A DNA stretch of 64,000 nucleotides from the IMG/VR virus record IMGVR_UViG_3300018405_000011. One strand, 5' to 3'. Origin of the DNA: a virus. Its lineage: Duplodnaviria > Caudoviricetes. This document shows positions 1 through 64,000 of the stretch, piece after piece (position 1 is the stretch's first letter; the number at the start of each line of letters is the position of its first letter). The notes under the pieces were generated by a model that saw only the letters and a program-made list of their open reading frames with translations, was not told where the DNA came from and made no database searches. The translations under genes were made by a program, and so were the position numbers.

Positions 1-455
1 TCTGTTTCAAAGTCCATTACCGCAATGGACATATCAGGGTTCCATGTTGCATTCTGTTTAGCAGAGGCTTGGTCAGCCTCGTACTTATACAGAACTGGAG
101 ATGTAATGTCGGCTCCGTAAACATAAGGACTTGCGCATAAGTCACTTAAACGAAAGAATCGCCCGTGTTTACCTAAAACCTTAGCAATGCGAAATGGAAG
201 TTCCGCGGTTGTACATTCATAGAAGTCTAAGTTCTCTTTAAATTCCCAACTTCGTTTTTGCGCGTGATTACGCAGGCCTTTCTTAGTGACGGCAAATTTA
301 CGTTTGTAGTTACGAACTAGCTTTAAAGAAGGGCGCTCTTTTCCAGTATCAGGGTCGCGCAGTCTCTCCTTTACAACTAATAAATCATCAGTCTTAGACT
401 GGGTGCTCGTCGCATAGAGTGCAAACATGCACTTGCGTTCAAGTTCTTTATTCAT
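1..455 (-). CDS. Split family-B DNA polymerase, 3'-5' exonuclease subunit (phiKZ gp82-like), N-terminal part; runs off the window's left edge
   Basis: Not in the ORF track. Translated by hand from ATG at 455: MNKELERKCMFALY...SPYVYGADI...SIAVMDFET, open to the edge. DFET resembles an ExoI (DxE) motif; the position just before the head-protein block matches phiKZ synteny. Confidence 0.7.
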   Translation of the reverse strand, partial: MNKELERKCMFALYATSTQSKTDDLLVVKERLRDPDTGKERPSLKLVRNYKRKFAVTKKGLRNHAQKRSWEFKENLDFYECTTAELPFRIAKVLGKHGRFFRLSDLCASPYVYGADITSPVLYKYEADQASAKQNATWNPDMSIAVMDFET

Positions 456-535
456 AGGGTAGGCTCTGTCAAATCTAGTGACTAACTAATCAATTAGACT
501 CTAAGGTTTTTAACCACTTTTAAGGACACAACATT

Positions 536-1885
536 ATGTTCAACCATCTCCTAAATCAGTCTATGGTACAGGTTTCCATGGAAGCCATTGACCACCAGTT
601 CAATCGTGATGACATTGAAGACCTTATTAAAGCAGTGGCCATGGCACGTGAGACTCGCTTTACTCAAAGCGCAGTAGACCAGTCAGGTATGGCTGAGCTT
701 ATTAAGAAAATCACAAATCTAAACGTCGTTATTAATGTTACCGATGATGTTAATGCCGCGGTAGTATTTCCAAAAGCGTTAAAAGATCATCCTTTCTACA
801 CCGAGTGGATGCGCGTATTTGACCAAACCAGCGCCGTAGACCCACATAAGCAAAAGCTCTATATGGAAAAACACGGGGCTTTCCCGTTCCGTGTAGACTT
901 ACGTACCGGGTACGTAGAGGGAGCCCCTACTGAATACAAACACAGCTTAATTCTAGGCTCAGGGCTGTTTGGAAAAAGCTCAGCATTCCAGTTAACCAAT
1001 GAAGAACTAGCGGCTATTATCCTACACGAGTTAGGACATTTAGTTACGTTCTATGAATGGGGCTATCGCCAGTCCTGCACTAACTTCCTATTAGCAGGTG
1101 TCTGTGAAGCCATCTTCGCGGAAAAGGATAAAGATGCTCGTCTAAACTTTATCTATAAGGTCCAAGCTGAAACTGGGCATCTAAAGGGACTAGAAAAGTC
1201 ACTGGTGGATTTAGACGACGTCGAGAAAATGCGTGCGATTGTTTATGCTGACGAACAGCAACGTGCCCGCAGTGACTTAGGCGAAAACATCTATGACATC
1301 CGTTCATGGGAAGCTCTCGCTGACCAGTACGTTACACGTATGGGTAAAGGTAGAGCGCTAGCAAGTGGACTGTCTCGTTTAGACGCCGCCTGGAGTGCCG
1401 ACCGTCAAAGTCGTTGGCTAGCTGCCATGAGTGGTGCATTCACTGTCGTACTTTACCTAGCAACGACTTTTTACACAGCGGTAATTGCTATGACAGCAAT
1501 GGCGTTTGCTCCAGTCTTAGCCCCAGTCATGGTGGTGATGTTTATATGGTGTCAGTACGAGTGGGTCAGTGGGATGTTTGGTGCGAACCCAAATGCTATC
1601 AAATATGATACTGACATGAAGCGTATTCAGGTCATCCGTAAAGAACTGGTGTCACGTTTAAAAGCCGCTCCTGACAAAGCGTCTAAGAAAGTGGTGATGG
1701 ATGAAATCCAAACATTAGACCTCATCCTTAGCGATTACCGTCCTGCTTTGGCTCTAGGGGCAGCCATGTTAAGTGTTGTTTCACCGAATGGACGTAAGCA
1801 GTACCGACACAAGAAAACTCAACAACTCCTAGAGGAACTTGCAAACAGTGAGCTCCTTGTTGCCGCAGAACTATTAGAGGCGTAA
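536..1885 (+). CDS. Virion head protein with zinc-metallopeptidase motif and hydrophobic segments (phiKZ gp83-86 region)
   Basis: VSME/A site at aa 13-17; AIILHELGH (HExxH), later EALAD, and a long hydrophobic stretch (WLAAMSGAF...VMFIW); synteny. Confidence 0.65.
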   Translation: MFNHLLNQSMVQVSMEAIDHQFNRDDIEDLIKAVAMARETRFTQSAVDQSGMAELIKKITNLNVVINVTDDVNAAVVFPKALKDHPFYTEWMRVFDQTSAVDPHKQKLYMEKHGAFPFRVDLRTGYVEGAPTEYKHSLILGSGLFGKSSAFQLTNEELAAIILHELGHLVTFYEWGYRQSCTNFLLAGVCEAIFAEKDKDARLNFIYKVQAETGHLKGLEKSLVDLDDVEKMRAIVYADEQQRARSDLGENIYDIRSWEALADQYVTRMGKGRALASGLSRLDAAWSADRQSRWLAAMSGAFTVVLYLATTFYTAVIAMTAMAFAPVLAPVMVVMFIWCQYEWVSGMFGANPNAIKYDTDMKRIQVIRKELVSRLKAAPDKASKKVVMDEIQTLDLILSDYRPALALGAAMLSVVSPNGRKQYRHKKTQQLLEELANSELLVAAELLEA

Positions 1886-1890
1886 ACTCC

Positions 1891-2700
1891 ATGAATGCAT
1901 CAATTGAACATATCCAGAGACTTGCCCGTAAGTTTGGCAATGTCTTTTTCCCTAACATGAGTGTTGCAACACTGCTAGCGGCTATCGAGATTCAGAAAGA
2001 CCTACCGATTCATCGTTATACATATGACTATGAGTTCTCACCACTGTGGGCAAATGAAGTTTTACCGTTAGTAGAAGCCCATGCTGCACGCATGGCACGG
2101 GTATTGATGATTGATAAAGAACACTTAATCGAAGCATCACGCCGTATCTATCAAAAACGTGGCAGAGTATGGCAAGACCCATCACATATCCTGTTTAACG
2201 AAATCGAGTACTGGGATATTACGCATCGTTTTGACGATATGCCAGAAGGTGACTCCACTGCAGCGTTTATGGCAGTCTGTGATATTATCCGTAAACATGT
2301 GGAAATCTTTGCAGGTCTGACAGTGCCAGGCGATGGCATTAGTGCCTCTAAAAAGACCGTGATTGATGAAGTCTTTGATATCATGGAAGGGGATAACCCT
2401 AACATCCCAGCGCGTCGCCATAACAATATGAAAGAAATGGTTCGTTTAATCATAGAACGAATTGTGACCTTTATGTATCAGGTCCGCAGTGGAGCAATGA
2501 TAGGTGACCGTTTAGCGACAGATTACTTCGGTGCATGTCTGGATGCGTTAAACTTCACAGGTGAAAACCGCACGGTAGCATTAAACCTATTAACCGGTGT
2601 AAAATCAGACGTAGGCAGTCATGATGTCATTAAGGCGTTACTGGATGGCTATAAGTTGAAAAATATGTACACTGGAGAAGCCGAGGTGGTACATGAGTAG
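1891..2700 (+). CDS. Hypothetical protein, probably virion-associated
   Basis: 269 aa ORF tightly packed between head-protein genes; no recognisable motif. Confidence 0.5.
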   Translation: MNASIEHIQRLARKFGNVFFPNMSVATLLAAIEIQKDLPIHRYTYDYEFSPLWANEVLPLVEAHAARMARVLMIDKEHLIEASRRIYQKRGRVWQDPSHILFNEIEYWDITHRFDDMPEGDSTAAFMAVCDIIRKHVEIFAGLTVPGDGISASKKTVIDEVFDIMEGDNPNIPARRHNNMKEMVRLIIERIVTFMYQVRSGAMIGDRLATDYFGACLDALNFTGENRTVALNLLTGVKSDVGSHDVIKALLDGYKLKNMYTGEAEVVHE

Positions 2701-3865
2701 TTTAACTGAAAAGGCTCTACATCTGGAAGTGGAGTATCAGACTCTGCGTAAAGAGGTCGAGTATTACTTATCCACTGCCTTGTCGTTTCGCTACAATGGC
2801 GTTTCTCGCCATGAAGTCGAAGGACTGGTACGTGACTTTGGCATGGAGTCCATTACGGAGATTGCCCCACTAGGGGCATTCAGTAGTCAGCCTAGCCAGA
2901 TGTACGTGGAAGTTGCTCTAGAAGGTATTTATGCGGCAGTACTGAAGAAAATGACCGCGGTTAAAGAGTTACTAAGTGAACATGTCCTAGAAGCCCTGGA
3001 ATCGCTTTCTAAGCAGTTAAGTGATATCGATGAGGCAGATAGTGCCCTTATCGAAGAAAGGCCTTCTATGGAGGATACAGAAGCTTTTAACGCGTGGCTC
3101 ACAAAAACATTCTCTACGTCTCTAGATTACGCCATCCTAAATCATCCTGCAATGATTGATGTGTTTGACTACCTTTTCTCAGGAACGTCCTATTTCAAAG
3201 AAGTAAATGAATCTTTGTTCTCAATGATTCAAAAGCATCTATCCGAACTAGAGACCTTACTAGAAAAGCCCGATGCGACTAATGCAGATATTGAGTCGTT
3301 TAAACAGATGGTACTAGAAGACACACTGGGGTACTTAGAAAGCCGATATACCTTTAAAAAGGGACTGGGCAGTCTATTGTTCCATAACTTACCTGGCATA
3401 GAAGGTATCGATGCTATCGCGTCAATGCCTAAGCTTAAATCCTTTACTGAGCTAGAATCACTGCATTTCGATACGGGTACCGATACTCTACGCGAAATCA
3501 TCGATGGTCTCGTCACTGGTAAGCTCAAGGATAACGTTAGTGTTGACTTTAGTCAGCTTCCCCAGTTACCGGAAGTAGAAGTCATCGATGTCTTAACGAC
3601 CGCTATTACATCACGTGAAGCGTTAGGCGGTGACTCTGTCAGTGAGTTTTTAAAAGGTACGATTGCCGACCTAGATAAACGCTATGAACAGCTAATTAAG
3701 AAAGACGATGTATTCATGGCGCTAGCGGCTGATGTAATCCTCACTTACCGTCAGTTAACAATGAAACTCATTTTTGATAATGTGTTTTGTTATGCCATCC
3801 TTGGCGAGTTTGCCTATGCATGGCTATCACGTACCAAAGCTATCCGCTTAGCACATCAGCAATAA
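2693..3865 (+). CDS. Putative head protein with protease-cleaved propeptide
   Basis: Several G/A/S-(M/L)-E sites (GMES, ALEG, ALES, SMED) in an acidic N-terminal part; 8 nt overlap with the upstream gene. Confidence 0.55.
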   Translation: MSSLTEKALHLEVEYQTLRKEVEYYLSTALSFRYNGVSRHEVEGLVRDFGMESITEIAPLGAFSSQPSQMYVEVALEGIYAAVLKKMTAVKELLSEHVLEALESLSKQLSDIDEADSALIEERPSMEDTEAFNAWLTKTFSTSLDYAILNHPAMIDVFDYLFSGTSYFKEVNESLFSMIQKHLSELETLLEKPDATNADIESFKQMVLEDTLGYLESRYTFKKGLGSLLFHNLPGIEGIDAIASMPKLKSFTELESLHFDTGTDTLREIIDGLVTGKLKDNVSVDFSQLPQLPEVEVIDVLTTAITSREALGGDSVSEFLKGTIADLDKRYEQLIKKDDVFMALAADVILTYRQLTMKLIFDNVFCYAILGEFAYAWLSRTKAIRLAHQQ

Positions 3866-3871
3866 TAAGCA

Positions 3872-3904
3872 TTCCCTCCTACTGCTAAAAACAGTAGGAG
3901 GGAA
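3872..3904. terminator. Bidirectional intrinsic terminator
   Basis: 13 bp stem TTCCCTCCTACTG / CAGTAGGAGGGAA between convergent genes, T-run downstream. Confidence 0.8.
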
Positions 3905-3913
3905 ATCGCTTTT

Positions 3914-6787
3914 TTATCGTGTAAAGGTAATGTCTACATCATCGTCGATGGTTAGGCGTCCATTGGCTTCCAGTCTCATTACTTTCTTAATAGAGAATGA
4001 ACTTAACGGTTCTTCTATTACGGCAACGCCGGTATCCCCAATTGGGTTACTGACCGTAATAGACGTCACTTTGTTAGGGGCAAGTTTTTCAAGTTCAGAA
4101 ATTAGCTTACTGATAGAGAAACTGTTACTGCCGATAACTTTAGCAATGGTTGCTATTGTCGACGTACGCAGTACTTTACGGAAGTCATTGTCATCATAGG
4201 CCGATACGGTAAGTTGATAGTTTACTGCAAAGCTTAACGCCGTACGCATGTTTACCGCACGAGAGGACGAGATATTTACTTCCGCCGACTGCTGAGTAGC
4301 CAGTGGTTCGAAATAGAGCTTAGTCGAACTAATAACCTTACGCTGCAGTGTGGCGATGTCACGTGTTAATATATCGACAACGTTTGCAGGAATGGTCTGT
4401 CTGTAAGCAACAATGTTTTCATTGGTTGCCAATAGCGCTTTTGCATCGAACAACGGGAAACGTACTTCACGTGAGAGAGACGCTGGCTTAGTTTGCACAA
4501 AGTCATTAGTCGCTGGGTCGCGTACAGGGTCACCTGCTCGGTGCAAGTAGATAACATCACCGTTCTCATCCAGCTTAGGGTCACCGATAGCATGGAGTAA
4601 GTTAAAGGAGATGGTATCCGTTGCCTCATCATAGTATACCTTAGTACCGGCTACGTCTTGCTCATACACGTTCTCTAAATAGACATCCGGAACATCGCTC
4701 AGATAACGCTGATAGCTCGGTGCCTGTAGTAGAGGTCGGGATTGCATTGAGTAACCTTCTAAGTATTGACCAAAGGTTACCTTCATGTTTTCCAAAGTGA
4801 TGGCAGTCAGTATTTCACTGTAAGCATCACGGAAGTACTGGTCATCAAAACTGGACACTTGTTCAGTGTCGGTTTCAACTAGGTAGATGCATCGGAATAC
4901 CTGACTTAATGACATTACAGTTTCTTCCAGTACATGACTACTGTTGTAAGCCATAACTGAAATACTGCCATTTACATCAATTTCAAACGTACTGCCTAAA
5001 TCAAACACAAACTCCATCGTGTCAGTTAACACGTTAGACTCGTTTGCTGTTAAGTAGTGCGTGGACCCTTCTACGTTCTCGAACACTAACTGTAGCTTAA
5101 ACCCACTAACGGCTTTAGGTCGTGCGGCAACAACCTTTAGCTGATAACCACTATCGCTATAGCTGACGGTAACATCATTACTGTAGGTTGTAAAGCCTAA
5201 GACATTGTTGGTCGCTAATAGGTTACGAAAAGCTACCGTAGGGGAGGTCATGCGATATGACCGCGCGGTAAAGATAGGGGTGCTGTAGTCAAGTACCATA
5301 TGGAACGGAGTATAGAAATACAGGTTAGCATTTAACTCATCTACCAGAGCTGCCTTAGACAGAGCTTGAAGCTCCGCATACTCAGTGTCCGACAACGGTG
5401 CAATGCTACCTGCCTTTTCCCGATAGAGCATATTAGGGAAAATCGTAGCGCGTTTCTCATGCACCGACATGGCATAGGTTAAGTCATCTCTACCCGTATA
5501 GAACACCACTGGTTCATTTACAATACCTATACCCGATGATAGTCCCGTTAATGCCAAGGAAGCCGATGTATCAACACTGCGCGAGGCGATATAAACACGG
5601 TCGGTTAACGTGTCCTTACGTAGGCTGCCCTGGTAGCCGTATTTAGCCAATGCGGATACCAACTCTTCGTCGGTATAGGCCCCACGTTTACCATAGTCAC
5701 TATAGATAACTGACTCGCGTACTTCTTCAAAGCTTTGACCATTGGTTCCACCATTACTGATTTGAGTTGAATAAATTAAACGACTGGTGACTTCCTGTAA
5801 AGGGGCTAAGTAGCCTACGGATAAACCGCTAAAGTCATTCCAGGTCACTTCCCATTCAGACATTTCTAAACCACTTAGGTCAATACTGGTCTCTCCCTTA
5901 GTCGTATAGATATCCACACGGGCGAGTGCTCCTACTTGTCCACGTTCAATGAAGACGTCAGGTATACTGCAGCGCACTATGGAGTCTTCAACTTCAATAA
6001 CCATCGTTGGGGTAACCGGGTCGTAGGAGTCCGTATCATGAGTAATCTGCATCTCTACCCAAGGCCCATTAGCTTCTTTATAGTAACCCCTCGCATAGAA
6101 AAAGTAGTCTTCAATTTCCGCCGTTACGTTCCAACTACGCGTTGCGGTTACTGGTTCGTTCGCTGAGATAATGTTGAGTTGGTCACATGGAATGTCTATC
6201 AGTAGAAACTTCGTGTTTTCAAAGTAACCAATGCGTGTATCGACTAGGTTAGTTTCGCGCTCCAGTATCGGAGAGCTGACAGTACTGTCAAAGTTAACAC
6301 GTATATCTCCGTTTGGAAACACCGAGATAATCAAAGGTTGATGAATGGTAAAGGAATATCCATTACCGGTGAACACTGTATCACGTGGAATGACAATTTC
6401 ATTGAGTCCTGTTACGGGGTTATAAACCGCATACTGACCAACTTGAACATAGCCTAGGCCTAGGGTGATAATGTGGTTACGTATAGGACTACCCCATATC
6501 CCGCTGAACTCTTCAGAGGTCATATGAGGATATAGGTCACTTAACGTCTGTGCCAATCTAGGGTATCGCTTACGTGTAACGACATCCGTTTTCTGCATAA
6601 GCCCGGCTACCTGAATGGCACTGATTTCCATTAAGTTAATCAGTGGGTTATTCGGGTCTTGGAAATCGTACCCATTCGCGGTAATTTCGTCCAGTACACG
6701 TGTTCCGTGTGTAAAGAACGTAGCGGGTGATATCGCCGCATGTTCTGCAATTTCCTCGATAAACGTAAATTTAGACATCTCCGTCAT
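3914..6787 (-). CDS. Baseplate wedge-like structural protein (phiKZ gp87-like)
   Basis: 957 aa, beta-rich and acidic; NPLINLME...YP..A...SDLY.HM N-terminus and GGTNGQSFEEVR baseplate-J-like segment; synteny. Confidence 0.6.
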   Translation of the reverse strand: MTEMSKFTFIEEIAEHAAISPATFFTHGTRVLDEITANGYDFQDPNNPLINLMEISAIQVAGLMQKTDVVTRKRYPRLAQTLSDLYPHMTSEEFSGIWGSPIRNHIITLGLGYVQVGQYAVYNPVTGLNEIVIPRDTVFTGNGYSFTIHQPLIISVFPNGDIRVNFDSTVSSPILERETNLVDTRIGYFENTKFLLIDIPCDQLNIISANEPVTATRSWNVTAEIEDYFFYARGYYKEANGPWVEMQITHDTDSYDPVTPTMVIEVEDSIVRCSIPDVFIERGQVGALARVDIYTTKGETSIDLSGLEMSEWEVTWNDFSGLSVGYLAPLQEVTSRLIYSTQISNGGTNGQSFEEVRESVIYSDYGKRGAYTDEELVSALAKYGYQGSLRKDTLTDRVYIASRSVDTSASLALTGLSSGIGIVNEPVVFYTGRDDLTYAMSVHEKRATIFPNMLYREKAGSIAPLSDTEYAELQALSKAALVDELNANLYFYTPFHMVLDYSTPIFTARSYRMTSPTVAFRNLLATNNVLGFTTYSNDVTVSYSDSGYQLKVVAARPKAVSGFKLQLVFENVEGSTHYLTANESNVLTDTMEFVFDLGSTFEIDVNGSISVMAYNSSHVLEETVMSLSQVFRCIYLVETDTEQVSSFDDQYFRDAYSEILTAITLENMKVTFGQYLEGYSMQSRPLLQAPSYQRYLSDVPDVYLENVYEQDVAGTKVYYDEATDTISFNLLHAIGDPKLDENGDVIYLHRAGDPVRDPATNDFVQTKPASLSREVRFPLFDAKALLATNENIVAYRQTIPANVVDILTRDIATLQRKVISSTKLYFEPLATQQSAEVNISSSRAVNMRTALSFAVNYQLTVSAYDDNDFRKVLRTSTIATIAKVIGSNSFSISKLISELEKLAPNKVTSITVSNPIGDTGVAVIEEPLSSFSIKKVMRLEANGRLTIDDDVDITFTR

Positions 6788-7805
6788 CCTCTAAGAACGA
6801 TAGTTTTTCATTATAAGAAGCAAAGTCTAACCACCACTCCAATTCCATATTTTCTGGATTGATACGTGGGTAGCCATAATTGTTGATAACAATCTTTTCT
6901 CGTGGCGATAACTTCTGCATCTTACTTTCACGCACAGAATCGTCCATGTCACCGTTAAAGTTAATTACAGTGCGATTAAATGCATCAATAATAATGGGGT
7001 CATTATAAATGGCACCGTGACACTTGAACGGAATGTCGATGTTAAAGTTATCTTCGGCAAAGACCTTTTCCGTGGTATAGTTAAAGCTAGCGGCGGTAGG
7101 GACGGCTTTAGGATAAGCCCCCCCGCAACAAGCAAGCTTCTGTACGATTCTTCGGTCTGGTCCTAGAATAATGACATAGATGCGAGTCATGTAATCAATT
7201 TCATCTAAGGCAATCATTTCTGGGAAGGGTACCATGGAACCATTTGCTACGCGAGTCATGTACTCACGCCATGCGGTAAAGAGAACCAAATGAGGGTCAC
7301 CTTCTTTTGCCACAAACGTAGCGGTTAAGTCAAAGGTACCGTAGTTGTTAGGCTGGTCATCAACATGGCTGTGGACTTGTTTTAACCACCCTTCTTTACT
7401 CTCCATGCTTTCGACGACTTCGTCTTCCCATCCTGATAAAGAAAGCAAGGTATTTGAAAGCAACGGAATGAAGGCTTGTTTGTCATCGATGACGTTTGAC
7501 CGGACATGCCCCTTCTCATATCGGTTACCTTCTAAATACGGCATAAGGGTTGCCTTAATCGCCGCAGCACTACTATTTGGGTCATTTGTGGTCAAATAAT
7601 GTAGTTTACGAACACGTCGGATATTTTCCGTGACGAGGTTTAAAACAGGTTTAGTGAAGAAAACATAACCGTGATTATCTAGGTTGGTTGGCGTTAAATC
7701 ACTGTTCCCCATATGGTTAATGCCATGGAACAGCGTGAACGCATTGGACAACGGCGAACCGAAGCCAAACTGTCGACGTACGGTTTCGATGGTGTTATTG
7801 CTCAT
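6771..7805 (-). CDS. Tail tube-like / baseplate structural protein (phiKZ gp88-like)
   Basis: GYVFFTKP.LNL, IPLLSN.L.SLSGW.D and DY..RIY motifs typical of this jumbo-phage family; co-oriented with the wedge gene. Confidence 0.55.
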   Translation of the reverse strand: MSNNTIETVRRQFGFGSPLSNAFTLFHGINHMGNSDLTPTNLDNHGYVFFTKPVLNLVTENIRRVRKLHYLTTNDPNSSAAAIKATLMPYLEGNRYEKGHVRSNVIDDKQAFIPLLSNTLLSLSGWEDEVVESMESKEGWLKQVHSHVDDQPNNYGTFDLTATFVAKEGDPHLVLFTAWREYMTRVANGSMVPFPEMIALDEIDYMTRIYVIILGPDRRIVQKLACCGGAYPKAVPTAASFNYTTEKVFAEDNFNIDIPFKCHGAIYNDPIIIDAFNRTVINFNGDMDDSVRESKMQKLSPREKIVINNYGYPRINPENMELEWWLDFASYNEKLSFLEDDGDV

Positions 7806-7861
7806 AGGACCTACTTGTTAATGACGTATCTAACTGCGCAGTTAAAAACAGGTATATAAAA

Positions 7862-8995
7862 ATGACTGGATTAGAAACCACTCTCTTATTAATTGCGGCT
7901 CAGCTCGCAAGTAAAGCCGTATCGGCAGGTATTAATGCCGTAGACAGTCGTCGCGCTCTATCGGAGTTTTCCTCCTTCGCAAGACTGAATCCTCCTTGTC
8001 TAATGGAGCAAGAAATCGCTCGTATGGACCCTGAGGTCTCTCAATCGATTAGCCATACGTTGCTTAACATCTATATCGGTCATTACCTAGCAGTCGTTAA
8101 CCGTACTGCTCGCGTAGACGATACTGAAGTGGTTCGTATGTTAGACCCTGTGTCTGACCCTAAAGCGTTTAACGTGTTCGATGCCGCGAAAGGCATGAAT
8201 GGCGTTTCTATTGCTTTAGAAAGCATCGATATCACTAAAGAACTGACTCAGATTGACCGTACATGGGACGAGTCTAACCTAAACCTACTAGGGGATTTTG
8301 AACCGGTACAGAATACAGAAATCTCCATGGAAGCGGCGATTGATTTGTCTAAGCCTTCTACCCTCGCTTGCGGTAAGCAACTAGAAGTCACATTGGGTTC
8401 TGGTGACCAGTCTATTAAGGTACCTGTAACTGCAACGTTGCTACCACGTACATTGAACAAAGATGTACTACTACGTACACTGGAAGCTTTCCTAGGTCGC
8501 GACAATAGCTATATGGGCAGATGGCACCGCTATCATGCCGGTGAATACCGTTCTTTCTTTGACTATGCCCTAGGCATTGATATGATTGAACAGGACTTAA
8601 ACCTATTGATTACTGATAAAGATGGCCAGTATGAATTTGCTAAGGCTCGTCAACAGCGTGGTCTTTTAAGTTCATTCGTCAGTGGTAAGAAGCAGATGAA
8701 CGTGGTCTCGGCAATGATTGTGATGACCAAACGCACTGCCCGTGATGTCGAAGCTATTATGCGTGCACCTCTAGCCAATGCCCGTGCCCGTAAAAAGTAT
8801 TTTGAAACTACAGGTTCAATGATACTTTGTGTGGTTGACATGGATAAAGAGCTCGTGCGTATTTATCAGCGTGGAATTGATGAGTATGGCGATTACAGCT
8901 ATGACCAAATCAAACCAGCGGCATCGAATCCAAATGCAATGGACATCAATGCAATCATGCGTGCCTATAAAGCCGGCGAACAATTCTCGATGTAA
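7862..8995 (+). CDS. Internal head protein (phiKZ gp89-like)
   Basis: ALES and ISMEA processing sites, LACGKQLEV motif; synteny after gp88-like gene. Confidence 0.6.
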   Translation: MTGLETTLLLIAAQLASKAVSAGINAVDSRRALSEFSSFARLNPPCLMEQEIARMDPEVSQSISHTLLNIYIGHYLAVVNRTARVDDTEVVRMLDPVSDPKAFNVFDAAKGMNGVSIALESIDITKELTQIDRTWDESNLNLLGDFEPVQNTEISMEAAIDLSKPSTLACGKQLEVTLGSGDQSIKVPVTATLLPRTLNKDVLLRTLEAFLGRDNSYMGRWHRYHAGEYRSFFDYALGIDMIEQDLNLLITDKDGQYEFAKARQQRGLLSSFVSGKKQMNVVSAMIVMTKRTARDVEAIMRAPLANARARKKYFETTGSMILCVVDMDKELVRIYQRGIDEYGDYSYDQIKPAASNPNAMDINAIMRAYKAGEQFSM

Positions 8996-9010
8996 CGGAG
9001 TCTAAAGACC

Positions 9011-9916
9011 ATGTTTAATACAATTTCTAAAGTAGTGGCCCATCTTTTTGAAAAGACGGATAAAGCCATTATTCTTAACCGTGTCGAAGAGGTCTTTAAA
9101 AATATCTCCAATCACACGGTGCCAATGGCACAGATAGACGACAGCATCGGTGAGAACACCAAAGTAATGAAGTTGCTGGACGCGCGTTTACGCTCACGTC
9201 GTCTACCGGTCGATGGCTATCAGCAAAACCCAACTCGTTTTATTCGTGAGACCTTTACTAAGGCAGCGGACGATGAAGCAGAATACGTAAAGCTGTTTAA
9301 GAACTCTTTTTCACGCGATGTGTTTAAAGAATCATTGACGTATGACCAGAGCCAGTTAATGACCTTCTTGCTCGTTCTAGAAGAAGCATCGGACTATGCA
9401 CGTCAGCTATTCTTTATTCTACCACGACTAGAAATGGACATTCCGTTAAAGTCTAAAGAGCAGCATATCTATGACACCGTCATGGATGAAAATAATCTTG
9501 AACTCTTTGCGATTGTACTGTCGGCCTTACGTAAAGGTCCAAAAGAGATTCAGCAGCTATTGGCAAAGATTAAAGAGATTAACTACAACCCTGACGACGA
9601 AGCCATCATTGCTCGTGTAAAAGGGAAAGCGGCTGACCCTCTTTCAATGAACCTCATTCCGGTTATCGGTAACCTTTACGTGTTCTTCGGGGAGCTTTCT
9701 AATAAGCGCACAAAACGAAAATACGAAGAAGGTAAAGAAGAGCTTGCGCGTCTAGAGACCACTATCTTCTATCTAGAGCAGCGTAAAGAAGGGGCTTCTG
9801 ACGAAGAGCTAGCTCGCATTCAAAAGCAAATCGATTACTACACTGACCGAATCAACAAACTCGAAGCGATGATTGAAGACATCGAAGAAGGGGCCAAAGG
9901 TTATGAGTATAACTAA
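9011..9916 (+). CDS. Internal head protein (phiKZ gp90-like)
   Basis: Helical ORF with NLIPVIGNLY motif and C-terminal coiled coil; synteny. Confidence 0.6.
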   Translation: MFNTISKVVAHLFEKTDKAIILNRVEEVFKNISNHTVPMAQIDDSIGENTKVMKLLDARLRSRRLPVDGYQQNPTRFIRETFTKAADDEAEYVKLFKNSFSRDVFKESLTYDQSQLMTFLLVLEEASDYARQLFFILPRLEMDIPLKSKEQHIYDTVMDENNLELFAIVLSALRKGPKEIQQLLAKIKEINYNPDDEAIIARVKGKAADPLSMNLIPVIGNLYVFFGELSNKRTKRKYEEGKEELARLETTIFYLEQRKEGASDEELARIQKQIDYYTDRINKLEAMIEDIEEGAKGYEYN

Positions 9917-10349
9917 TAAGGTTGTTGAATTGTATACCAACGTCACTGCGCCTGGGTATGTCGTCTCCATGAAGGACGTTATCTATCTGGCTCAGTTACG
10001 TAAGAGCTTCTTTAAGACGGTAGAGCTAACCCGCCCATCACAGGTCGGTATGTTTAAGCAGCTACTTAAAGAAGCAAAGGGGGGCTTTCGCCTTTCTCCT
10101 TTACATTTCTTAACCATGGACAACAAGCTGCTTCAGCCACTGGAGAAGCAACGCGCGACAGAACAGATTCAAAGTGAGTTTAAAGCCCTAATGGGTAGAA
10201 GCATTAATGACCCACATGAGGCATTAGAGCGTTTATTGCCGCTTTGCTCTATTAGTGACTTTACTCGCACATTGCACTACATGTTCTGCTTTATCTCTGC
10301 GCAAGAGAAACTCCATGTTGTGAAGCATGATCCACCACCACCGGTTTAA
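9903..10349 (+). CDS. Hypothetical head-module protein
   Basis: ATG at 9903 after AAAGG, overlapping the previous stop; preferred to the upstream start at 9873. Confidence 0.5.
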   Translation: MSITNKVVELYTNVTAPGYVVSMKDVIYLAQLRKSFFKTVELTRPSQVGMFKQLLKEAKGGFRLSPLHFLTMDNKLLQPLEKQRATEQIQSEFKALMGRSINDPHEALERLLPLCSISDFTRTLHYMFCFISAQEKLHVVKHDPPPPV

Positions 10350-10360
10350 TACTGGAATAT

Positions 10361-10382
10361 AGTAGGGCTTAAATGCCCTACT
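10361..10382 (+). terminator. Hairpin, probable terminator
   Basis: AGTAGGGC-TTAAAT-GCCCTACT with a T-run shortly after. Confidence 0.5.
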
Positions 10383-10446
10383 CGAGTAAACTTTTTAAAT
10401 TGCCATTAGGCATACTCTAATTTAACCTTTGCAAAGGAATACACCA

Positions 10447-11799
10447 ATGAGTAATCTACGTAAACACATTCTAGCATCGGCAGCGATGGCTAGCGCAGCC
10501 GTAACTGCTTTTGACATTAAAGAAGGCGGTGAAGTCGATGGTGCAACACTATTGGCCGATTTTGAACTCCCTTCAATGGAAGGCTATACTGAAGCTGAAT
10601 TTGAATTGGCAGAAGTCGAGTCAGTGCGTGAAGAATTCGATACTACCCGTGTAGGCTTAGAGTCTATTCAAAACTACTTGACGTCTGCAGTAGCAACGGG
10701 TGGCTTAACACCAGCCGCAGGTGGTTTCGTAACGGATATGTATTTGGCACTGACCGAACGCGTATCTGACCTACGTGCATCTATCGTAATGCCATCTATG
10801 GAGTCATACGAAGCAGACGGTGCGGCATTGGGTCAAACTGAAATCTCAATGGAAGCCGTTACACAAACGCTAAAACAGGTTATTGAAGCGATTAAGCGCG
10901 TTGTAACAATGGCGATTGAAGCTGCAATCAAGTTCTACAAACAGCACACTGACAAAGTGATGGGTCTTAAAGCGGGCCTAGAGAAACTTCAAGCTTCTGT
11001 ACGTACTGGTGTAGCCGGTGTTCCAGAGAAAGACACAGTCAATGTTTCTTCTATCGAATATCTATACGTCGACGGTAAGATCGATACTTCAGACATTTCT
11101 AGCTTTGTTAAGCCGGTAGTCTCTAACGGTAAAGAAATCAAGAAACTGATTGCTGAATACGCTAAAGGCCTAGAAAGCGTTAAAGAAGGCGAGCTAGATG
11201 CTGCAACTGCACTAACTGAAGGCGTGAAAGTAAAACTGCAAGAAGCGTTTGTGAAATCTTTCAATGCTAAGATCAAAATTGATGACAAACAAGCGAAAGA
11301 ACTAGGTTTAGGTGAAAGCTTTGGTGAACACCTATACAGCGGTATTCTAGCAGGTAACCGTGGCGTGTACGTATCTATTCCAGATGCAGACTCAGACCTA
11401 ACCACTAACGTTAAGGTTGAAGCGGCACCTAAAGCTAAAGAAGCACCAGAAACGGCACCAGCAGGCAAAGCATCAGACGCCGCAACGCATATCAAAATCG
11501 CTATGGCTAACATTGCACAATACGAAGAACTTAATGCATTAGGTTCTGACCTGATTGAAGAATGTAAGAAAATGGTTAAAGCGGTTGATAAAGCTGGTAA
11601 AGTACTGGATAAAGCAGCCGCCGGCGCAGATGGCGCACCAGCATTCCTAAGTGCTATCAAAGACGTGAAAGAGCTAAGCAACACTATCCGTACGGCGTAT
11701 ACCGATCTAGTGAAGTGGGCTGCTCAAGTGGCTAGTGCGCATGGTTCATACACTCAAGCTATCGTGAAGAACTTGAAAGTAGAGAAAAAGGCTGACTAA
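10447..11799 (+). CDS. Abundant internal head (ejection) protein, phiKZ gp93 / SPN3US gp53-54 family
   Basis: ATG 10447 after AAAGGA; acidic propeptide with SME (43-45), GLE (70-72), SME (117-119, 134-136); Ala/Lys-rich mature part. Confidence 0.7.
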   Translation: MSNLRKHILASAAMASAAVTAFDIKEGGEVDGATLLADFELPSMEGYTEAEFELAEVESVREEFDTTRVGLESIQNYLTSAVATGGLTPAAGGFVTDMYLALTERVSDLRASIVMPSMESYEADGAALGQTEISMEAVTQTLKQVIEAIKRVVTMAIEAAIKFYKQHTDKVMGLKAGLEKLQASVRTGVAGVPEKDTVNVSSIEYLYVDGKIDTSDISSFVKPVVSNGKEIKKLIAEYAKGLESVKEGELDAATALTEGVKVKLQEAFVKSFNAKIKIDDKQAKELGLGESFGEHLYSGILAGNRGVYVSIPDADSDLTTNVKVEAAPKAKEAPETAPAGKASDAATHIKIAMANIAQYEELNALGSDLIEECKKMVKAVDKAGKVLDKAAAGADGAPAFLSAIKDVKELSNTIRTAYTDLVKWAAQVASAHGSYTQAIVKNLKVEKKAD

Positions 11800-11834
11800 T
11801 CCCATCCTACAAATCTACTAACCTTTAACTAAAG

Positions 11835-11875
11835 CGATAACTGACCCATTCGTGGTGTCAGTTATCGACTTTTAT
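11835..11875 (+). terminator. Intrinsic terminator
   Basis: CGATAACTGAC...CCA-TTCG-TGG...GTCAGTTATCG followed by ACTTTTATT. Confidence 0.8.
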
Positions 11876-11895
11876 TGTCATAGCGAGAAAACGAA

Positions 11896-13149
11896 ATGTT
11901 AGCCAACTGGATACGCAATGACTTAAGTGCAGCGAAAGTTGACACACTGAGTCAGTTAATGAACACCCTACAGGTCGACGAGGACAGGGTTGCCTCGGCT
12001 GAAATCGATGCACTGCATGATAGCATGGAAATGGTCGAATTGTCCATGACTCAAGCCCAAACTCTCTTTACTAGCCTAGCGACTGTGCCTAAATGTAATG
12101 CTCAGTTAGCAGAAGCTATTGTAGCCTCTACCAATGCGGTACTCTATCCGACTACGGTAACAGTAAGCCTAGAAAACCTATTTACATTAGAAGACGATGG
12201 TGACTACGCTGTTTCTATGGAAGGAGTCACGTTTACATGGAAAGAAATTTATCGGTTTGTTGCATCAGCAACCCGTGTAATTGCTGACGCCGTAATGAAG
12301 TTTTTTGGTCGCCGTCTGACACTGATGGGTCAGCTCCATACCAAAGCTGTTCATCTAGAGCGTGAACTTAAAGACGTCAAGTTAGTAAACATGGATAAGT
12401 TAATGAGCATGACGCTGGTGTCAGAGGGCGCTGCTTTAGATATGTACCCTACGGTACGCGGTAAGTCTGCCGCTGGTATCCATGAAATAACCACGGTATT
12501 GAATGAACTCGTAAAAACGCTAGACCCTAAAGGCTACCGCATACACATCGAGTCATATGTTTCCCTGTTAGCCAGTGCGAAGTCAACCCCTACCGATGAA
12601 CTTATTAGCGCCCTCACGAATATTCGTAGAGAGCTGTATCGCGAGCTACGCACATATCTAAATGCGTCTCAGGGTAAAGAACCCGGTGCCGAAGTTAACA
12701 AGTTAAATTACAGTGAACTATTACCAGGCTTCCGTCGTTTTCGTTTGGAAATGACCAGCATGGATTATAAAGCACCGATGGTAAGTCTGGATACTGACCC
12801 TAACTACAAAGAGAAGCAATTCCGCTTTACCCCAGAAACACCACATTCATCGGAAATACTGTCTTCCCACATTGCAAAGTCGCTAGATGCAGCAATGCAG
12901 TTACGCCAGGATTACTTAGCCGTGCGTAAGTTTAAAGAACGCGCAGATGATGCGGTTAAGACACTGCAAGATCGTAGGCTTGAAGACGGGGGTGATTTAG
13001 GTTTGGTTGCTCTATACCGCGCTCTACCTTCGTACGTGCGCTGTTATACTGCACCATTAAAGATTAAGAGTGAACTAGTCTATATTTACTGCTTAGGCTT
13101 GCTTGACCTAATCCGCCTTTCTTATAAGGAATGGGAAGTAAAAATGTAA
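11896..13149 (+). CDS. Internal head protein, gp93-family paralog
   Basis: SME (43-45), SLE (91-93), VSMEG (106-110); tandem with the previous paralog. Confidence 0.6.
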   Translation: MLANWIRNDLSAAKVDTLSQLMNTLQVDEDRVASAEIDALHDSMEMVELSMTQAQTLFTSLATVPKCNAQLAEAIVASTNAVLYPTTVTVSLENLFTLEDDGDYAVSMEGVTFTWKEIYRFVASATRVIADAVMKFFGRRLTLMGQLHTKAVHLERELKDVKLVNMDKLMSMTLVSEGAALDMYPTVRGKSAAGIHEITTVLNELVKTLDPKGYRIHIESYVSLLASAKSTPTDELISALTNIRRELYRELRTYLNASQGKEPGAEVNKLNYSELLPGFRRFRLEMTSMDYKAPMVSLDTDPNYKEKQFRFTPETPHSSEILSSHIAKSLDAAMQLRQDYLAVRKFKERADDAVKTLQDRRLEDGGDLGLVALYRALPSYVRCYTAPLKIKSELVYIYCLGLLDLIRLSYKEWEVKM

Positions 13150-13154
13150 TCCAT

Positions 13155-13192
13155 TAAGGAACAGTGCTCTAACCGGCACTGTTCCTTATTTT
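13155..13192 (+). terminator. Intrinsic terminator
   Basis: 13 bp stem TAAGGAACAGTGC / GCACTGTTCCTTA plus TTTT. Confidence 0.8.
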
Positions 13193-13238
13193 ATGCTCTA
13201 TAGTGGAGTCGAATCCTGTAGACATAGGAGATTTTACC

Positions 13239-14837
13239 ATGCCACGCATTTTACGCTCTATACCTCAGGAACTGACCGGTACTACCCGTCGAATTGTAGG
13301 TCAGATAACCAAGGACTTCTTAAAGCAAACAGCCTTTCCTGAAGAAGTCGATTTAGTCTATGAGGGAGAAATCTCAGGCAGCACTAAAAGCCTAATTAAC
13401 TTCTTCGATGCGGCTAAGAAAGACCCTATCCGTACCCGCTTTCACAACTACGCGTTTCTTTCCTATCGAGAAACCTTTCTTGAAGACCACATTAACCTAT
13501 CACGGTGGCAGAACGCGTATATCTCAGATGTATTTGCGGATGCAGAACACGGAATTCGGTTACGTCCTCAGTATGCTACAGCGCTAGTAGAACTTGAGAT
13601 TAAACTCCGTACGAAGAACTTATCGACTTTACACAGTTGGATATCCAACCTAAGACTTACCCATGGTCAAGGTAATCTAAACTGGAACCATGACGTAGAC
13701 TATGAGTATGATATCCCCTACGACTTTATTGAGTTTATCGGTGAAGCATATACCCTAAAAGAATCCGTAATGCCAGATGGAGAGAGTTTATCAGTCTATC
13801 TAGGACGTACGTTTAGAAAAGGGGTTAATAAGCGTTCTTCTTTAAATGGAGTAAACGTAGACCTCATCTGCGTCGAAAAACAAAGGGACGTCTTAGGGCT
13901 CGCTACCAATGAATTTTTCTACAATGAGAAAGAAGTCGCTGATAGCATTTACGAGATAACCATTCCGTATCGGTATGAATATAAGAAACCGATTGGGCTT
14001 ACGATGACAGTACCCTGTAGTATCCGTAACCAGCTCATCCCACAGCGTTTTATCGACGCATGGGTACCTAAAGTCGACCGTAAAACCGATGAAGTCGAGT
14101 TACCTCTTTATTACGCCTCGTTTTATGACCCAGTAATAAACCCTTTGTTTCATATTGCCGATGGTGGTAGTCGTGTAAGGGAATGGGATGATTGGTTTCC
14201 AATTAACTATCAGACCCTGGTACAGACCGTGACAATCGTCCCTGTACGTGTCAATGTTAAATCCCCTAAAGAGGTCTTTAATATAAGGGACATCGAGGAC
14301 CGTTATCTTCCTAGTGCCGTAAAAGACTACCTCTCTAACTTTTCGACCAGTCAAGGATATTTTCCAGAAAGTCTAGTCACGATAGAGTTATTTGAAGTGG
14401 GTAGCGAAGAGCGTGTCTTACCACATCTGTTATCGCCATCCTTAGACTTAAGTAGCTATACTGATCTAGACCCACGGAAACGTTACTACGTCCGTATTGG
14501 GTTACTGAAAGACTTAGCGCGATATAATGCTAGAGAGACAGAAAAGCTGCTAAAGCAGCCGGATATGGCAATTGATATCTTTAAGCTTTATGACCCTGAA
14601 GTCTACATTACCGAAGACGAGAAGGAAGCCCGTCGCCTTTTACCTGACACGGTTATTCAGACCAACTATAAAAATATCCCTTCGGTTCTATTTAGTCCGA
14701 ATGGCACAGCGATTACCCCGCGTTCATTTACCATATGGCTAAGAAAGCTAAAGAGTACAAACTTACTCTTTAAGAACTTGGCAATTCATGGTGGACGTCA
14801 GGTCACTAACTTTACTATTTCAGCGAACCGGAGATAA
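13239..14837 (+). CDS. Virion structural protein (phiKZ gp98-like, neck/tail region)
   Basis: ATG 13239 after AGGAG; long ORF first in a coupled four-gene run; synteny. Confidence 0.5.
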   Translation: MPRILRSIPQELTGTTRRIVGQITKDFLKQTAFPEEVDLVYEGEISGSTKSLINFFDAAKKDPIRTRFHNYAFLSYRETFLEDHINLSRWQNAYISDVFADAEHGIRLRPQYATALVELEIKLRTKNLSTLHSWISNLRLTHGQGNLNWNHDVDYEYDIPYDFIEFIGEAYTLKESVMPDGESLSVYLGRTFRKGVNKRSSLNGVNVDLICVEKQRDVLGLATNEFFYNEKEVADSIYEITIPYRYEYKKPIGLTMTVPCSIRNQLIPQRFIDAWVPKVDRKTDEVELPLYYASFYDPVINPLFHIADGGSRVREWDDWFPINYQTLVQTVTIVPVRVNVKSPKEVFNIRDIEDRYLPSAVKDYLSNFSTSQGYFPESLVTIELFEVGSEERVLPHLLSPSLDLSSYTDLDPRKRYYVRIGLLKDLARYNARETEKLLKQPDMAIDIFKLYDPEVYITEDEKEARRLLPDTVIQTNYKNIPSVLFSPNGTAITPRSFTIWLRKLKSTNLLFKNLAIHGGRQVTNFTISANRR

Positions 14838-14839
14838 CC

Positions 14840-16057
14840 ATGGGTATTTGGAATGAACCACCTGCGGAAGCAGAATCTACCGAAACCGTAGTTGAGATTC
14901 CACCGACCAGTTCCGTCTATGAAGGCGAGACTAAACAGCTCATAGAAGGTATCCAGTACAACGGAGACCCATGGAAGGGCACGTGGTATAGTCAACTACT
15001 GGACGAAGACGATATTCCCCAGAGACTGGATTTAAAGCTCAGTCCTACTATCCAGCAATATGTTAAGATAGTAGACTTTGTAGTACTGCAAAGCAGTGAG
15101 CTAAGTCCTTCTACCGATGAGAATATCATTACTGAGTTAACAGCAGAAGCTGTCCTCTATCCGAGCGTTACACCTAATAGAGGTGACCATTTCGTTGCTC
15201 CCATGAGTGATGGACGGATAGGTCTCTTTGTTGTCACGGCACTCGAGCGTACAGGCTACTATGCGCAGCGTACTCACCAGGTCACATTAGAGCTGGTCGA
15301 CTACATGAACGAGACTTACCAAGCCAACTTAGACCTAAAGACCGTACAGACTCTGTACTTTGACCCAGCTAATCCACTTAGTCCAGGTACTTCTTCACAG
15401 GCAACGCTACAGCGCTATGACACGGCCTCTAAGCTAATGGAGCTTGTGCATTGGTGGTGGGATGAGTTCTACGACCTAACCACGCGTACAGGTATTCATC
15501 CTGGCTATGAAGACTCAGGGCGTACTTACGATGCCGAGGTTATCGAGTTCTTAACTAAGATACTACCTTATGACATCTATAAGCAGCTCCCTAAACTCTT
15601 TAATTACCCTATCCCTTCTCAAACCTACAAAAAACAGTTTAGTAGTGTATGGGATATTTTAGTGGACGGGGAAGTCACGCACCTAAAACGCATTGACCGG
15701 TATGTAAGAACAACACCCATTGCGGAGTTTAGAGCCCAGTATGTCTATTCGGCTGTAGGCTTTAGTCACGTTGACCGTGTTATCATACCGTCTAAGCAAT
15801 CGACATTGGTTGGCTATAACGCAGTCATTGCCGAAGAAACGGTACTCAGCGATACATACGTGATGTCCTCTGGCTTTTTCGAAGAAAAGGTACAGGAGAT
15901 GACTCCGCTAGAGTTAATTGTCTACAAAGCCATTACGCAGCAGTCATTTACACTGGAAGAGGTAGTTCAGGAGATTGATTATCTCTATGAAGCCCCGTTA
16001 GAAAAACAGTTCTATCGCATTCCGGTAATGATATGGCTATTGCTGAGGCTCATTTAA
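14840..16057 (+). CDS. Virion structural protein (phiKZ gp99-like)
   Basis: G.PW...WYSQ and YP...PN.GD.F motifs recalled for this family; synteny. Confidence 0.55.
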   Translation: MGIWNEPPAEAESTETVVEIPPTSSVYEGETKQLIEGIQYNGDPWKGTWYSQLLDEDDIPQRLDLKLSPTIQQYVKIVDFVVLQSSELSPSTDENIITELTAEAVLYPSVTPNRGDHFVAPMSDGRIGLFVVTALERTGYYAQRTHQVTLELVDYMNETYQANLDLKTVQTLYFDPANPLSPGTSSQATLQRYDTASKLMELVHWWWDEFYDLTTRTGIHPGYEDSGRTYDAEVIEFLTKILPYDIYKQLPKLFNYPIPSQTYKKQFSSVWDILVDGEVTHLKRIDRYVRTTPIAEFRAQYVYSAVGFSHVDRVIIPSKQSTLVGYNAVIAEETVLSDTYVMSSGFFEEKVQEMTPLELIVYKAITQQSFTLEEVVQEIDYLYEAPLEKQFYRIPVMIWLLLRLI

Positions 16058-16082
16058 ACCGCCATAAAAGAGGAATCCCGTC

Positions 16083-16748
16083 ATGTCCGATTATACTTTA
16101 TATGGACTTGCAAAAAAGATATTTGATACCCCGTTTCAAATGAAACTTACCGCTACAGAAAAAGATACGTTAATTGAGTCTCAAAAAGAAATTGAGGTCA
16201 TTAACGCACAGCCTGTGGGCGGGTATGATATTAATGGGGTTTTATGGAATGTCAGCAGTCCCATGGAAGCGTACATAAAAAGCGCTATGCAACATAAAAC
16301 TGCCTTAACCGGTGATGATGAGTATGATAAGGTACTGATGGGGATTCCTCAGGCGGTTAATCTTTCGATTAACCAAATGGTGGAGTTATGGGACACCATG
16401 GCGACCTTACGGTTTGTTTCTGCCAGTGACGTAGTCGACGTGTTTGAAACGATAGACCTTTATTTAGAGAAGATAGAGGATGCATCATGGCTTTCGCCTA
16501 ACTACCGTAAGCCTCCAGAGGAAGACATGCGTAAGTTAAGGGCGTTACTGGAAGCCATCCGTGACCGTGCAGATACGATTATGGTAGCCTCTGAAGACCA
16601 TACTGGATGGAATAGCCTGATGGACTGGTTTGCTCCTACGGCGTTTATTCCAGGAGAGGCAAAGGTCACCAGTACCGTTCCTCAGAAGCGCAGTCTACGC
16701 GACGTCGCCCATGTCAATAAAGACGACCCTTTCGCTTTCTTACTTTAA
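16083..16748 (+). CDS. Conserved structural-module protein (phiKZ gp100-like)
   Basis: AGAGGA RBS; ...SPNYRKPPEEDMRKL motif; synteny. Confidence 0.5.
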   Translation: MSDYTLYGLAKKIFDTPFQMKLTATEKDTLIESQKEIEVINAQPVGGYDINGVLWNVSSPMEAYIKSAMQHKTALTGDDEYDKVLMGIPQAVNLSINQMVELWDTMATLRFVSASDVVDVFETIDLYLEKIEDASWLSPNYRKPPEEDMRKLRALLEAIRDRADTIMVASEDHTGWNSLMDWFAPTAFIPGEAKVTSTVPQKRSLRDVAHVNKDDPFAFLL

Positions 16749-16761
16749 AGGATAGTCTGTT

Positions 16762-18123
16762 ATGTTAGACAACCCACTCATCCGGATTGAGTACGATAAA
16801 ATCATCAATACTCCGTTGTCCGACGTACTGTGGAAACTCGAAGCCATCGTCGTCGCCAATGGAATCCGATTAAAACTCCCGAATGTCTTTACCCGTGAAA
16901 CTATCCGTGACTATGAAACTCAGTTTGGGGATGAAGTCTATTTAACGGCACAGGTAGGACTGACCACTTACCAAGACTACATTTTACCTTATAAGGATAA
17001 TTTAAAGGTCGATGTCGTCCGTACGTTGCTCGACGGCAAGGGTAATGAGATTCCTTCTGCTCTACAAGAGAAGGATACGTATACGGCGTTCTTGCTAGCC
17101 CCCCCTAACTTAGACCTCATGGCCCCATCGCGGGGTTATGACAATAAGCAGATTAATGAGCTGTCTCAGCTCGTGGATATCAACTTCCAGCTTATCGACC
17201 CATTGCTGAACGAAATGCGCATGGTCGACGTTTCTGGCGTATATCGTGGAAACAATGGATTATCAATGGAAGGGGTGCTTAAAACACTCTATAGCTACAA
17301 TGCCAACGCCAATGCCACAGAGTCGACATTAAACAGTAAACGGTACACGGGCGTACGTGGAGTTGACGTAACACCGGTACACAATACCAAAGTTTACGGG
17401 AATCTCGTTATCCCTACCGGCACCCGTTTAACGCAGATAGCAGGATATCTCCAGAAAACCTATGGGGTTTACCAAAATGGGATTAATCGCTACTATCAGG
17501 ACAGTAGATGGTTCATATACCCTCTGTATGACCATCTAAGGTATAAGAAGTCTAAAAAGCGACTAACTATACTTAATATCCCTAACGACGAACTGGTGGC
17601 TCCTGAGCGCTCTTTTAACGTACGTGAAGATAACGTCACTATTCTTGCTACTGGCAATACCCTAGTCTTAGACCAGACGGAAAACATTGCCGCTAATCAA
17701 GGTACGGGCTTACGCTTTACCAAAGCCTCCACCTTAATAGACGGAATGCAAACAACAAAAGGGAATAAGGCTACGGCTAACACAGAGAACACCAATCAAG
17801 GATTGGCCATTCAGCAAAAGCCAAATGGACTCACCAATGCTCGGTATTCTAGTCGAGGAATGACGGATAACCCTTACGTCGAAATCTCTGAGTTAGCAAA
17901 AGGGTTAGGGATTATTACCACGGTAAATTGGGCAAACGCCAAACCAAAATATCTTTACCCCGGTATGCCAGTAAAGATGTTTTACAGTAAAGAAGGTGGC
18001 GTTAAAGAGATATACGGTACGTTACTGGGTGTTCGCATCAGCGAGGCGCCGTCTACCAGTCGGCTTACGGATAACACGTACCTTACTAACTGTACGCTAG
18101 TGCTACATTTACAAAAAACATAA
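16762..18123 (+). CDS. Virion structural protein, baseplate hub-like (phiKZ gp101-like)
   Basis: IP.GT.L..IA.YLQ..YGVY..G...YYQ...WFIYP and LYPGMPVK motifs; synteny. Confidence 0.55.
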   Translation: MLDNPLIRIEYDKIINTPLSDVLWKLEAIVVANGIRLKLPNVFTRETIRDYETQFGDEVYLTAQVGLTTYQDYILPYKDNLKVDVVRTLLDGKGNEIPSALQEKDTYTAFLLAPPNLDLMAPSRGYDNKQINELSQLVDINFQLIDPLLNEMRMVDVSGVYRGNNGLSMEGVLKTLYSYNANANATESTLNSKRYTGVRGVDVTPVHNTKVYGNLVIPTGTRLTQIAGYLQKTYGVYQNGINRYYQDSRWFIYPLYDHLRYKKSKKRLTILNIPNDELVAPERSFNVREDNVTILATGNTLVLDQTENIAANQGTGLRFTKASTLIDGMQTTKGNKATANTENTNQGLAIQQKPNGLTNARYSSRGMTDNPYVEISELAKGLGIITTVNWANAKPKYLYPGMPVKMFYSKEGGVKEIYGTLLGVRISEAPSTSRLTDNTYLTNCTLVLHLQKT

Positions 18124-18127
18124 TTCT

Positions 18128-18162
18128 TATACTCTACGTCCTTTAGCGGGACGTAGAGTATA
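18128..18162. terminator. Bidirectional terminator
   Basis: 14 bp stem TATACTCTACGTCC / GGACGTAGAGTATA, loop TTTAGCG, between convergent genes. Confidence 0.8.
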
Positions 18163-18204
18163 AAGGGAGTTTCCCCTATTCATTTCATTTTAAGCTTCTG
18201 GTTT

Positions 18205-19779
18205 TTACCAACCGTCTTCAATATCATCTTCTACAATGTAACCGCCCGTAGTAATGGCTTCTGCCCCACCATCAAAGCCTGCAAAGCTGTATAACGCATT
18301 GCCTTCTGGTGCTTCGACATCTAAGTCATCTACGATTCCATACGGGGTGAACTCGTAGTAGAATGTCTTATGTTTAATCGGCGTAGAGTCACTGGTACCA
18401 CGGCGTTTACCCAATGAAGCGGTTAAGAACTTCTTATCACCGATTTCGTGGATATGCAGTAGCATCTCCCCATCCAGTTTTTGACTCAACCCCATTGCGT
18501 TATAGTAGTAGCTACCTTCAGCAAACTTCTTCGCAATGTTTGATGTACCTTCACGGGCTAACTTACGGGCATCACTGGATAGCTGATGGGCAGTAAGCTG
18601 GGTAATACCACGAGGGAAACAGTGGTTACGCAATACTTCAAAAGTATAGGTAATGATTTCATCCGTACGTTTACCGCTCTTGCCTGTGTACTTTTTAGTA
18701 ATCAGTTCAGGATAGTCGACAATAACCGCGTGTATCTCATACCCTTTTGCTTCATAATAACTGAGTACATCAATAAGGTCCCATACATCAAACTGGTTAG
18801 GGTCATAGCAGCGCATTTCAAACTCATAACCGTTCACGCGTAAGCGGTCGATGACATAACGTGCTGCTTCGTCCGCATCCACAGAGGCTAAGTCTAACTT
18901 TTGTTTGTGTTCTTGTTCCCACAACGAGCGATAAATAAGCGGTAAGTCCTGCTCGATTTTGTTTTCGAACGACAAACGCAGAATAAGGGGCTTTTTATTC
19001 TTATCAAGCATGTGTGGGACATTGTAAAGCGGGAACCATCGGCAATAGTCGAGTAGAATACCCGTTTTATAGTTGTGCGTAAGCGCGCCGTAGTTAAACT
19101 GTTCGCCACGGAAATGTCCTAAGCCGCCTAATGCGCGGTTAAGGCCTTTAAGCCCAGTACGCAATACCCCTTCCACGGAGTTAAGCTCTTGAGTCCGTCT
19201 CATCGCTTCTACAACCGAATCTATGTCCGAAGTAGAGAGTGACCCACTAAACCCTTTCTTTTCTTCTTCGCCGGTGTTTTCAAACTCACGGATGCGCTCT
19301 AGCATCTCTTTAGCGTGGGCTAGGATGTCAATGCTGCCATCACCAAAGTTTATGTCTTTATTGGCTTTCCTATAAAGTAAGGCGTATTCATGATTACGGA
19401 TAGAGTGTTGGAGTTCACTGATGATAGTCTTTACGCGTTCAGCGTTTTGGTACATGTCATCGTACAACGTACATTGACGCTCTAGTGAGGCGATATAGTC
19501 ACTTGCAAATGCACAGTTCAAACGAATGCGTTCGATAAGGTCTATCTTGTCAACCTTAATATCTGAGGGTAGTGTGCGCAGCCAATCTAAGGTGGCTCTT
19601 AATGCATGGGCAATTTCCCCATCACTGCCTTCGCCCATGACATCGGCAGGCATCTTAATTAAAGCAATGGCTCGGTCTACTACCGATTCCAATTTACCAT
19701 TAGGCTCAGCTAAATGACGATTGATATACCAGCCTACGACGGACTTCACAAGAACTAGGTTTGGGTTTTCGTTAATCAT
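18205..19779 (-). CDS. dnaB: Replicative DnaB-like helicase (phiKZ gp118-like)
   Basis: Variant Walker A GALTHNYKT, Walker B VIVDY, TAHQLS motif, KRRG arginine finger; divergent from the capsid gene as in phiKZ. Confidence 0.85.
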   Translation of the reverse strand: MINENPNLVLVKSVVGWYINRHLAEPNGKLESVVDRAIALIKMPADVMGEGSDGEIAHALRATLDWLRTLPSDIKVDKIDLIERIRLNCAFASDYIASLERQCTLYDDMYQNAERVKTIISELQHSIRNHEYALLYRKANKDINFGDGSIDILAHAKEMLERIREFENTGEEEKKGFSGSLSTSDIDSVVEAMRRTQELNSVEGVLRTGLKGLNRALGGLGHFRGEQFNYGALTHNYKTGILLDYCRWFPLYNVPHMLDKNKKPLILRLSFENKIEQDLPLIYRSLWEQEHKQKLDLASVDADEAARYVIDRLRVNGYEFEMRCYDPNQFDVWDLIDVLSYYEAKGYEIHAVIVDYPELITKKYTGKSGKRTDEIITYTFEVLRNHCFPRGITQLTAHQLSSDARKLAREGTSNIAKKFAEGSYYYNAMGLSQKLDGEMLLHIHEIGDKKFLTASLGKRRGTSDSTPIKHKTFYYEFTPYGIVDDLDVEAPEGNALYSFAGFDGGAEAITTGGYIVEDDIEDGW

Positions 19780-19931
19780 TCTTTAGGTTTCCAATACTTT
19801 TAATATTCTTTATGCTACGGTATTTTATCTGTGGATAATTTAACACTTGAACTAAACAATGACCACAGTGTATATATAGACTAATACTGTAGGGATATGA
19901 CCTATTTTCTTCTTCTATAAGGAAGCCTTTT

Positions 19932-20387
19932 ATGAAAGCCGTCTTTCTCAATGCCGGTTTAACCCGCGCTCTTAAGTCGCACGGCCTTAAGCTGGATGGA
20001 ACAGAAGGCCTCACGAACTTTAAAGATTTCTTCACCTACAGTGACTTAGCCACCATGGAGTACGAAACAGCTTGTCTGTTAAAGGCTCCGGTTATCAATG
20101 AGATAGGACTGGTTTCTTACTTCAATGATGATGAGACAAGCCTGAGTGATGATTCTGATATCAGTTACGCGGGTCTTTTTGGTGACACTGTAAGTCCACA
20201 AGACGCACAGTCACGCATTCGTACTCTTAATTGTGTAGTAACACAAGAGGGCTGTTTGGTATTGTTTGAAGACACTGCCAATACAGTCAATGTTCTAGAA
20301 AACCTTTTGTTAGCTCTAGAACGCATACATCCTATAGACGACATCTTAAAGATGCCGCTATGGTCTGTATATTTAAAAAATTCTTAA
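19932..20387 (+). CDS. Small head-associated protein (phiKZ gp119-like)
   Basis: 151 aa ORF directly upstream of the major capsid gene; synteny only. Confidence 0.5.
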   Translation: MKAVFLNAGLTRALKSHGLKLDGTEGLTNFKDFFTYSDLATMEYETACLLKAPVINEIGLVSYFNDDETSLSDDSDISYAGLFGDTVSPQDAQSRIRTLNCVVTQEGCLVLFEDTANTVNVLENLLLALERIHPIDDILKMPLWSVYLKNS

Positions 20388-20444
20388 ACCTGTCTTTTAA
20401 AGACGATTACATGTAATGAAACCTCTAGCTGGAGAATATTTAAA

Positions 20445-22565
20445 ATGGCTAAATTTAACAAAGATAAGGCGGTATCGCCATGGGCAGCGCTAGCGACTGC
20501 CGTTGATACTGCACTTGCAACAAACCAATTCGCAATGGGCGGCCAAACGGTGCAAACCATGGTTAGCTTTGAAAGCATTGATGCCGAAAGCCCTAAAGCT
20601 CTTGAGCTAGAAGGCACAGAGAAAAGTGTTTTAGCGCACCTATCTCAAATCGGCTTCGATAAGCAGCTAATGAAACACATCGGTGTTGAAAGCGTAGACC
20701 ACCCATGTGTAGCAGCAGGTATGGACGCAGCAGCGATGACCATTCTTGCACAACAAGACCCAGCAGGCTACATGGCGGCGGTGACTAACGTTAAGAAAGC
20801 ACCTGAAGGCGTAACGGTATTCCGTGAACCTGGTGCAGTAGACGTGTCTCTAGAAGGCTACGACGATTTCAAATTTGAAGGTTTCGTAGGTACTGCGGTA
20901 GTCGCTAACGCACTAGCAGCAGCATCTAGCCCATTCTCTGAATTGTTCTTCCGTACTGTAGTACTAGCGCCTTCACAATCAGGCGTTGACGTAACTATCA
21001 CTAACCCACTTGTGTACACACGTCAACCACGTAACGCAAATGGCTCAGCATACGATCTAGTAAAACAATCTGCAGTGCGCGCTCTGATTGATGCATCTAT
21101 CCTAGCGGGTCATGCAACTAAGATTCTACCGATTGCAACTACAGCTAAAGCTGGCATCCTAGTATCTGCTTCAGACGTGGCTAACCGTGATGCGGTTATC
21201 GCAGGTAAAACTGTTCAAGTTCGTCCTTTGGTTTATGGTAAAGACATCGACCTAATCGCAGCTTCTACAACTGAAGAGTTGCTAGTGGCTGGTGCACAAG
21301 ACGAAACTGATACACTAGACCCAGCAGTGTCTCTAGGTACACATTACCTAAAACTGACCAATGCCCTAGACTCTGCAGTTGTTGCAGTTAACCTAGATGG
21401 TATGGCAGGTGCACTGTTCGCGTTGACTCAAGAAGGTGGTACTAAAGACCAACTTGTGTACTTCAAAGGCAAAGTGGTTCTAACTTCTGACATGCTAACT
21501 GTAGCAGGTGCTTCACTAGAGTCTGCATTGAATCTAGCAACTGTTATCGGCGGCACAGCGTCTGATTCATGGCGCGTAGAAGTGGACCTAGACATTTCTG
21601 GTACACTAGCATACGTACGTGGCAACATCCGCGTTAACTTTAACGGTGCGGCGGTTGCTGCAGGTTACCTAAACGGTGTAGCACTAACTGCTTCTCCACA
21701 AGCAGCATTGGTTTCAGCACTAGCAGTTGCAGGTATCGGTTACGAGCCAACAGCAACTCGTTCTAACAGCAACATGCGTGACCTAGGCACTATCATTGAC
21801 GTGAACGATTCAATCAATGGCCGTATCCCTGCACGTATGCAGTCTCCACTGTCTGTTATTGCACCGAACTCAGTTCAAGGTGGCACAGCAACAATGGAAG
21901 CTGTGAACATGATTCGTCGTGTTCGTGCATCTAACCAAGCAATCGATAAATTGATGGCATTTGAGAAACAGCTTCTTACTTCAACAGGTATTGAAGGTGC
22001 ATCTCCATCAATCGGTGCTATGGCTGGCGTGAAACCTACGCTAATCACGCGTACTCTAAATGTGAACACTAAAGTAGTACAGTTTGGTTCTAACCAATCA
22101 ATGCTAGACCTACAAGGTGCTATCGCAGCAGCAGTAAACACAACGACTAACCAGCTACTTCTAGATTCTGGCTACCTAGCTTCAATCGAAATGTTCACTG
22201 GCTCTCAGTCTAACTTCGAAGTGATTGTCGGTACTGACCCACAAATCGAGTCGTTGCTAATGACTAGTGGTGACAACCGCGTTCTAGGTAATGGCCGTAA
22301 CTACAAAGTTGCATCAAGCCTAGACTCACGTCTACGTGGTAAGATTTACGTTTCTGTACGCCGTACAGACGTAGATGGCGCAAGTGCACACTGTTTCGGT
22401 GTTCACCCAATCATGCCTTCACTAATCCACAAAGCAACAGTATCACGCGGCGGCAGTTCTTCAACTGAAACTATCGTGATTCCACGTGAAGACTTCGCGG
22501 TAACATGTCCAGTGCTAGCAGTAATTAACGTAGTTGGCCTAGACAGCATCTTTACTGGTGCATAA
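20445..22565 (+). CDS. Major capsid protein precursor (phiKZ gp120-like)
   Basis: 706 aa, strong codon bias; VSLE/GYD site at aa 134-137; FSELFFRTVVL, ETDTLDP, VIVGTDP motifs; lies between DnaB and nvRNAP genes. Confidence 0.9.
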   Translation: MAKFNKDKAVSPWAALATAVDTALATNQFAMGGQTVQTMVSFESIDAESPKALELEGTEKSVLAHLSQIGFDKQLMKHIGVESVDHPCVAAGMDAAAMTILAQQDPAGYMAAVTNVKKAPEGVTVFREPGAVDVSLEGYDDFKFEGFVGTAVVANALAAASSPFSELFFRTVVLAPSQSGVDVTITNPLVYTRQPRNANGSAYDLVKQSAVRALIDASILAGHATKILPIATTAKAGILVSASDVANRDAVIAGKTVQVRPLVYGKDIDLIAASTTEELLVAGAQDETDTLDPAVSLGTHYLKLTNALDSAVVAVNLDGMAGALFALTQEGGTKDQLVYFKGKVVLTSDMLTVAGASLESALNLATVIGGTASDSWRVEVDLDISGTLAYVRGNIRVNFNGAAVAAGYLNGVALTASPQAALVSALAVAGIGYEPTATRSNSNMRDLGTIIDVNDSINGRIPARMQSPLSVIAPNSVQGGTATMEAVNMIRRVRASNQAIDKLMAFEKQLLTSTGIEGASPSIGAMAGVKPTLITRTLNVNTKVVQFGSNQSMLDLQGAIAAAVNTTTNQLLLDSGYLASIEMFTGSQSNFEVIVGTDPQIESLLMTSGDNRVLGNGRNYKVASSLDSRLRGKIYVSVRRTDVDGASAHCFGVHPIMPSLIHKATVSRGGSSSTETIVIPREDFAVTCPVLAVINVVGLDSIFTGA

Positions 22566-22602
22566 TCGAGTCCGTTCTCTTTAGAGAAAGCGTTACCGAG
22601 TT

Positions 22603-22642
22603 TCCTCCTACAGGGTAGTCCTGTAGGAGGATTTCTCTTTTT
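22603..22642 (+). terminator. Intrinsic terminator after the capsid gene
   Basis: 12 bp stem TCCTCCTACAGG / CCTGTAGGAGGA plus TTTCTCTTTTT. Confidence 0.85.
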
Positions 22643-22650
22643 ACTGTCAT

Positions 22651-22678
22651 TTTCTAGAAAAAGTAAAACCTATATTAC
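22651..22678 (+). promoter_or_regulatory. Early (virion RNAP) promoter
   Basis: TTTCTA-N8-AAAACCTATATTAC; TATATTAC is the phiKZ early promoter core. Confidence 0.8.
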
Positions 22679-22702
22679 GTTAATAGTAACGGATATCAAT
22701 GG

Positions 22703-22737
22703 CCTTCTTTAACCTTCGGGTTAAAGAAGGTTTTATT
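22703..22737 (+). terminator. cUUCGg hairpin plus T-run directly after the early promoter
   Basis: CCTTCTTTAACC-TTCG-GGTTAAAGAAGG-TTTTATT. Confidence 0.65.
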
Positions 22738-22814
22738 GCTATCTCTCCTCTTTTTTCGTGACTGTCTGACATGCCATTCCCCGCGGTAGACAGTGTCTTA
22801 TAGGAAATTACAAA

Positions 22815-24326
22815 ATGAAACACGATGAAATATCGCGCAAGGCCATTCCAGCGATTTTTGGAAGAACCGTGTCAGCAGTGCCTATTTTTGAATGGCCTGT
22901 AGGTGATTGGGCTGCCCCTATGGTAGGTGGCCGTCTAATCATTAATACAACTAACCGTCCGATTTATGTCTGTCAGACTGATGGTATTGTCATACGGATA
23001 GACCCGATGACAAAGTCTTATCGAGAAGGGCTGCTGTGTCAGCTCTATCACTCTCTAGGGATTACTAAAGCAGTACATGGCTATAGTACTACGGCAGTAT
23101 GGCGAGATGCCGTAGAATCCGCCCCTATTGAGCCTATTGCATCACCTAGACCTAAGAACCCGAAACACTTTAAACACATCTACGAAATCACTAGCGTAGA
23201 AAACCCAGTTGTGTCCTATTACGCGACACATCGCTGGGCACGCCATGGTCATGCTGAGAACTTACCGCGCTTTACCGATACTATCGATTGCCCGACGACT
23301 CATGGAGACGGATTACAGGAGAGGATAAACTTCGCGTATCTAAAAGAAGCGGCGGCAATAGATGCAGGTAACAGTTTAACCCGTGCTCTACGCCGTAGTG
23401 AGGAAGGTGTCTTTGTAGTAGACTTCATGCATACGCGTACATTACGCTATGGAGATGACTATGAAGGTGGCACATTAGACGGTACTATAGAAGTCCCTTC
23501 TTCTATCGATTCTACTCAGGCAGAGATTATGTCTGAACGCGTAGAAATCACAGGAGAAAGTCAAGGGGTGAGCAGCATGCAGCAAATCCTCAAGCAGTGT
23601 ACGCCCACTATGCTGTGGTCTTGCCATAACCCGAAGCTTATAGTCAATGCACGTCAAGGACATTATCTGCCTGAATATGGTCTTACTGTAGGGTTTACTT
23701 CAGACGTCTTAAATAAGGCTTTGTCATTTACCATGCCTGATACAGACGTCTACATGGGTAGAACCGGCATCCGCATAGTAATTCCTAAACGTGTCAGTCG
23801 TACAGGAGCACTCTATGCTCGCATCGGTAAGCACACGGTAGAAATTCACGATAGTGGTAGTTCTGCCAGTGAAAGCAATTACGCACGTGCCTATCTGTAT
23901 GATGTTCGAGGGGAAGAATATCTTGCAGGTGAAGCCTCTGTCGAGACTTTACTTAAAGATGGCATGTCAGTACGCGATAAAACCGGAGCCGTATGGGTAA
24001 TCCCATTCTTTACCAGTCTACATGAAGCCAATACGTATTTGGACATTGAAGACGAAGCGCGTGTGCAAGCACGCATGAACGAAGTAGAACGTGACCTAAA
24101 AGCCTCAGAGAAAGAGAATCAAGCTCTTAAGCAGGCTTTAGTGAAGTTTAAGAAAATGGAAGAGGAACAAGAAAAAGCAAAAACCAGAACCATTGCTAAC
24201 GTCATGTCCGCTTTCTTTACCAACCCAGTGGTACAGAAGACGATTATTGGCATTCTGCTAACCGTAGGCACAGCCCTTATTGCACACTTTACTAAGGGAG
24301 CGAATGGCCCAGTCGCTACGGCATAA
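22815..24326 (+). CDS. Hypothetical early protein with C-terminal coiled coil and hydrophobic anchor
   Basis: 503 aa; heptad-like ARMNEVERDLKASEKENQALKQAL followed by TIIGILLTVGTALIAHF. Confidence 0.55.
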   Translation: MKHDEISRKAIPAIFGRTVSAVPIFEWPVGDWAAPMVGGRLIINTTNRPIYVCQTDGIVIRIDPMTKSYREGLLCQLYHSLGITKAVHGYSTTAVWRDAVESAPIEPIASPRPKNPKHFKHIYEITSVENPVVSYYATHRWARHGHAENLPRFTDTIDCPTTHGDGLQERINFAYLKEAAAIDAGNSLTRALRRSEEGVFVVDFMHTRTLRYGDDYEGGTLDGTIEVPSSIDSTQAEIMSERVEITGESQGVSSMQQILKQCTPTMLWSCHNPKLIVNARQGHYLPEYGLTVGFTSDVLNKALSFTMPDTDVYMGRTGIRIVIPKRVSRTGALYARIGKHTVEIHDSGSSASESNYARAYLYDVRGEEYLAGEASVETLLKDGMSVRDKTGAVWVIPFFTSLHEANTYLDIEDEARVQARMNEVERDLKASEKENQALKQALVKFKKMEEEQEKAKTRTIANVMSAFFTNPVVQKTIIGILLTVGTALIAHFTKGANGPVATA

Positions 24327-24394
24327 TGTCATAAATAATATTCGACAGTAATCGTTTAACCAAGGAACATCCAAACCCAGAACGGAGACGTATA

Positions 24395-25999
24395 ATGCAA
24401 CACGTGGACCCCGACTTATTAGCATTAATAGAAGCCACTACTCCTAAGTTTAATGAAAAGGTGATTCAGGGCTATGCACAAGGTGAGTCTGAACAATTCA
24501 TTCCGTATGTTGATGGACTGTTGTCGCTGTGGAGTAAATCCTTACTAGCGGCAGGAACAGGCATCTCATATGCCGGATGGCAACATGTGACTCCCTATGA
24601 ACGACTGCAAGAAGAAACGCGTCCTATGAGTAGTAAGCGAACCTACGAAATAGCCCGCAGCGACTATTCCATGATTCGCATCAACTTAACATTACATGGA
24701 CAGAGACTTAAGCCCCGTTATCTAAAGATTCCATTTTTTGGTAATGGTGGTACCTTTATGTTACGTGGCTCTAAGTATCAAGCAGTGCCTACATTAGTAG
24801 ACCATCTGTTTTCCATTGAAGACGGCAGTATATTCATGCCCGTTACTCGTGCACGTCCTACCTTCAACCGTGAAGCGTATTTCTATATTGCCGATGGGGC
24901 AATGGAGAGTGCCGATTATTACTGGGCTAAACTACACCACAGTCGACGTAATGAAGCACCTAAGTCACGACACCCTCAAATCATCAACTACATCTTTGCC
25001 CAGTATGGCCTTACAGAGACGTTTAAACGTTACTTTAACGCGGAAGTTCATTACGGAGATATTGACACTATCAATGATGTTGACTTTCCTGAAGACCAAT
25101 GGGTAATCTGCAGTTCTTCTGGTAACCGCCCACGCGGACGTATTACGGCAGGCCCTTATGAACCACCTACCTTACGTCTAGCTGTGGCACGTGATGCTTA
25201 TGATAACCGAGTATTGAAAAGCGCCATTGCATCGGTCTTTTACATTACCGACTTGTGCGCGCAACAGCCTTTCTTTGACTATAACGATTTCGACGACCCT
25301 TTCCTATGGCGACGTACACTGAGTCGCTTTATCTGGAAGAGTATCGATGAACGGGATGCTATTGCCCACGTTGATGAACATTTGGATTCTATCTCCGAAT
25401 ACATCGATGACTTCGTGGTACGTAAGCTACGTCATCAAAACATTGAAGTTCGTGAAATTAATGAACTGTTCTTCTTTATCATGGCAAACTTTTCTGACAT
25501 GACCATTAAGAACGACGTATCATCTACCCGTACAAAGAAACTCTCGGTGGTAGAAGAAGTGATGTTTCCAGTAAGGTCAATGATATTCAACCTAATGTTC
25601 TCGCTCATGCGCGTTCCTAAAGAACGTCTAAAGCCAGACAATGTGGATAGAATGTTAGACCGGGAATGGAAAGCATTAGTGATGATGTCTATTGCTTCCG
25701 GTAAACACCCGGAAATTCAGGTACTCGAAACTACGACTGACCAGAAAGCTTATAAAATCGGGCGTGTCGTGCATATCCCGTCTAAGAATGGCAGTAAGTC
25801 TAAGTCAGCAGAAATGTATGACCCAGCCTTTAAGCTAAACCCAGACATGATAGAGACCTGTAGCTGGCTATTCATTACGAAGTCTTCTCCATCCGGTAGA
25901 GGGAGTTTATCACCCTTTACGGAAATTGATGGGCAAGGCTGCTTTGTATTCCGCCCGGAATTCCAAAAGTATCACAAAAACCTACAAGACTTATCTTAA
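24395..25999 (+). CDS. Non-virion RNA polymerase beta-like subunit (phiKZ gp123-like)
   Basis: IPFF..GGTFMLRGSKY..VPTL and ITKSSPSGRG.LSPF segments; conserved position after the capsid gene. Confidence 0.8.
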   Translation: MQHVDPDLLALIEATTPKFNEKVIQGYAQGESEQFIPYVDGLLSLWSKSLLAAGTGISYAGWQHVTPYERLQEETRPMSSKRTYEIARSDYSMIRINLTLHGQRLKPRYLKIPFFGNGGTFMLRGSKYQAVPTLVDHLFSIEDGSIFMPVTRARPTFNREAYFYIADGAMESADYYWAKLHHSRRNEAPKSRHPQIINYIFAQYGLTETFKRYFNAEVHYGDIDTINDVDFPEDQWVICSSSGNRPRGRITAGPYEPPTLRLAVARDAYDNRVLKSAIASVFYITDLCAQQPFFDYNDFDDPFLWRRTLSRFIWKSIDERDAIAHVDEHLDSISEYIDDFVVRKLRHQNIEVREINELFFFIMANFSDMTIKNDVSSTRTKKLSVVEEVMFPVRSMIFNLMFSLMRVPKERLKPDNVDRMLDREWKALVMMSIASGKHPEIQVLETTTDQKAYKIGRVVHIPSKNGSKSKSAEMYDPAFKLNPDMIETCSWLFITKSSPSGRGSLSPFTEIDGQGCFVFRPEFQKYHKNLQDLS

Positions 26000-26005
26000 T
26001 CGGAG

Positions 26006-26031
26006 CTGGAGGGGTAATCCCTCCAGATTTT
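26006..26031 (+). terminator. Probable terminator
   Basis: CTGGAGGG-GTAAT-CCCTCCAG-ATTTT. Confidence 0.6.
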
Positions 26032-26035
26032 ACCT

Positions 26036-28663
26036 ATGGTTGAATTAAACAGCGCGGTCAAATACGGCCAAGCCATTAACAATGGGTATCCCGGCCCAAT
26101 GTTGCGCTTGACGCCAAATCGACATGCTGATAAAGAGTTACTGTGGTTTGCGATACAGGGCATTAATATGGCCAGAGACATGCTGTATGAAGTCTCATCG
26201 GTCTTATTAGAACCCTTTATTGAAATCTCCGCACCTGAACTGGACTCTCCCTTTATGGGTGAAGAAGGGGCTAACTTTGCTAAAGCACTGATTGAGACGG
26301 TGGCGTATGAGAACGCCATGTTAGGTGCAACTCCAGAAAATCCTTTACCTATATTACAACATGGAATAGGAATAGCTGGAGAAATCGTCATACGGTTACT
26401 AAGTGACATTCTTTGTCGTAAACCAAATGGTTTAAATGGCGTCAATAATCCAGAAAGCTATCAGGCAAAAGCAAGGCTAGCAGTCGAGCAGGCTGTTAAA
26501 GCTTCACAGTTCTTTACTTTGTCTAAAGAAAGGCGGAATCAAACCTATCAAGACTTCCATTCTAGGATAGCTGAAAGGCCCTCAGCTACGGTTCAGGGAA
26601 CGACGCAGGTACTTAGTAGCCTAAATCATGAACAGCCCTTACAGTCCATTACAGGGCGTTTAACGATACCGGAGGAAACAGTGGCGATTGATGACTATGA
26701 ACGCGGGTTATTTCCGGATGTAGTAACCACTCTTGCGGCGAACGACTCTGCTGTACTGCAAGCGGCAGATAACCATCATCGTGCTTCACGCATAGTCGAG
26801 AAAAAGAAAATACAAACAGGGGACGATAATGCGATAGTCCCTAAATTAAAACCCTTAACTTTAACAAACGGCATTATGGATTTACTGGCTAAATCCAAAC
26901 CCGAAGAAATTATAGATACGGCTGCTTTAGAAGAGCAAGCCATTTATGAAACAACAACACTTGATAACACCCACTCTATAGAAAAGGAAACTGATATGTA
27001 CCAAGGTAACCAAAATGCGATTCAAGTCATGGATGTCCTTTACAATCGCCCAATCCTAACCCAGAACAACCAGCCTCTGGTCATGAACGCTAACGAGGCC
27101 CCTAAGGTTCCCGTCACACATGCCATGAATGGTCAGAATATGCCGGAGTTCATGATTAATGGATTACCTGTATTGATGTTCAATGACAGCTACAATGGTC
27201 AGTCGTCATGGACGGAATGGACGCCACAGGTAGAAGCACAGTGGATTGATTACGGTATCCGTAATGGGTTCTTAAATAACCCAGCCCCACAGCCACAGGC
27301 TGCTCGACCAATGGGTTACCGTGAGCAACAAATGGCACAGGCTCGCCCTGCTGCTGGTCCTGTGTATCAACCTGTAGCCGCGACTCGTCCTACGGGCGCA
27401 TACCAGTCACTCAGTCAACATACAGAAGTTTCAACCGAGGTACCAGCCTCAGCCGCTATGCGTCAGTCTATTCCAGCACAGCAGCCGGCAACTGCGCCTG
27501 TCGCTAGACCTGCGGCACACAACATGGCATCGGCTATTACAACACAACCAGTGGTTGTGACCACCCCGTCACCGAGAGATGTGCTACCAGGCTCATACCC
27601 AGTAGAACTACATGACGGTACGGTCATTTACGCCGTGGATGCTGCGCAAGCCCCTTTCCGTGCAGTAGGCAATAAAGGGTTTCCTGTACAGCTAGGTAAA
27701 ATGGGTCAAGAACTCTGTGTCATTGTGGGCATGGATGAAGACTTTAATGTATATGAAGTATTAATCGATAAGGAGAAGTGGATGGACAGAGAAGACCACT
27801 TAGGTCAGTTTGAACGCGCAATTCGCCTAGAGTCTCACGAAGGGACAGTGGCAGAAATTGCGGTAGCAGAAGAAGAAGGTACACCAAAGAGCTTTTCTGT
27901 GGTACTCAATGACAGCATCGGTACTGCTGACGGCTATAAGTCAATGGCGGCAATGGAACTTGCTAGTGCCGAAAACGACACAGAGCTTAAACTGACTAAG
28001 TTTGAGATTACTCGTCCGATTCCAGCCATTGCTATCCCATACGGAGTATTAAAGCGCTTTGTTGACACGTTAGCTACGGTAGAAGAAACCAAAGACAGTG
28101 ATACGCCGCTCTATTACTCTACGGTATGCGTTGGGTTAATGGATGAGCTTAGAGAGCTAGGCAACACATCTATGTTTACATTCTTAGATGAAGTCATTAC
28201 TCATATCGCTCTAACGGCTATCCGTTACCGTGTTAGTGCACCAGCACCGACTGCAACTCTAACCTCTTTCTTTGAATCTAAAGACGACATCGTTTCGTGG
28301 GCTGTAGAGCGGGACATTAATGTTGAGCTCTTTAATATCCTAGAAGAAGAGTTACCAAAGTACTTCAGCTTCCTAAATGAAACTGAAGCCGAAGATGAAG
28401 AAGGGGCAATTGAAGGCGCTGTAACAGTACAGTGTTTACAGCCATGGGTAATGGCCGTAGACGAAGACGAAGTCGTTCCTCTAGGTCGCATTACTTATGG
28501 TAGCTTCCCATCACTGTATCGTGCGATAGACGGTGCGTTTGCTAAACTCACAGGTAATGACACTTCGTCAACGATTACCGTGGTTACACAGAAAGGAGAA
28601 ATCCTAGAAATGTTACGCGTGGGCGACCGCATCCCATGTTACTACTGTACTAGCAAGCTATAA
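26036..28663 (+). CDS. Large hypothetical protein with central Pro/Gln/Ala-rich linker
   Basis: 875 aa ORF; possible in-frame internal start at 26996. Confidence 0.55.
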   Translation: MVELNSAVKYGQAINNGYPGPMLRLTPNRHADKELLWFAIQGINMARDMLYEVSSVLLEPFIEISAPELDSPFMGEEGANFAKALIETVAYENAMLGATPENPLPILQHGIGIAGEIVIRLLSDILCRKPNGLNGVNNPESYQAKARLAVEQAVKASQFFTLSKERRNQTYQDFHSRIAERPSATVQGTTQVLSSLNHEQPLQSITGRLTIPEETVAIDDYERGLFPDVVTTLAANDSAVLQAADNHHRASRIVEKKKIQTGDDNAIVPKLKPLTLTNGIMDLLAKSKPEEIIDTAALEEQAIYETTTLDNTHSIEKETDMYQGNQNAIQVMDVLYNRPILTQNNQPLVMNANEAPKVPVTHAMNGQNMPEFMINGLPVLMFNDSYNGQSSWTEWTPQVEAQWIDYGIRNGFLNNPAPQPQAARPMGYREQQMAQARPAAGPVYQPVAATRPTGAYQSLSQHTEVSTEVPASAAMRQSIPAQQPATAPVARPAAHNMASAITTQPVVVTTPSPRDVLPGSYPVELHDGTVIYAVDAAQAPFRAVGNKGFPVQLGKMGQELCVIVGMDEDFNVYEVLIDKEKWMDREDHLGQFERAIRLESHEGTVAEIAVAEEEGTPKSFSVVLNDSIGTADGYKSMAAMELASAENDTELKLTKFEITRPIPAIAIPYGVLKRFVDTLATVEETKDSDTPLYYSTVCVGLMDELRELGNTSMFTFLDEVITHIALTAIRYRVSAPAPTATLTSFFESKDDIVSWAVERDINVELFNILEEELPKYFSFLNETEAEDEEGAIEGAVTVQCLQPWVMAVDEDEVVPLGRITYGSFPSLYRAIDGAFAKLTGNDTSSTITVVTQKGEILEMLRVGDRIPCYYCTSKL

Positions 28664-28676
28664 AACGTAAAGGTTC

Positions 28677-28708
28677 TCTCCTCTCCTGTCATTAGACAGG
28701 AGAGGAGA
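28677..28708. terminator. Bidirectional terminator
   Basis: 14 bp stem TCTCCTCTCCTGTC / GACAGGAGAGGAGA between convergent genes. Confidence 0.8.
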
Positions 28709-28715
28709 TATTACC

Positions 28716-29111
28716 TTATTTTTTCTTTTTCTTTGAATCCCAGTTGATGAGTTCATCAATGTCTTCTAAAGCCGCTTTCTTCAGTTTACGATTTAAGATA
28801 CCATTACTGATGTCATAGAACCCGCGGCCTATGATGAATATCAGCGTAAATACCCCAACCATGACTGAGATAATATGCGCCACGGATACCCCTTGATAAT
28901 AAAAGGCACCTTCGTGGATAGTCAGTTGACCTGCTGCTACTGCTTCTGGGAACATGCGGAATAGGAAGTTACTGGAAGATTCAATTGCATTACCGGCGGC
29001 TGCCGTAATCTCTTGAACTTTATCTGTTGTTTTTGCAACAGAGTCCGCTACCCCTAATCCTAAACCATAGGTTGCATAACTAAACGCTGCACGTCTTAGG
29101 TTTGTATCCAT
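28716..29111 (-). CDS. Small membrane protein
   Basis: Hydrophobic IISVMVGVFTLIFIIG segment and basic C-terminus KKKKK; overlaps the ruvC stop. Confidence 0.5.
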   Translation of the reverse strand: MDTNLRRAAFSYATYGLGLGVADSVAKTTDKVQEITAAAGNAIESSSNFLFRMFPEAVAAGQLTIHEGAFYYQGVSVAHIISVMVGVFTLIFIIGRGFYDISNGILNRKLKKAALEDIDELINWDSKKKKK

Positions 29112-29677
29112 AGATTCAATCTCTCGGCGTGATGTATGGCGACACAGACAGAGTCTATCGCGTGTTCGTCCAGTTTCTCCAAAGAAATACCGTTACCATA
29201 GGATACGTCCGTTCTTTTCGCTAAAGCTCGACGCATGTCTTCTTTATCTTTAGAGCCCCCTTTAACACCCATGGCCTTTTTTACAACCGATGGCTCATAG
29301 AGGTTAAAGGTTTGCGCTCGATCCCATTGATACGCCCCTGCTCTAAAGACCGTAACTTGTTCAGTTAAGGCTTTAAACGCCGCAGCGAAACGTCCCATGT
29401 AAGGCGCCTCACTGCATATAGTCGCCGGTGACCATTGAGTGAGATATTGAAAGTAACAATTGGCGTAGCCTAGGTTACGTAAGAAGCGTTCTTCGTGAAT
29501 ATCTTTAAGGTCCCCAAACTCACGTAACATGTCATTACCGCGTACGGTTACCGCATCAACCACGTGATAATGACGAGTTACTAAATCGACATCAATACAA
29601 GAAAACCCGGCAGTTTGAGTGCCGGGGTCAATCGATACAATTCTGAGTATGGGAGAGTCTGAAATGCTATAAAGCAT
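29096..29677 (-). CDS. ruvC: RuvC-like Holliday junction resolvase
   Basis: SIDPG, ICSEAP, P..VKKA and EHAIDS catalytic motifs. Confidence 0.85.
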   Translation of the reverse strand: MLYSISDSPILRIVSIDPGTQTAGFSCIDVDLVTRHYHVVDAVTVRGNDMLREFGDLKDIHEERFLRNLGYANCYFQYLTQWSPATICSEAPYMGRFAAAFKALTEQVTVFRAGAYQWDRAQTFNLYEPSVVKKAMGVKGGSKDKEDMRRALAKRTDVSYGNGISLEKLDEHAIDSVCVAIHHAERLNLWIQT

Positions 29678-29678
29678 C

Positions 29679-30521
29679 TTACGTTAGGTAAGGTAGAGAA
29701 GTACCAATGCGGAAATTCATGGTAACTCCATCTTGCTGTTGTAGCAATGGTATGTTGGTAGCAATATGCGTATGAATTTGAGCCGCTTTAGCTTCCGTAT
29801 AGGTTACCGATACACTACCTGCCGTAGATGTTACCGTATCGTCAATGCCTGAAACAATACCCAGCTCAGAAATCACAGCATAACGGGAATCACTGTAGAT
29901 AATGTTTGCCGCTTCAAGAATGTTGGCAATATCAGAAGCCGTGAGTTCAATTGGGAAGGGTGTAGTCACAGCAATATGCTGACCTGTAGCTTGGTTAACA
30001 ACGCCATTTACCATCGATACCGGAGTCGGTGACAACTGAGACGCCGTCGGTACATATTCTGTACGTGTGGTTTCACCCGCTTCAATCGTAATCATCTCTG
30101 CGGTTGCGTCTGCGCTGCCGGTACTAATCTTTAATAGATAGTAAGCAAAGTATTGTTGGCCATCGTAGGTTTCTAAACGACGGATGCGGTATTTTGCTCG
30201 CTCCGCTGCACTAAGGTCAGCATTTACTGGACGCAGTACAAACGGTAAGTGTTCAAACAAACGCGCATTGTTGATACGATGTTGAAGGATATCCGTTAAG
30301 GAATCCCCATTCCCGCCAATGACATTCTGGTGACCGCCACGACCGATGGCTAAGTACTGTACTTCGGGTTGTTCTCCAGCAGGTAACGCAGTGCCGTGTT
30401 CCACAGCAAAGTACTCATTGAGCGTACTGTATGCCATAGGTATGAATGTCGCCCCTGGACGACGCGACGCTTCTAGGGCAGCCGCAAAGATGGTTTTGAC
30501 GGCGGTATATGCTTGTGACAT
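29679..30521 (-). CDS. Virion structural protein (phiKZ gp127-like)
   Basis: YLAIGRGGH, LPFVLRP, YRIR and ISELGIVSG.D motifs of this family; synteny. Confidence 0.65.
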   Translation of the reverse strand: MSQAYTAVKTIFAAALEASRRPGATFIPMAYSTLNEYFAVEHGTALPAGEQPEVQYLAIGRGGHQNVIGGNGDSLTDILQHRINNARLFEHLPFVLRPVNADLSAAERAKYRIRRLETYDGQQYFAYYLLKISTGSADATAEMITIEAGETTRTEYVPTASQLSPTPVSMVNGVVNQATGQHIAVTTPFPIELTASDIANILEAANIIYSDSRYAVISELGIVSGIDDTVTSTAGSVSVTYTEAKAAQIHTHIATNIPLLQQQDGVTMNFRIGTSLPYLT

Positions 30522-30542
30522 GGTTATGTCCCTTTTTCGTTT

Positions 30543-32621
30543 TTAAGTAATAGATTCGAGTGTTACATTAGACGTAGAGATATCAACGAAGAGATAATGT
30601 TCTTGGTCAATCTCAGGAATGACCACTTCACCACTATCAATCAGTGCAGTAAGAGGCTCGTCCTTCGGTAAATTCACAAGACTGCCTTGTTCAATGGTTG
30701 TAGACAGTTCTACATGTCCCATGGTTACCGACCAACTCTGAACACTTTGCCCTTGTTCGATAAACTCGTTAAATGCAGTTTGTGTCGTGATACCATAGAT
30801 AAGCAAAGATGGAAAATACAGCTCTCTCTTACGCTCACTGGCATCGCCGCCCAATATCATCACGTCGTAGGTGGTTAACGCATCCAGTATTTCAATCATT
30901 GCCCGTTGGCGTGCTCCAACTGTCGTACTGTTGTCACTGTAGTCAACGACCTCGGCTAATATACGGTTAGCTAAATCCCACCAGTCTTGAGTAGTTAATG
31001 CAGTAGCATCAATCCCTTTAGTGAATAACCAATCGTCATACCGTGTTCCTTCAGGTTCCGTTCTTAAACGAACGTTAGTCTGTAATCCATTAGCCACGTC
31101 ACGCATCATTGACCTAGACAAAGGCTCTCTATAGAACCCTTCTTCTAATAAAAGACGTAGGTCTTGATTTTGAAGCTGGTTAATAAAGATGACAAACTCG
31201 TCCATATTAAAGACGCTACGAAGGTTAACCAGATAGGTTAGTGTGTCACTGATGGTACTTAAAGTGATAGCGTCACTGTCTGTTAAAGCATGCAGTTCAT
31301 GGGCAGACGGGTAGTTTAGCGGAATAACGGATTTAACTTCAATCTCCGGCACAACAGAAGGTTGATTCTCTACACTGCGGCTAGCCGCATACATAAAGAG
31401 AGTAAAGGCATCTTTCGCCGTTAAGAACACATCTGCGCCATTAGGCACAACGATATTAAAGTCGGCTTGATATAAACCTAGATACGCCATGTATGCCCAG
31501 TAGTTCACCTTCATCGGTAAATTCACAATGGCTTGAGACACTAAAGTTCCGTCTTCATCGGCTTGATAAAGTTTCGTCGGAAGCTGATTGTAGACAAGGG
31601 ACGTGCCTTTGACTTCAGCACTCTCCGAGTCCGTATCCGCATCGTTAGTGTTATAGGGTGCATACCCCTTAGTTATCTCAAACACATCTGCGGTGCGCAT
31701 AGTGTCACCAGATGCAAGGCTCGGTACAGGCTCCCAGTAATTTGTCTTAGAGTAAAGTGGCGTACGCACATAGTTGCTTAATAGCGTATCGTCGAGTTGT
31801 AGAAAGTCAATGCGGGAAACTTTTAATCCGGCAGGCTTAGTGACGTTTAGCATAAGCCGTTCGAACTCTGCGGTAGTACCTGCATTTTTACGAATACCCG
31901 CAATGTTTCGATATAGCCATAGGGATTGGTTTAAACTTAAAAACCCTTTATAGTTATCCAGATTGTAGTGCCCAGATAAATATGACCATATCTCATACTG
32001 AGAGGCTTCATTTGTGTGCGCTTTGTCGTCACGTAGTCCCATGATTACTGGAACCAAGAACATAGACATCTGTCCGATGAATGCCGCTGGATACAGTGGG
32101 TCTGACGTCGCATAGTCAGGGTTCCAGTGTCGCTCATAGTGGGTTCTTACCCATTCCTGAACACGGGCAATTAAAGTGGTTTCGTTACTGGCAACTAATG
32201 AGCTGTTATAATCCAGTAACTGAAAGTCATCGGCTGCAATGGCCACTGCTTTATCAATAGGCTTAGTGATGCCATTGATTAACAATTCTTGCTTAGGGTA
32301 ACGGTTTACTAAATTCTGGTATTCATCGCCACCACGTGCATGTAGCAGTGCCGTTCTAGGATGATACAGTAATGTGTCACGGGTAAAAGGAATCTCTTCC
32401 TGAGTATCGGAAGAAAGAACCGTCATAGGAACATCAGTCGGGTAATATTCTCCGGCTAAGTTCATGTAATATTTCCAGTTAACGGGGTCATCGTCCACCG
32501 TTAACCCGTTGGCTTTTAAATAGTCATTAATGAGTGTATTCTGCAACTCGTATTTAAAGACCATAGAGCGCACCAACTCAACGGTGCTGTTGTAATAGAG
32601 TCTAAAGGTTTCAGATAGCAT
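30543..32621 (-). CDS. Virion structural protein (phiKZ gp128-like, baseplate)
   Basis: WKYYMNLAGEY, YP.QELLI.GI and LWLYRNI motifs; divergent from the portal gene. Confidence 0.65.
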   Translation of the reverse strand: MLSETFRLYYNSTVELVRSMVFKYELQNTLINDYLKANGLTVDDDPVNWKYYMNLAGEYYPTDVPMTVLSSDTQEEIPFTRDTLLYHPRTALLHARGGDEYQNLVNRYPKQELLINGITKPIDKAVAIAADDFQLLDYNSSLVASNETTLIARVQEWVRTHYERHWNPDYATSDPLYPAAFIGQMSMFLVPVIMGLRDDKAHTNEASQYEIWSYLSGHYNLDNYKGFLSLNQSLWLYRNIAGIRKNAGTTAEFERLMLNVTKPAGLKVSRIDFLQLDDTLLSNYVRTPLYSKTNYWEPVPSLASGDTMRTADVFEITKGYAPYNTNDADTDSESAEVKGTSLVYNQLPTKLYQADEDGTLVSQAIVNLPMKVNYWAYMAYLGLYQADFNIVVPNGADVFLTAKDAFTLFMYAASRSVENQPSVVPEIEVKSVIPLNYPSAHELHALTDSDAITLSTISDTLTYLVNLRSVFNMDEFVIFINQLQNQDLRLLLEEGFYREPLSRSMMRDVANGLQTNVRLRTEPEGTRYDDWLFTKGIDATALTTQDWWDLANRILAEVVDYSDNSTTVGARQRAMIEILDALTTYDVMILGGDASERKRELYFPSLLIYGITTQTAFNEFIEQGQSVQSWSVTMGHVELSTTIEQGSLVNLPKDEPLTALIDSGEVVIPEIDQEHYLFVDISTSNVTLESIT

Positions 32622-32739
32622 AATGGTCCTGTCTCCGGGTGTGGAACCCCTATTAAATTAGGGATTCACGATTTTGATTAATCGGGTGCTTAAATCGTCT
32701 AGTTCTGAAATCTTATAGATTCAATAAGGAGTTTATCAC

Positions 32740-35133
32740 ATGTCCGACACCACCAACGATGGGTTTCTTGTTCCCATTGATTCCATTTTAGCGGAGCGTA
32801 AGTCCGCCCAGAACGCAGCAGCCAATCAAACGGCAAACAAAGACCAGATTCGTGCGGTATTGGAAGAAACCACAAACCAGTTAAATAACGTCAGTGGGAT
32901 ACTCGAACTGCATCCTGACTTGCGTCTATGTATGGAAATCCGTACAGCAATGATCCTTTCTCCTAAGGACATGGTCACACCTAAACTTCGGTTTAAACTC
33001 GACCCTGATGTCTATCAGCCTGACGAGAAAGCGACAGAGTTATTGACGGAACTTACCGCCCACTTTAGAACCAGAACGCCATTAGAGCGGGACATGTCAA
33101 CCTTTATTGATGAAGCGCTCTTTTTATACGGCGCGCATATATGGTTGATGATTCCACCTAATACACTGGATACGGCTATCCAGGGTAATGAGTTCGGCAT
33201 GGAGTCTATCACTGACTTAGACACATATTGTAAAACACACGGTATTATAGCGCCAGAGCCAGAGGTAGAAGCGACCTTTAAGCGCCTAGGGATTTCGGGT
33301 ATTAGTGACAACTTAAATATCTTACGCCGTCCTGCTATTGAACAGGTACTAAAAGACCACCGCAATGCTGAAGTCAGTATGGAAAGTTACGGCAGTGCCC
33401 CTGTCTTCCGTAACCGTAAACGCGAGCTAATGAAGCTAAGTGCGCCTATTGGCGATAAAGCCAAAGGCGGCGACCCACTCATCTTTAAAATCCCGCCAGA
33501 TTGTATCTTACCCATACATGACCCGGCTGACCCATCACGTCATGTGGCCTACATCATCCAAGTCGACCAACACGGAAGTATTACTTCTGAAATGGAAGAA
33601 GCGAATTACTTTGAGAAGCTGCAGAAGCGTCTCTTAGCGGCTACGCAGAGTAATACGACTCAAGACTACATGACACTGAAAAACATGGGATTTGAAGGGA
33701 AGATGCGTGAAGAAGACCCCGCGGGGCTACTGCGTATGTATCGCAAGGAGATGGAAAAGACCATTGAGCAAGCAGTGCGTACTACGGGTGAAGATGGGTA
33801 CTTTAAACTGAAAGACCACGAACCTTTCTATCGCATGATGTTCTCACGCGCTCTAGAAGCACAGGAAACCCGATTGCTCTATGTGCCACACTACATGGTC
33901 GACTACATGGCGTTTGAGTACAACAGTATGGGCCATGGCGTATCTCTCTTAGAGAAAACACAGCTCTATTCATCTTTACGTGCCGTAGTGATGTTCTCTG
34001 ACCTAATCCGTCAGATGTCTAACTCTATCCCACAGAGAGATTTAAACATTACCCTCGATGCTAAAGACCGAGATGGTCCACGTACCGTACGTAACCTCGT
34101 TCATGAGTATGGGCGTATCATCGACCGAAGTATTCCACTAGGGACATTCTCACCAACCTCTATGATTGATGAGTTACGTCGCTCTGGAATTCGTGTAAAC
34201 GTAGATGGGGGCGAACGCTACCCTAATACGAAGTTAGAAGTTGAAGACCGTCAACGTCAAATTGCCCGTGTAGATGACGAGTTAGCTGAACAGTTAAAAC
34301 GTGCTCAATACGCGGGGCTATCTGTACCACCTGAAGTCATTGACCAGTCACTGCAAGGCGAGTTTGCTATTAACACGATTACATCAAACCAACTCTTTGC
34401 TAAACGTTCCATGGTTGACCAAGATACCTTTATTACACTGATGCGTAACCGCATCCGTAAATACATTTATCTATCCGACCATCTATGGAAAATGATTAGT
34501 GATATAGTGGGTGAAGCAAACGTAGACCGATTCATTGATGCCTTAGCTCCAGCACTGCCACGAGCTGATGAAGTCAGAATCGAACAGCAAATCGAAGCAT
34601 TTAATCGATATGCTGGGTTTATCGACGACGTAATGGAAGTGCACATTTCCGATACGATGTTACGCGGCTTAATCACCACCGATGTCTCGGGTGACGCCTT
34701 AGAGGAAATTCGAGCTATATTTGCTGCGCACTTTAAACGAGAGTACCTCATCTCTGAAAACATACTCCCTGAGTTACAACGCCTGTATGACCTAGAAGAT
34801 GCGGAAAACATTGCTGACCGTATTAATAGTTACCATAAAGACCTGTTCAAAACAGTAGGGCGTATTGTGAAAGGACTTATCATGACCAGCTCTAAACTTC
34901 AGAAAGAAGAAGATAAAGCAAATGATAAAGCCGGAGGAACGGCAGATGCACCTGCAGAAAGTCCATCTAGTGACCCATGGAGTACACCTGCACCGTCATG
35001 GGACTTTGGCACTACTGACGAAGAGGAAGAAACTCCCACTGAACCTGTAGAGGAAGACCTACCTGCTCCAGAAGAGGAAGAGGAAGAAATGCCACCTACG
35101 GAAGAAGAGGAAGAAACCCCTCCAACGCCATAA
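32740..35133 (+). CDS. Portal protein (phiKZ gp129 / SPN3US gp81-like)
   Basis: ILSPKDM, YVP...V.Y.AF.YN..G.G.SLLE and GL.VPPE.ID motifs; GMES and VSMES sites; acidic Pro-rich tail. Confidence 0.8.
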   Translation: MSDTTNDGFLVPIDSILAERKSAQNAAANQTANKDQIRAVLEETTNQLNNVSGILELHPDLRLCMEIRTAMILSPKDMVTPKLRFKLDPDVYQPDEKATELLTELTAHFRTRTPLERDMSTFIDEALFLYGAHIWLMIPPNTLDTAIQGNEFGMESITDLDTYCKTHGIIAPEPEVEATFKRLGISGISDNLNILRRPAIEQVLKDHRNAEVSMESYGSAPVFRNRKRELMKLSAPIGDKAKGGDPLIFKIPPDCILPIHDPADPSRHVAYIIQVDQHGSITSEMEEANYFEKLQKRLLAATQSNTTQDYMTLKNMGFEGKMREEDPAGLLRMYRKEMEKTIEQAVRTTGEDGYFKLKDHEPFYRMMFSRALEAQETRLLYVPHYMVDYMAFEYNSMGHGVSLLEKTQLYSSLRAVVMFSDLIRQMSNSIPQRDLNITLDAKDRDGPRTVRNLVHEYGRIIDRSIPLGTFSPTSMIDELRRSGIRVNVDGGERYPNTKLEVEDRQRQIARVDDELAEQLKRAQYAGLSVPPEVIDQSLQGEFAINTITSNQLFAKRSMVDQDTFITLMRNRIRKYIYLSDHLWKMISDIVGEANVDRFIDALAPALPRADEVRIEQQIEAFNRYAGFIDDVMEVHISDTMLRGLITTDVSGDALEEIRAIFAAHFKREYLISENILPELQRLYDLEDAENIADRINSYHKDLFKTVGRIVKGLIMTSSKLQKEEDKANDKAGGTADAPAESPSSDPWSTPAPSWDFGTTDEEEETPTEPVEEDLPAPEEEEEEMPPTEEEEETPPTP

Positions 35134-35160
35134 AGATACACTCGTAAACGTAAGACTTAA

Positions 35161-35196
35161 AATAGGTAAGAGCCTTTGTGCTCTTACCTATTTTTC
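35161..35196 (+). terminator. Intrinsic terminator after the portal gene
   Basis: AATAGGTAAGAGC / GCTCTTACCTATT plus T-run. Confidence 0.85.
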
Positions 35197-35220
35197 TATG
35201 TCGTTTAAAACCTATATTAC
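35193..35220 (+). promoter_or_regulatory. Early promoter
   Basis: TTTCTA-N8-AAAACCTATATTAC. Confidence 0.8.
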
Positions 35221-35254
35221 TATTTGAATAAGCCCTTTTAACGGAGATACCTTT

Positions 35255-35905
35255 ATGTATGTAGCATTGACTGACGACTGGTTAATGAAACCAGAACACC
35301 CACTATTATCTGCACTGCTCAGTAGACCTATATTAGCTCTCTATGAGGCAGAAGGTTTTAATGATGACGTGTGGACTTGCATCTGTGCTGTTACAGGCTT
35401 CTACAATGAAGACGTCGAAGTCTGTAACCAAGAAAGAGCTAAGGCTGCTCAAATCTTACTCGCCATTGCTAATTACTGTGCACTCTATAATGGTACCATT
35501 ATAGACTTGCTGGAAGAACCAGAGTGGACACATGCCTGGGGACAGTTACCGACTGTGATGGCTAATCAGTTTCAAGTCCCGCCTGCCGATAGAATCTATG
35601 ACTTCTACGCGGCACAAAATGTCAGCCGTGAGGATTTCTTTAAGTACATCAAACGCATTGAAACCGACACGTCTATCTTACCATCATTTATAACAAACTT
35701 ACTTTACCTGGAAGCCCATCCGGTATTAGCGTCATTTAAAGCAATGATTGACACGCATCTCATTACACCTACTGGTGGACTAAACTACACCGTCATTAAT
35801 CAGCTAGAACGTCTAGGCTACCGCCATCGCGTGATAGAGCGAGACTTATGTGACCCACTGCGTTGTGGTATAAAACTAAAGAAAGGGGAATTTTATTATG
35901 GGTAA
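35255..35905 (+). CDS. Hypothetical early protein
   Basis: GGAG RBS; first gene after the early promoter. Confidence 0.55.
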   Translation: MYVALTDDWLMKPEHPLLSALLSRPILALYEAEGFNDDVWTCICAVTGFYNEDVEVCNQERAKAAQILLAIANYCALYNGTIIDLLEEPEWTHAWGQLPTVMANQFQVPPADRIYDFYAAQNVSREDFFKYIKRIETDTSILPSFITNLLYLEAHPVLASFKAMIDTHLITPTGGLNYTVINQLERLGYRHRVIERDLCDPLRCGIKLKKGEFYYG

Positions 35906-36758
35906 CTGTGTGTATTTGAGCCGCAATTGGTATGCGGCTCTTTTAGTCTTAATCAGTGTTTCATTAACCGTAAACGTATATTCGATACTGGAGGTCAGTG
36001 ACCTAAAAGGACAGAAAGCAGAGCTTCTGGTAAAAAAGGAAAACTTACACGACTACATCGATGAGCTCGAGTATACTAATGAAGACCTGTTAGTTCAAAT
36101 AGGCAGTCTAAAAGACGAGATGGATGAAACGGCGGATATGCTCGATACGTTGCCCTATGCTAAGCTTTGGTCACCCAAACAAAACCTTGCACAATGGCAA
36201 GAAGAGCTCTGTCTATCTATCTTACTGTTTGGTGAAGAAAGAGCCGGTTCACGTAAAGACATGGTCTTTATTGCTAACAGTGTCTATGAACGGGTAGGGC
36301 TATCGTGGTATGAAGGCAATGCCTGTCTAGTAGCAGCCGAAGGCTATGGGACGCAGTTTACATCTATGAAGCCCTACGCTAAAATCTTAAAGGAGATTGT
36401 TTGGGGTAAGGTAAAAGACTTTACACCAGTAGAAGCCCGTAGTAATGCAATCGAAGCCCGTAAATGGGAACAGATACGCAAACTGGCTAAAGATATCCTT
36501 TCGGGTAAAGAACGTAAATACATTCAGGCGACTCACTTTATCGCATTAGATAAATTAAAAGTAGTTCCTGGATGGGCAAAGGCCATGCGGCCAGTAGCCG
36601 TTTCGTCAGGCCATGTCTTTTTTACCGAGTATGATATTATCGATGGGAAAATCGTTCGCTATACAGAAGACAATCCGTTTAACCAAGCACAATACAATCT
36701 TGCAGGTTGGGAAAACCCACAGTACGACACTGCACCAATATACCTAGGGCGCTATTAA
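35898..36758 (+). CDS. SleB-like cell wall hydrolase (Hydrolase_2) with N-terminal membrane anchor and coiled coil
   Basis: CLSILLFGEERAG (catalytic Glu), QFTS, ATHF and GHVFF match the SleB pattern; N-terminal TM WYAALLVLISVSLTVNVY. Confidence 0.7.
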   Translation: MGNCVYLSRNWYAALLVLISVSLTVNVYSILEVSDLKGQKAELLVKKENLHDYIDELEYTNEDLLVQIGSLKDEMDETADMLDTLPYAKLWSPKQNLAQWQEELCLSILLFGEERAGSRKDMVFIANSVYERVGLSWYEGNACLVAAEGYGTQFTSMKPYAKILKEIVWGKVKDFTPVEARSNAIEARKWEQIRKLAKDILSGKERKYIQATHFIALDKLKVVPGWAKAMRPVAVSSGHVFFTEYDIIDGKIVRYTEDNPFNQAQYNLAGWENPQYDTAPIYLGRY

Positions 36759-36773
36759 CGCCCTAGGTTTTAT
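36742..36773 (+). terminator. Intrinsic terminator overlapping the stop codon
   Basis: ACCTAGGGCG / CGCCCTAGGT plus TTTATT. Confidence 0.7.
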
Positions 36774-36801
36774 TACACCGACTTTTAAATTGGAGACCAT
36801 A

Positions 36802-37350
36802 ATGGCTAAGTCACGCAAAAAGAAATATAACCCGAATAAAACCGCCGGTAGTGTCCGTCAGCGCTTTTTTGAAAATATCTGGATTTCGGATAGCTCCGTT
36901 GTTTATCAGGCCACCGTGCACAATGCCGACGGTAAAGGGATAACGCCATTAGGGATTCCATCCGATATGCGGGCAACATGGATACGTGAGCTTAATACCA
37001 GTAAGTTTCCGTGGACGTTTGTTTTCTTTGCCTTTGACTCGACCGCAAAAGACTTTAGTTATGCCGAGGTACCTGCCTCACGTCCATGCAGTTCTATAGA
37101 GCTGATTGACGACATTAACGTGGCTCTACAAGACTATTTAAATGGTTTCGAGCACGGAGTGGATGCCTGGGGTTGGGTTGCTGTTCCTTCTCATACTGTC
37201 GACATTGAGGCTAACGCTCTCGCATGGGGTCAGTACTTCGAATCTATAGGTATCTATGACCTAGATAAAATCGAACGTTTTAAAACCATCCGCATTTTAG
37301 GAGAAAATCAAAATGGCTTATCAACGAGTAATGTTGACGCTGGACATTAA
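36802..37350 (+). CDS. Hypothetical protein
   Basis: ATG 36802 after GGAG; basic N-terminus MAKSRKKKYNPNK. Confidence 0.55.
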   Translation: MAKSRKKKYNPNKTAGSVRQRFFENIWISDSSVVYQATVHNADGKGITPLGIPSDMRATWIRELNTSKFPWTFVFFAFDSTAKDFSYAEVPASRPCSSIELIDDINVALQDYLNGFEHGVDAWGWVAVPSHTVDIEANALAWGQYFESIGIYDLDKIERFKTIRILGENQNGLSTSNVDAGH

Positions 37351-37840
37351 GCGCCATACAGTGCATGCGTCTATTCTAGAAACATTAAAGCATTTTGCTT
37401 ACTTATTGGGAGTTGAGCGCTACAAGGAAGCACAGAACCGTTTTGACGGAGAAAAGGCCTCGCCTCGTATTAGAAAGCTTTTCCATGAACTGATGACCTC
37501 TACCTTAGATGACCCTACGTGGAAACACAGCAGTATCCAAGAAGGGCCGGGTTATTTTCGACTAGAAGCTTCCTTTATTAGCACCTTAAGCTACGAAGGT
37601 GCCTTTGAGCTTTTGCATCTTTTAAGGCACCACTTTAGATGCGAAGCCAACCGCCCCATCATCATTGTACACGTCGAAGGTAGGAATACTTACTTTGTGC
37701 ATATGGTAAACGCTAAGCGTGAGCTATATCACTGTATCGTACCTTTTACTGACAGCATTAATTTACAAACCCCGCATGATGTACTGGCAGAACGCGTAGC
37801 TGAGTACATTGCGGCAAACCATAAAGAAGAGGCGATTTAA
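37313..37840 (+). CDS. Hypothetical protein (EGPGY paralog 1)
   Basis: AGGAG RBS; shares a motif with the next gene. Confidence 0.55.
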   Translation: MAYQRVMLTLDIKRHTVHASILETLKHFAYLLGVERYKEAQNRFDGEKASPRIRKLFHELMTSTLDDPTWKHSSIQEGPGYFRLEASFISTLSYEGAFELLHLLRHHFRCEANRPIIIVHVEGRNTYFVHMVNAKRELYHCIVPFTDSINLQTPHDVLAERVAEYIAANHKEEAI

Positions 37841-37842
37841 AA

Positions 37843-38334
37843 ATGAACACTTATTATATCAAAGTCCGCATTAATACGGAAACCGCAAGTGAGTTAGCAT
37901 GTAATACCCTAAAGCGTTTAATGGCAGAATGTGGAAACTCGCTGTATGACATTAAAACGCCACCTCTGTCTGAAGTAAAGAGTGGGTTTATTGTCTCCCC
38001 AGGACCACGTCAGTACACAGGCGAAGAAGGGCCAGGGTATTTAGGCGCGGAGCTCTATTTTACAGGTACGGGTTCCCTAACGGAATTCTTTAAACTCCTT
38101 TATGAACATGTCATTGACCATTCCAACATGTTGTTATTGAAACGACATCGAGCGGTAGGGTTATACACCACCTACTATTACGATGCATCGGATGACTCTC
38201 CAATACAGGTGCCGTTATCTAAGGGAGATGGGGCTGAAGCCCTAGATGCTTATTTTACTAACGATTTCAAAATCGGTAACCGTACCCATTTAGGGATTCG
38301 TAAAACATTGGAAGGTTTACATGCAGTACTCTGA
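37843..38334 (+). CDS. Hypothetical protein (EGPGY paralog 2)
   Basis: GAGG RBS; EEGPGY motif. Confidence 0.55.
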   Translation: MNTYYIKVRINTETASELACNTLKRLMAECGNSLYDIKTPPLSEVKSGFIVSPGPRQYTGEEGPGYLGAELYFTGTGSLTEFFKLLYEHVIDHSNMLLLKRHRAVGLYTTYYYDASDDSPIQVPLSKGDGAEALDAYFTNDFKIGNRTHLGIRKTLEGLHAVL

Positions 38335-38593
38335 GTTAGATGTAGCCTTATTTAATCGTTTAGCTAAAGCCCTTTCTTTAAAGAGACTTTTAAAACGAAG
38401 AGATAATTACCCGACACAGGGCGAGCAAACGTACCTATGTGGAGCAAGGGAGTTCGCCATTGTTTCACATATCCCTGCTTTAACGATGGCCGGTAAGGAG
38501 TACCGGCGCGCAGTGGTGTACGTAGATGAAACAGTAAGAGACGGAATGTTAGAGCAATACCTGTTAGGAGATACGGATGGCAATCCAGTTTAA
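38321..38593 (+). CDS. Hypothetical protein
   Basis: 90 aa, overlaps both neighbours, GGAAGG RBS. Confidence 0.45.
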   Translation: MQYSELDVALFNRLAKALSLKRLLKRRDNYPTQGEQTYLCGAREFAIVSHIPALTMAGKEYRRAVVYVDETVRDGMLEQYLLGDTDGNPV

Positions 38594-39197
38594 TATCAAA
38601 AATGGTTCTACTGTGGTTAATCGCCCAGCCTTAAAACTCGCCACTATAGGGTTTAAGATGACGCAGGGTAAGTCAATGATATTAGAGACGGAAGATTTTG
38701 CACGTGCTGTGCTGCTAGCATCAGCCCTTAAGTCGACCGGTGTATCTTACTACTGTAAGGTAAAGCCTACCGGGCGCTATAAACAGGCTGGCTATGCCGT
38801 GATACTACGAAACTGGGCAATCATGCTACTCGCACTGTCCTCCATATTGCAGTATGTATTACCTGTGGCTGTAGTTGCGGTTCACTTCTTTAGTATTTTA
38901 TCGGTAATACTTATAGGGAGAACGTTCTTTAGCCGACACGCGAAAATCTATGGGTTTTTAGCACATTGCTTTAGAAACAACCCAGCTAAGCGATACCATT
39001 TCTCAGAGTCGGGACACGGAGGCAGTTATCTTTCTGTTCACTTTAATGATAAAACGTTAGTCTCGGTGTTTAAGAAGGGGAACGTGAAGGAGAACATGTA
39101 CAATGTACAGTCAGACTATCTATCAACAACGACCGTACTGTCGATTAGTGAAATGATAGTAGCCGATGTAATTGGATTAGTTAAGACACTAAAATAA
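38577..39197 (+). CDS. Hypothetical membrane protein
   Basis: GGAG RBS; two adjacent hydrophobic segments (WAIMLLALSSILQYVLPVAVVAVHFFSILSVILIG). Confidence 0.55.
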   Translation: MAIQFNIKNGSTVVNRPALKLATIGFKMTQGKSMILETEDFARAVLLASALKSTGVSYYCKVKPTGRYKQAGYAVILRNWAIMLLALSSILQYVLPVAVVAVHFFSILSVILIGRTFFSRHAKIYGFLAHCFRNNPAKRYHFSESGHGGSYLSVHFNDKTLVSVFKKGNVKENMYNVQSDYLSTTTVLSISEMIVADVIGLVKTLK

Positions 39198-39202
39198 GAT
39201 AT

Positions 39203-39240
39203 CTAGAGGTATAGGGTTTCCCCTATACCTCTAGCCTTTT
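39203..39240 (+). terminator. Intrinsic terminator
   Basis: 14 bp stem CTAGAGGTATAGGG / CCCTATACCTCTAG plus CCTTTT. Confidence 0.8.
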
Positions 39241-39301
39241 AAACATTTCTTTTTTATTTGTGTGCGGAAATCATGTGAACCAGATAAGAGGATTTATAAC
39301 C

Positions 39302-40180
39302 ATGACTAAACTTACCATTTCAGACAATGAACTCATGCAGGCATTTACTGGCTTAGGTGCTGAGGTAGACTACGCTCAGCGCATTGTCGAGTTCCGCGCG
39401 CAGATTGAAGCTATGGGCATTAACACGCCTAACCGATGGGCATGTTTTATCGGACAGTGTGCCCACGAGTCCGCGGGTTTTACTGTATTTGAAGAAAACC
39501 TATATTACAGCTATACCGCACTTATGAAAGTATGGCCTTCACGTTTTCCTAATGCGGCATCAGCAAAACCCTACCATCGTAAGCCTGAAGCCATTGCCAA
39601 TAAGGTTTATGGTGGACGTATGGGGAATGATACGAAAGGGGATGGCTATCTCTACCGTGGACGAGGTCCTATTCAGCTTACCGGTAAAGATAACTACATT
39701 AAAGCCGGTACAGCAATTCGCTTAAACCTAGTAGAGCAACCCTCCTTAGTCAGTGAAGACCCTGTCTATGGCATCATGGTAGCAGCGTGGTTCTTTAGCA
39801 CGAATAAGAAAGACGGAAAGTCTATCCTAGAATGGGCAGACAACCTATCGCATAAAATGGTTACTCGCATTATCAACGGGGGTTACCATGGGCTAAATGA
39901 CCGCATTGTAAAGTCAAACTTTGCCCTTTCTGTTTTCGGTATTGACGAAGGTCGATTTAAACGTCCACTTATCCGTCTGGGTGACCGCAGTGATGCTGTC
40001 CTAGAAGTACAGCGCTATCTAAAAGCCTTAGGTTATTTACATAGCGCGGATAAAGTATATGGCCCTAGAACCCAACAAGCCATTATTCAGTTCCAGAAAG
40101 ATCATGGTTTAGTGGCTGACGGCATTGTTGGCGGGACAACCTATTTAACCCTTACCACTCACGTACTACAAAATAAATAA
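39302..40180 (+). CDS. Endolysin: GH19 (chitinase/lysozyme-like) domain plus C-terminal peptidoglycan-binding domain
   Basis: FIGQCAHESAGF..FEENL.YS, YRGRGPIQLTGKDNY, INGG..GL.DR; C-terminal LGDRS.AV..VQ..L and DGIVG..T. ATG 39302 after GAGGA. Confidence 0.85.
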   Translation: MTKLTISDNELMQAFTGLGAEVDYAQRIVEFRAQIEAMGINTPNRWACFIGQCAHESAGFTVFEENLYYSYTALMKVWPSRFPNAASAKPYHRKPEAIANKVYGGRMGNDTKGDGYLYRGRGPIQLTGKDNYIKAGTAIRLNLVEQPSLVSEDPVYGIMVAAWFFSTNKKDGKSILEWADNLSHKMVTRIINGGYHGLNDRIVKSNFALSVFGIDEGRFKRPLIRLGDRSDAVLEVQRYLKALGYLHSADKVYGPRTQQAIIQFQKDHGLVADGIVGGTTYLTLTTHVLQNK

Positions 40181-40193
40181 AAGCGGGCACAAT

Positions 40194-41021
40194 ATGGAAC
40201 CATCGATTAAGCGCCACATGGAGGCGCTCGACGCACAGTTAGGAACAGTGGCAACCGCCGCTAAAACCGGTAGGCTAGGAAACATTACGTTACGGGCAGA
40301 AATGCTTCCATCGGATGTTGGGTACGCCGATGCCCTTGTCTATATTACGCAGCTTATTAAGCATTACTGCACGCTCTATAGCAGAGGGTTATTACCAGAA
40401 ACAAAGTCCCTGTCTATAAGCGACTGTAAGCGATTCTCAGAGCGTTTTAAGATAATCGCAGTAAACTATAGCGAACAAGTCTTTACCACGCTCTATCCGA
40501 CGTCTGCGCGCATTAAAGCGGGTAAACAGAGAATATGGTTACAAAAGCCTTGGTTAGCCGAAGGGCTCAGTAGTCAAGTCGCCATGTTTGAACTATCTAT
40601 GTTAGCCTTAAAGAAACTCTATGCGCTTAAAGCGCTGGATGGGACTTCCGTAGCAGCAGAGCTAACGGCACCTTTAGTGGACATCATTACTGACATCGTC
40701 GTGTCCAACTATTCCCCTAAAGAAATCGAACGTAAGATACCTAAACTAAAGTACCATGTACCTTTAGAAACACCTCCCGTTTTTTTAGCAAAGATTGCTC
40801 CAGAGCGCCGCACGGTGTTAACCTCTCTCCCTACACGCCATGGCGCGTTAGGCGCAGTCGTAAAGTCCTATCTTGTTGAGCTAGTCCCTACACAAACGAC
40901 ATTAGTGGGAACTACATTAAAGCCAGGTGACCTGTTTAAAATAGGTCAGCAGTTATACCTGTCGAAGAAACGACAGACTATGTTAAGCTCCATAGACACA
41001 CTTAGTGTTCACTTGCTATAA
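40194..41021 (+). CDS. Hypothetical protein
   Basis: 275 aa ORF, no motif recognised. Confidence 0.5.
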   Translation: MEPSIKRHMEALDAQLGTVATAAKTGRLGNITLRAEMLPSDVGYADALVYITQLIKHYCTLYSRGLLPETKSLSISDCKRFSERFKIIAVNYSEQVFTTLYPTSARIKAGKQRIWLQKPWLAEGLSSQVAMFELSMLALKKLYALKALDGTSVAAELTAPLVDIITDIVVSNYSPKEIERKIPKLKYHVPLETPPVFLAKIAPERRTVLTSLPTRHGALGAVVKSYLVELVPTQTTLVGTTLKPGDLFKIGQQLYLSKKRQTMLSSIDTLSVHLL

Positions 41022-41038
41022 TAAGGAAATTCATCGAT

Positions 41039-41587
41039 ATGCACGCTAAACTCATTTTTGATTCATTAATTAATACCTTTAACAACATGGGGTATAAAAT
41101 CACCACTAAAGACGCCCGTAAGGTCCGTGATGCGTTTTTAAGTAGCATCATGAACATCGCTATGTCTGGTGATGAACGCCTTACCATACGCCATCTAGGC
41201 GTATTCTACAAGAGCCGTGGGAAAATGCGCTTTAAACCCGCTGCGGTTTTTAAGGACCGGCTAAACAATGGGTTTAAGTCAGGTCCTTACCCTTGTTTGT
41301 CAAAGCAAGTCATTGATATCATGGAAGCCATATTATCCGAATATCGATGGACACGAGAAGTCCATGAAAGCATCTATCGCAGTATGTTTACCTTAATAGA
41401 AACGGAATTAGCCGTCACCGGAAAGATTCGCTTTACAGGTTGGGGTACGTTTTATACGGCAGACGTGGCCCCACGTCATTATGTTACCGCTAAAGACCCA
41501 ACCGGACATGTGTTTAAACCTCGTCATATGACCGTTCGTTTTAAACCATCGACAGTACCGTCTAAAAACTTACTCAATCTTCATTAA
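41039..41587 (+). CDS. HU/IHF-like DNA-binding protein with two tandem domains
   Basis: LTIRHLGVF...RFKPA.VFK and IRFTGWGTF...PR...DP.G...VRFKPS repeats of the HU fold. Confidence 0.7.
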   Translation: MHAKLIFDSLINTFNNMGYKITTKDARKVRDAFLSSIMNIAMSGDERLTIRHLGVFYKSRGKMRFKPAAVFKDRLNNGFKSGPYPCLSKQVIDIMEAILSEYRWTREVHESIYRSMFTLIETELAVTGKIRFTGWGTFYTADVAPRHYVTAKDPTGHVFKPRHMTVRFKPSTVPSKNLLNLH

Positions 41588-41605
41588 GCCCTGAAAGGAA
41601 TCCAC

Positions 41606-42538
41606 ATGGCTACAACTGCAACTATCGATTTAAACGATGCTGCTTATGCGGACATTGAACTTCGTGATATCTATGGTCCATCTGACTGCTTTATCGAAGA
41701 AATCAAACGTTTACTTTCCGTAACGATTGACATCAATGGTAAAGTCCTTATCCGTGGGGAACACAGCCGGTCAGCACGTGAAGTATTACTGCGCATGCTT
41801 TCGCATCTAGCCCGACGTTTACCTTTGTCTATGGAAGTGGTGACCGAGTACATCCAGTCACAGCTTTCTATGATACAGTACTCTAAACGGATGCCCGTCA
41901 TAGAAGCAGGGAAGTTAAAGATTACGGCTAAAACGCCGAATCAAGCGACTTTACATGAAAGCCTAAATGAACACCTACTAAACTTTGCAATTGGTCCTGC
42001 GGGTACAGGTAAGACATTAATTACCGTTATGGCCGCCGTTCGTGCTCTACAAGCTGGAGAAGTCGATGGCATCACGGTACTGCGCCCTGCAGTGGAAGCA
42101 GGGGAGAAGTTAGGGTTTCTACCGGGCGATGAGCAGAAAAAGCTAGACCCTTACTTACGCCCTATATTCGACGCCTTAGCGGAAATCCTAGGCTTTGAAG
42201 AAACCAACAAGTTAGTGGAAGCTGGTATCATCGAAATCTCGGCCTTGGCATTTCTACGCGGCCGTACATTTAAACGTAAGTTCGTGATTTTAGACGAAGC
42301 CCAAAACACGTCGGTTGAACAAATGAAAATGTTCGTCACGCGTTTAGGGTATGGGTCGAAGATGGCTATCTGTGGAGACACGGCTCAGATAGACTTACCT
42401 AAGGGAATCGAGTCGGGTTTAAAATACGCCATTGACACTTTTTACGAAAAGGCGCCGTCACCTAAGTTTACATTCTTAGACGACAGTGACTGTCATCGTC
42501 ACCCTATCGTAGAAGAACTCCTAGGGTTTATGCAGTAA
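41606..42538 (+). CDS. phoH: PhoH-family ATPase
   Basis: GPAGTGKT, RPAVEAGEKLGFLPGD, LRGRT, ILDEAQN, GD..Q.DL, RHPIV. Confidence 0.95.
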   Translation: MATTATIDLNDAAYADIELRDIYGPSDCFIEEIKRLLSVTIDINGKVLIRGEHSRSAREVLLRMLSHLARRLPLSMEVVTEYIQSQLSMIQYSKRMPVIEAGKLKITAKTPNQATLHESLNEHLLNFAIGPAGTGKTLITVMAAVRALQAGEVDGITVLRPAVEAGEKLGFLPGDEQKKLDPYLRPIFDALAEILGFEETNKLVEAGIIEISALAFLRGRTFKRKFVILDEAQNTSVEQMKMFVTRLGYGSKMAICGDTAQIDLPKGIESGLKYAIDTFYEKAPSPKFTFLDDSDCHRHPIVEELLGFMQ

Positions 42539-42542
42539 CATT

Positions 42543-42575
42543 AAAAGCACTGGGTTACTCCTAGTGCTTTTATTT
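42543..42575 (+). terminator. Probable terminator
   Basis: AAAAGCACT...AGTGCTTTT followed by ATTTT. Confidence 0.65.
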
Positions 42576-42608
42576 TCATCATCTTATGTATTATAAAAAG
42601 GAATACCC

Positions 42609-43349
42609 ATGTCCATTGCTATTAATAATCTTTTCTATGTTACTGACCCTTCGGTAGTATGGGATTGTGAGTCTAAAATCCGCATACCGGAACTCTTTAC
42701 ATCTGTAGAGATGTACATTACCAAAGATTACGATATTGTCCATGTACCGAATCAAACCGTTTACAAACGCGACCGCGCTATAGCTATCGAAAAGCTCGTC
42801 TACAGTGACGTTCCAGATTTAGCAATTAATGGGCAGTCTGTCCACTTAATGCTTTTATTAGCGGGTATCTTTAAACCTTTAAACTTATTACCTACCGATT
42901 ACGTCTATACTGTAGGTAGCCCACAAGGACCTACGGTAAAGGTACTTAATCTAGAATACCGAGATAACCCAGCAGAGAGTCTATTCTGGCAATATCCTAA
43001 AGAAGGGATTCTAGTACCTAATACTGGACTGACCGAAAAGGTTTACTATATCCCCGCACTGAAAGATGTGTATGTAAGAGAAGACGGCGAGATATTAAAT
43101 GCTTCTTATGCACTATTTGAAAAAGGTGAAAATCGCACAACCTACTACGTGAAATCTAGCGCGGATGAAACTGCTTTATTTGAGCTTACCCAAAAAGAGC
43201 TGGTTGCGTTAGCACTAGGGCTCTATGACGCTACGGATTTAAGCTGTATTACTATTCAGCCCGATGGCGTTGGTGGTACAGAAATAGGCCCAATTATGGA
43301 ACTGTTTACCACGGTTGACTATGTAGGTACAGAAGCACCATCCCCATAA
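42609..43349 (+). CDS. Hypothetical protein
   Basis: AAAGGA RBS; 246 aa, beta-rich. Confidence 0.5.
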   Translation: MSIAINNLFYVTDPSVVWDCESKIRIPELFTSVEMYITKDYDIVHVPNQTVYKRDRAIAIEKLVYSDVPDLAINGQSVHLMLLLAGIFKPLNLLPTDYVYTVGSPQGPTVKVLNLEYRDNPAESLFWQYPKEGILVPNTGLTEKVYYIPALKDVYVREDGEILNASYALFEKGENRTTYYVKSSADETALFELTQKELVALALGLYDATDLSCITIQPDGVGGTEIGPIMELFTTVDYVGTEAPSP

Positions 43350-43414
43350 CTTAAAGGCTTTCTAATCCTATGACTTATTAGAATTCTCTCAGTATTATCC
43401 ATAAGGAACTATCC

Positions 43415-44620
43415 ATGTCTAAGTCAGTATTAAAACAAGCCATTATGGCGACACTCGCAGCCTCGTCAGAAATCAGTTCTGTAGAAGCAGCACAAGAAAC
43501 CATTGCGAGTTTCCAACAGGAACAGCGCGAATTTGAAGAAGCGGTAGAGCTTCATAACAAGCTGGTGACTATCACTGAAAACTGTCGTCCTGCGGACACC
43601 CGTATGGCTATCATTGCTGCTAATGAAGCACTGGGCGCTATTCCAGAACTTCAACTACCAATGGTCTCAATGGAGTCCAGCGCAGAAGACCATTACGAAA
43701 TCGCAATGGAAGGCATCGGTGATATTATCGAGTCTATCTCTAAATTCGTAAAAGAGAAGTTTAAATCTCTAATGGAAAAAGTAGGTAAATTCAAAGATGC
43801 CTTTACTTATGTGTTTAAAGACGAAGCAGAACGTGCTGCTGCACTATTATCTCTGATGGATAAGTCACCGGCGTATGTAGAAGGCGACATTGCTTTACCG
43901 GAGCCACAGGTACATCTGTTCCAGGCGGGCGGTAAGATAATGGATACCTCTAAAGCGATTGGTGACGTTGTGAAACACAACGAAGCAACGTTTAGTCCAA
44001 AAGCGGTTGAAAAAGGTATCGCTGCTATTAAAGCGAATGGTTGGAAAGGCTACGTCGATGGCATGGACGCTATCAGTAAGGTTATGATGGGTCTGGTTAA
44101 AGACTTCGGCATGAAGCCAACGAATGAAATCGGTGATAAGCCGGTGAGTAAGACACACGTTGCTTACCGCACAATGACCAAACTCCCAGCTAACTATTAC
44201 AACTACGTGCTGATGATTGCACGAGTGGTACCTGGCGATAAGCGTGAGTTCTATACGTGGGACCGCGTAGGGTCCATTAACGAAAACGCTAAGTTCGCGA
44301 CTAACAAGGGCGTTTCTGTAATGCCTGCATTAAAAGAAGCCGAACTTAAGAAAGTCCTTACTGCCATTAAGGATGGTTCTTCATCTAACGTAGAGCGAGT
44401 GCAAGCCATCTCTAACTGGGCACGTAACCTAGACGGTTTCTTTGATGCCTTCTTTAAGCAGATGGAAGATTTGACACTAACCAAAGAAGAAGTAAACCGC
44501 CTGTATACAGATGTGTATAGCCTAGCAACGTTTAGCTTCTACGCTATGTCAGATAATTTAGACTATCATGACCGTGTGTTTGGTGCTTATCTAAGCGTTG
44601 CAAAACGTCACTTTAAATAA
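43415..44620 (+). CDS. Internal head protein, gp93-family paralog outside the head cluster
   Basis: Acidic propeptide with VSMES (84-88) and IAMEG (96-100), then a helical IGDIIESISKFVKEKF segment as in the 10447 gene. Confidence 0.65.
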   Translation: MSKSVLKQAIMATLAASSEISSVEAAQETIASFQQEQREFEEAVELHNKLVTITENCRPADTRMAIIAANEALGAIPELQLPMVSMESSAEDHYEIAMEGIGDIIESISKFVKEKFKSLMEKVGKFKDAFTYVFKDEAERAAALLSLMDKSPAYVEGDIALPEPQVHLFQAGGKIMDTSKAIGDVVKHNEATFSPKAVEKGIAAIKANGWKGYVDGMDAISKVMMGLVKDFGMKPTNEIGDKPVSKTHVAYRTMTKLPANYYNYVLMIARVVPGDKREFYTWDRVGSINENAKFATNKGVSVMPALKEAELKKVLTAIKDGSSSNVERVQAISNWARNLDGFFDAFFKQMEDLTLTKEEVNRLYTDVYSLATFSFYAMSDNLDYHDRVFGAYLSVAKRHFK

Positions 44621-44626
44621 ACCATA

Positions 44627-44666
44627 ATTAATAGTCCTAGGAGCATCGGCTCCTAGGACTATTAAT
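44627..44666. terminator. Bidirectional terminator
   Basis: 18 bp stem ATTAATAGTCCTAGGAGC / GCTCCTAGGACTATTAAT between convergent genes. Confidence 0.85.
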
Positions 44667-44680
44667 GCTATTTCTCTTTT

Positions 44681-45382
44681 TTAATCTTTTTCAAAAGTAA
44701 CCAGGTGGTAATTCTGCTTACCGCTGATGATGTCAGTAGCCTCCCAGCCAAACCTATACCCCCATAGGGTAAAGACTTTAAAGGTTAGTAATGGGTTGTC
44801 CGTTTCGTACTGGTAGTACTTTGCATTGTATGCAGTATTACGCATTGTCCAGAATGTCGAACAGATGAAGTTAAAGTAGGCGTTCTTACCACCCCTTAAG
44901 TTTCCTAGTTCAAAGGTATTGCCGAACAATACATTCTTTTCAATATACTCGACTTGCTTAGCGATATGGCCACGGAACGGTTTACCAATGACTGGGTAGT
45001 GTTCCCCGGTAACGATTTTCTTTAGGAAACCTAAATCTACGGTATCGTAGTTAGAGTCGTCGTCTACCCAAATCCATACCGCCCAGTACCAGAACTGGAA
45101 GGTTAACCACCCTATATGCTCCTTAGGTACCTCACCTCCCATCTCAAAGCGCGTAGACTGAAGTAGCCATAGTGTTTCCTTAGAAACGGGATGGCGCTCA
45201 TAGAGACGCTTTAACCAACGCTGTTCTTGTAGGATATAGTTATAGACGTAATAACGTGCAGGTTCACGGAACCACACTACACACCAATACACAGGCACGC
45301 CGACGACTTTACGGATGCCGGTAATCGAAGTTACCATAAAAAAATAAATGTAACGATAAAAGAAATAAAAGAGTTCTTTCAT
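44681..45382 (-). CDS. Hypothetical aromatic-rich, probably membrane-associated protein
   Basis: ATG 45382 with GGGAG upstream on the minus strand; Trp/Tyr/Phe-rich; WTMRNTAY motif. Confidence 0.55.
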   Translation of the reverse strand: MKELFYFFYRYIYFFMVTSITGIRKVVGVPVYWCVVWFREPARYYVYNYILQEQRWLKRLYERHPVSKETLWLLQSTRFEMGGEVPKEHIGWLTFQFWYWAVWIWVDDDSNYDTVDLGFLKKIVTGEHYPVIGKPFRGHIAKQVEYIEKNVLFGNTFELGNLRGGKNAYFNFICSTFWTMRNTAYNAKYYQYETDNPLLTFKVFTLWGYRFGWEATDIISGKQNYHLVTFEKD

Positions 45383-45501
45383 TAAGGGCTCCCTAGCCAT
45401 GGTTAATGTTATCATAGTGATGTAAACCACCCATGGGATTCCTAAAGGTAAATATTAACGATACGCAAACATCCCATGTTACTGATAAAAGAGGAAAGGT
45501 T

Positions 45502-46209
45502 ATGAAAGATAAACTGACTGAGTTTTTAAATGCAAACCCAGAAGTAATGCAAGACTGGTTAGAAGGCGGCAGTAATATAAAGTCTGTCTATAAATCCCTC
45601 ATTCGTGAACAACTGGGCAATCCAGTTATATTCTTAGATGTAGATGAAGTCATACAAGTTCATCGTGCTCACTTACAGGGTCTCATGATAGACCCCGTTG
45701 CTGTAGAGCTGATTCAGAGACTCTGTGACCTAACGGGGGCGAGAATTGTCTATGCTAGCGTATGGGGTACCTTTATGAACGATGGTATTACGGCGTCTTC
45801 TATTCACGAAGCGTTTGGCTTTAAAGGAATGTCATTGATGCAGACTGCGGATGGCACAGAAATGCCATGGCGTCTAGAATCCGTAACTGGAAGTGGTAAC
45901 CGTGGACGCTCTGTTCAGAAGTATCTGGCTGATAACCCACACATTAAAAACTATGTCGTTATTGATGACAGTTGGTCTGATTACATGGAAATACTGGATA
46001 AGGTCGTTGCACCAGACGGCATTGAAGGCTTCGGCGTTCGTGACTTCTACCGTGCTAAAGACATACTCGTACACGGACAGGTTCGCTCACCTGAAGAGAC
46101 ACGTCTGCCCTTTATTTACCCGCACCGTTCTCAAGGTTGCGTACGTGATATGAAAACGCCATTAGAAATCTGGCAGCTAGAACAACAAATTAAAGATAAG
46201 GAAAGCTAA
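45502..46209 (+). CDS. HAD-superfamily phosphatase, Swiss-Army-Knife RNA-repair-like type
   Basis: FLDVDEVI (DxD), IVYASVW, RG..VQKYL, YVVIDDS; ATG 45502 after GAGGAAAGG. Confidence 0.7.
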   Translation: MKDKLTEFLNANPEVMQDWLEGGSNIKSVYKSLIREQLGNPVIFLDVDEVIQVHRAHLQGLMIDPVAVELIQRLCDLTGARIVYASVWGTFMNDGITASSIHEAFGFKGMSLMQTADGTEMPWRLESVTGSGNRGRSVQKYLADNPHIKNYVVIDDSWSDYMEILDKVVAPDGIEGFGVRDFYRAKDILVHGQVRSPEETRLPFIYPHRSQGCVRDMKTPLEIWQLEQQIKDKES

Positions 46210-46793
46210 TGTTAGATAAGAAATGTAAAATGTGTCTTAAAGAAGGCATGGTCTATGACGAACGTGGTTCCGTGGACCGACATGTTGTGATGGGACACTG
46301 CGGGCATTGTGGTGCGCTTGTGCGTAAGCAAACCAAACCTATGGTGTCCATGGAAACATGGTTAAACATAAAGGATGAAGTATTAGTCCTTAATGAAGCA
46401 GAGTCTGACGGGTATTGGGATAAACACGCGGCGCTTAATAAGGCACTGGAGTACCTTAAAACCAACGAAGTCTGCACGACTTGTCATACAGGACACGTGG
46501 AACCTTATGCCGACCTTAGCTTAGGTGAAGAGCCTACACCGCTGATACTCTATCGTAAGTGTGGAAACCCAGACTGCGCATCCGAACCAGTAGTTTTTAC
46601 GGATGACGAATCCGACGTTCGCGTGATCATTGACTGTTTACGTGGCATGGAGAACCCAATTGCCGTAAGTCTGTCCGTGTTATACGAAGCCCGTTTATTA
46701 GGGTTTAAAGTACATGACGACGAAGGTCACTACTTAGACATCGATTTTCTGGCACAGCAAATAATGGAGCACGCTAATGATCATCAGCAGTAA
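46209..46793 (+). CDS. Multi-zinc-ribbon protein
   Basis: CKMC, CGHC, CTTC, CGNPDC; TAATG coupling to the HAD gene. Confidence 0.6.
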   Translation: MLDKKCKMCLKEGMVYDERGSVDRHVVMGHCGHCGALVRKQTKPMVSMETWLNIKDEVLVLNEAESDGYWDKHAALNKALEYLKTNEVCTTCHTGHVEPYADLSLGEEPTPLILYRKCGNPDCASEPVVFTDDESDVRVIIDCLRGMENPIAVSLSVLYEARLLGFKVHDDEGHYLDIDFLAQQIMEHANDHQQ

Positions 46794-47781
46794 GCATGAC
46801 GTAGACAGTCACGTCTACAACTACATCCATGACAGTGGCGTACAGACTACCGTTAAAGTCTCACCATCGGGTCACTACCGCCAGGACAACTTAGACCGAA
46901 CACAACCGGTTACTCAAGATAAACGTAAATACTCGGTTATCATCTCTTCGTCTGTAGGCTGCCCTTTAAGCTGTCAGTTCTGTCATCTAACCTTACTGAA
47001 TAAACCGCATCGTGCGCTGAGTCATAAGGAAATCACGGATAACGTACTGGAAGCGATTCACGTCACCCGTGACCATGAAGACTTAAGTAGTCGCTATATC
47101 AAGCTCTGCTTTATGGGGGAAGGGGAAGCCATCCTAAACATCAGTAATGTCCGAATAGCGGCACTGGACATCATTAGTGGCGTAATGGAGCGAGGATGGG
47201 CAGCGGGGTTAGACGGTGTAGACATCGCCACCGCTTTCCCAAATGTAGGGGTAGGGAAACTCTACGAAATCATCGCCTTTAACCATGAGCTTTCTGTTAA
47301 GTGGCCTCTAAATCCGCATAACTACGAACTAAACGTTCGTGGGGAGTTTAGGTCAGTCGTCCGCTTGTTCTACTCAATGCACCATTCTAACGATGTCGAC
47401 AGAGCGAAGCTCATGCCGGGCACGGCACCACTAAGCGACGCATTACGCCGACTAGGCACCATTGCCAACAGTTCGGTAAACTTAGTTATCCACTACATGT
47501 TTATTGAAGGGGTTAATGACAGCTCAGACCAAGTCAATGAACTGGTCAATCTCATTAATGGGTTAGAGTATGCGTATAAGATACAGTTTAGAATCTTACG
47601 CTATAACCCGCCTAATGCAGATACTCGTGAAAGTCCTAGACTAAAAGACATTGTCAGTTATCTACAAGACGACTTAGCCGTGGACTTTATTAAGGTACAG
47701 TATTCTGCAGGTGAAGCTATTAAAGGTGCATGCGGGATGTTTATGGACGATATGGTCGAGGTTACTCATGGCAAAGCCTAA
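46777..47781 (+). CDS. Cfr/RlmN-family radical SAM enzyme (putative RNA methyltransferase), divergent active site
   Basis: SSSVGCPLSCQFC (CX3CX2C), FMGEGEA, SMHH..D..RAKLMP, GVNDS, RYNP, GACG (C-terminal Cys). Confidence 0.8.
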   Translation: MIISSKHDVDSHVYNYIHDSGVQTTVKVSPSGHYRQDNLDRTQPVTQDKRKYSVIISSSVGCPLSCQFCHLTLLNKPHRALSHKEITDNVLEAIHVTRDHEDLSSRYIKLCFMGEGEAILNISNVRIAALDIISGVMERGWAAGLDGVDIATAFPNVGVGKLYEIIAFNHELSVKWPLNPHNYELNVRGEFRSVVRLFYSMHHSNDVDRAKLMPGTAPLSDALRRLGTIANSSVNLVIHYMFIEGVNDSSDQVNELVNLINGLEYAYKIQFRILRYNPPNADTRESPRLKDIVSYLQDDLAVDFIKVQYSAGEAIKGACGMFMDDMVEVTHGKA

Positions 47782-48229
47782 CTGGAAACTACGTCGGGTT
47801 ACCGTAAAGTTAACCCTAAGTTGGGTCACGGTAATGTGTGGTTACTTGCTCTATCGTGGTAATGGGGAATCCATGCTGCATGAAACATTGGTGTCTAATC
47901 TACTGCTATTAGCGTTTTTAGTGGTTGGCGGCTATGTGTTTGGAGTCGCATCCGATAACCATGTTAACGGCAGTGGTGAAGAAGACACGAGTGGGTCAGG
48001 TAAGGACACGGCATTAGGTACATGGTCAGAACGACGTAAGGTCATTCTAAGGGCACTGGTACTTTGCGCGGGAGCACTTACCTATTTAATGCTCTACGGG
48101 GAAGACAGCACGTTAAACAGCACCTTTGCATCAGGACTATGTCTGTTCTATGCCGGCGTAATTAATAGCTGGATATTTGGCGGCGTCTATGACGACTACG
48201 CCATTAAGCAAAAACTAAATAAGGAATAA
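47768..48229 (+). CDS. Membrane protein made of two internal repeats
   Basis: ATG 47768 after GAGG; two W..RR-TM-TM-(Y/W)(V/I)FG..D units. Confidence 0.6.
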   Translation: MAKPNWKLRRVTVKLTLSWVTVMCGYLLYRGNGESMLHETLVSNLLLLAFLVVGGYVFGVASDNHVNGSGEEDTSGSGKDTALGTWSERRKVILRALVLCAGALTYLMLYGEDSTLNSTFASGLCLFYAGVINSWIFGGVYDDYAIKQKLNKE

Positions 48230-48234
48230 ACTTC

Positions 48235-49410
48235 ATGTTTATTAACAAAATACCGTCTAGTCGCTTGCGGCTATGGACTTTAACTAATATTAGCTTTACG
48301 AGTGTAGTATTATCCGTGTGTCTATTAGAGGTCTTGAGCTTATACCTTAAGACTGGAGAAACATTAACATGGACCGGAGTTACATTAGCCGACTCTTTAT
48401 GGGTGATTGGTTTATGGTGGGTAGGTTGCATTATACTCTATGCTATCCTTGACTCACTAACCTATGATAATCGTCATATTGAATACCTTAATAAAACAGG
48501 GCGATGGCATTGGGCTCCTATTGTTATTTTGGCCGTTGTTATTAATGCCTTGGTTGAAGAACCAACACAGGGTCCGATTATAGCCACTGAACTCGTACTT
48601 CATGCCTTTACTAAAATGGGATACTTTATTGTACTCTATCCCTTTATAGACGCCGTGATGGAAGGGGTATTAAATCCTTACGAAAAAGGACGTATCCTAG
48701 ACCGCTTTTTTATTACGCGTATACGCAATACTACGGCATGGCGCCGGTACGTATTTCATGCAGGTAGACTGCAGTGGGACATTAGTCTAGTCGGCCCACG
48801 TGGGCCTGAATTCATGGTTACAGTCGACCCTGATGGAGAAGAACAGTTTCACCTATGGATAAACTGTGGTTTGTTTGGCATCGGTTTCTCCTCTGCCCAA
48901 ATCCCTTATCTAAGCAGTCGTTTATTTAAAGGACATTATCGGTTAGGGTTTTACACGTGTACAACGCACCTATGTATTGCCCTTATGGAGAATGAAGACT
49001 TCCGTGGTTGGCAAGGGGGTAGAAACTTTATCTTTCACTGGGAGACTATGCTTAAAGGTAAAGAAACGGTAGAGTGCAGTGAGGAAGTATCGCGAGGATG
49101 TTTTCAGTTCCCGACTATTCCTCAAGAAGGCTATCCAGAAGAACAGCTAACATTACAGGTAACTTCCTGTATACTGAAACGTCGCTATAGCCGATGGTTC
49201 TCACCGCCTGACCTAGAACGCTTCCATGTGTTCACCAAAACCGATGAAAAGGTAGCACGTGTACCTGGCAAGGGAGAAAACGGGTGGGACTGCGACGATG
49301 AGTACGGAATTGACGTATGGTTAGCCGCTCGACCGATTACAGCTATGACGCCTAGACAGGCGGCTCAAGAAGTCATTGCTGATCTAGCACAAACTCGCTC
49401 ACGTCGTTAG
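48235..49410 (+). CDS. Hypothetical protein with multi-pass membrane N-terminus and soluble C-terminus
   Basis: AAGGA RBS; about four hydrophobic segments in the first 145 aa. Confidence 0.55.
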   Translation: MFINKIPSSRLRLWTLTNISFTSVVLSVCLLEVLSLYLKTGETLTWTGVTLADSLWVIGLWWVGCIILYAILDSLTYDNRHIEYLNKTGRWHWAPIVILAVVINALVEEPTQGPIIATELVLHAFTKMGYFIVLYPFIDAVMEGVLNPYEKGRILDRFFITRIRNTTAWRRYVFHAGRLQWDISLVGPRGPEFMVTVDPDGEEQFHLWINCGLFGIGFSSAQIPYLSSRLFKGHYRLGFYTCTTHLCIALMENEDFRGWQGGRNFIFHWETMLKGKETVECSEEVSRGCFQFPTIPQEGYPEEQLTLQVTSCILKRRYSRWFSPPDLERFHVFTKTDEKVARVPGKGENGWDCDDEYGIDVWLAARPITAMTPRQAAQEVIADLAQTRSRR

Positions 49411-49442
49411 ACGTGAGCTTTACTGCTATAAGGATATGATAA

Positions 49443-49907
49443 ATGAACATCGATGGATTTGAAACCCTCAGTCTTTACCCTAAAGAAAATATAGCGAGTT
49501 TTAAAATCCACGCTGCTAGACGAGAATATCTAAACTTTCTAGTAAACCACGAAGTCCGTGTGGTATGCCCTAAGTGTGGAAGTAAGCAGATACAGCTTAT
49601 GCCAGACGGAACTGTAGATAAGCCCGTATGGCGCTGCCGTTTAGACAAGGAGCGTTTCTCCGTAGACGGCATTCCTCTTGCCTGGCCCCAGGTTACACTT
49701 TTTGAGTTTATGACCCGCGTAAGAGCAAAGGTAGCGGAGTCACCTGACCACCTACCTCTCTTTACCCAACTTAAAGAACGGATACTGACAGGTGTTGATG
49801 ACAGCATCAGTTATATTGAAAAGTTAAAAGAACAACACCCGTATTGGGCAACTACCATTAACGATATTGAGCGCGATGCTAAACTGCTCTTTAACAGCGA
49901 GGTATAG
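49443..49907 (+). CDS. Hypothetical protein with zinc-ribbon-like motif
   Basis: CPKCGS...WRC; AAGGA RBS. Confidence 0.5.
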   Translation: MNIDGFETLSLYPKENIASFKIHAARREYLNFLVNHEVRVVCPKCGSKQIQLMPDGTVDKPVWRCRLDKERFSVDGIPLAWPQVTLFEFMTRVRAKVAESPDHLPLFTQLKERILTGVDDSISYIEKLKEQHPYWATTINDIERDAKLLFNSEV

Positions 49908-49910
49908 GCA

Positions 49911-50576
49911 ATGGGTACTAACCTAATTGATATTTTTGTAGCGCTATTAAGCCAGCCTATGGCAAAGAAAGAGTACTTAAACTTAGGGTACTTGCAGATA
50001 CGCGTTAATCGCCTTATTATTAAGATTACTGACATTACTGTAATTGCAGGCACCTACTGTGTCACTGGCACCATCATTGGTAAATTGAACGTTTCGGGGA
50101 AACACGTTTATTACGATGCCCCTAAAGAACTCATTTTACACATCAACGATGAAAATTGTCACCACTACGAACATACGGCAGATATGCCTACGTCGTATCT
50201 GCAAGGAAGTCTGCGCTTATTAGAACACGTTAGGGGCGGCGACCCTATAGACGTAGTCAATGACGCTGTTAACAACATGCAGTTAATCGGTCTCTACAAT
50301 CCCGCGACTCAAGAGTTACTCGAGTGCTTAATCATACCCGCTAGTGGCTATGACCATACGCGAATGGATGGGGTAAGTAAACACCTTTACTACGACTTAC
50401 AGTTTTTATGTCGTACAGCGAATTCTGTCTATTCACTGCCGGGACTAAAGCTTACTTATGCCGAACTCATTAGCTATTTACATAACTACCTTATCGTTCC
50501 TAAATTGATAGCGACAACAGGCGACGCTCGCTTATACGCCGATGTGCCAGAGTGGGCGTATTTAGGTAACATGTAG
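49911..50576 (+). CDS. Hypothetical protein
   Basis: GAGG RBS; 221 aa. Confidence 0.5.
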   Translation: MGTNLIDIFVALLSQPMAKKEYLNLGYLQIRVNRLIIKITDITVIAGTYCVTGTIIGKLNVSGKHVYYDAPKELILHINDENCHHYEHTADMPTSYLQGSLRLLEHVRGGDPIDVVNDAVNNMQLIGLYNPATQELLECLIIPASGYDHTRMDGVSKHLYYDLQFLCRTANSVYSLPGLKLTYAELISYLHNYLIVPKLIATTGDARLYADVPEWAYLGNM

Positions 50577-50591
50577 TCTTTAATAAACGTA

Positions 50592-50618
50592 TTTCCATAT
50601 AAACAAAACTTATTATAC
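50592..50618 (+). promoter_or_regulatory. Possible variant early promoter
   Basis: TTTCCA-N7-AAAACT-TATTATAC, a near match to the three consensus sites. Confidence 0.35.
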
Positions 50619-50630
50619 CCTAAGGATTAA

Positions 50631-51539
50631 ATGATGACTGAGTTTGAAAAAGCATTTGGTGTTCCGTCCAATGACCCTTCTCTAAGAGGGGCTTCGTTTC
50701 TAGCCCGACGAAACGAGTGTTACCGTTATGTTGGTGTACATACGCCTGACCCTTTAGGTGACAGTTATGTTGTACTACAATGCGCCATAACTGACGAAAT
50801 TTACATGCGCAGCGAGATGATTAGCTGGGGCGCATATAACCTGATGTTAAAACCGGAAAAGGGGAAGCTCATCTATATCGAAGGTGTAGACTCTGTAGGG
50901 AAAGCCACACAGACTCGTTTATTAGCGGCGCATCTACGTAGTCTAGGAAAATATGTGGTTACCTTAACCTACCCTAACTATGGTAAACCGATTGGTCAAA
51001 TCATTAAACGTTATTTAAATGGAGAGTTCGGTGAAGCGTCTACTATACATCCAGAACTCATAAGCTGCGCGTATGCCTTAGACCGAGCTAAAGACTCCAG
51101 CTTTATTAAGCAGGCACTAGAAGACGGCCACTGGGTTATCCTAGATAGAAGCCCCTATTCTAACAGTGCCTTCCAAGGAGGTAAGCTCGACCATGAAGAC
51201 GGGATGGTGGTAGCACGTCACCTAGCAGCATTAGAGTTTGATGCAGTAAACTTCCCTAAACCAGATAAAGTGTTCTTCTTAGATGCTAAACCATCGATAG
51301 CGATGGAGCTTATGGCTTCTCGCTCTAAACATGCCAGCGTTGCCGCTGATGGTAAGAAAGACCAACATGAATCTAATCATCAACTCTTAGACTCAGCCTA
51401 TGGCATCTATAAAGCTCTCTGTGAAGAGAACAGCGAGTGGGAAGGCATTCCTATCATAGATACGCAAACAGAGGCTCTGCGTACACCAGAGGCCATTAGT
51501 AAAGAGATACAGTCATTTGTATCGCAATGGATAAAGTAG
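50631..51539 (+). CDS. tmk: Thymidylate (dTMP) kinase with about 70 aa N-terminal extension
   Basis: IEGVDSVGKATQT P-loop, ILDRSPYSN..FQG, PDKVFFLD. Confidence 0.85.
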   Translation: MMTEFEKAFGVPSNDPSLRGASFLARRNECYRYVGVHTPDPLGDSYVVLQCAITDEIYMRSEMISWGAYNLMLKPEKGKLIYIEGVDSVGKATQTRLLAAHLRSLGKYVVTLTYPNYGKPIGQIIKRYLNGEFGEASTIHPELISCAYALDRAKDSSFIKQALEDGHWVILDRSPYSNSAFQGGKLDHEDGMVVARHLAALEFDAVNFPKPDKVFFLDAKPSIAMELMASRSKHASVAADGKKDQHESNHQLLDSAYGIYKALCEENSEWEGIPIIDTQTEALRTPEAISKEIQSFVSQWIK

Positions 51540-51554
51540 GGTAGACTGATAGAT

Positions 51555-51588
51555 ACAGGGAGTAGCACTGCGCTACTCCCTGTGTTTC
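51555..51588 (+). terminator. Intrinsic terminator
   Basis: ACAGGGAGTAGC / GCTACTCCCTGT plus GTTT. Confidence 0.75.
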
Positions 51589-51612
51589 TATATTGTTTAA
51601 AACCTATATTAC
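51585..51612 (+). promoter_or_regulatory. Early promoter
   Basis: TTTCTA-N8-AAAACCTATATTAC. Confidence 0.8.
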
Positions 51613-51647
51613 TTCAGTGAATGACTCTATTAATAAAGGTGAAGAAC

Positions 51648-52028
51648 ATGAACGCACAAAAAACATTTGAAGGCTACCATCCCGTCTTAGGTTACCGTTT
51701 AGTACACAACGAGCCCTTCTACCCATCATGGACGCTGGAAGTTATGGACGCGACCGTCACGGATACTGTGTCCTTAGGTTTACTAAGTGAAGGAAACCTT
51801 AAGGATGCCCTTCTAGCGTTTTCTCTAAAGTATCCAGGTAAGCAGGTTGCAGCAACCTCTATGGCTCGCCATCGTGCCGTGGCTTTGGACGGTGAGATAG
51901 TTAAAGAGCGTAAGTACGCTGACTTCTACCATGTTACAGATGACATCGAAGCTGAAGAAGAACGTATTTTCGACGGCATGTTACTGGCTGACCACGATGG
52001 CATGGGCGGATATCTGACAACAAAATAA
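51648..52028 (+). CDS. Hypothetical early protein
   Basis: ATG 51648 after AAGGTGA; first gene after the promoter. Confidence 0.55.
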   Translation: MNAQKTFEGYHPVLGYRLVHNEPFYPSWTLEVMDATVTDTVSLGLLSEGNLKDALLAFSLKYPGKQVAATSMARHRAVALDGEIVKERKYADFYHVTDDIEAEEERIFDGMLLADHDGMGGYLTTK

Positions 52029-52035
52029 TTTAACT

Positions 52036-52068
52036 TGGGAATAGGGCATATCTGCCCTATTCCCATTT
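52036..52068 (+). terminator. Hairpin, probable terminator
   Basis: 13 bp stem TGGGAATAGGGCA / TGCCCTATTCCCA followed by a pyrimidine tract. Confidence 0.7.
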
Positions 52069-52112
52069 CCTACTCCCTTTCTATTTTTATTATGAAAAAA
52101 GGATGACGAAAA

Positions 52113-52601
52113 ATGACTACAGTGGTACTACACAATAATAAACTTTATGCTGACCGTAAACGCTCCACCAACAGTTATTTTATCGAAGGTGATAAAATTT
52201 GCTTTCTCGATGAGAACACGGCCGTTGTATGGGCTGGCCCTGCTGGGATTATAGACCTCGTAACAACAATTGTAAATTCACCTAGAGAACCCGTCTTTTA
52301 TCCATCGCGTGACAAAGTGGTATCTATATTTTACTGCGTAAAAGGCCAATGTCCTGAAACATGGACAATCCAGCAGGACATGAAAAGTCATGAATGGTCC
52401 CTAGTTAATCGCTTTCGAATAGAAAGCAAAACCACTGGTTCAGGCAGTGGTTATGGATATGCACGTGGCGCATTGCTAGCGGGAGCCGATATTTTGGATG
52501 CTTTAGATATCGCAGTGATGTTAGATAACTATAGTGGTTTTGGGTTCGATGTTTTAGATTTAACCGATTTTACAATGACTAAAATTAAAGGAGCAAAGTA
52601 A
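52113..52601 (+). CDS. HslV / proteasome-beta-like Ntn hydrolase
   Basis: M-T-T start (Thr1 after Met removal), YADR, DKI, WAG, GSGSGY, AL.IA..LD..SG. Confidence 0.7.
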   Translation: MTTVVLHNNKLYADRKRSTNSYFIEGDKICFLDENTAVVWAGPAGIIDLVTTIVNSPREPVFYPSRDKVVSIFYCVKGQCPETWTIQQDMKSHEWSLVNRFRIESKTTGSGSGYGYARGALLAGADILDALDIAVMLDNYSGFGFDVLDLTDFTMTKIKGAK

Positions 52602-53122
52602 TGTTTATTTATGACGATAAAACCATTTACCTGTTTTCAGACACAATGTGCCCTCTAGGCAAAGAAACTCTGTATCCGATAGTACATGAATTCGAACGCG
52701 GCTGGTTACTTTTAGACCGAGCAGGTGCCCTTACTACGGCGATGTGTATCGTCGAAGAAATGCTAAAAACGAGAACGCTCGAGAACAAAGCAGTACAGAG
52801 CACCTTACACATCATCGACTGTCAGTCAACCTTTATCTATGTGCCGCGCCGTATTGACTTGCCCATTTATAGAATCATTGGCGGTAGAGCAGAAAACACA
52901 TCGGTTAGTATTGCTAACCCGGGCATCGGCGTACTACCAACAGAGCACGGAGAATACACCGACGAGATGATGGGTGCCCTTGCATACCACAAAGGGAATA
53001 TTCCAAAAACGTTAAAGGGCATCAATGGAAAGATGGGGTTTACTCTTTTACCTGGTATCGCATACCGAATGTCTGTAAAGAGTAATCAACGCGTCCTAAA
53101 GCATATCCGGAACTATAACTGA
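52601..53122 (+). CDS. Hypothetical protein, possibly a degenerate Ntn-fold paralog
   Basis: TAATG-coupled; IYLFSDT resembles VYSDT of the 53614 gene; no N-terminal Thr. Confidence 0.45.
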   Translation: MFIYDDKTIYLFSDTMCPLGKETLYPIVHEFERGWLLLDRAGALTTAMCIVEEMLKTRTLENKAVQSTLHIIDCQSTFIYVPRRIDLPIYRIIGGRAENTSVSIANPGIGVLPTEHGEYTDEMMGALAYHKGNIPKTLKGINGKMGFTLLPGIAYRMSVKSNQRVLKHIRNYN

Positions 53123-53140
53123 AGCATTAAGGGGGAGGGT

Positions 53141-53449
53141 ATGTGTAAAGAAGAGCATCGACACATAATCGCTTTAATAGGTGCTATACGCGATTCACAT
53201 CCCGACATGTTGAAGCTTTATATGGAAGGGCAGTGTTTTAACTTTGCTCAGATACTGAGAACCCAATTCCCTGGTGGTGAGTTCTGGTATTCCCATGTCG
53301 AGGGACATATGTACTATTTTTACAAAGGTAAATGGTACGATATCAGGGGAGTCCATCTAATGGAACCCATGGGCAGCAGTCGGTACAGTTTTCTCGATGG
53401 AGACCCAGCCCATCGTTGGGGCAGAAGGGACAAACGTAGACTGATATAG
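53141..53449 (+). CDS. Small protein with putative Cys-His-Asp triad
   Basis: YMEGQCFNFAQIL...GHMYY...WYDIRG; GGAGG RBS. Confidence 0.55.
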   Translation: MCKEEHRHIIALIGAIRDSHPDMLKLYMEGQCFNFAQILRTQFPGGEFWYSHVEGHMYYFYKGKWYDIRGVHLMEPMGSSRYSFLDGDPAHRWGRRDKRRLI

Positions 53450-53516
53450 ATAAGCTTAAATAATGCACGCTGTTACTTTATAGGGAGGTGTTAAAAATGT
53501 AACTCTTCCTTGACCA

Positions 53517-53524
53517 TATATTAC
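53517..53524 (+). promoter_or_regulatory. Early promoter core
   Basis: Intergenic TATATTAC, but without the upstream TTTCTA/AAAACC elements. Confidence 0.55.
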
Positions 53525-53542
53525 CCCCCTTAATTACTGATT

Positions 53543-53570
53543 AGGCAGGAATACACGTGTATTCCTGCCT
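53543..53570. repeat. Perfect 28 bp palindrome followed by a T-run
   Basis: AGGCAGGAATACAC|GTGTATTCCTGCCT then GTCTATTTTTT. Confidence 0.85.
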
Positions 53571-53613
53571 GTCTATTTTTTAACCCCCCCTCCTTTTTTA
53601 TAAGGTGATTTTA

Positions 53614-54237
53614 ATGACTACGATTCTAACAACTAAAGACCGTGTTTATTCCGATACGCAAATGGGTAATGGATCCATGGTTGCTAACGAAAAGGTCTTA
53701 AAATTTATTCCTATGACTGAAGGACGTATCGCTTATTGCTGTGGTACTGTTCCTAACATCATGGCGGCTATTTGTTTACTAGAGGACCCAGGGCGACACA
53801 AAGACCGCCTTAAGGAATCAATTACTGAAGTTACGACGTTACGCATTCTCCATTCCGATGGGTTCCTCGAAGCTCAGAAATTTACAAAGAATGATAAAGC
53901 ACCGTCCATGAGCCCATTATTATGGCACGGTTACTCAACCCATAAAGCTGTGGGGAGTGGCACGCCATTTGTAAACGAGTTTTATCGCATGGGCGGAATA
54001 GACCCTTTAAAGGCGATGGCTCATGCGGCTCGCTTTGATACCGCCACTGGGAGTAACTTTGTTAGTATTCCAAGACAGTGGAACAAAAATGTAGGTTGTC
54101 TACTTACTATACATGGCGAGGGGCGTAAAAAGGATAAAACTCTTTTACTAGAACATCCAGAGGACAAAAACTGGGCGCTGAATGTTCTTATGGGTGTCTC
54201 AGAATCCCAAGTATCTGTACTTAGCAGAAAACTATGA
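53614..54237 (+). CDS. HslV / proteasome-beta-like Ntn hydrolase with C-terminal extension
   Basis: ATG 53614 after AAGGTGA gives M-T-T-I; YSDTQ, NEKV, CCG, AVGSG, AM..AA..D..TG. Confidence 0.7.
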   Translation: MTTILTTKDRVYSDTQMGNGSMVANEKVLKFIPMTEGRIAYCCGTVPNIMAAICLLEDPGRHKDRLKESITEVTTLRILHSDGFLEAQKFTKNDKAPSMSPLLWHGYSTHKAVGSGTPFVNEFYRMGGIDPLKAMAHAARFDTATGSNFVSIPRQWNKNVGCLLTIHGEGRKKDKTLLLEHPEDKNWALNVLMGVSESQVSVLSRKL

Positions 54238-54327
54238 AGTCGTAAGGAGGCGTTAAGCCTCTAGACCGATACTGTTTCAACCCCGTATCTTTTAAAATCA
54301 CATCTTTAATCGAAGAAGGAGTTCCAG

Positions 54328-54837
54328 ATGAATAAAACAACCGCAGTTATAAACGGAGTGTCGCTTACTGAAGGGCAAATAATGACGCTTTGGGTAGCAT
54401 TAAATTCTTTTAACTCTAACCTAGATGCGCATGGTCTTGGCACTGACCCGGTCGGCATTGGGATAACCAATGGGTACAAAACCCGTATTAAGGAACTGTA
54501 CCCTCTATTTACAGGCACGGAAGAAGGTCCTGCCCTACATCCTGATACGGCGGACATGGTTGACAATACCGTACTTGCACTTAAGGCTAAGTTACTTAAT
54601 GCGCAGGAAAAGTATGAGTTAAAAGATGGAGCACTGTCGAACAAGAACATTACTGAAGACGACGGGAAACGCTTCTTTGTGTCACCAGAGGGCTGTGTTA
54701 AAGCATTACACGGCCATCTGCTCAAGGGGGACATCCTCGACAGCATGGCCTATTTAGTCTTTCTTCATCACATGACTGGTGAAAGCGATAAGGTTGATGT
54801 ATTAGCAAGCTACTTTGGAGGGATTAATAATGGCTAA
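54328..54837 (+). CDS. Hypothetical two-domain protein
   Basis: AAGGAG RBS; C-terminal half has L..HLLKGD..D.MAYL..L. Confidence 0.5.
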   Translation: MNKTTAVINGVSLTEGQIMTLWVALNSFNSNLDAHGLGTDPVGIGITNGYKTRIKELYPLFTGTEEGPALHPDTADMVDNTVLALKAKLLNAQEKYELKDGALSNKNITEDDGKRFFVSPEGCVKALHGHLLKGDILDSMAYLVFLHHMTGESDKVDVLASYFGGINNG

Positions 54838-55159
54838 GGGTAACGATGGCGCTGTTAAAGGTGAAGCTAAGAACAACACTGTGTGGATGAGCCCGGCGGG
54901 AATTAAGGCGCAGAAACACAAACAGTTATCCGCGGTATCAGTTAAAGTACTTCATTTAGGTGGCGTAAAAGAGCTGTTTCTTTCTAGAACACTTTTTACT
55001 AAGCGTGAGATTAGTGAGAGTGATAAGGAGGCACTAATGGATCATCTACGACGCAATGGCGGTGACTTAGATGGTGATACAGTAATGTTAATTCACGAAG
55101 TTTACCCTAACCTCATGGTTTATGTAAATCTCCTTAACAACACGGTTAAAATCATTTAA
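54830..55159 (+). CDS. Hypothetical protein
   Basis: ATG 54830 after GGAGGG, overlapping the previous stop. Confidence 0.5.
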   Translation: MAKGNDGAVKGEAKNNTVWMSPAGIKAQKHKQLSAVSVKVLHLGGVKELFLSRTLFTKREISESDKEALMDHLRRNGGDLDGDTVMLIHEVYPNLMVYVNLLNNTVKII

Positions 55160-55177
55160 TAAGAAGGAAATTCAATA

Positions 55178-55666
55178 ATGAATACTAATATGACAAAACC
55201 AATTGCAATTATTTGCATTGGTCCTGGGTGTTCAGGGAAGTCTACCTTTGCTCGCAAACTGGTTGCGGAAAAGCAATTTGTCGAAGTGAACCGCGACAGC
55301 ATTCGTTTTCCTGATGGGGTTATCGATTGGTCAAAGTGGGAAAGCACTCCAGCTAACGAGCAGGAAGTAACGGACGACTGGAACCGTCGCTTAGATAATG
55401 CAATTTGCTTAGGTAAGAACATTGTTATTAGTGATACTAATTTAAATGTTAATCGCCGTGAAGAATATTTGTCACGCAAGCTTACCTTAGCGGGCTACGA
55501 AGTAGAACTGAAGTACTTTGTAGAAAATCTACTTACTCTATTGACGCGCAATGCCGAGCGCGATAAAGACGCTCTGCCTGAAGAAGTTATCGTTTCGCAG
55601 CAACGGAGACTACTCCGTGAACTAATGGACGAAGCCGATGACGTTTTAGCTTCCATTCGTAACTAA
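55178..55666 (+). CDS. Polynucleotide 5'-kinase domain (T4 PseT N-terminal-like), without the phosphatase domain
   Basis: GPGCSGKST, VNRDSIR, VISDTNLN, RNAER...LPE.VI parallel the T4 PNK kinase module. Confidence 0.8.
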   Translation: MNTNMTKPIAIICIGPGCSGKSTFARKLVAEKQFVEVNRDSIRFPDGVIDWSKWESTPANEQEVTDDWNRRLDNAICLGKNIVISDTNLNVNRREEYLSRKLTLAGYEVELKYFVENLLTLLTRNAERDKDALPEEVIVSQQRRLLRELMDEADDVLASIRN

Positions 55667-55778
55667 CTTAAATAGGTAAGGTTTAAAAGACAAAAGAACA
55701 TTGAGTAGTTCTTCTGACACCTTGCCTAACCTTAGTTTTCCCCATTAACAATAGTCTATTATAAAAGGTAATATCCCA

Positions 55779-56153
55779 ATGAAACATATTAAGCATGTAA
55801 CCCTCGTTCAGCTCGAGCTCAGTCTCTCTATGTGTGTTATTAAGAATAACGGAAACGTAGTCGATGCTATAAACATGGAGATGGTCTTTTCGTCAGGTAC
55901 TTCCCATGAGTCTATTAAAGACGAAATTAGTAAGGTACTTTCCACCTTTAGCGTGGAATCCATGGAAGCAGGAAACATTAAGCCTCATTATGCCGAAGTC
56001 GCTAGCCGTATGTTAAGCAGTTTTGAAAATGCATGCCTACACGCAATAGATACTGCACCAGAGGACGATATACAAGGAACGCTGTTTAATTATACTTCCC
56101 CTTTAGAACCTCACCTACATGGCTCAGGTAAGATGTCAGCTTGGCGTCGTTGA
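55779..56153 (+). CDS. Hypothetical protein
   Basis: AAGG RBS; 124 aa. Confidence 0.45.
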   Translation: MKHIKHVTLVQLELSLSMCVIKNNGNVVDAINMEMVFSSGTSHESIKDEISKVLSTFSVESMEAGNIKPHYAEVASRMLSSFENACLHAIDTAPEDDIQGTLFNYTSPLEPHLHGSGKMSAWRR

Positions 56154-56185
56154 TAGGACTGAACCTCAGTAATACAGTAAAGCCC

Positions 56186-56217
56186 TTGCTAGAGGAGACC
56201 TTATTCTCCTCTAGCAA
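56186..56217. terminator. Hairpin/terminator; copy 1 of a 26 nt direct repeat
   Basis: TTGCTAGAGGAG / CTCCTCTAGCAA stem. Confidence 0.75.
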
Positions 56218-56326
56218 TAACACGTTACTTTTTTATGAACACGCGATAGACATCGTTATGGAACGTTGCCCGTGAAAGTGGATAACGCTAATATAGTAGG
56301 TAAGCTTAAACGTATAGGAAACCATA

Positions 56327-57316
56327 ATGTTAAATCCAAGTGTAAAAAGACGCATATTGCGTGAAGTAGTTGCTAACCACCTAAAAGGTGAGGAAGAAGT
56401 GTCGATGGAAGGCGTTTTCGATATTGTTAAACGTTTCTTCAAGGGTGGAGCGGTCTCCAAGACTTTAAAACAGGACAGGCAAAAATACTGGAAAGATAAT
56501 GTCGGACATTACCTTAAAGTTATTGAGCTGGCTAAAGAAACGGTTACAAAGTCTACCAGCGATGAATACACGCTTAATCTTAAGCGCATTTCGGGGCTTG
56601 TTCCGTCTAATGGCAAGGATTTTGATTTGGCATACTTAACAAGCTTCTTTGAGGATTATTATTCTACTAGAGATGCGTATGTTAGACTTTATGACTTTTT
56701 TATAGCAGAGATGGTAAAACTCGCTAAAAAGAAACACATTACGGAAGCCGACATCAAGGCCGCTGGAAGTAGAGTGACACAAGAAGGTATTAAGGTCATT
56801 GATATTAAGGAGAAGGCTACCTTCTCTTCTAAACATGGTGGACAGCGCTACAAGTTAATCGGTAACTCACCTGACCTGGCTGACGTACCTTATGTATCGG
56901 GTAATCCAGATGTTTATTGGGGGATAGATGCGTGGAAACAAAGAAGTAAAGTGACGGAAATGAGTCCGGCTAAACTTTCTAAAGATGAAATGCTAAAAAC
57001 TCTGTCACTTCTAGAGAAACTCATTAAAGCGGTTATCATTGAGCCATGTGACTCATTCAACAAAATTGATAAACTTTCGAGTACAGTCGGTTTTACCGTG
57101 GCTTCAAGCGAAGACATCATTACTGATGACGAATGGGACGAAAGTAGTAACCCTATTAAAGACCGTTTTTTAACATGGGATGACTATTTTTATTACATTT
57201 CGTGTTTCGACCCATCTGATGATGCCGGGCTAGATGAATGGTGGCTAAGTACCGACATTGATTTTATTGATGCCATAATCGAACCCGTCGCCACCGCCAT
57301 CGATACATTCCGATAA
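56327..57316 (+). CDS. Putative internal head protein with short propeptide
   Basis: EEEVSME/GVFDIVKRFF at aa 22-38, the same site pattern as the gp93-family genes. Confidence 0.6.
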   Translation: MLNPSVKRRILREVVANHLKGEEEVSMEGVFDIVKRFFKGGAVSKTLKQDRQKYWKDNVGHYLKVIELAKETVTKSTSDEYTLNLKRISGLVPSNGKDFDLAYLTSFFEDYYSTRDAYVRLYDFFIAEMVKLAKKKHITEADIKAAGSRVTQEGIKVIDIKEKATFSSKHGGQRYKLIGNSPDLADVPYVSGNPDVYWGIDAWKQRSKVTEMSPAKLSKDEMLKTLSLLEKLIKAVIIEPCDSFNKIDKLSSTVGFTVASSEDIITDDEWDESSNPIKDRFLTWDDYFYYISCFDPSDDAGLDEWWLSTDIDFIDAIIEPVATAIDTFR

Positions 57317-57351
57317 CTCATCTTTTTGATTTATATTGAAAAATTAGACAA

Positions 57352-57383
57352 TTACTAGAGGAGACCTTAGTCTCCTCTAGTAA
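57352..57383. terminator. Bidirectional terminator; copy 2 of the 26 nt direct repeat
   Basis: TTACTAGAGGAGAC-CTTA-GTCTCCTCTAGTAA between convergent genes. Confidence 0.8.
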
Positions 57384-57399
57384 TATCAATCTTCCTTTT

Positions 57400-57924
57400 T
57401 TAATGAAGCGGTGCCCCAGCACGAATGGCTTGCCTTGCTTGATGCGCTATGTAAGGAGACAGTACCTCTCCGTCTACACTAAGCTGAGCTGGTAATGTCG
57501 GATTAACTACACAGGCTACAAAGTCTTCGTCCTTCCCATTGCGTGTCGCAATACGTGATACCGCTAGTGCAGGAAAATGAAAGTTCTTAGGGCCACTTTC
57601 ATCAACGAGGTCTAGGTATATTACACCACTAGGAATATCATACGTACAGGAACGCATGACTTGTCTAGCCGTACCCCCTATCTGGAATAGCCGATATAGG
57701 TCATGCCCTATAGTGGCTATTGGAGTATCCCCTGTTTTCCAGTCCTCGTCGTAGCGGGCTACTTTACCCGTAACAGGGTCAGCATGTCCAACCTGTATCC
57801 AAAGTAGTACATCCGTCATTTCTTTCTGGGTACTAAGTCGCCCCATAGCATGACTAAAGTTTGTCCATCCCATAGGCATAATGTACGACATTAGGAAGCC
57901 GTAAGTATCTGCTTCTACCGTCAT
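57400..57924 (-). CDS. Hypothetical protein
   Basis: GGGGA RBS on the minus strand; 174 aa. Confidence 0.5.
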   Translation of the reverse strand: MTVEADTYGFLMSYIMPMGWTNFSHAMGRLSTQKEMTDVLLWIQVGHADPVTGKVARYDEDWKTGDTPIATIGHDLYRLFQIGGTARQVMRSCTYDIPSGVIYLDLVDESGPKNFHFPALAVSRIATRNGKDEDFVACVVNPTLPAQLSVDGEVLSPYIAHQARQAIRAGAPLH

Positions 57925-57952
57925 GTAGGTTCCCCTTAACGTTATAGTGCAT

Positions 57953-57978
57953 ATAGGTGAGGTAACGCCCTCACCTAT
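57953..57978 (-). terminator. Terminator after thyX
   Basis: ATAGGTGAGG / CCTCACCTAT stem. Confidence 0.6.
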
Positions 57979-57996
57979 TCGCTAACTTTGACTTTT

Positions 57997-59382
57997 TTAC
58001 TTTTTAATAATGGTTTGCTCTGCACGGCGGGTGTCTAAGACGTCATTACCCTTTCTATTTATATAAAGAGGGAAGTTACAGAACGTAGCTAATGCGTTAC
58101 CCATGTTAATGGCCACTTCGCGCACTGTAGCGTGGCAATTGACCCCAGACCTGAGCTCGGCCACGTAGACCGCATTGTCAATCGGATACGACGCTTCTAC
58201 GTCGACTAGAGAACCCATAGGTAACATGTATTCTATGTCTTCGGACGGAATCCCTAAAGCACGTAACTGGCTAGCTGCGGCGTGGACTTCACCCAAGATA
58301 ACATTAACGTCATCATAAACGCCCGCATTAGCGAATTGCTCACGGTACCAACTATGCAAGGTACCTGCTTCCATTAGACTACGACGAATGTTCCCTTTAC
58401 GGTGACGGTTTAAATCACGGAAACCACCAAAGTCGATACTATAAGCAAAGCTAGCACGCCCATAGTGACCAATATCGTCTGGTAAACGAGCGTGTCTAGG
58501 GCGTTCCCACAACTTTAGGTCACGTGTGTAGCTGTCTAATCCATCCACATCTAAAGTGTTTAGATTTAGAGAGATTAAGCCTTCTGGTACAGAACCGTCG
58601 TCGTTTAATAGGAACCCGGAATGTTTTGTCAACCAGTCATTAGACGCAGCATCTTTTACAGTGAAAGAGCTTGGGTACTCGGCAAGCATTGCTTCTAGTA
58701 TATCAGATGCCATCTGACGAACTTCTAGGTTAGAATGATTTGCTAAAATACCGATGACCTGACGGAAGTTCTCTAAGTTACCATCCCATACCCCAACTGT
58801 TTTAAGCCCTGACGGTAACAAAGAACGACAAATATCGAATGAACGTGGGCGTACAGTAGCTTCCCATTTAGCATCACTCACGTCGTCTGGCTTTTCTAAG
58901 TTGGCCATTAGGGAATCATAAACACGGTCTAGTACACGGGTATACGTAGCCATAAGTATGTCAGTGATGCGTAAATATGTCTCTAGCGCATCTGGGTGAG
59001 CTTGAATGCTTTCTGGGATAACAACGTTCTCAGCAGAGAATGGAATATAGCGAGTGGACGATTCCTGACCTGCATAGAGTGGATTTAAGTTCTGTAGATG
59101 GTTGATAGCAATCATAGAAATGCCCGTAATGAAAACCTTGGAGCTTGAGCACTTGCCAATTGAGTCATGTCCGTAACCTATTAGGTATGTAGACATAAAC
59201 TTATCAGCGCCTTCGCGCATTACTTTCTCTAAGTTCGCTCTAGGCCCATCCTTAGAGCGGCTACATAAAGCAGACAACATTGCCGAGGCTTCAGCATTCA
59301 TGCCGTACTTTGCTGAATCCACAACAGTAATAGTTAGGTTCTTTGCTTCTTGATTAAACGAGTTATTTCCACTCATTGTCAT
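57997..59382 (-). CDS. thyX: Flavin-dependent thymidylate synthase, tandem-domain type
   Basis: GYGHDSI, QESSTRY, DICRSLLP (domain 1) and DFGGFRDLNRHR, YMLPMG, Y..ELRS (domain 2). Confidence 0.8.
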   Translation of the reverse strand: MTMSGNNSFNQEAKNLTITVVDSAKYGMNAEASAMLSALCSRSKDGPRANLEKVMREGADKFMSTYLIGYGHDSIGKCSSSKVFITGISMIAINHLQNLNPLYAGQESSTRYIPFSAENVVIPESIQAHPDALETYLRITDILMATYTRVLDRVYDSLMANLEKPDDVSDAKWEATVRPRSFDICRSLLPSGLKTVGVWDGNLENFRQVIGILANHSNLEVRQMASDILEAMLAEYPSSFTVKDAASNDWLTKHSGFLLNDDGSVPEGLISLNLNTLDVDGLDSYTRDLKLWERPRHARLPDDIGHYGRASFAYSIDFGGFRDLNRHRKGNIRRSLMEAGTLHSWYREQFANAGVYDDVNVILGEVHAAASQLRALGIPSEDIEYMLPMGSLVDVEASYPIDNAVYVAELRSGVNCHATVREVAINMGNALATFCNFPLYINRKGNDVLDTRRAEQTIIKK

Positions 59383-60509
59383 TTTCCTTTTTCTCTTAAT
59401 GATTTTAAAATAGTATTCGTTAACTCAAGGTATTCATCTGTCCCATAATTAACTACACGTGTTTCAGTAAACCCTTCTGGAAGCATTTCTGACGGAAGCC
59501 TTTCCCCTTGGAGTTTCTCCCCCAGTTGCTTTTCGAGGAAATAACTAATATTTTTATCTACATGCCAGTAGTCCAGAATATAACTTTTAGGCCATAGCAC
59601 GCGATAGTGTTTCAGGCGGCCTCTCGGTGCGATGGAAGTCCCATATTTAAAAATATTTTTACCTTGATAGGTTCCAAGGTAGATTAAATAAATGGCGGTA
59701 GTTTCTTTCTCATCATTGCATTTTTGGCACCCATATAGGTTATAATAACTCCGTGGTGGAATATTAAGTTTATGTCCGTAACGACACATTACCCAATGTG
59801 GAATCAGTTGCCCGAGCCACTCCTTGGATAGAACCTTAAACATGTCCCCATATAACGTATTCAGCTTAAACTGAAAATCATCAATTGTTCTGATGGTATC
59901 AGTATCACACATGCTACAACCATGGCCATTCAACAGGTTATAAACATGTTGTTCTCTCTGTCCATGAATGGGACAAACGAAGCTTATTTTTGAATCCGTG
60001 CCCATATATGTATTCTCTATAAACCTATACTTATCTCCGTGAACACTTTTAAGCTTACCATGGACAATACTAAACGGTATGATTCTATCACGATCACATG
60101 CCTCCTTTGAACATCTAGGGCAGCCGGTTGGCGACTGGAGGTGCGATAAGGGGGTTGCAGTGAACTCCCCATGTGTTTTGCAGACTAGTGTGATTTTAGT
60201 ATCCTGATTAATATAGTCGACGAGACTATAATCAAAAAGGTTTCCAAATTTCTCTTTGCTTAAACCGATGAACTCATTATTAGTTCTTTTAAAGTGCTGC
60301 CGTCGGACTTCAATACCGCAAGCTTTACATCCGGCTGGCTTTGTTTTTCTCGTGTGATTTCCAATACTCTGGGTGAAAGGGCCATGGTGTGGACAGAGTA
60401 TATTTACATGGTCGGACATACGATCGAAGTCAACAAGTGAATAATCGTATTTATCACCATGTGCCTTTTTTGCCCTTTCTAGGAAAAGGCTATATTTTAT
60501 GCTATCCAT
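59379..60509 (-). mobile_element. Free-standing putative homing endonuclease: four DUF723-like Zn repeats plus C-terminal GIY-YIG-like domain
   Basis: Four repeats of F...(H)GDKY.Y...Y......C..HG.....H....GC..C; AIYLIY...FKYG...R.RL; visibly more AT-rich than its neighbours. Confidence 0.7.
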
Positions 60510-60527
60510 GACCTTTCCCTTTTATTT

Positions 60528-60998
60528 TTAGTGCATATAGGTATCTAGATAAGCCAGAGCCTCATCTGGAAAGTATTTGGGTTCTTCGCCTGGGACAGGC
60601 AGTCCCTCTTTTAAAAAGATACGTAAGAGTTCTTTTAACTGTGTTAAGCTGATAGTTTCTTGTGTATCATGGATTTCTTTAAGGAAACCATGATAGCCGA
60701 ATGTAAAGGTATGGCCTTCGTGGTCGAAGTTCCCCCAGCTTTTGTGCCAGCCCCATATGGTGCCACCGAAGAAACCAAAGATGCAGATAGCCGTCCAGTA
60801 CTCCTGCTCTGTCTTTAAATGGATTTGCTGGTCTAACAATTTATCACGGATAGCCTTAACAGGTACCGGGTAGGTATCTAAGTCAGGTAACGTAGGTGCT
60901 CTAAATACAACACACTCTTTAAGAGCATCCCAGTCATCGTTAAAGATAGCTCGGGCAATCATTAGTCCGATAGACGGACCCTTTTCGTTGAATTCCAT
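60528..60998 (-). CDS. Hypothetical protein
   Basis: AAGGA RBS; 156 aa. Confidence 0.5.
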   Translation of the reverse strand: MEFNEKGPSIGLMIARAIFNDDWDALKECVVFRAPTLPDLDTYPVPVKAIRDKLLDQQIHLKTEQEYWTAICIFGFFGGTIWGWHKSWGNFDHEGHTFTFGYHGFLKEIHDTQETISLTQLKELLRIFLKEGLPVPGEEPKYFPDEALAYLDTYMH

Positions 60999-61009
60999 TT
61001 GGGTATTCC

Positions 61010-61327
61010 TTAATCGTCAATTTCGTCAATGGGTAGGAGAGGTACGGTTTGTCCTGCTAAGGCATGGGTACAGTCATTCAGGTACTGGATATTACCCTCC
61101 TTAATAAAACTATGGCAGCGGCACGGAGTGCGTTCCTCACCCCAAGTAAACTCTACGAGTAATGAAGGGGATAAGGTAGGTTTATCTAAGTCACCATTAA
61201 ACAGCCATGTAGGTCGATTAGGTACGTCTTTTACTGTGTAAAAGACATGCTCCATTTTACATCCGGCGCAGTAAAACTCAAATATGCCAGGGACACTACC
61301 GAACGGTCTTACTTTACGCTGAGACAT
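61010..61327 (-). CDS. DUF6527-like small Cys/His-rich protein
   Basis: F.C.GC..EH, W.FNG....PT.SPS, CHSF...G.IQYL.DCTH.LAGQTVPL. Confidence 0.65.
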   Translation of the reverse strand: MSQRKVRPFGSVPGIFEFYCAGCKMEHVFYTVKDVPNRPTWLFNGDLDKPTLSPSLLVEFTWGEERTPCRCHSFIKEGNIQYLNDCTHALAGQTVPLLPIDEIDD

Positions 61328-61339
61328 TATAACACCGCC

Positions 61340-61915
61340 TTATTTAAACATTCCGAGATATTTACCGACTAGCCATCCTTTATGGTTTACTACCCATGGA
61401 CCATAGTGACCTTTAATCGTCACTCTTTCAACTAACCCTAGGTCAACTAAGCTACCGCGGTCTGCTTTAGAAGGCATGTCACCATCCTCTAGCCCTTGAC
61501 TCATGCCAATCTTTTGCAGGGTTTCCTTTTGACCTCCGGTTAAACGCTTACCGATAATCACGGCATAGGCGTTTTTAATCCATTCGGACTCATCATCAGC
61601 GAACAGCATATTGGGTTCTTTAAAGACAACGTTTAACCCTTCAGCTAGGTAGAGATGATCACGCGCAAAGGTTCTGAAGAACTCTACGTCTTTATAATGC
61701 GAAGGTAAGTATTCGACATCAACCTTTGTCATTAGTTCACCGTAAGCGGTGAGCTGTTTCTTCACGAACTCTTCTAAAATACGTACGACGTCATCTTCAT
61801 CGAGATTAGGGCCGAAGAGTTGTTCTGGATAACGATTACTGTAAAGTTTGCCATCACTGCCTACATTAGACAAAGTAATGTAGCGTTTGGCTTGTTCGAG
61901 TTGGGTAAGATTCAT
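61340..61915 (-). CDS. Hypothetical protein
   Basis: AAGGA RBS; 191 aa. Confidence 0.5.
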   Translation of the reverse strand: MNLTQLEQAKRYITLSNVGSDGKLYSNRYPEQLFGPNLDEDDVVRILEEFVKKQLTAYGELMTKVDVEYLPSHYKDVEFFRTFARDHLYLAEGLNVVFKEPNMLFADDESEWIKNAYAVIIGKRLTGGQKETLQKIGMSQGLEDGDMPSKADRGSLVDLGLVERVTIKGHYGPWVVNHKGWLVGKYLGMFK

Positions 61916-62018
61916 GGTAGGGTTCCTTATTGAGATAGTCTATCATAGTATCTCAACAGTCGATTAAATAACACAAGGTGAAATTCTATAGTAAGCTACT
62001 TAGATAAGGACTACCCAC

Positions 62019-62528
62019 ATGTTACGTAACAGTATTACCCGTAAAGTTGCCCAGCTTAGTCAAGCCCACGATGAAGCTGTTGCATTAATTAAAGACGCTA
62101 TTAAAGCATACGATAAGCACGACTTGATTATCATCGCGCTAGGGCGCTTAACTGATGAAGCCAGAGGCATTGTACAGCCTTTAATCGCTCACGCCGTTAA
62201 AGGGCGTGGAGAGTCGTCTTTAGCCTTAGGGTCAACGTTTGAATCCCTTAGAGAACCTAAAGCATGGGGCGTAAGTGAAGAAGAGATGTTAAACGTGTTT
62301 CAGTTAACCGTGCCAGACACGGAGTATCTGAAAACCATTGAACTCTCTATTGTCGAGCAGATGGAAACCATCCGTAAAGACTTCAGTAAAAGCATCTTTA
62401 TTGTAGACCGCTACTTTACAGAAACGGCTAAAGCCAACGGGCATCCTGTTTCAGAAGTTTATCGATACGCGGCACGTGTTGATAAAGTGGCTATATTTAA
62501 CATCCCATTCCTAGAAAGCGAAGAATAA
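62019..62528 (+). CDS. Hypothetical protein
   Basis: AAGGA RBS; 169 aa. Confidence 0.5.
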   Translation: MLRNSITRKVAQLSQAHDEAVALIKDAIKAYDKHDLIIIALGRLTDEARGIVQPLIAHAVKGRGESSLALGSTFESLREPKAWGVSEEEMLNVFQLTVPDTEYLKTIELSIVEQMETIRKDFSKSIFIVDRYFTETAKANGHPVSEVYRYAARVDKVAIFNIPFLESEE

Positions 62529-62531
62529 GAA

Positions 62532-62562
62532 TACTCCTCTACCTTTAGCGGGTAGAGGAGTA
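62532..62562. terminator. Bidirectional terminator
   Basis: TACTCCTCTACC-TTTAGCG-GGTAGAGGAGTA between convergent genes. Confidence 0.8.
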
Positions 62563-62569
62563 AGTCTTT

Positions 62570-64000
62570 TTATTTTACTGTATAGTACCGCTGTATGTCC
62601 ACGATGTCATGGTACCACACTTCACGAGAATCTATCTCTGGGATAGTAAAGTCATCGATACCTTCTAACCCCACGTCTAAATCCTCAGTCCACTCTAAGT
62701 CGTAGCCGTCTATGCCTTCTAGTCCTAACATGAACCCTACAGAAGTAATACCTCCATCACCCATCATAGCCTCTGTCATCTGTTTACTCCACTCAGCCAA
62801 GTCAAGACTACGCGTTGTTAGGTTATCTTCAGGACGTGTATCGAGTAACGGGGTTACGACGTGAACCTTAGCGTCTTGCCCTAACCGGTCAACACGACTA
62901 ACGGCTTGGTTGCGTATATGTTCTCTAAATGGAGTATCATAGAGTATAACCGTATTACACTCAATAACAGGTACAGCAGTAGACAAGGACGGATAAGTTG
63001 CTATCAAAGGGTTAGCTTCTGGATTACGCTGGAGTTCCTTCATGATGTCAGTAAGCTGACTGTTCGTATCCCCATAGACTAACAATGGCTTAAAACCATC
63101 CTTACGGACTTGCTCAGCAATTCGGTCTACAACATCCACATAAGAGGTAAAGATAAGGGTCTTTTTCTCACTCTGGTCAATAATGTCCTTAAAGGGAACA
63201 TGTGCCACCATAGAACGCAGGGCATCCATACGTAACCGAGTAATCATCCCCAATGACTCGCCCTGTATGACAAGATGTAGATATTTATATTTAGAGATAA
63301 GCTTACGAAACTCTAACGCATCCTTCTTATCCATGCGTGGTTCTATCACGTCTTTCTCGTACCTCTTTAACTGAGGGAACCAGTCCTTCTGGAGCTCCAT
63401 GCTAAAGTGCTTACGGATTTGCTCTACCTTACTGCGGTATTCCCGATAGATAGGCCATTCCTCTTTAGATAAGGTAGATTCATGGTCTTTAAGGTATTGT
63501 TCCGTTTTCTTAACGATGGTCGGTATTTGAGGTTTATAATACTCGATTCTATCTTCAATAAACTCCCTTACTTTACGACGGACTTCATTTAACGTATAGT
63601 CTTTCCCGTTAGGGATTTCGATTTGAAGAGTATATTCCTCTTTCTCGTTATTTACGACAGCTTGTTTTTCTATCTTAAAGCTTAAGCTTGTTAAACGGTG
63701 ATTTAGTACATCTAATGCACGCCCTACTGTAGCCCCATAAAGTCCCACGAAAGCCTTTCTAACGTCCTCTGTGAAGAGAGGGTCGATAGTGGTAAGGAAA
63801 GGCACTGCTTCTTTACCAATCGCCTTTAGAGGGGTACCTGAAGCCCATACGACATGGTTAGCCTGAGTTTCTTTACATAGCTGAATAAATGTATTCGTGC
63901 GAGCAGAAACTATTTCGTTAAAGTTATGGGACTCATCTAGCCATATAGTAACAACTTTATTGGCAAGCTTAGGGGCGATATCTAAAAGTCTAGGTAAGGA
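62570..64000 (-). CDS. Superfamily 2 helicase, C-terminal part; begins beyond the window
   Basis: Frame is open to 64000: IWLDESH (motif II), ASGTP (III), IFTSY (IV), LSTAVP (V), QA.SRVDRLGQ (VI). Confidence 0.85.
   Translation of the reverse strand, partial: SLPRLLDIAPKLANKVVTIWLDESHNFNEIVSARTNTFIQLCKETQANHVVWASGTPLKAIGKEAVPFLTTIDPLFTEDVRKAFVGLYGATVGRALDVLNHRLTSLSFKIEKQAVVNNEKEEYTLQIEIPNGKDYTLNEVRRKVREFIEDRIEYYKPQIPTIVKKTEQYLKDHESTLSKEEWPIYREYRSKVEQIRKHFSMELQKDWFPQLKRYEKDVIEPRMDKKDALEFRKLISKYKYLHLVIQGESLGMITRLRMDALRSMVAHVPFKDIIDQSEKKTLIFTSYVDVVDRIAEQVRKDGFKPLLVYGDTNSQLTDIMKELQRNPEANPLIATYPSLSTAVPVIECNTVILYDTPFREHIRNQAVSRVDRLGQDAKVHVVTPLLDTRPEDNLTTRSLDLAEWSKQMTEAMMGDGGITSVGFMLGLEGIDGYDLEWTEDLDVGLEGIDDFTIPEIDSREVWYHDIVDIQRYYTVK

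Follow-up and report, generated by a model that had tools for sequence, protein, structure and literature searches.

Cleavage of the host's own tRNAs is a frequent means of halting phages; to our knowledge, phage counter-measures beyond the Pnkp/Rnl1 pair of T4 and spare tRNAs are poorly charted. In bacteria, Pnkp/Hen1 performs repair and then a 2'-O-methylation which blocks re-cleavage. RNA bases are modified by the radical SAM enzymes RlmN and Cfr, whose products are m2A or m8A at A2503 of 23S rRNA and m2A37 in tRNA, and C118 is the cysteine thought to be essential for their turnover. For jumbo phages, stand-alone 'Swiss-army-knife' (SAK) HAD phosphatases and polynucleotide kinases have been catalogued, and the stand-alone SAK-type HADs have already been placed in RNA repair (Iyer et al. 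2021, PMC7824862).

Here, we analysed a stretch of 64,000 nucleotides ('the window') from a giant freshwater phage of the phiKZ-like jumbo type (IMG/VR record IMGVR_UViG_3300018405_000011). An initial annotation, made from the sequence alone, had read the genes at 45502-51539 as a coupled operon that may serve RNA repair or modification. Our best explanation, held with about even confidence, is that of one coupled unit which is an evolutionary mosaic rather than a dedicated system, and in which tRNA or other RNA is the most likely substrate of two products, a HAD phosphatase and a radical SAM enzyme.

A probable transcription unit of eight tightly packed genes

The unit comprises eight tightly packed genes in one direction, coding in order for a HAD_SAK_2 phosphatase, a Zn protein with four CxxC motifs, a radical SAM enzyme, a protein with four transmembrane helices (4-TM), a 391-aa protein, a Zn-ribbon protein, an orphan and a thymidylate kinase (Tmk) (Table 1). 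The junctions, read from the letters, are TAATG, overlaps of 17 and then 14 nt, and gaps of 5, 32, 3 and 54 nt; the co-directional genes and the three overlaps lie exactly where they had been annotated initially. The gene 5' of the unit is on the opposite strand, and the divergent region in between (45383-45501) is likely the promoter region of the unit; an exact TATATTAC was sought there and not found. Further upstream, the hairpin at 44627-44666 is a bidirectional terminator-like site. No hairpin as strong as this one or the one behind the unit (51551-51587) occurs within 45502-51539. Given the overlaps and short gaps, the flanking hairpins without an internal equal and an independent gene caller that returned the same starts for the unit genes on an identical 215-kb contig, 45502-51539 is best read as one terminator-bounded, translationally coupled transcription unit.

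Table 1 Features of the unit and its surroundings (TM, transmembrane).
Feature	Coordinates	Strand	Characteristics
18-bp palindromic hairpin with T-rich tail	44627..44666		between convergent genes, two genes 5' of the unit
Divergent intergenic region	45383..45501		ribosome-binding site AGAGGAAAGG ahead of ATG 45502
HAD_SAK_2 phosphatase, 235 aa	45502..46209	+	capless HAD core residues 39-195; D46/D48, S86, R134, D155/D156
Zn protein, 194 aa	46209..46793	+	CKMC, CGHC, CTTC, CGNPDC; two predicted Zn ribbons
RlmN/Cfr-like radical SAM enzyme, 334 aa	46777..47781	+	cluster C62/C66/C69; C319; Ile55; without RlmN N-terminal domain
4-TM protein, 153 aa	47768..48229	+	internally duplicated; PHROG 14936
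391-aa protein	48235..49410	+	N-terminal TM helices; conserved soluble C-terminal domain, about residues 130-391
154-aa protein	49443..49907	+	one CPKC Zn-ribbon-like motif
Orphan, 221 aa	49911..50576	+	seen only here and in L003
Thymidylate kinase (Tmk)	50631..51539	+	N-terminal extension of about 75 aa, conserved in the clade
Hairpin with 16-bp stem, then T-rich tail	51551..51587	+	terminator-like 3' boundary of the unit
Kinase-only T4 Pnk homolog, 162 aa	55178..55666	+	separate unit, past two more hairpins

Profile and structure matches bore out the families that had been assigned to the HAD, the radical SAM enzyme, the polynucleotide kinase and Tmk. The latter reached equivalog level (TIGR00041, 84.4 bits against a cut-off of 83.25; PF02223, E 2.6e-24), and its P-loop and DR(Y/S) motifs are invariant (alignment A3). 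Within the unit, conservation is highest for the 4-TM protein, which is 61% identical to its counterpart in Vibrio phage Yong XC31 (E 3e-58) and whose two halves share 28% identity over 65 aa (E 2e-5). The 194-aa Zn protein has a homolog at the same position in Yong XC31, the 154-aa CPKC protein was seen only here and in the related locus L003, and a protein atlas look-up for the 391-aa protein returned nothing. Neither tRNA genes nor Rfam families at gathering score, CCA-adding enzymes or Thg1-like genes were detected in the window. As the initial annotation had noted, an RNA ligase is missing as well: searches for Rnl1, Rnl2-type ligases and RtcB in 62.7 kb of the window remained empty.

The phosphatase, the radical SAM enzyme and the kinase

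The first gene product matches Pfam HAD_SAK_2 (PF18143; E 5.6e-15, 56.4 bits against a cut-off of 27.5) and has 412 relatives at E<=1e-3; HAD motifs I-IV (DxD, S/T, K/R, DD) are invariant or nearly so among 38 of them (alignment A2). Its AF2 model (pLDDT 87.8) shows a Rossmannoid fold without a cap, and the best structural matches are also capless HADs, all with macromolecules as substrates, namely MDP-1 (Z 9.4; 131 of 162 residues covered by the core 39-195), SCP1 (Z 8.4) and the T4 Pnkp phosphatase (Z 8.2; 120 of 142 residues covered), with Z-scores that tie within about 1 across HAD subfamilies and do not separate substrate classes. The protein phosphatases MDP-1, SCP1 and UBLCP1 are among the closest structural neighbours. 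Since a missing cap favours macromolecular substrates in the HAD superfamily, the predicted fold would favour such a substrate here. Other phages provide a genomic context: at four loci HAD_SAK_2 occurs with a CCA-adding enzyme, Pnkp, WDGH and a Thg1-like gene, at another it overlaps a CCA+HD gene, and elsewhere a CCA enzyme is found at a distance of 1.5 kb or Rnl1 at 0.8 kb; 10 of 87 loci have a tRNA gene no more than 1 kb away. This context points to tRNA biology. Acting on cleaved RNA, the phosphatase would take off the phosphate at the terminus, probably at the 3' end of tRNAs.

The radical SAM enzyme resembles RlmN (TIGR00048, E 3.9e-20) and Cfr (models at about 1e-18; Cfr/RlmN structures in the PDB at about 1e-9), and the top 11 Foldseek matches are all RlmN/Cfr (E 1e-14 to 1e-10), far ahead of the next family. 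Scores stay below equivalog level, with 72 bits against 290 for TIGR00048 and 64-67 bits against 468-550 for the Cfr models, and the enzyme falls into a clade confined to phages, with more than 100 sequence clusters. Only four cysteines are invariant throughout the family: C62, C66 and C69 of the cluster motif CxxxCxxC are, and so is C319 (GACG), which aligns with the methyl carrier C355 of RlmN (AACG) and is constant in 37 sequences. The position of the resolving C118 of RlmN, seven residues ahead of the first cluster cysteine, is taken by Ile55 here and, throughout the phage family, by I, F, V or L. The N-terminal RlmN domain (PF21016) gave no Pfam match, and the phage proteins begin past it in the alignment. 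Canonical RlmN turnover should stall without an equivalent of C118; with this second cysteine absent, the resolution chemistry must differ from that of RlmN.

Among 19 lineages, defined at 70% identity, the radical SAM gene resides inside tRNA gene arrays in four (nearest tRNA gene 11 to about 900 nt away). In one lineage (L004/L009), a relative of 48% identity is located immediately 5' of Rnl1 and Pnkp; Pnkp lies 5-8 kb from the gene in two further contigs and a CCA enzyme 1.7 kb from it in CcrColossus. No tRNA or repair context was seen in 11 of the 19 lineages. Enrichment tests gave p ~0.01-0.02 by our own arithmetic, based on rough nulls of random placement along each contig. In several phages the radical SAM gene neighbours resolvase, DNA ligase and rIIB, or NrdD, and a flanking partner that is conserved from phage to phage was not seen. 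Taken together, its context in other phages points to tRNA biology. The enzyme would C-methylate an adenine in tRNA (A37-like) or rRNA, with Cys319 as methyl carrier.

The stand-alone kinase domain annotated at 55178 turned out to be genuine. It matches AAA_33 (E 6e-13), PHROG 505 'polynucleotide kinase' (E 6e-27) and the kinase domain of T4 Pnk (1ly1/1ltq residues 5-145; E 1e-8), to which its P-loop and its NRD..R, SDTNLN and RN..R motifs align; a fused C-terminal HAD_PNKP phosphatase domain is absent from its 162 aa. Encoded 3.6 kb 3' of the unit, the kinase would phosphorylate 5'-OH ends, and sealing would require a ligase from elsewhere in the phage or from the host.

Mosaic unit or dedicated system

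How, then, should the unit as a whole be read? The entire gene order is kept in L003, whose radical SAM enzyme is 65% identical, and only here and in L003 do the HAD and radical SAM genes share a locus. Among 20 contigs with the radical SAM gene a single one bears HAD_SAK_2, more than 200 kb away, and none of 85 other HAD loci contains the radical SAM gene. Yong XC31, the nearest relative with a complete genome, has retained the genes for the HAD and for the Zn, 4-TM and 391-aa proteins; Tmk follows 15.5 kb 3' with a CCA enzyme in between; the slot of the radical SAM gene is occupied by an unrelated 304-aa gene (hhalign probability 0.4%, no Pfam match), and the complete genome yielded no Rnl1, Rnl2-type ligase, RtcB or AAA_33 kinase. 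Tmk is the persistent neighbour of the HAD in the close clade: the two form part of one unit here and in L003, Tmk is directly upstream in L039, adjacent and divergent in L040 and three genes off, with ThyA next, in L037. L037 and L039 also have homologs of the 4-TM and 391-aa proteins, and ThyA or ThyX is nearby in two relatives. From these comparisons, HAD_SAK_2, the 4-TM protein, the TM-anchored 391-aa protein and Tmk appear to be an ancestral backbone common to the relatives, and the Zn protein at 46209-46793 is common to Yong XC31 too. This backbone seems to have taken up lineage-specific inserts, chiefly the radical SAM gene, whose phage-borne family travels among large phages that are not related to one another. 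Tmk and the membrane proteins are older syntenic backbone and do not reflect an RNA function.

The constant company of Tmk might also mean that the HAD is a (deoxy)nucleotide phosphatase which shapes dNTP pools jointly with Tmk, in relatives also with ThyA or ThyX, the radical SAM enzyme being an unrelated passenger. Phage-induced dTMP/dNMP nucleotidases classically do so, the T4 Pnkp phosphatase also hydrolyses 3'-dNMPs, and five arrangements in the clade place the HAD next to Tmk or not far from it. We nevertheless consider this unlikely: Tmk occurs within 10 kb at none of 80 more distant HAD_SAK_2 phage loci, at which CCA enzyme, Pnkp, Rnl1, Thg1-like and tRNA genes recur instead, the capless fold would speak for macromolecular substrates, and inherited synteny can explain the proximity, which in Yong XC31 is lost to the 15.5-kb distance and the intervening CCA enzyme.

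The initial annotation went further and proposed a counter-defence kit that heals nuclease-cut tRNA or rRNA ends and modifies RNA to resist cleavage. Spelled out, the HAD and the kinase would do the healing, a mark set by the radical SAM enzyme would afterwards prevent recutting, as with Hen1, and the Zn and membrane proteins would be accessory subunits. The idea fits the translational coupling among the HAD, Zn protein, radical SAM and 4-TM genes, as do the tRNA and repair contexts of both enzyme families elsewhere and the radical SAM gene 5' of Rnl1-Pnkp in L004, the same concept of repair plus modification. Against a dedicated kit stand the near-complete separation of HAD and radical SAM genes in other phages, the Yong XC31 backbone without radical SAM enzyme, Pnk-type kinase or RNA ligase, the lack of a conserved radical SAM partner, the window without a ligase and the absence of an evident RNA role for Tmk and the membrane proteins; we thus judge it quite improbable. 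Since the genes are not co-inherited, the proposal largely falls by the test which the initial annotation had set itself, co-occurrence in other genomes. What stands of its RNA-repair reading are the tRNA contexts of the two families elsewhere and the nearby Pnk kinase.

A bolder version starts from the radical SAM family itself, as it lacks the resolving cysteine and the N-terminal domain, yet is found in tRNA arrays and beside Rnl1-Pnkp. It may be a new tRNA-directed class with non-canonical chemistry (the methylene-bridged adduct might be resolved in another way, or enzyme and tRNA might even stay joined in a stable covalent adduct), which here joins HAD_SAK_2 and the kinase-only Pnk in protecting or restoring tRNAs hit by host anticodon or acceptor-end nucleases. 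We regard this as a long shot. Least probable of all is that neither enzyme has an RNA role, the HAD acting on protein or another macromolecule, the radical SAM enzyme on DNA or a metabolite and the tRNA contexts being accessory early gene clustering only: the protein phosphatases among the HAD neighbours, the resolvase/DNA ligase/rIIB or NrdD surroundings in several phages and the possibly different chemistry without C118 would suit it, but the radical SAM enzyme is specifically of the RlmN/Cfr kind in both fold and sequence, with an invariant methyl-carrier cysteine, and repeated independent tRNA-array and Rnl1/Pnkp/CCA contexts of both families are hard to obtain by chance.

We thus prefer the mosaic unit with two probable RNA enzymes, whose substrates, like any cooperation between the genes, we infer. 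Two leads emerge: (i) a capless HAD family that recurs near tRNA-end repair genes (CCA-adding enzyme, Pnkp, Thg1-like) and (ii) a large phage-only RlmN-like clade in tRNA arrays without the cysteine thought essential for turnover. Tight gene overlap in a jumbo phage alone does not indicate a functional system.

Comparison with known systems

With the T4 tRNA repair pathway (Pnkp and Rnl1), the locus shares a kinase domain homologous to that of T4 Pnk. In contrast to T4 Pnkp, kinase and phosphatase are separate genes in different units and the phosphatase is HAD_SAK_2 instead of the Pnkp HAD family; neither the window nor Yong XC31 yielded a ligase. The phosphatase is of the same family as the SAK HADs of jumbo phages (PMC7824862). 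The radical SAM enzyme has the CxxxCxxC motif, a GxGE-type SAM motif, the GACG cysteine equivalent to C355 and the fold in common with RlmN/Cfr, but is devoid of the N-terminal domain and C118 and scores far under the equivalog cut-offs. Bacterial Pnkp/Hen1 offers a similar concept of end healing plus a methyltransferase, to which the radical SAM gene beside Rnl1-Pnkp in L004 comes close; it differs in methylating the ribose 2'-O, whereas base C-methylation would be expected here, and the phage radical SAM enzyme is neither fused nor in a conserved partnership, the link being confined to one lineage. Finally, although tRNA, CCA enzyme and Thg1-like genes are all missing from the window itself, HAD_SAK_2 and the radical SAM gene are each found elsewhere inside some of the phage tRNA-care clusters that combine CCA-adding enzyme, Thg1-like 3'-5' polymerase, Pnkp and tRNA arrays.

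Architecture and surroundings of the unit

The region from 45502 to 51539 is filled by eight co-directional genes, whose starts were called identically by an independent gene caller on a 215-kb contig carrying identical genes. In gene order, they are joined by a TAATG, overlaps of 17 nt and 14 nt and gaps of 5, 32, 3 and 54 nt; the three overlaps had been described in the initial annotation and were found again here. The gene upstream of the unit lies on the opposite strand, a hairpin stands on either side, and none comparable to these two was found within the unit. Given the gene spacing, the strand switch and the flanking hairpins, the boundaries proposed in that annotation fit one plausible transcription unit.

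Genes of the unit, flanking hairpins and the nearby kinase gene (window positions)
Feature	Coordinates	Description
Hairpin, 18-bp	44627-44666	upstream side of the unit
HAD_SAK_2 phosphatase (HAD)	45502-46209	
Zinc protein	46209-46793	194 aa
Radical SAM enzyme	46777-47781	334 aa
4-TM protein	47768-48229	
391-aa protein	48235-49410	
154-aa protein	49443-49907	
221-aa protein	49911-50576	
Tmk	50631-51539	
Hairpin, 16-bp, T-rich tail	51551-51587	downstream end of the unit
Kinase-only T4 Pnk homolog	55178-55666	

The domain assignments made at the outset all hold. The first gene matches HAD_SAK_2 (E 5.6e-15), the 194-aa protein has four CxxC-type pairs, the third gene encodes an RlmN/Cfr-like radical SAM protein, the halves of the 4-TM protein align to each other (E 2e-5) and Tmk scores narrowly over the TIGR00041 cut-off. 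A 162-aa protein, encoded 3.6 kb downstream in a separate unit, aligns with the T4 Pnk kinase domain and has its motifs intact. Pfam, PHROG and NCBIfam searches with the zinc proteins and the 4-TM, 391-aa and 221-aa proteins gave at most PHROGs of unknown function, and the protein atlas returned only low-confidence or generic zinc-ribbon matches for the 391-aa and 194-aa proteins. As the initial annotation had stated for RNA ligases, no Rnl1, Rnl2-type ligase or RtcB was detected in the matching IMG/VR record (62.7 kb, ~22% complete); the record also had no tRNA genes and the window no Rfam families.

The sequencing runs containing the stretch are freshwater DNA metagenomes. Among the neighbours annotated on the 215-kb contig are a GH19 endolysin, PhoH, an HU-like protein and a protein that weakly matches a phiKZ internal head protein. 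A search for near-identical DNA in the phage collection gave zero matches, hence no close cultured phage at the DNA level, and PADLOC reported zero defence-family matches. Elsewhere in the window, long near-perfect GC-containing hairpins followed by T-runs (39198-39259, 42539-42608, 52029-52112, 53542-53571, 57351-57384) are interspersed among the gene clusters of the + strand and appear to bound short transcription units. The motif TATATTAC, which we take to resemble the phiKZ early-promoter core, is weakly enriched in the window (9 copies versus 4 expected). Four intergenic copies (22671, 35213, 51605 and 53517; +) shortly precede genes on the + strand, and two of these copies directly follow strong hairpins; no exact copy was found upstream of the HAD unit.

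Backbone and insertions in related phages

The whole gene order is kept, with one extra gene, only in the closest relative (L003; radical SAM 65% identical). In Vibrio phage vB_VmeM-Yong XC31 (L034; HAD 45% identical), the order is endolysin, PhoH, HAD, zinc-protein homolog, 4-TM protein (61% identity) and 391-aa protein; Tmk, on the same strand, follows 15.5 kb further downstream, beyond a CCA-adding enzyme. The radical SAM slot is occupied in this phage by an unrelated 304-aa orphan (L034:13962-14876; hhalign probability 0.4%; no Pfam match), which marks this position of the backbone as a hot spot for insertions. Three metagenomic loci (L037, L039, L040) encode HADs 40-43% identical, beside or near Tmk: L037 reads HAD, 4-TM protein, 391-aa-like protein, 143-aa gene, Tmk, 72-aa gene, ThyA; in L039 Tmk immediately precedes the HAD; L040 has Tmk adjacent and divergent, with ThyX nearby. 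From these comparisons, the ancestral backbone consists of the HAD and Tmk together with the 4-TM and 391-aa proteins. Only the window lineage and L003 have the radical SAM gene and the genes for the 154-aa and 221-aa proteins.

A search for the HAD together with the radical SAM enzyme in other genomes gave the same picture. HAD_SAK_2 was present in one of 20 IMG/VR contigs bearing the radical SAM family, more than 200 kb away, and the radical SAM gene in none of the 85 other HAD loci. We also considered the zinc protein as an RNA-binding subunit of the truncated radical SAM enzyme and rejected this idea, since Yong XC31 has the zinc protein without the radical SAM enzyme and the radical SAM gene elsewhere has no conserved flanking partner.

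Of all genes in the unit, that for the 4-TM protein is best conserved, with 38% identity to phage BONAISHI, and Rhizobium phages of 50 kb encode homologs of half its length that have one hairpin. An N-terminal extension of Tmk (~75 aa; window 50631-50860), with zero family matches, is kept in L003, L037 and L039 and not in L040.

Radical SAM enzyme and HAD across phages

Used alone as a query, the radical SAM protein gave zero loci, so that alignments and exhaustive search were needed. The enzyme belongs to a clade carried by phages that comprises more than 100 sequence clusters. In the AF2 model (pLDDT 90.6), the top 11 structural matches are RlmN/Cfr (E 1e-14 to 1e-10), followed by pyruvate formate-lyase activase (7e-7). 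Only four cysteines are invariant across the family, namely the cluster cysteines and Cys319, the C355 equivalent; where RlmN has Cys118, all phage members have Ile, Phe, Val or Leu. The RlmN N-terminal domain is absent as well, and scores fall far under the equivalog cut-offs.

Genomic contexts of this gene vary, with a resolvase and rIIB, NrdD or, in many phages, hypothetical genes only, and its annotated neighbourhood in 201phi2-1 was uninformative. Cultured phages with a member of the family include 201phi2-1 (gp434), Psa21, Klebsiella phage 05F01 (gene_104) and CcrColossus (gp283). In four of 19 lineages (70% identity clustering), it lies inside tRNA arrays, with a tRNA gene 11 to about 900 nt away (p about 0.01 with an assumed 5% base rate). 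Arrays of up to 25 genes surround it in L015, L016, L021, L017/L019/L028 and L033 (gene ~10 kb into each), where its nearest tRNA genes, at 11-890 nt, are those for Leu(CAA), Ile(GAU), Glu(UUC) and Gln(UUG). In a complete 128-kb phage, a single small gene stands between it and Rnl1 and Pnkp, Pnkp is 5-8 kb away in two further contigs, and in CcrColossus a CCA enzyme follows 1.7 kb downstream. Pnkp lies within 10 kb in three of four Pnkp-bearing contigs (p about 0.02 for random placement); both null models are crude, because phage accessory genes cluster. The array locus L021 additionally has a tmRNA-like gene (12513-12908) and a tRNA whose CUA anticodon reads amber (18278-18353), called tRNA-Pyl by ARAGORN, which may point to stop-codon suppression or recoding.

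A word-index search with the HAD yielded two proteins only; alignments and exhaustive search, used instead, gave 412 relatives, mostly stand-alone and of ~150 aa. All four HAD motifs are invariant in 38 relatives. The AF2 model (pLDDT 87.8) has a capless core at residues 39-195, closest to MDP-1 (Z 9.4), SCP1 (Z 8.4) and the T4 Pnkp phosphatase (Z 8.2), all capless HADs with macromolecular substrates; these scores are tied within about 1 and do not fix the substrate. A PDB sequence search gave nothing significant, and the best Foldseek match reached only E about 0.05. Some relatives (P0126, P0240, P0150, P0193), 370-550 aa long, are built from two or three HAD_SAK_2 domains in tandem and contain no further Pfam domain.

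Among 87 phage loci surveyed, tRNA-repair partners recur around the HAD. One IMG/VR phage lineage (L068:7159-16133; also L076, L115, L117) encodes, on a single strand and in a stretch of about 6 kb, PolA, HAD_SAK_2, a minimal CCA-adding enzyme, Pnkp, a WDGH-domain protein and a Thg1-like 3'-5' polymerase. In L038 the HAD gene shares sequence with the start of a CCA+HD gene, a CCA enzyme is 1.5 kb away in L085 and Rnl1 0.8 kb away in L106. A tRNA gene is found within 1 kb in 10 of the 87 loci, several inside arrays of 18-25 tRNAs; the annotated neighbourhoods in Vibrio phage pir03 and Aeromonas phage Aeh1 were uninformative. The pairing of a kinase-only Pnk with HAD_SAK_2 as a recurrent split Pnkp was discarded, as no other HAD locus has a kinase-only neighbour within 10 kb.

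Function of the unit and relation to known systems

Do the eight genes form a coupled kit that repairs and modifies RNA, as initially proposed? The evidence supports action on RNA: other phages tie both the HAD and the radical SAM enzyme to tRNA biology, and a true Pnk kinase is nearby. We give roughly even credence to a mosaic unit with two RNA-directed enzymes. The radical SAM enzyme and the HAD met only in the window lineage, and every other gene is either an orphan or, like those for the 4-TM protein, the 391-aa protein and Tmk, part of the older backbone. A nucleotide-pool role for the HAD, as one half of a HAD-Tmk pair, is rather unlikely. Two observations count against a simple end-healing-and-sealing role of the HAD in this clade: Tmk is its steady neighbour, and the complete Yong XC31 genome lacks Rnl1, Rnl2-type ligases, RtcB and AAA_33 kinases alike. 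A dedicated kit, which the evidence does not support, is less probable than the nucleotide-pool role: its two enzymes were brought together in this lineage only, among backbone genes and orphans, and no ligase is in reach. Least credible, in view of the tRNA contexts, is that an RNA role is absent altogether.

Already known are the 'Swiss-army-knife' HADs and polynucleotide kinases that jumbo phages encode as stand-alone proteins, which have been assigned to RNA repair (Iyer et al. 2021, PMC7824862). The phage RlmN-like clade without the resolving cysteine, its location in tRNA arrays and beside Rnl1-Pnkp, and the occurrence of HAD_SAK_2 within CCA enzyme/Pnkp/Thg1-like clusters appear unreported in the searchable literature. 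The window enzyme is without a defining feature of RlmN/Cfr but would resemble them in the outline of its working.

Follow-up and report, generated by a model that had tools for sequence, protein, structure and literature searches.

Radical SAM methyl synthases of class A are, to our knowledge, characterised only in the form of RlmN, the enzyme that makes m2A2503 in 23S rRNA and m2A37 in tRNA, and Cfr, the methyl synthase for m8A2503 in 23S rRNA. A two-cysteine mechanism, with a methyl-carrying cysteine (C355 in RlmN) and a resolving cysteine (C118), is regarded as defining for both. The stretch of viral DNA studied here (IMG/VR record IMGVR_UViG_3300018405_000011; 64,000 nucleotides, hereafter the window) encodes a homologue in which the carrier is present and an isoleucine stands where the resolving cysteine is expected. 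What such a protein might do, and how, is the question that this locus raises. An initial annotation had proposed that another cysteine (C111) steps in, that the chemistry is different, or that the protein deliberately cross-links to host RNA.

The gene and its surroundings

The window also encodes a phiKZ-type major head protein and virion proteins, so the gene is a phage gene, as had been assumed from the start, and the replicon that hosts it is a giant phage. No near-identical DNA was found in named phages. By its capsid, Vibrio phage vB_VmeM-Yong comes closest (63%), and no homologue of our protein was present among the tblastn matches for this phage. The following features of the operon and of the radical SAM gene, whose product we call P0001, are referred to throughout:

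45433..46209, + strand: HAD phosphatase of the RNA-repair "Swiss Army Knife" type (PF18143, HAD_SAK_2; Pfam E = 5.6e-15), first gene of the operon
46209..46793, + strand: ORF for a 194-aa Cys-rich, Zn-ribbon-like protein, translationally coupled to the radical SAM gene
46766..46769, + strand: GGAG ribosome-binding site, read off the sequence 7 nt upstream of the ATG
46777..47781, + strand: RlmN/Cfr-like radical SAM gene (P0001), a single ORF of 334 aa, stop codon included
46780..46857, + strand: residues 2-27 (DSSP strands 2-8, 13-18 and 23-27) with Q23, the probable equivalent of RlmN E105
46939..46941, + strand: codon of Ile55, at the site of the resolving cysteine (RlmN C118, Cfr C105) according to alignments
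46960..46983, + strand: C62-X3-C66-X2-C69, ligands of the radical SAM [4Fe-4S] cluster, invariant in 98/98 family members
47107..47109, + strand: codon of Cys111 on strand beta2, at the position of RlmN V174; candidate relocated second cysteine (covariation)
47113..47127, + strand: M113-G-E115-G-E117, GGE-type motif for the SAM amino group, with E115 for RlmN M178
47491..47493, + strand: codon of His239, a histidine in 98/98 members where RlmN has an invariant Glu278
47590..47610, + strand: R272-I-L-R-Y-N277-P motif, with R272 for the RlmN-invariant N307 and N277 corresponding to RlmN N312
47698..47742, + strand: Q308 to F322, the last strand and the flexible C-terminal loop with Cys319 (alignments)

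The P0001 gene and the Zn-ribbon gene upstream of it overlap by 17 nt; the product of the latter has no Pfam or PHROG match. Translation and a motif script recovered every motif that had been read from this ORF, i.e., FMGEGEA (112-118), RAKLMP (209-214), GVNDS (245-249), RYNP (275-278) and GAC319G (317-320), and list cysteines at positions 62, 66, 69, 111 and 319 only. Ile occupies position 55, and position 23, within VQTT (22-25), is a Gln.

A distant homologue of RlmN and Cfr

P0001 is a distant homologue of RlmN and Cfr, and this similarity is not due to chance. When the family profile was compared with that of RlmN by hhalign, the probability was 99.9% (E = 2.5e-35), and the AlphaFold (AF2) model of P0001 (pLDDT 94.9) superimposed on RlmN 5HR7 with a Z of 28.4 in VIA-align (19.6 for Cfr), its residues 1-327 being structurally aligned to RlmN 81-363 and Cfr 67-329. 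Many other radical SAM structures are matched as well which, together with the CX3CX2C motif and the GGE-type SAM motif, places the protein in this superfamily; Pfam PF04055 itself scored 19 bits, below its cut-off of 29.5, and PHROG 27142 ("Fe-S-cluster redox domain-containing") was matched with E = 8.8e-22. The HhH2 RNA-binding N-domain (PF21016, RlmN_N) has no Pfam match in P0001, a feature that the initial annotation had passed over.

P0001 is too distant to be called by either name. Its score of 72.1 bits (E = 3.9e-20) against the NCBIfam RlmN model TIGR00048 lies far below the curated cut-off of 290, and the same holds for the Cfr models NF000424 (66.6 bits vs 530) and TIGR04432 (63.6 vs 550; best Cfr E = 2.4e-18). 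Cut-offs of the Cfr models span 468-550 bits. None of 98 diverse family members came near the RlmN or Cfr equivalog cut-offs (best RlmN E-value 1.3e-26).

Several segments had looked closer to Cfr than to RlmN. The local identities are real, since phmmer alignments to PDB chains show KLMP, GVNDS, RYNP, EITD.VL and FMG.GEA to be common to P0001 and Cfr. However, a greater overall closeness to Cfr is not supported, given HMM scores of 72 vs 67 bits and structural Z values of 28 vs 20 in favour of RlmN, and the RlmN HMM scored at least as high as the Cfr HMM in 98/98 family members.

A large viral family without the canonical cysteine

In the tree, P0001 belongs to a family of ca. 190 proteins (counted as sequence clusters) that are mostly viral and form a clade with support of 100/99. 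Alignments by phmmer to PDB chains, MAFFT and hhalign agree that I55 corresponds to RlmN C118 and Cfr C105, the beta1 cysteine seven residues before the first cluster cysteine, and that C319 corresponds to the carrier in the C-terminal loop (RlmN C355, Cfr C338). Both assignments had been made in the initial annotation, and both extend to the whole family: Cys319 is invariant in 187/187 members, while position -7 (55) is Phe, Ile, Val, Leu or Met and never Cys. The sister protein P0197 retains the cysteine at -7, from which we conclude that the loss occurred once and that the gene was retained thereafter. The rewired active site that had drawn attention to P0001 is thus real but not peculiar to it, being a hallmark of the entire viral clade.

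Members of ca. 300-350 aa share a signature comprising an N-terminal K-Y-I-H / D-G-S-E-T-x-I-K hairpin, F/I/V at -7, H239, R272, Q308-x-S310 and A-C-G-[QM]-F; P0001 has all listed invariants except that N15 and Q23 replace K15 and E23. No additional Pfam domain is recognisable in the longer members P0176, P0194, P0200 and P0104. A description of the family was found neither by full-text searches nor in part of the text of a jumbo-phage comparative genomics paper (PMC7824862). The labels that its members currently carry, i.e., "RlmN", "rRNA methyltransferase" and "Fe-S-cluster redox domain", are not justified in our view.

Across 98 diverse members, 19 positions are invariant and 25 nearly so, including all cluster and SAM motifs. 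Together with the spread over ca. 190 sequence clusters, the intact reading frame and the confident model, this makes it scarcely credible that P0001 is a decayed or non-catalytic relic, even though two residues held to be essential in RlmN are absent (C118 throughout and E105 in the sub-clade of P0001).

Conservation also bears on the possibility that C319 is no methyl carrier and serves some other radical SAM chemistry, e.g., by donating a hydrogen atom or acting as a thiyl site in repair, reduction or isomerisation, or that P0001 is an activase of another protein. Several pocket residues invariant in RlmN are indeed replaced by other residues that are invariant in the family (E278 by H239, N307 by R272, R344 by Q308 and Q122 by S59), and there are weak matches to glycyl-radical activases (PFL-AE with Z 15.8; the PFLA HMM in 18/98 members) as well as a stand-alone glycyl-radical protein and NrdD near some homologues. 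The RNA-repair genes discussed below would fit too; repair, reduction or isomerisation would act on damaged RNA or nucleotides. However, the C-terminal carrier loop G-x-[DE]-[IV]-x-A-[AS]-C-G-[QM]-[FL] and M113 (RlmN M176) are common to the family, RlmN and Cfr, no other structure or profile matches nearly as well as RlmN (Z 28 vs 16), and the phages with NrdD have an NrdG of their own. We therefore regard a different chemistry as rather improbable.

A second cysteine at alternative positions

In the known enzymes, the second cysteine acts as a base in a radical fragmentation and E105 deprotonates C355, and both RlmN C118A and Cfr C105A/S stall as covalent adducts (PMC9692996; bioRxiv 10.64898/2026.02.27.707579). 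Cfr C105S is inactive and cross-links (bioRxiv 10.64898/2026.02.27.707579), which indicates that the geometry is demanding.

The suggestion that C111 takes over this role gains comparative support. An aliphatic residue at -7 is accompanied by Cys111 in 63 of 63 members, P0001 among them, and a serine occupies position 111 in the sister short forms that retain the canonical cysteine. Serine is also found there in 99 family members of the Phe type. Across the family, a cysteine is found at 111, 279 or 32 in 184/187 proteins, and only three (P0054, P0064 and P0127) lack it at all of these sites, compared to 25 expected under independence. A second cysteine is thus not absolutely universal. These sites changed at least 10, 21 and 15 times by parsimony, respectively, with at least 38 switches among them on the tree. 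Mutual information ranks the pair 55-111 46th of 44850, and positions 32, 55, 111, 279 and 309-313 co-vary with one another as a network that surrounds the C319 loop. Covariation and strand register would place C111 near I55 and C319, and a cysteine at 111, 279 or 32 may substitute for the beta1 cysteine.

Since the second cysteine is nearly always kept at a new site, the protein is probably a working enzyme rather than a trap. This weakens the proposal of a deliberate single-turnover cross-linker, which would stall as a covalent protein-RNA adduct and block or mark host rRNA or tRNA. The stalled variants of RlmN and Cfr show that such adducts form, the canonical cysteine is missing from all family members, and in the sub-clade of P0001 the equivalent of E105 has changed too. 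However, selection has maintained a second cysteine at one of the sites 111, 279 and 32 while these underwent at least 38 state changes, which would make little sense if release were not wanted. A stoichiometric trap for abundant tRNA or rRNA would require very high expression, and the genetic setting is an ordinary operon of several genes. We therefore consider a deliberate cross-linker very unlikely. We would grant slightly less still to the notion of a stoichiometric covalent trap that stays bound once the Cys319-borne methylene has added to a host tRNA or rRNA base and serves the phage as a weapon to disable translation components, or to its milder variant in which Cys111 would be a redox-gated release switch.

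The activating glutamate and the MGEGE motif

The conserved glutamate of the beta extension (RlmN E105) had been thought to be glutamine in P0001. This depends on the alignment register: with the insert removed, hhalign pairs N15 with K94 and Q23 with E105 and an alternative register scores equally, whereas unedited hhalign and MAFFT put E105 in a variable insert (L39/D39 region). The range of the structural alignment, the insert-free hhalign result and covariation make it most likely that Gln23 replaces E105, so the earlier reading is probably right, albeit for a sub-clade trait. Position 23 is Glu in 89/98 members and Gln in 9/98, Gln23 always occurs together with Asn15 and Glu115, and the pair 15-23 ranks 6th of 44850 by mutual information. 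Likewise, the change from MGMGE to MGEGE is real but limited, with E115 present in 14/98 members including all nine with Q23.

Candidate substrates

Genes for RNA repair recur around the family. Beyond the HAD phosphatase of the operon, the window contains a further candidate:

55178..55666, + strand: stand-alone P-loop domain of the polynucleotide kinase type (PF13671, E = 6e-13)

This domain has 35-38% identity in BLASTP to the PNKP proteins of three loci (L004, L025 and L026) and is, on sequence grounds, homologous to the kinase half of PNKP genes near family members in other phages. In L004, the family member adjoins Rnl1 and PNKP, while an RNA ligase lies 0.5-1.1 kb from the family gene in G004 and G005 and RlaP 1.5-2.2 kb away in G010, G011 and G013. 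More remotely, L025 has a cluster of PNKP, RNA ligase and RlaP at 5-8 kb, and L037 has RlaP and RNA ligase at 5.5-6 kb with YqeY adjoining the family gene. A relative with 65% identity (L029) preserves the arrangement seen here with the HAD phosphatase and the 194-aa Cys-rich protein.

We considered whether this linkage proves an RNA substrate and rejected it as proof, keeping it as a lead only: an unbiased distance test over nine whole contigs was not significant (Fisher p = 0.15). PNKP is missing altogether from most contigs that carry the family gene, the 62.7-kb record containing the window yielded no RNA ligase, and the window itself has no tRNA genes. All-against-all ORF clustering of 28 loci revealed no partner gene common across lineages except PNKP (four lineages) and PhoH (three).

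The same chemistry, with C319 as methyl carrier and a relocated second cysteine, could instead act on a nucleotide or dinucleotide, either free or bound to a protein (e.g., an adenine nucleotide or an NAD-type or signalling molecule) or on DNA. The family lacks the N-terminal HhH2 RNA-binding domain and is near-neutral to acidic, i.e., less basic than RlmN (median pI 6.7 vs 8.8; net charge of P0001 -7), both of which speak against an RNA-acting enzyme. In the window, tmk neighbours the P0001 gene, and other members lie near genes for NrdD/NrdG and a PARP or ADP-ribosyl enzyme (Klebsiella phage 05F01 and L037), RNR (L030), PRPP synthetase and NAPRTase (L026) or a nucleoside phosphorylase (L034). 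In the ESM Atlas, some structural neighbours are fused to a nucleotide (cytidine) deaminase or NUDIX domain, as would fit a small-nucleotide substrate. However, no partner gene is conserved across lineages, RNA-repair genes also recur nearby, L026 is a distant member (28% identity), and the fused proteins are structural neighbours that may or may not belong to this clade. Furthermore, every characterised member of the superfamily acts on RNA as far as we know. We consider a nucleotide or DNA substrate rather unlikely.

A tentative model

Our preferred but still tentative explanation, to which we give somewhat less than even confidence, is that P0001 is a catalytically competent methyl synthase of the class A type whose second cysteine has been relocated to C111 and whose substrate is most likely RNA. 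The SAM-binding motifs are in place (MGxGE, T152, S200, N247-D248 and N277). One SAM would methylate C319, and the 5'-deoxyadenosyl radical from a second SAM would turn methyl-C319 into a methylene radical that attacks a nucleobase at an sp2 carbon. Cys111, on the adjacent strand beta2, would take the place of a beta1 cysteine in breaking down the resulting covalent adduct, with Cys279 or Cys32 possibly playing this role in other family members. In the sub-clade of P0001, where Gln23 would occupy the place of the carrier-activating glutamate, Glu115 of MGEGE may act instead. As a substrate we would consider RNA the likeliest, and tRNA before rRNA, recognised in a way different from that of RlmN. 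Modification would take place during infection and might be tied to conflicts with the host over RNA damage and repair.

These observations describe a large viral clade that lacks both the beta1 cysteine and the RNA-binding domain, yet has repeatedly moved a second cysteine among three sites around the carrier loop. Provided that its members are active, the resolving function is not bound to a single position. Identifying the substrate would add phage-encoded C-methylation of a nucleic acid or nucleotide to the modifications made at the time of infection and may be relevant to conflicts in which tRNA is cleaved and repaired.

Comparison with known systems

RlmN (E. coli YfgB; PDB 3RFA, 5HR7 and 6FZ6) is the best match of P0001 by sequence, profile and structure. 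Both form a partial TIM barrel with a beta'1-3 extension and share CX3CX2C, the RlmN residues S120, M176-G-x-G-E, T212, S233, R242, N286-D287, N312 and G348, and the A-C355-G loop. P0001 differs in having Ile for C118, probably Gln for E105, Cys for V174, His for E278, Arg for N307 and Gln for the invariant R344, in two family-specific insertions (ca. residues 28-50 and 153-194), and in its place in a separate clade of the tree. Cfr (PDB 9P0P) has the same fold and class of mechanism, but its C105 and N-domain are both absent from P0001.

Other phages encode short RlmN-like proteins with a tyrosine at -7, e.g., Pseudomonas phage 201phi2-1 (gp434), Psa21 and CcrColossus. Like P0001, these are phage-borne proteins of ca. 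300 aa that belong to PHROG 27142, have the carrier cysteine and lack both the N-domain and a cysteine at -7. Unlike P0001, they form a clade of their own (support 100/100), have Asn or Asp at 111 and M-A-R-G-E instead of M-G-M-G-E, and are only ca. 24% identical to it. The closest protein from a named, cultured phage is gene_104 of Klebsiella phage 05F01 (BBK09218.1, annotated as "radical SAM protein"), a member of the same family that is 38% identical across 93% and has MGEGE, Cys111 and a valine at -7. It differs from P0001 in retaining K15 and E23 and in its surroundings, lying between an ADP-ribosyl-type enzyme and NrdD, whereas P0001 is part of an operon with the HAD phosphatase and the Zn-ribbon-like protein.

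Genomic context of the radical SAM gene

P0001, an RlmN/Cfr-like radical SAM protein, is encoded in a tight operon bordered by strong hairpins and running from an HAD_SAK_2 phosphatase (RNA-repair type) through a Zn-ribbon-like protein, the radical SAM gene and several unknowns to thymidylate kinase. The same layout is kept at the locus of a 65%-identical relative (L029).

Features of the operon and its surroundings in the window
44627-44666, terminator-like on both strands: hairpin with a perfect 18-bp stem, 7 G-C pairs and a 4-nt loop, separating the convergent genes 43415-44620 (+) and 44681-45430 (-)
45433-46209, +: HAD_SAK_2 phosphatase, one half of a PNKP-like end-healing enzyme
46209-46793, +: Zn-ribbon-like protein of 194 aa with several CxxC pairs, translationally coupled to the radical SAM gene
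46777-47781, +: radical SAM gene (P0001), a single ORF of 334 aa
51551-51587: 16-bp hairpin closing the operon after tmk
55178-55666, +: stand-alone polynucleotide-kinase-type P-loop protein of 162 aa, kinase only, 7.4 kb downstream of the radical SAM gene

The P0001 ATG is preceded by GGAG 7 nt upstream and is located 17 nt within the preceding gene. In the window, the phosphatase half (45433-46209) and the kinase half (55178-55666) of a PNKP-like end-healing enzyme occupy separate genes; a search of the 62.7-kb record for an RNA ligase (PF09414, PF09511) found none.

The DNA of the window is that of a phiKZ-like jumbo phage and encodes, besides a DnaB-like helicase, a 706-aa major head protein (PHROG 3231), a phiKZ-type internal head protein and virion proteins. 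Among named phages, Vibrio phage vB_VmeM-Yong has the nearest capsid (63%). The record containing the window is a fragment with an estimated completeness of 22%, and P0001 is also encoded on a 215-kb contig. At 57997-59382 (-) lies a 461-aa protein, far longer than ThyA or ThyX, with a weak thymidylate synthase PHROG match confined to its N-terminal part (E=7e-11, residues 22-224).

P0001 has an RlmN-like fold without the N-terminal domain

The motifs listed in the initial annotation (C62-X3-C66-X2-C69, FMGEGEA at 112-118, RAKLMP at 209-214, GVNDS at 245-249, RYNP at 275-278 and GAC319G) were all recovered by script, which counted exactly five cysteines (62, 66, 69, 111 and 319). Pfam Radical_SAM barely detects the protein (19 bits). 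Among NCBIfam models RlmN comes nearest, with 72 bits against a cut-off of 290 (E=3.9e-20), and the Cfr models reach 64-67 bits (cut-offs 468-550). In PHROGs, P0001 falls into family 27142, "Fe-S-cluster redox domain-containing".

The AlphaFold model, computed from 98 homologues, is confident (pLDDT 94.9, pTM 0.92) and matches RlmN 5HR7 best (Z 28.4): model residues 1-327 align to chain residues 81-363, with an rmsd of 2.7 A for 265 residues. Next come 6FZ6, an RlmN-type enzyme from Sphaerobacter (Z 27.5), and Cfr 9P0P (Z 19.6), then PFL-activase and further radical SAM enzymes at a Z of about 15. The impression that P0001 is closer to Cfr than to RlmN did not hold: some local strings are identical to Cfr, but RlmN models match equally well or better in 98/98 family members, and structural-alignment identity is 23% to both.

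By these matches, P0001 retains the barrel of radical SAM enzymes together with the beta-sheet extension of three strands (2-8, 13-18 and 23-27) but lacks the HhH2 N-terminal domain of RlmN and Cfr, whose positively charged surface is crucial for RNA binding (bioRxiv 10.64898/2026.02.27.707579). The 194-aa Zn-ribbon-like protein, which has no match in Pfam or PHROG and is conserved together with the radical SAM gene in L029, might bind nucleic acid in trans as a partner of P0001 and so make up for the lost domain.

The resolving cysteine is missing from a whole phage family

A word-indexed search returned 114 relatives of P0001; at thresholds of E<1e-30 and E<1e-10, an exhaustive search gave 83 and 222 representatives. 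Almost all of these proteins measure 300-350 aa and lie on phage-sized contigs, and their ESM Atlas clusters are 75-100% viral. A maximum-likelihood tree resolves three well-separated clades: the P0001 family (support 100/99), with the short protein P0197, which has Cys at position -7 relative to the first cluster Cys, as sister; true RlmN (100/99); and a phage "Tyr-type" clade (100/100) with gp434 of Pseudomonas phage 201phi2-1 as a member. Among cultured phages, Klebsiella phage 05F01 encodes the closest protein (gene_104, 38% identity).

Alignment by phmmer to PDB chains, by MAFFT and by profile-profile comparison (probability 99.9%, E=2.5e-35) pairs Ile55, at position -7, with RlmN C118 and Cfr C105, and C319 with the methyl carrier C355, in line with the initial annotation for RlmN. 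The missing cysteine is a trait of the whole family: position -7 is Phe in 62, Ile in 23, Val in 22 and Cys in none of 107 full-length members, all of which keep the C355 equivalent. Cluster, SAM and carrier-loop residues are common to family and RlmN, and other RlmN-invariant residues are exchanged for different invariant ones (E278 to H239, N307 to R272, R344 to Q308, Q122 to S59, A231 to F198, L358 to F322).

The proposed exchange of Glu105 for Gln stands as far as Gln23 (VQTT) itself is concerned; its equivalence to E105 has two equal-scoring registers. Unedited hhalign and MAFFT place E105 in a variable family-specific insert, and hhalign with residues 30-47 removed matches RlmN K94 to N15 and RlmN E105 to Q23 (score 253.6 vs 253.5). 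We prefer the Q23 register because the structural match opens with model residue 1 on RlmN 81, a start that suits this register and not the other, because position 23 is Glu in 89/98 members and is followed by a near-invariant Thr, like the invariant E-T/x-V of RlmN, and because 15-23 covariation ranks 6th among 44,850 pairs. All nine Q23 members also carry N15 for K15 and E115 (MGEGE for MGMGE), and five further members have E115 with K15 and E23 still in place. With such a sequence of changes a new carboxylate could have arisen before the old one was lost, a putative compensation.

A second cysteine is kept while moving

In the accepted mechanism, C355 of RlmN is first methylated by SAM, with E105 placed to deprotonate it; in RlmN and Cfr, a second SAM then supplies the 5'-deoxyadenosyl radical that takes hydrogen from the methyl-Cys, the methylene radical attacks adenine C2 or C8 to form a protein-RNA cross-link, and the ring proton is taken off by C118 (C105 in Cfr); RlmN C118A and Cfr C105A/S stall as adducts (PMC9692996; bioRxiv 10.64898/2026.02.27.707579). 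P0001, for which homology, fold and residue conservation are established, is proposed to follow the same steps: C319 would be the methyl carrier, C111 would serve as base or thiyl partner in place of C118, and E115 may stand in for the lost E23.

Cys111, at the position of RlmN V174 and two residues before the Met of MGxGE, is present in 63/63 proteins with an aliphatic residue at -7, P0001 included; this position is Ser in three short sisters with Cys at -7, Val in RlmN, and Asn or Asp in the Tyr clade. Among 187 aligned members, the top three non-cluster Cys columns are 279 (102), 111 (91) and 32 (79), and 184 have Cys in at least one of them, leaving 3 without any where independence predicts 25. 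On the family tree these sites need a minimum of 21 (279), 10 (111) and 15 (32) state changes, 38 for the combined states, yet "at least one Cys" is lost only twice. The strongest co-varying pairs include 32-55 (rank 4), 55-111 (rank 46), 34-111, 55-309, 32-311, 279-313 and 74-279, which suggests a single cluster in space around residue 55 and the strand that runs up to C319.

Such a pattern would be expected if a second thiol were required near the carrier loop with a flexible anchor point. The proposal that P0001 uses C111 as an alternative gains support from it, and the pattern argues against deliberate crosslinking by a designed failure to release. The relocating cysteine is a clear hypothesis, testable by mutants. 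Three rare members without Cys at 32, 111 and 279 (P0054, P0064 and P0127) are natural test cases for the need of a second thiol; P0054 and P0064 have the three cluster cysteines, the carrier and no others.

RNA as the likeliest candidate substrate

RNA-repair genes adjoin or lie near the family gene in several lineages. It directly precedes Rnl1 and PNKP in L004, an RNA ligase is 0.5-1.1 kb away in G004 and G005, and RlaP is 1.5-2.2 kb away in G010, G011 and G013. More distant are a PNKP / RNA ligase / RlaP cluster (5-8 kb, L025), separate PNKP, RlaP and RNA ligase genes (7-11 kb, L026), and RlaP with RNA ligase (5.5-6 kb, L037, where YqeY adjoins the family gene). RNA, with tRNA first, is therefore ranked as the most likely candidate substrate, but a small nucleotide or DNA is a serious rival: an unbiased distance test of RNA-repair proximity over nine whole-contig lineages gave Fisher p=0.15, most contigs with the family gene lack PNKP, other neighbourhoods hold nucleotide metabolism or replication genes, and the family is less basic than RlmN. 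Structural neighbours of P0001 in the ESM Atlas include bacterial clusters that join a short RlmN-like domain to a cytidine/dCMP deaminase (491 aa, Bacillota) or a NUDIX domain (475 aa, Myxococcota), which hints at nucleotides as substrates of some short RlmN-like enzymes.

Other neighbours were seen in individual lineages. The radical SAM gene lies between a PARP/ADP-ribosyl-type enzyme and the anaerobic ribonucleotide reductase NrdD in L037 (6264-11156) and in Klebsiella phage 05F01 (L002, 4674-9109), with a separate NrdG further on in this sub-lineage and the YqeY domain protein accompanying the PARP/ADP-ribosyl-type enzyme in L037. On a 422-kb contig, a 130-aa protein with a stand-alone glycyl-radical domain (PF01228, GrcA/YfiD-like; L031 396-788) is encoded 9 kb from a family member. 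Two distant lineages carry another radical SAM gene, unrelated to the family member and 2 kb downstream of it (L035 11025-11921, L026 12549-13538).

Relation to RlmN and Cfr

Full-text literature searches found no published description of this family. P0001 probably shares the working principle of the class A radical SAM methyl synthases, yet it misses four defining features of RlmN and Cfr, namely the beta1 Cys, E105 (in its sub-clade), the N-domain and the HMM cut-offs, and should be filed in a distinct, uncharacterised phage family.

Follow-up and report, generated by a model that had tools for sequence, protein, structure and literature searches.

Homologs of the proteasome (PPH, AAH, PHROG 1040) are widespread in phages, jumbo phages especially, and to our knowledge no substrate or function has been established for any of them. 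A search of the literature for functional studies of these phage proteins, PPH- and RPC-type biochemistry included, found none. The PPH described by Fuchs, Alva, and Lupas in 2021 comprise about 140 residues, are encoded by phages and by the prophage regions of host genomes, and are missing the second helix (H2) (PMC8665760). Among jumbo phages, Salmonella phage pSal-SNUABM-04 carries two HslV-like genes, ORF1 and ORF116 (PMC7823757), so that more than one HslV-like gene without HslU has already been reported, as at the locus considered here, a precedent known from its description rather than from a comparison of the sequences. In Erwinia phage RAY, gp116 of the "HslVU protease family" is an accessory gene whose protein localizes to the phage nucleus, the text being ambiguous between an HslV-like and an HslU-like protein (bioRxiv 10.1101/2023.02.24.529968).

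The present locus belongs to an uncultured giant (jumbo) phiKZ-like phage from freshwater and was analyzed within a window of 64,000 nucleotides, the whole stretch of DNA available (IMG/VR record IMGVR_UViG_3300018405_000011). Three genes on the same (+) strand within 2.1 kb, here called A, B, and C, had been proposed from the sequence to be HslV/proteasome-beta-like and to encode one heteromeric self-compartmentalizing protease, and the three open reading frames lie where this original prediction had placed them (Table 1). A and C encode predicted threonine peptidases of the proteasome/HslV type, both highly diverged, from a phage family that has been catalogued but never characterized; B, whose translation is coupled to that of A, is a genuine gene, yet an ORFan. 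The proposed likeness of A and C to HslV and proteasome beta subunits was thus upheld, but neither the resemblance of B to them nor the co-conservation of the trio was.

Table 1. Coordinates of the genes and sequence motifs at the locus (positions in the window)
Feature	Position	Strand	Evidence or remark
AAACCTATATTAC, phiKZ-type early-promoter-like motif	51600..51612	+	The 13-mer is found exactly four times in the window
w126 (126 aa), opens the transcription unit	51648..52028	+	64% identity to L004:54-434; zero Pfam or PHROG matches
Gene A (162 aa), predicted PPH-like proteasome/HslV-fold Thr1 peptidase	52113..52601	+	PHROG 1040, Atlas, AF2/Foldseek, HMM, BLASTP
Gene B (173 aa), ORFan	52601..53122	+	Codon usage; coupled to A
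YunG-like gene (102 aa), closes the A-B unit	53141..53449	+	PF24591, E 6.6e-16; phrog_4814, E 8.8e-28
TATATTAC core (53517-53524), then hairpin (53542-53571)	53517..53571	+	13-bp stem and T-run
Gene C (207 aa from its ATG), predicted proteasome/HslV-fold Thr1 peptidase	53614..54237	+	PHROG 1040, orthologs, Atlas, HMM

Both A and C match PHROG 1040, the "peptidase HslV family" (E 4.5e-12 and 8.1e-13, respectively), as does P0004, an ortholog of C. Their scores of about 48 bits compare with 66-90 bits for cellular HslV and 140 bits (E 6e-42) for pVa21_076, the ortholog of C in Vibrio phage pVa-21, and by sequence A and C are outlying members of this family. In leave-one-out family HMMs, the model built without A finds A at E 1.5e-8, and that built without C-type sequences finds C at E 1.7e-7. 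Compared directly, A and C are only distantly related (BLASTP E 0.11) and therefore do not represent a recent duplicate pair. Alignment A4 comprises 30 sequences, namely 23 HslV and, besides A, C, and P0004, four relatives of the prophage type. No columns are invariant in it other than those of the N-terminal Thr, Asp14, Lys28, and Gly111-Ser112-Gly113 (A numbering), which are HslV Thr1, Asp17, Lys33, and G-S124-G; the equivalent of Gly47 lies in WAG in A and CCG in C, as assigned by inspection only. Both proteins start with Met-Thr-Thr and have no propeptide. The active-site pattern originally claimed for them was accordingly confirmed by the PHROG matches and the invariant columns, except that the lysine of "EKV" in C (K27), which had been taken as catalytic, is not conserved, the true conserved residue being K30 of "LKF", invariant in four orthologs.

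Structure prediction points in the same direction. Single-sequence Atlas models were obtained with a pTM of 0.81 for A and 0.79 for C, with TM scores to proteasome beta of 0.73 and 0.59, respectively. The best 50 Foldseek matches in the PDB for the AF2 model of A are all 20S beta subunits, the model having been built on an alignment that contains HslV and so not being independent of the homology call, and BFVD also supports the fold, with best matches that include proteins of jumbo and other phages. In alignment and models alike, A and C carry the Thr1/Asp17/Lys33 triad and the Gly-Ser-Gly serine on a proteasome-beta fold. Several other searches returned nothing: no meaningful match came from searching PDB sequences with A, C, or the profile of alignment A1, and IMG/VR scans with A, B, C, and A1 found no relatives. 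An HMM of 31 HslV sequences only, judged to be without power, scored A and C at about 0 bits, and hhalign against the 4-row A1, a depth at which it has no power, did not link E. coli HslV to the C family either.

A and C are not true HslV, because they match neither Pfam PF00227 (E<=1) nor NCBIfam hslV (E<=0.1) and lack the helix-2 block. With HslV (ClpQ, e.g., E. coli b3932) they share the M-T-T start, the absence of a propeptide, the catalytic positions, and the fold; they differ in that the helix-2 "DWRTD" block, present in 23/23 HslV rows of A4, is absent from A, C, and the prophage-type rows, and in having no adjacent functional hslU. Residues 43-104 of the AF2 model of A have a pLDDT below 50, so that a loss of helix 2 in A is suggested by the alignment and not by the structure. 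A resembles PPH in being short and phage-borne, in lacking a propeptide, in carrying the Thr1/Asp/Lys/GSG set, and in its similarity to prophage-type proteins of 145-148 aa, some of them encoded near phage genes; it differs in having about 20 additional residues and a middle segment left unmodelled, and its assignment follows the published description rather than a direct comparison with the reference WP_042125023.1. C, on the other hand, has the layout of RPC, a PPH-like core with a conserved C-terminal extension that runs some 50 aa past the core shared with HslV and PPH, as judged by description and not by comparison with the RPC reference WP_140207863; RPC differ in having been reported only from Proteobacteria, not from phages (PMC8665760). 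In C and its three orthologs, the extension contains an invariant P-R-x-W and a later invariant Trp, and the catalytic columns are likewise invariant.

C, a basic protein (pI 9.0), is the conserved, lineage-wide copy. Its orthologs share 54% (P0004) and 33-34% identity (pVa21_076 and pVpJHP1101_078), pVa21_076 aligning over its full length at 33%. A word-index homolog search with C returned one relative, and tblastn with pVa21_076 in the phage collection returned two Vibrio phages only, of which pVa-21 has a single PHROG 1040 gene, the C ortholog. A, an acidic protein (pI 5.7), is an accessory gene absent from relatives. With A as the query, tblastn in the phage collection found nothing and the word-index search returned A itself only; its nearest relatives (L094p, L095p, L126p, and L128p) are encoded in bacterial genomes, the prophage protein L094p being matched by BLASTP at E 1.8e-7. 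Their neighbors include the terminase small subunit (L094), the terminase large subunit (L095), and a phage lysozyme (L128), and no phage gene was identified alongside L126p. At the prophage PPH loci, tblastn with B, the YunG-like protein, and w126 found nothing.

In L004, the closest relative, the w126 ortholog is followed directly by the C ortholog, with no A, B, or YunG-like gene between them, on a contig that begins 53 bases before w126, such that A-like genes may lie elsewhere in that phage. Thus, the trio is skipped in part in L004 and reduced to one copy in pVa-21; A, B, and C are not a conserved set and hence no three-subunit "mini-proteasome". Megablast of the region against the phage collection found nothing. 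A search of sequencing runs located identical sequence in four freshwater DNA studies, with no RNA dataset among the matches, and all contigs matching the region are 100% identical, leaving no polymorphism for a selection analysis.

The TATATTAC core is a predicted promoter of phiKZ, and its extended form is found in 201phi2-1 (PMC7058600). In the window, the 8-mer is not significantly enriched (9 sites versus 4.1 expected; 5 of 100 shuffles reach 9). The extended form at 51600 lies upstream of w126-A-B, just after a terminator-like hairpin (51551-51587); the site ahead of C consists of the 8-mer core only. A second terminator-like hairpin, that following the core ahead of C, sets the A-B-YunG unit apart from C.

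Taken as one explanation, these observations lead us to favor, with moderate confidence, a reading in which A and C entered the genome separately, are transcribed separately, and belong to the phage branch of proteasome-like proteins (group I of Fuchs et al. 2021; PHROG 1040). Under it, both would act as homo-oligomeric peptidases or amidases without an HslU-type unfoldase, and the stretch between w126 and C, with A, the ORFan B, and the YunG-like gene, would be an inserted accessory cassette specific to the strain. In other words, we read A and C as two independent, predicted orphan Thr1 peptidases. The host methionine aminopeptidase would expose the Thr1 nucleophile of both proteins, as it does for E. 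coli HslV, Met removal being expected from the known specificity of this enzyme and the M-T-T start. The Asp, the Lys, and the serine of Gly-Ser-Gly would complete a proteasome-type active site, in a short PPH-like layout in A and in a PPH-like core with a C-terminal extension, as in RPC, in C. Each protein would most likely assemble into its own homo-oligomer as a Thr1 peptidase or amidase, and, in the infected cell, both may process particular targets that are short or unfolded, with no HslU-type unfoldase involved.

The place of B deserves closer consideration. Its ATG overlaps the stop codon of A (TAATG) and an AAGGAG Shine-Dalgarno sequence lies inside the 3' end of A, in agreement with the coupling proposed at the outset; its codon-usage score is +0.195 per codon in frame versus -0.31 and -0.36 out of frame. 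Among 1.84e9 (1.84 billion) representatives, phmmer found only B itself, as did the word-index search; tblastn in the phage collection found nothing, and there was no match to Pfam, PHROG, or NCBIfam, and none to PHROG 1040 even at E<=10. The best hhalign alignment of B with A4 is in register with the N-terminus of the family and is not significant (E 0.11), a Smith-Waterman shuffle test gave P 0.066, and among the open reading frames of the window B ranked 33rd of 43 with the family HMM and 9th of 67 with an N-terminal-only HMM. The same family HMM that recovers A and C when each is left out places B with arbitrary open reading frames. The "Y.FSDT" likeness that had suggested a non-catalytic alpha-type partner is therefore no better than chance, and with no family relation detectable by any of these comparisons, that role for B was not sustained. 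The AF2 model of B, computed without an alignment, is unusable (pLDDT 33). A language-model lead does exist, since 53 of the 100 nearest Atlas clusters carry PF00227 at about 0.91, but 4-10% of shuffled proteins reach that level. Prediction of an A+B complex gave a median score of 0.29 against a mark of 0.32, with the partner fold uncertain, and counts neither for nor against such a complex. B is probably not a proteasome-like subunit, as judged by every test able to find A and C, extreme divergence being possible; if it partners with A at all, it would act as an unrelated adaptor, regulator, or substrate.

It is unlikely, but still worth weighing, that A and B form a two-protein unit in which B is an extremely diverged inactive paralog or an unrelated regulator, adaptor, or inhibitor, with C acting alone. 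The overlap and internal Shine-Dalgarno sequence, the coding character of B, the in-register alignment, and the Atlas feature lead would all suit such a unit, but the absence of any B homolog among the representatives searched leaves no co-occurrence to compare, and the prophage PPH-type genes have no B-like neighbor. A non-degradative use of the Thr1 chemistry, either as a sequence-specific, connectase-like ligase or transpeptidase or as an isopeptidase acting against ubiquitin-like or other conjugates of host defense, appears improbable. One member of the superfamily, connectase, is indeed a monomeric ligase (PMC8665760), an unfoldase partner is missing, and double rings may be beyond the short PPH layout. 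However, the signature helical insertion between S3 and S4 of connectase is not apparent in A4, and the neighborhood contains thymidylate kinase, a PNK-like kinase, and ThyX instead of any gene of a ubiquitin-like system.

Less probable still is that A and C plug into or poison host HslU or ClpX, perhaps together with a truncated phage protein. The original statement that no AAA unfoldase is nearby holds inside the window, but just beyond its end, some 10.7 kb downstream of C, there is a gene for a 203-aa ClpX/HslU-like N-terminal AAA+ fragment, the only AAA+ candidate. The sequence of this fragment includes the Walker A motif GPTGSGKT and, as pore loop, GYVGED; a stretch of about 105 residues aligns with ClpX (E 1.3e-20) and with HslU (E 1.7e-16). 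A AACCTATATTAC motif of its own, identical to the 13-mer AAACCTATATTAC minus its first letter, precedes the gene. Against a hijacking role, the fragment is without Walker B and everything beyond, and phages pVa-21 and pVp-JHP1101 have a C ortholog and no phrog_4339 gene. In structures of HslUV, HslV Lys28 contacts the HslU tail; according to A4, this residue is conserved in neither A nor C, which also lack the helix-2 block. About equally improbable is a catalytic/non-catalytic hetero-oligomer of A and B in which B has the proteasome fold but has diverged past sequence detection, possibly acting with the ClpX/HslU-like fragment. If true, it would be the first viral two-subunit proteasome-like particle, and in combination with the fragment it might, early in infection, disable the ATP-dependent proteolysis of the host or rewire it.

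Least probable of all is that the three genes encode a single heteromeric self-compartmentalizing protease in which B serves as the non-catalytic subunit of alpha type. The shared strand and close spacing, the coupling of A to B, and the embedding-level lead from B to proteasome clusters may be cited for it. Against it stand the lack of any detectable family relation of B; the occurrence of C in L004, where it is not accompanied by A and B, and in pVa-21, where it is the sole copy; the hairpin between A-B-YunG and C; and the distance between A and C. The original prediction had itself named an unrelated B and genes that are not co-conserved as fatal to such a particle, and this is what was found as far as it can be tested; what survives of the three-gene interpretation is that A and C are HslV/proteasome-beta-like, with the catalytic set and without a full unfoldase partner, but not the heteromer with an alpha-like B.

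Under the favored reading of two independent peptidases, the family gains an acidic and a basic member, both highly divergent, from a single uncultured freshwater phiKZ-like phage. The locus also shows that genes of this kind are gained and lost as accessory cassettes rather than kept as fixed multi-subunit operons. This turnover speaks for peptidases encoded by single genes, possibly specific for a target, and against a phage "mini-proteasome". The locus is of modest practical value; the C ortholog gp076 sits in a cultivable phage, pVa-21, which makes it a reasonable place to test this class of proteins.

Both A and C match PHROG 1040, the 'peptidase HslV family' (E 4.5e-12 and 8.1e-13), as do P0004, the C orthologue on the nearest relative contig L004 (54% identical to C), and pVa21_076, the orthologue in Vibrio phage pVa-21 (6e-42). 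With ~48 bits versus 66-90 bits for cellular HslV, A and C are therefore outliers of this family. In an alignment (A4) comprising A, four prophage-type relatives, C, P0004 and 23 diverse HslV sequences, the only invariant columns are an N-terminal Thr, an Asp, a Lys and Gly-Ser-Gly, corresponding to HslV Thr1, Asp17, Lys33 and Ser124. Orthologue alignment places the conserved lysine of C at K30 ('LKF') and not in 'EKV', where it had been located originally. When A or the C-type sequences were left out of the family HMMs, these still recovered A at 1.5e-8 and C at 1.7e-7, respectively, from the 78 ORFs of the window. Confident single-sequence ESM Atlas models (pTM 0.81 for A, 0.79 for C), which are independent of the homology call, fall on proteasome-beta clusters (TM 0.73 and 0.59) and also superpose on many viral clusters of 145-170 aa. 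The AF2 model from A4 is not independent of that call because A4 contains HslV; it is mediocre (pLDDT 61; good termini, poor at residues 43-104), each of its 50 best PDB matches is a 20S beta subunit, and among the best hits in BFVD are proteins from phages of Caulobacter, Serratia, Pseudomonas, Erwinia, Vibrio and Aeromonas. The original observation of HslV/proteasome-beta-like genes is thus borne out for two of the three by PHROG 1040, the catalytic columns and the fold, and A and C are classified, from sequence and modeled structure, as putative proteasome/HslV-fold Thr1 hydrolases. A has an acidic pI of 5.7; the values for C and its orthologues are mostly basic, at ~9 (P0004, 7.8).

Neither protein is HslV proper. 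Pfam PF00227 and NCBIfam hslV give no match for A or C, an HslV-only HMM yields ~0 bits, and the strongly conserved helix-2 block of HslV (DWRTD...) has no counterpart in either. Phage proteasome-like families were catalogued earlier by Fuchs et al. 2021 (PMC8665760), and A is assigned to PPH and C to RPC from that published description, not from reference sequences; C shares the RPC layout, with a conserved C-terminal extension of ~50 residues. The nearest relatives of A are 145-148 aa proteins of bacterial genomes (BLASTP against L094p, encoded on bacterial contig L094, E 1.8e-7), and a small-profile search detected more A-type relatives in 5/401 Pseudomonadota genomes. Three relatives adjoin genes for a terminase small subunit, a terminase large subunit and a phage lysozyme, respectively. 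The terminase adjacency in contigs L094 and L095 assigns these PPH-type genes to the head-packaging module rather than to the early genes, a possible sign that this prophage subtype has a role in morphogenesis.

Features of the A-B-C locus (window numbering) and of related loci on other contigs
Feature	Coordinates	Strand	Remarks
Terminator-like hairpin	51551-51587	+	
Motif AAACCTATATTAC	51600-51612	+	
w126	51648-52028	+	126 aa
Hairpin between w126 and A	52037-52065	+	perfect-looking, without T-run
Gene A	52113-52601	+	162 aa
Gene B	52601-53122	+	173 aa
YunG-like gene	53141-53449	+	102 aa; PF24591 E 6.6e-16; phrog_4814
Bare TATATTAC	53517	+	
Hairpin	53542-53571	+	13-bp stem and T-run
Gene C	53614-54237	+	207 aa counted from ATG
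ClpX/HslU-like gene	L129:12903-13514		203 aa; behind own AACCTATATTAC; ~10.7 kb downstream of C
Prophage PPH-type gene	L094:1507-1941		bacterial genome G057; directly downstream of terminase small subunit
Prophage PPH-type gene	L095:1504-1938		bacterial genome G054; directly downstream of terminase large subunit

The proposal that A, B and C form a heteromeric mini-proteasome is unsupported, as B is not detectably in the family and the three genes are not co-conserved. B has gene-like codon usage (+0.195 per codon in frame vs -0.31 and -0.36 out of frame), and its start overlaps the stop of A (TAATG), with AAGGAG eight bases 5' of its ATG. It has no match in Pfam, PHROG (even at E<=10) or NCBIfam, a phmmer search over 1.84 billion representatives returned only B itself, and it models as unfolded (AF2 pLDDT 33; Atlas pTM 0.19). 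The 'Y.FSDT' likeness to the HslV-like genes did not hold up: hhalign against A4 gave E 0.11, a shuffle test against ten family members gave P 0.066, and B ranked 33/43 among window ORFs with the family HMM and 9/67 with an N-terminal-only HMM, so the likeness is nothing exceptional among arbitrary ORFs. The sole embedding-level hint is PF00227 on 53/100 of B's nearest Atlas clusters at ~0.91, a level that shuffled proteins attain in 4-10% of cases. [quoted passage not shown]

In L004, 70 bases separate the orthologue of w126, the gene upstream of A (64% identity), from the C orthologue downstream of it, with no A, B or YunG between them; synteny continues past C through PNK-like kinase, ThyX, HNH and BubE genes, and the first 11 kb of the contig hold no other PHROG 1040 gene. 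The complete pVa-21 genome carries exactly one, the C orthologue. This gene order and single copy identify C as the lineage copy and A-B-YunG as an accessory cassette, in which the YunG-like gene travels with A and B. A and C resemble each other only remotely (BLASTP E 0.11), so A did not arise from C by a recent duplication. On these comparisons, A, B and C are not a conserved module.

The absence of a nearby AAA unfoldase holds inside the window. Just past its end lie AACCTATATTAC, which is the 13-mer AAACCTATATTAC minus its first letter, and a ClpX/HslU-like gene (L129:12843-13514 together, about 64861-65532 in window numbering). The first ~110 residues of its 203-aa product match ClpX (1.3e-20) and HslU (1.7e-16) and carry the Walker A GPTGSGKT and the pore loop GYVGED; of the 552 positions of phrog_4339, only the first 122 are matched. 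Walker B is missing from this ORF, and neither the following ORF nor the +1 frame supplies it or the rest of the AAA+ part; the gene is absent from pVa-21 and pVp-JHP1101, both of which keep C. On its own the protein cannot work as an unfoldase; one possibility is a truncated or decoy AAA+ module, and it is treated as a curiosity separate from A and C.

Promoters had been assigned to all three genes. The 13-mer occurs exactly four times in the window, all on the + strand (22666, 35208, 39496 and 51600), and extends the published phiKZ and 201phi2-1 consensus (PMC7058600); the copy at 39496 falls within ORF 39260-40180. The copy at 51600 precedes w126-A-B, so A and B are plausibly early and read through w126, the timing being inferred. 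C sits behind a terminator-like hairpin with only the 8-mer core upstream, and the bare 8-mer is not significantly enriched. The hairpin before A could be a processing site or attenuator. C starts at its ATG and not at the GTG (53605), because its orthologues all begin M-T-T.

The window is a ~63-kb fragment, an estimated 22% of a phage genome, encoding head and internal-head proteins of the phiKZ type; the same phage is also represented by a 215-kb contig, and identical DNA was found in freshwater metagenomes from four studies. Beside ThyX, an HNH/DUF723 endonuclease (59379-60509, - strand) is 92.6% identical to its L004 counterpart, versus only 54-68% for flanking orthologues, a difference that points to a mobile homing endonuclease exchanged in recent times.

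An earlier report describes Salmonella jumbo phage pSal-SNUABM-04 as having more than one HslV-like gene but no HslU (PMC7823757), and in Erwinia phage RAY an accessory protein of the 'HslVU family' is found in the phage nucleus (bioRxiv 10.1101/2023.02.24.529968); no functional study of phage proteasome homologues was found in the literature. Most likely, A and C are two independent PPH/RPC-type Thr1 peptidases, predicted to be catalytically competent, of which C would be the conserved one and A an accessory one coupled to the orphan gene B.
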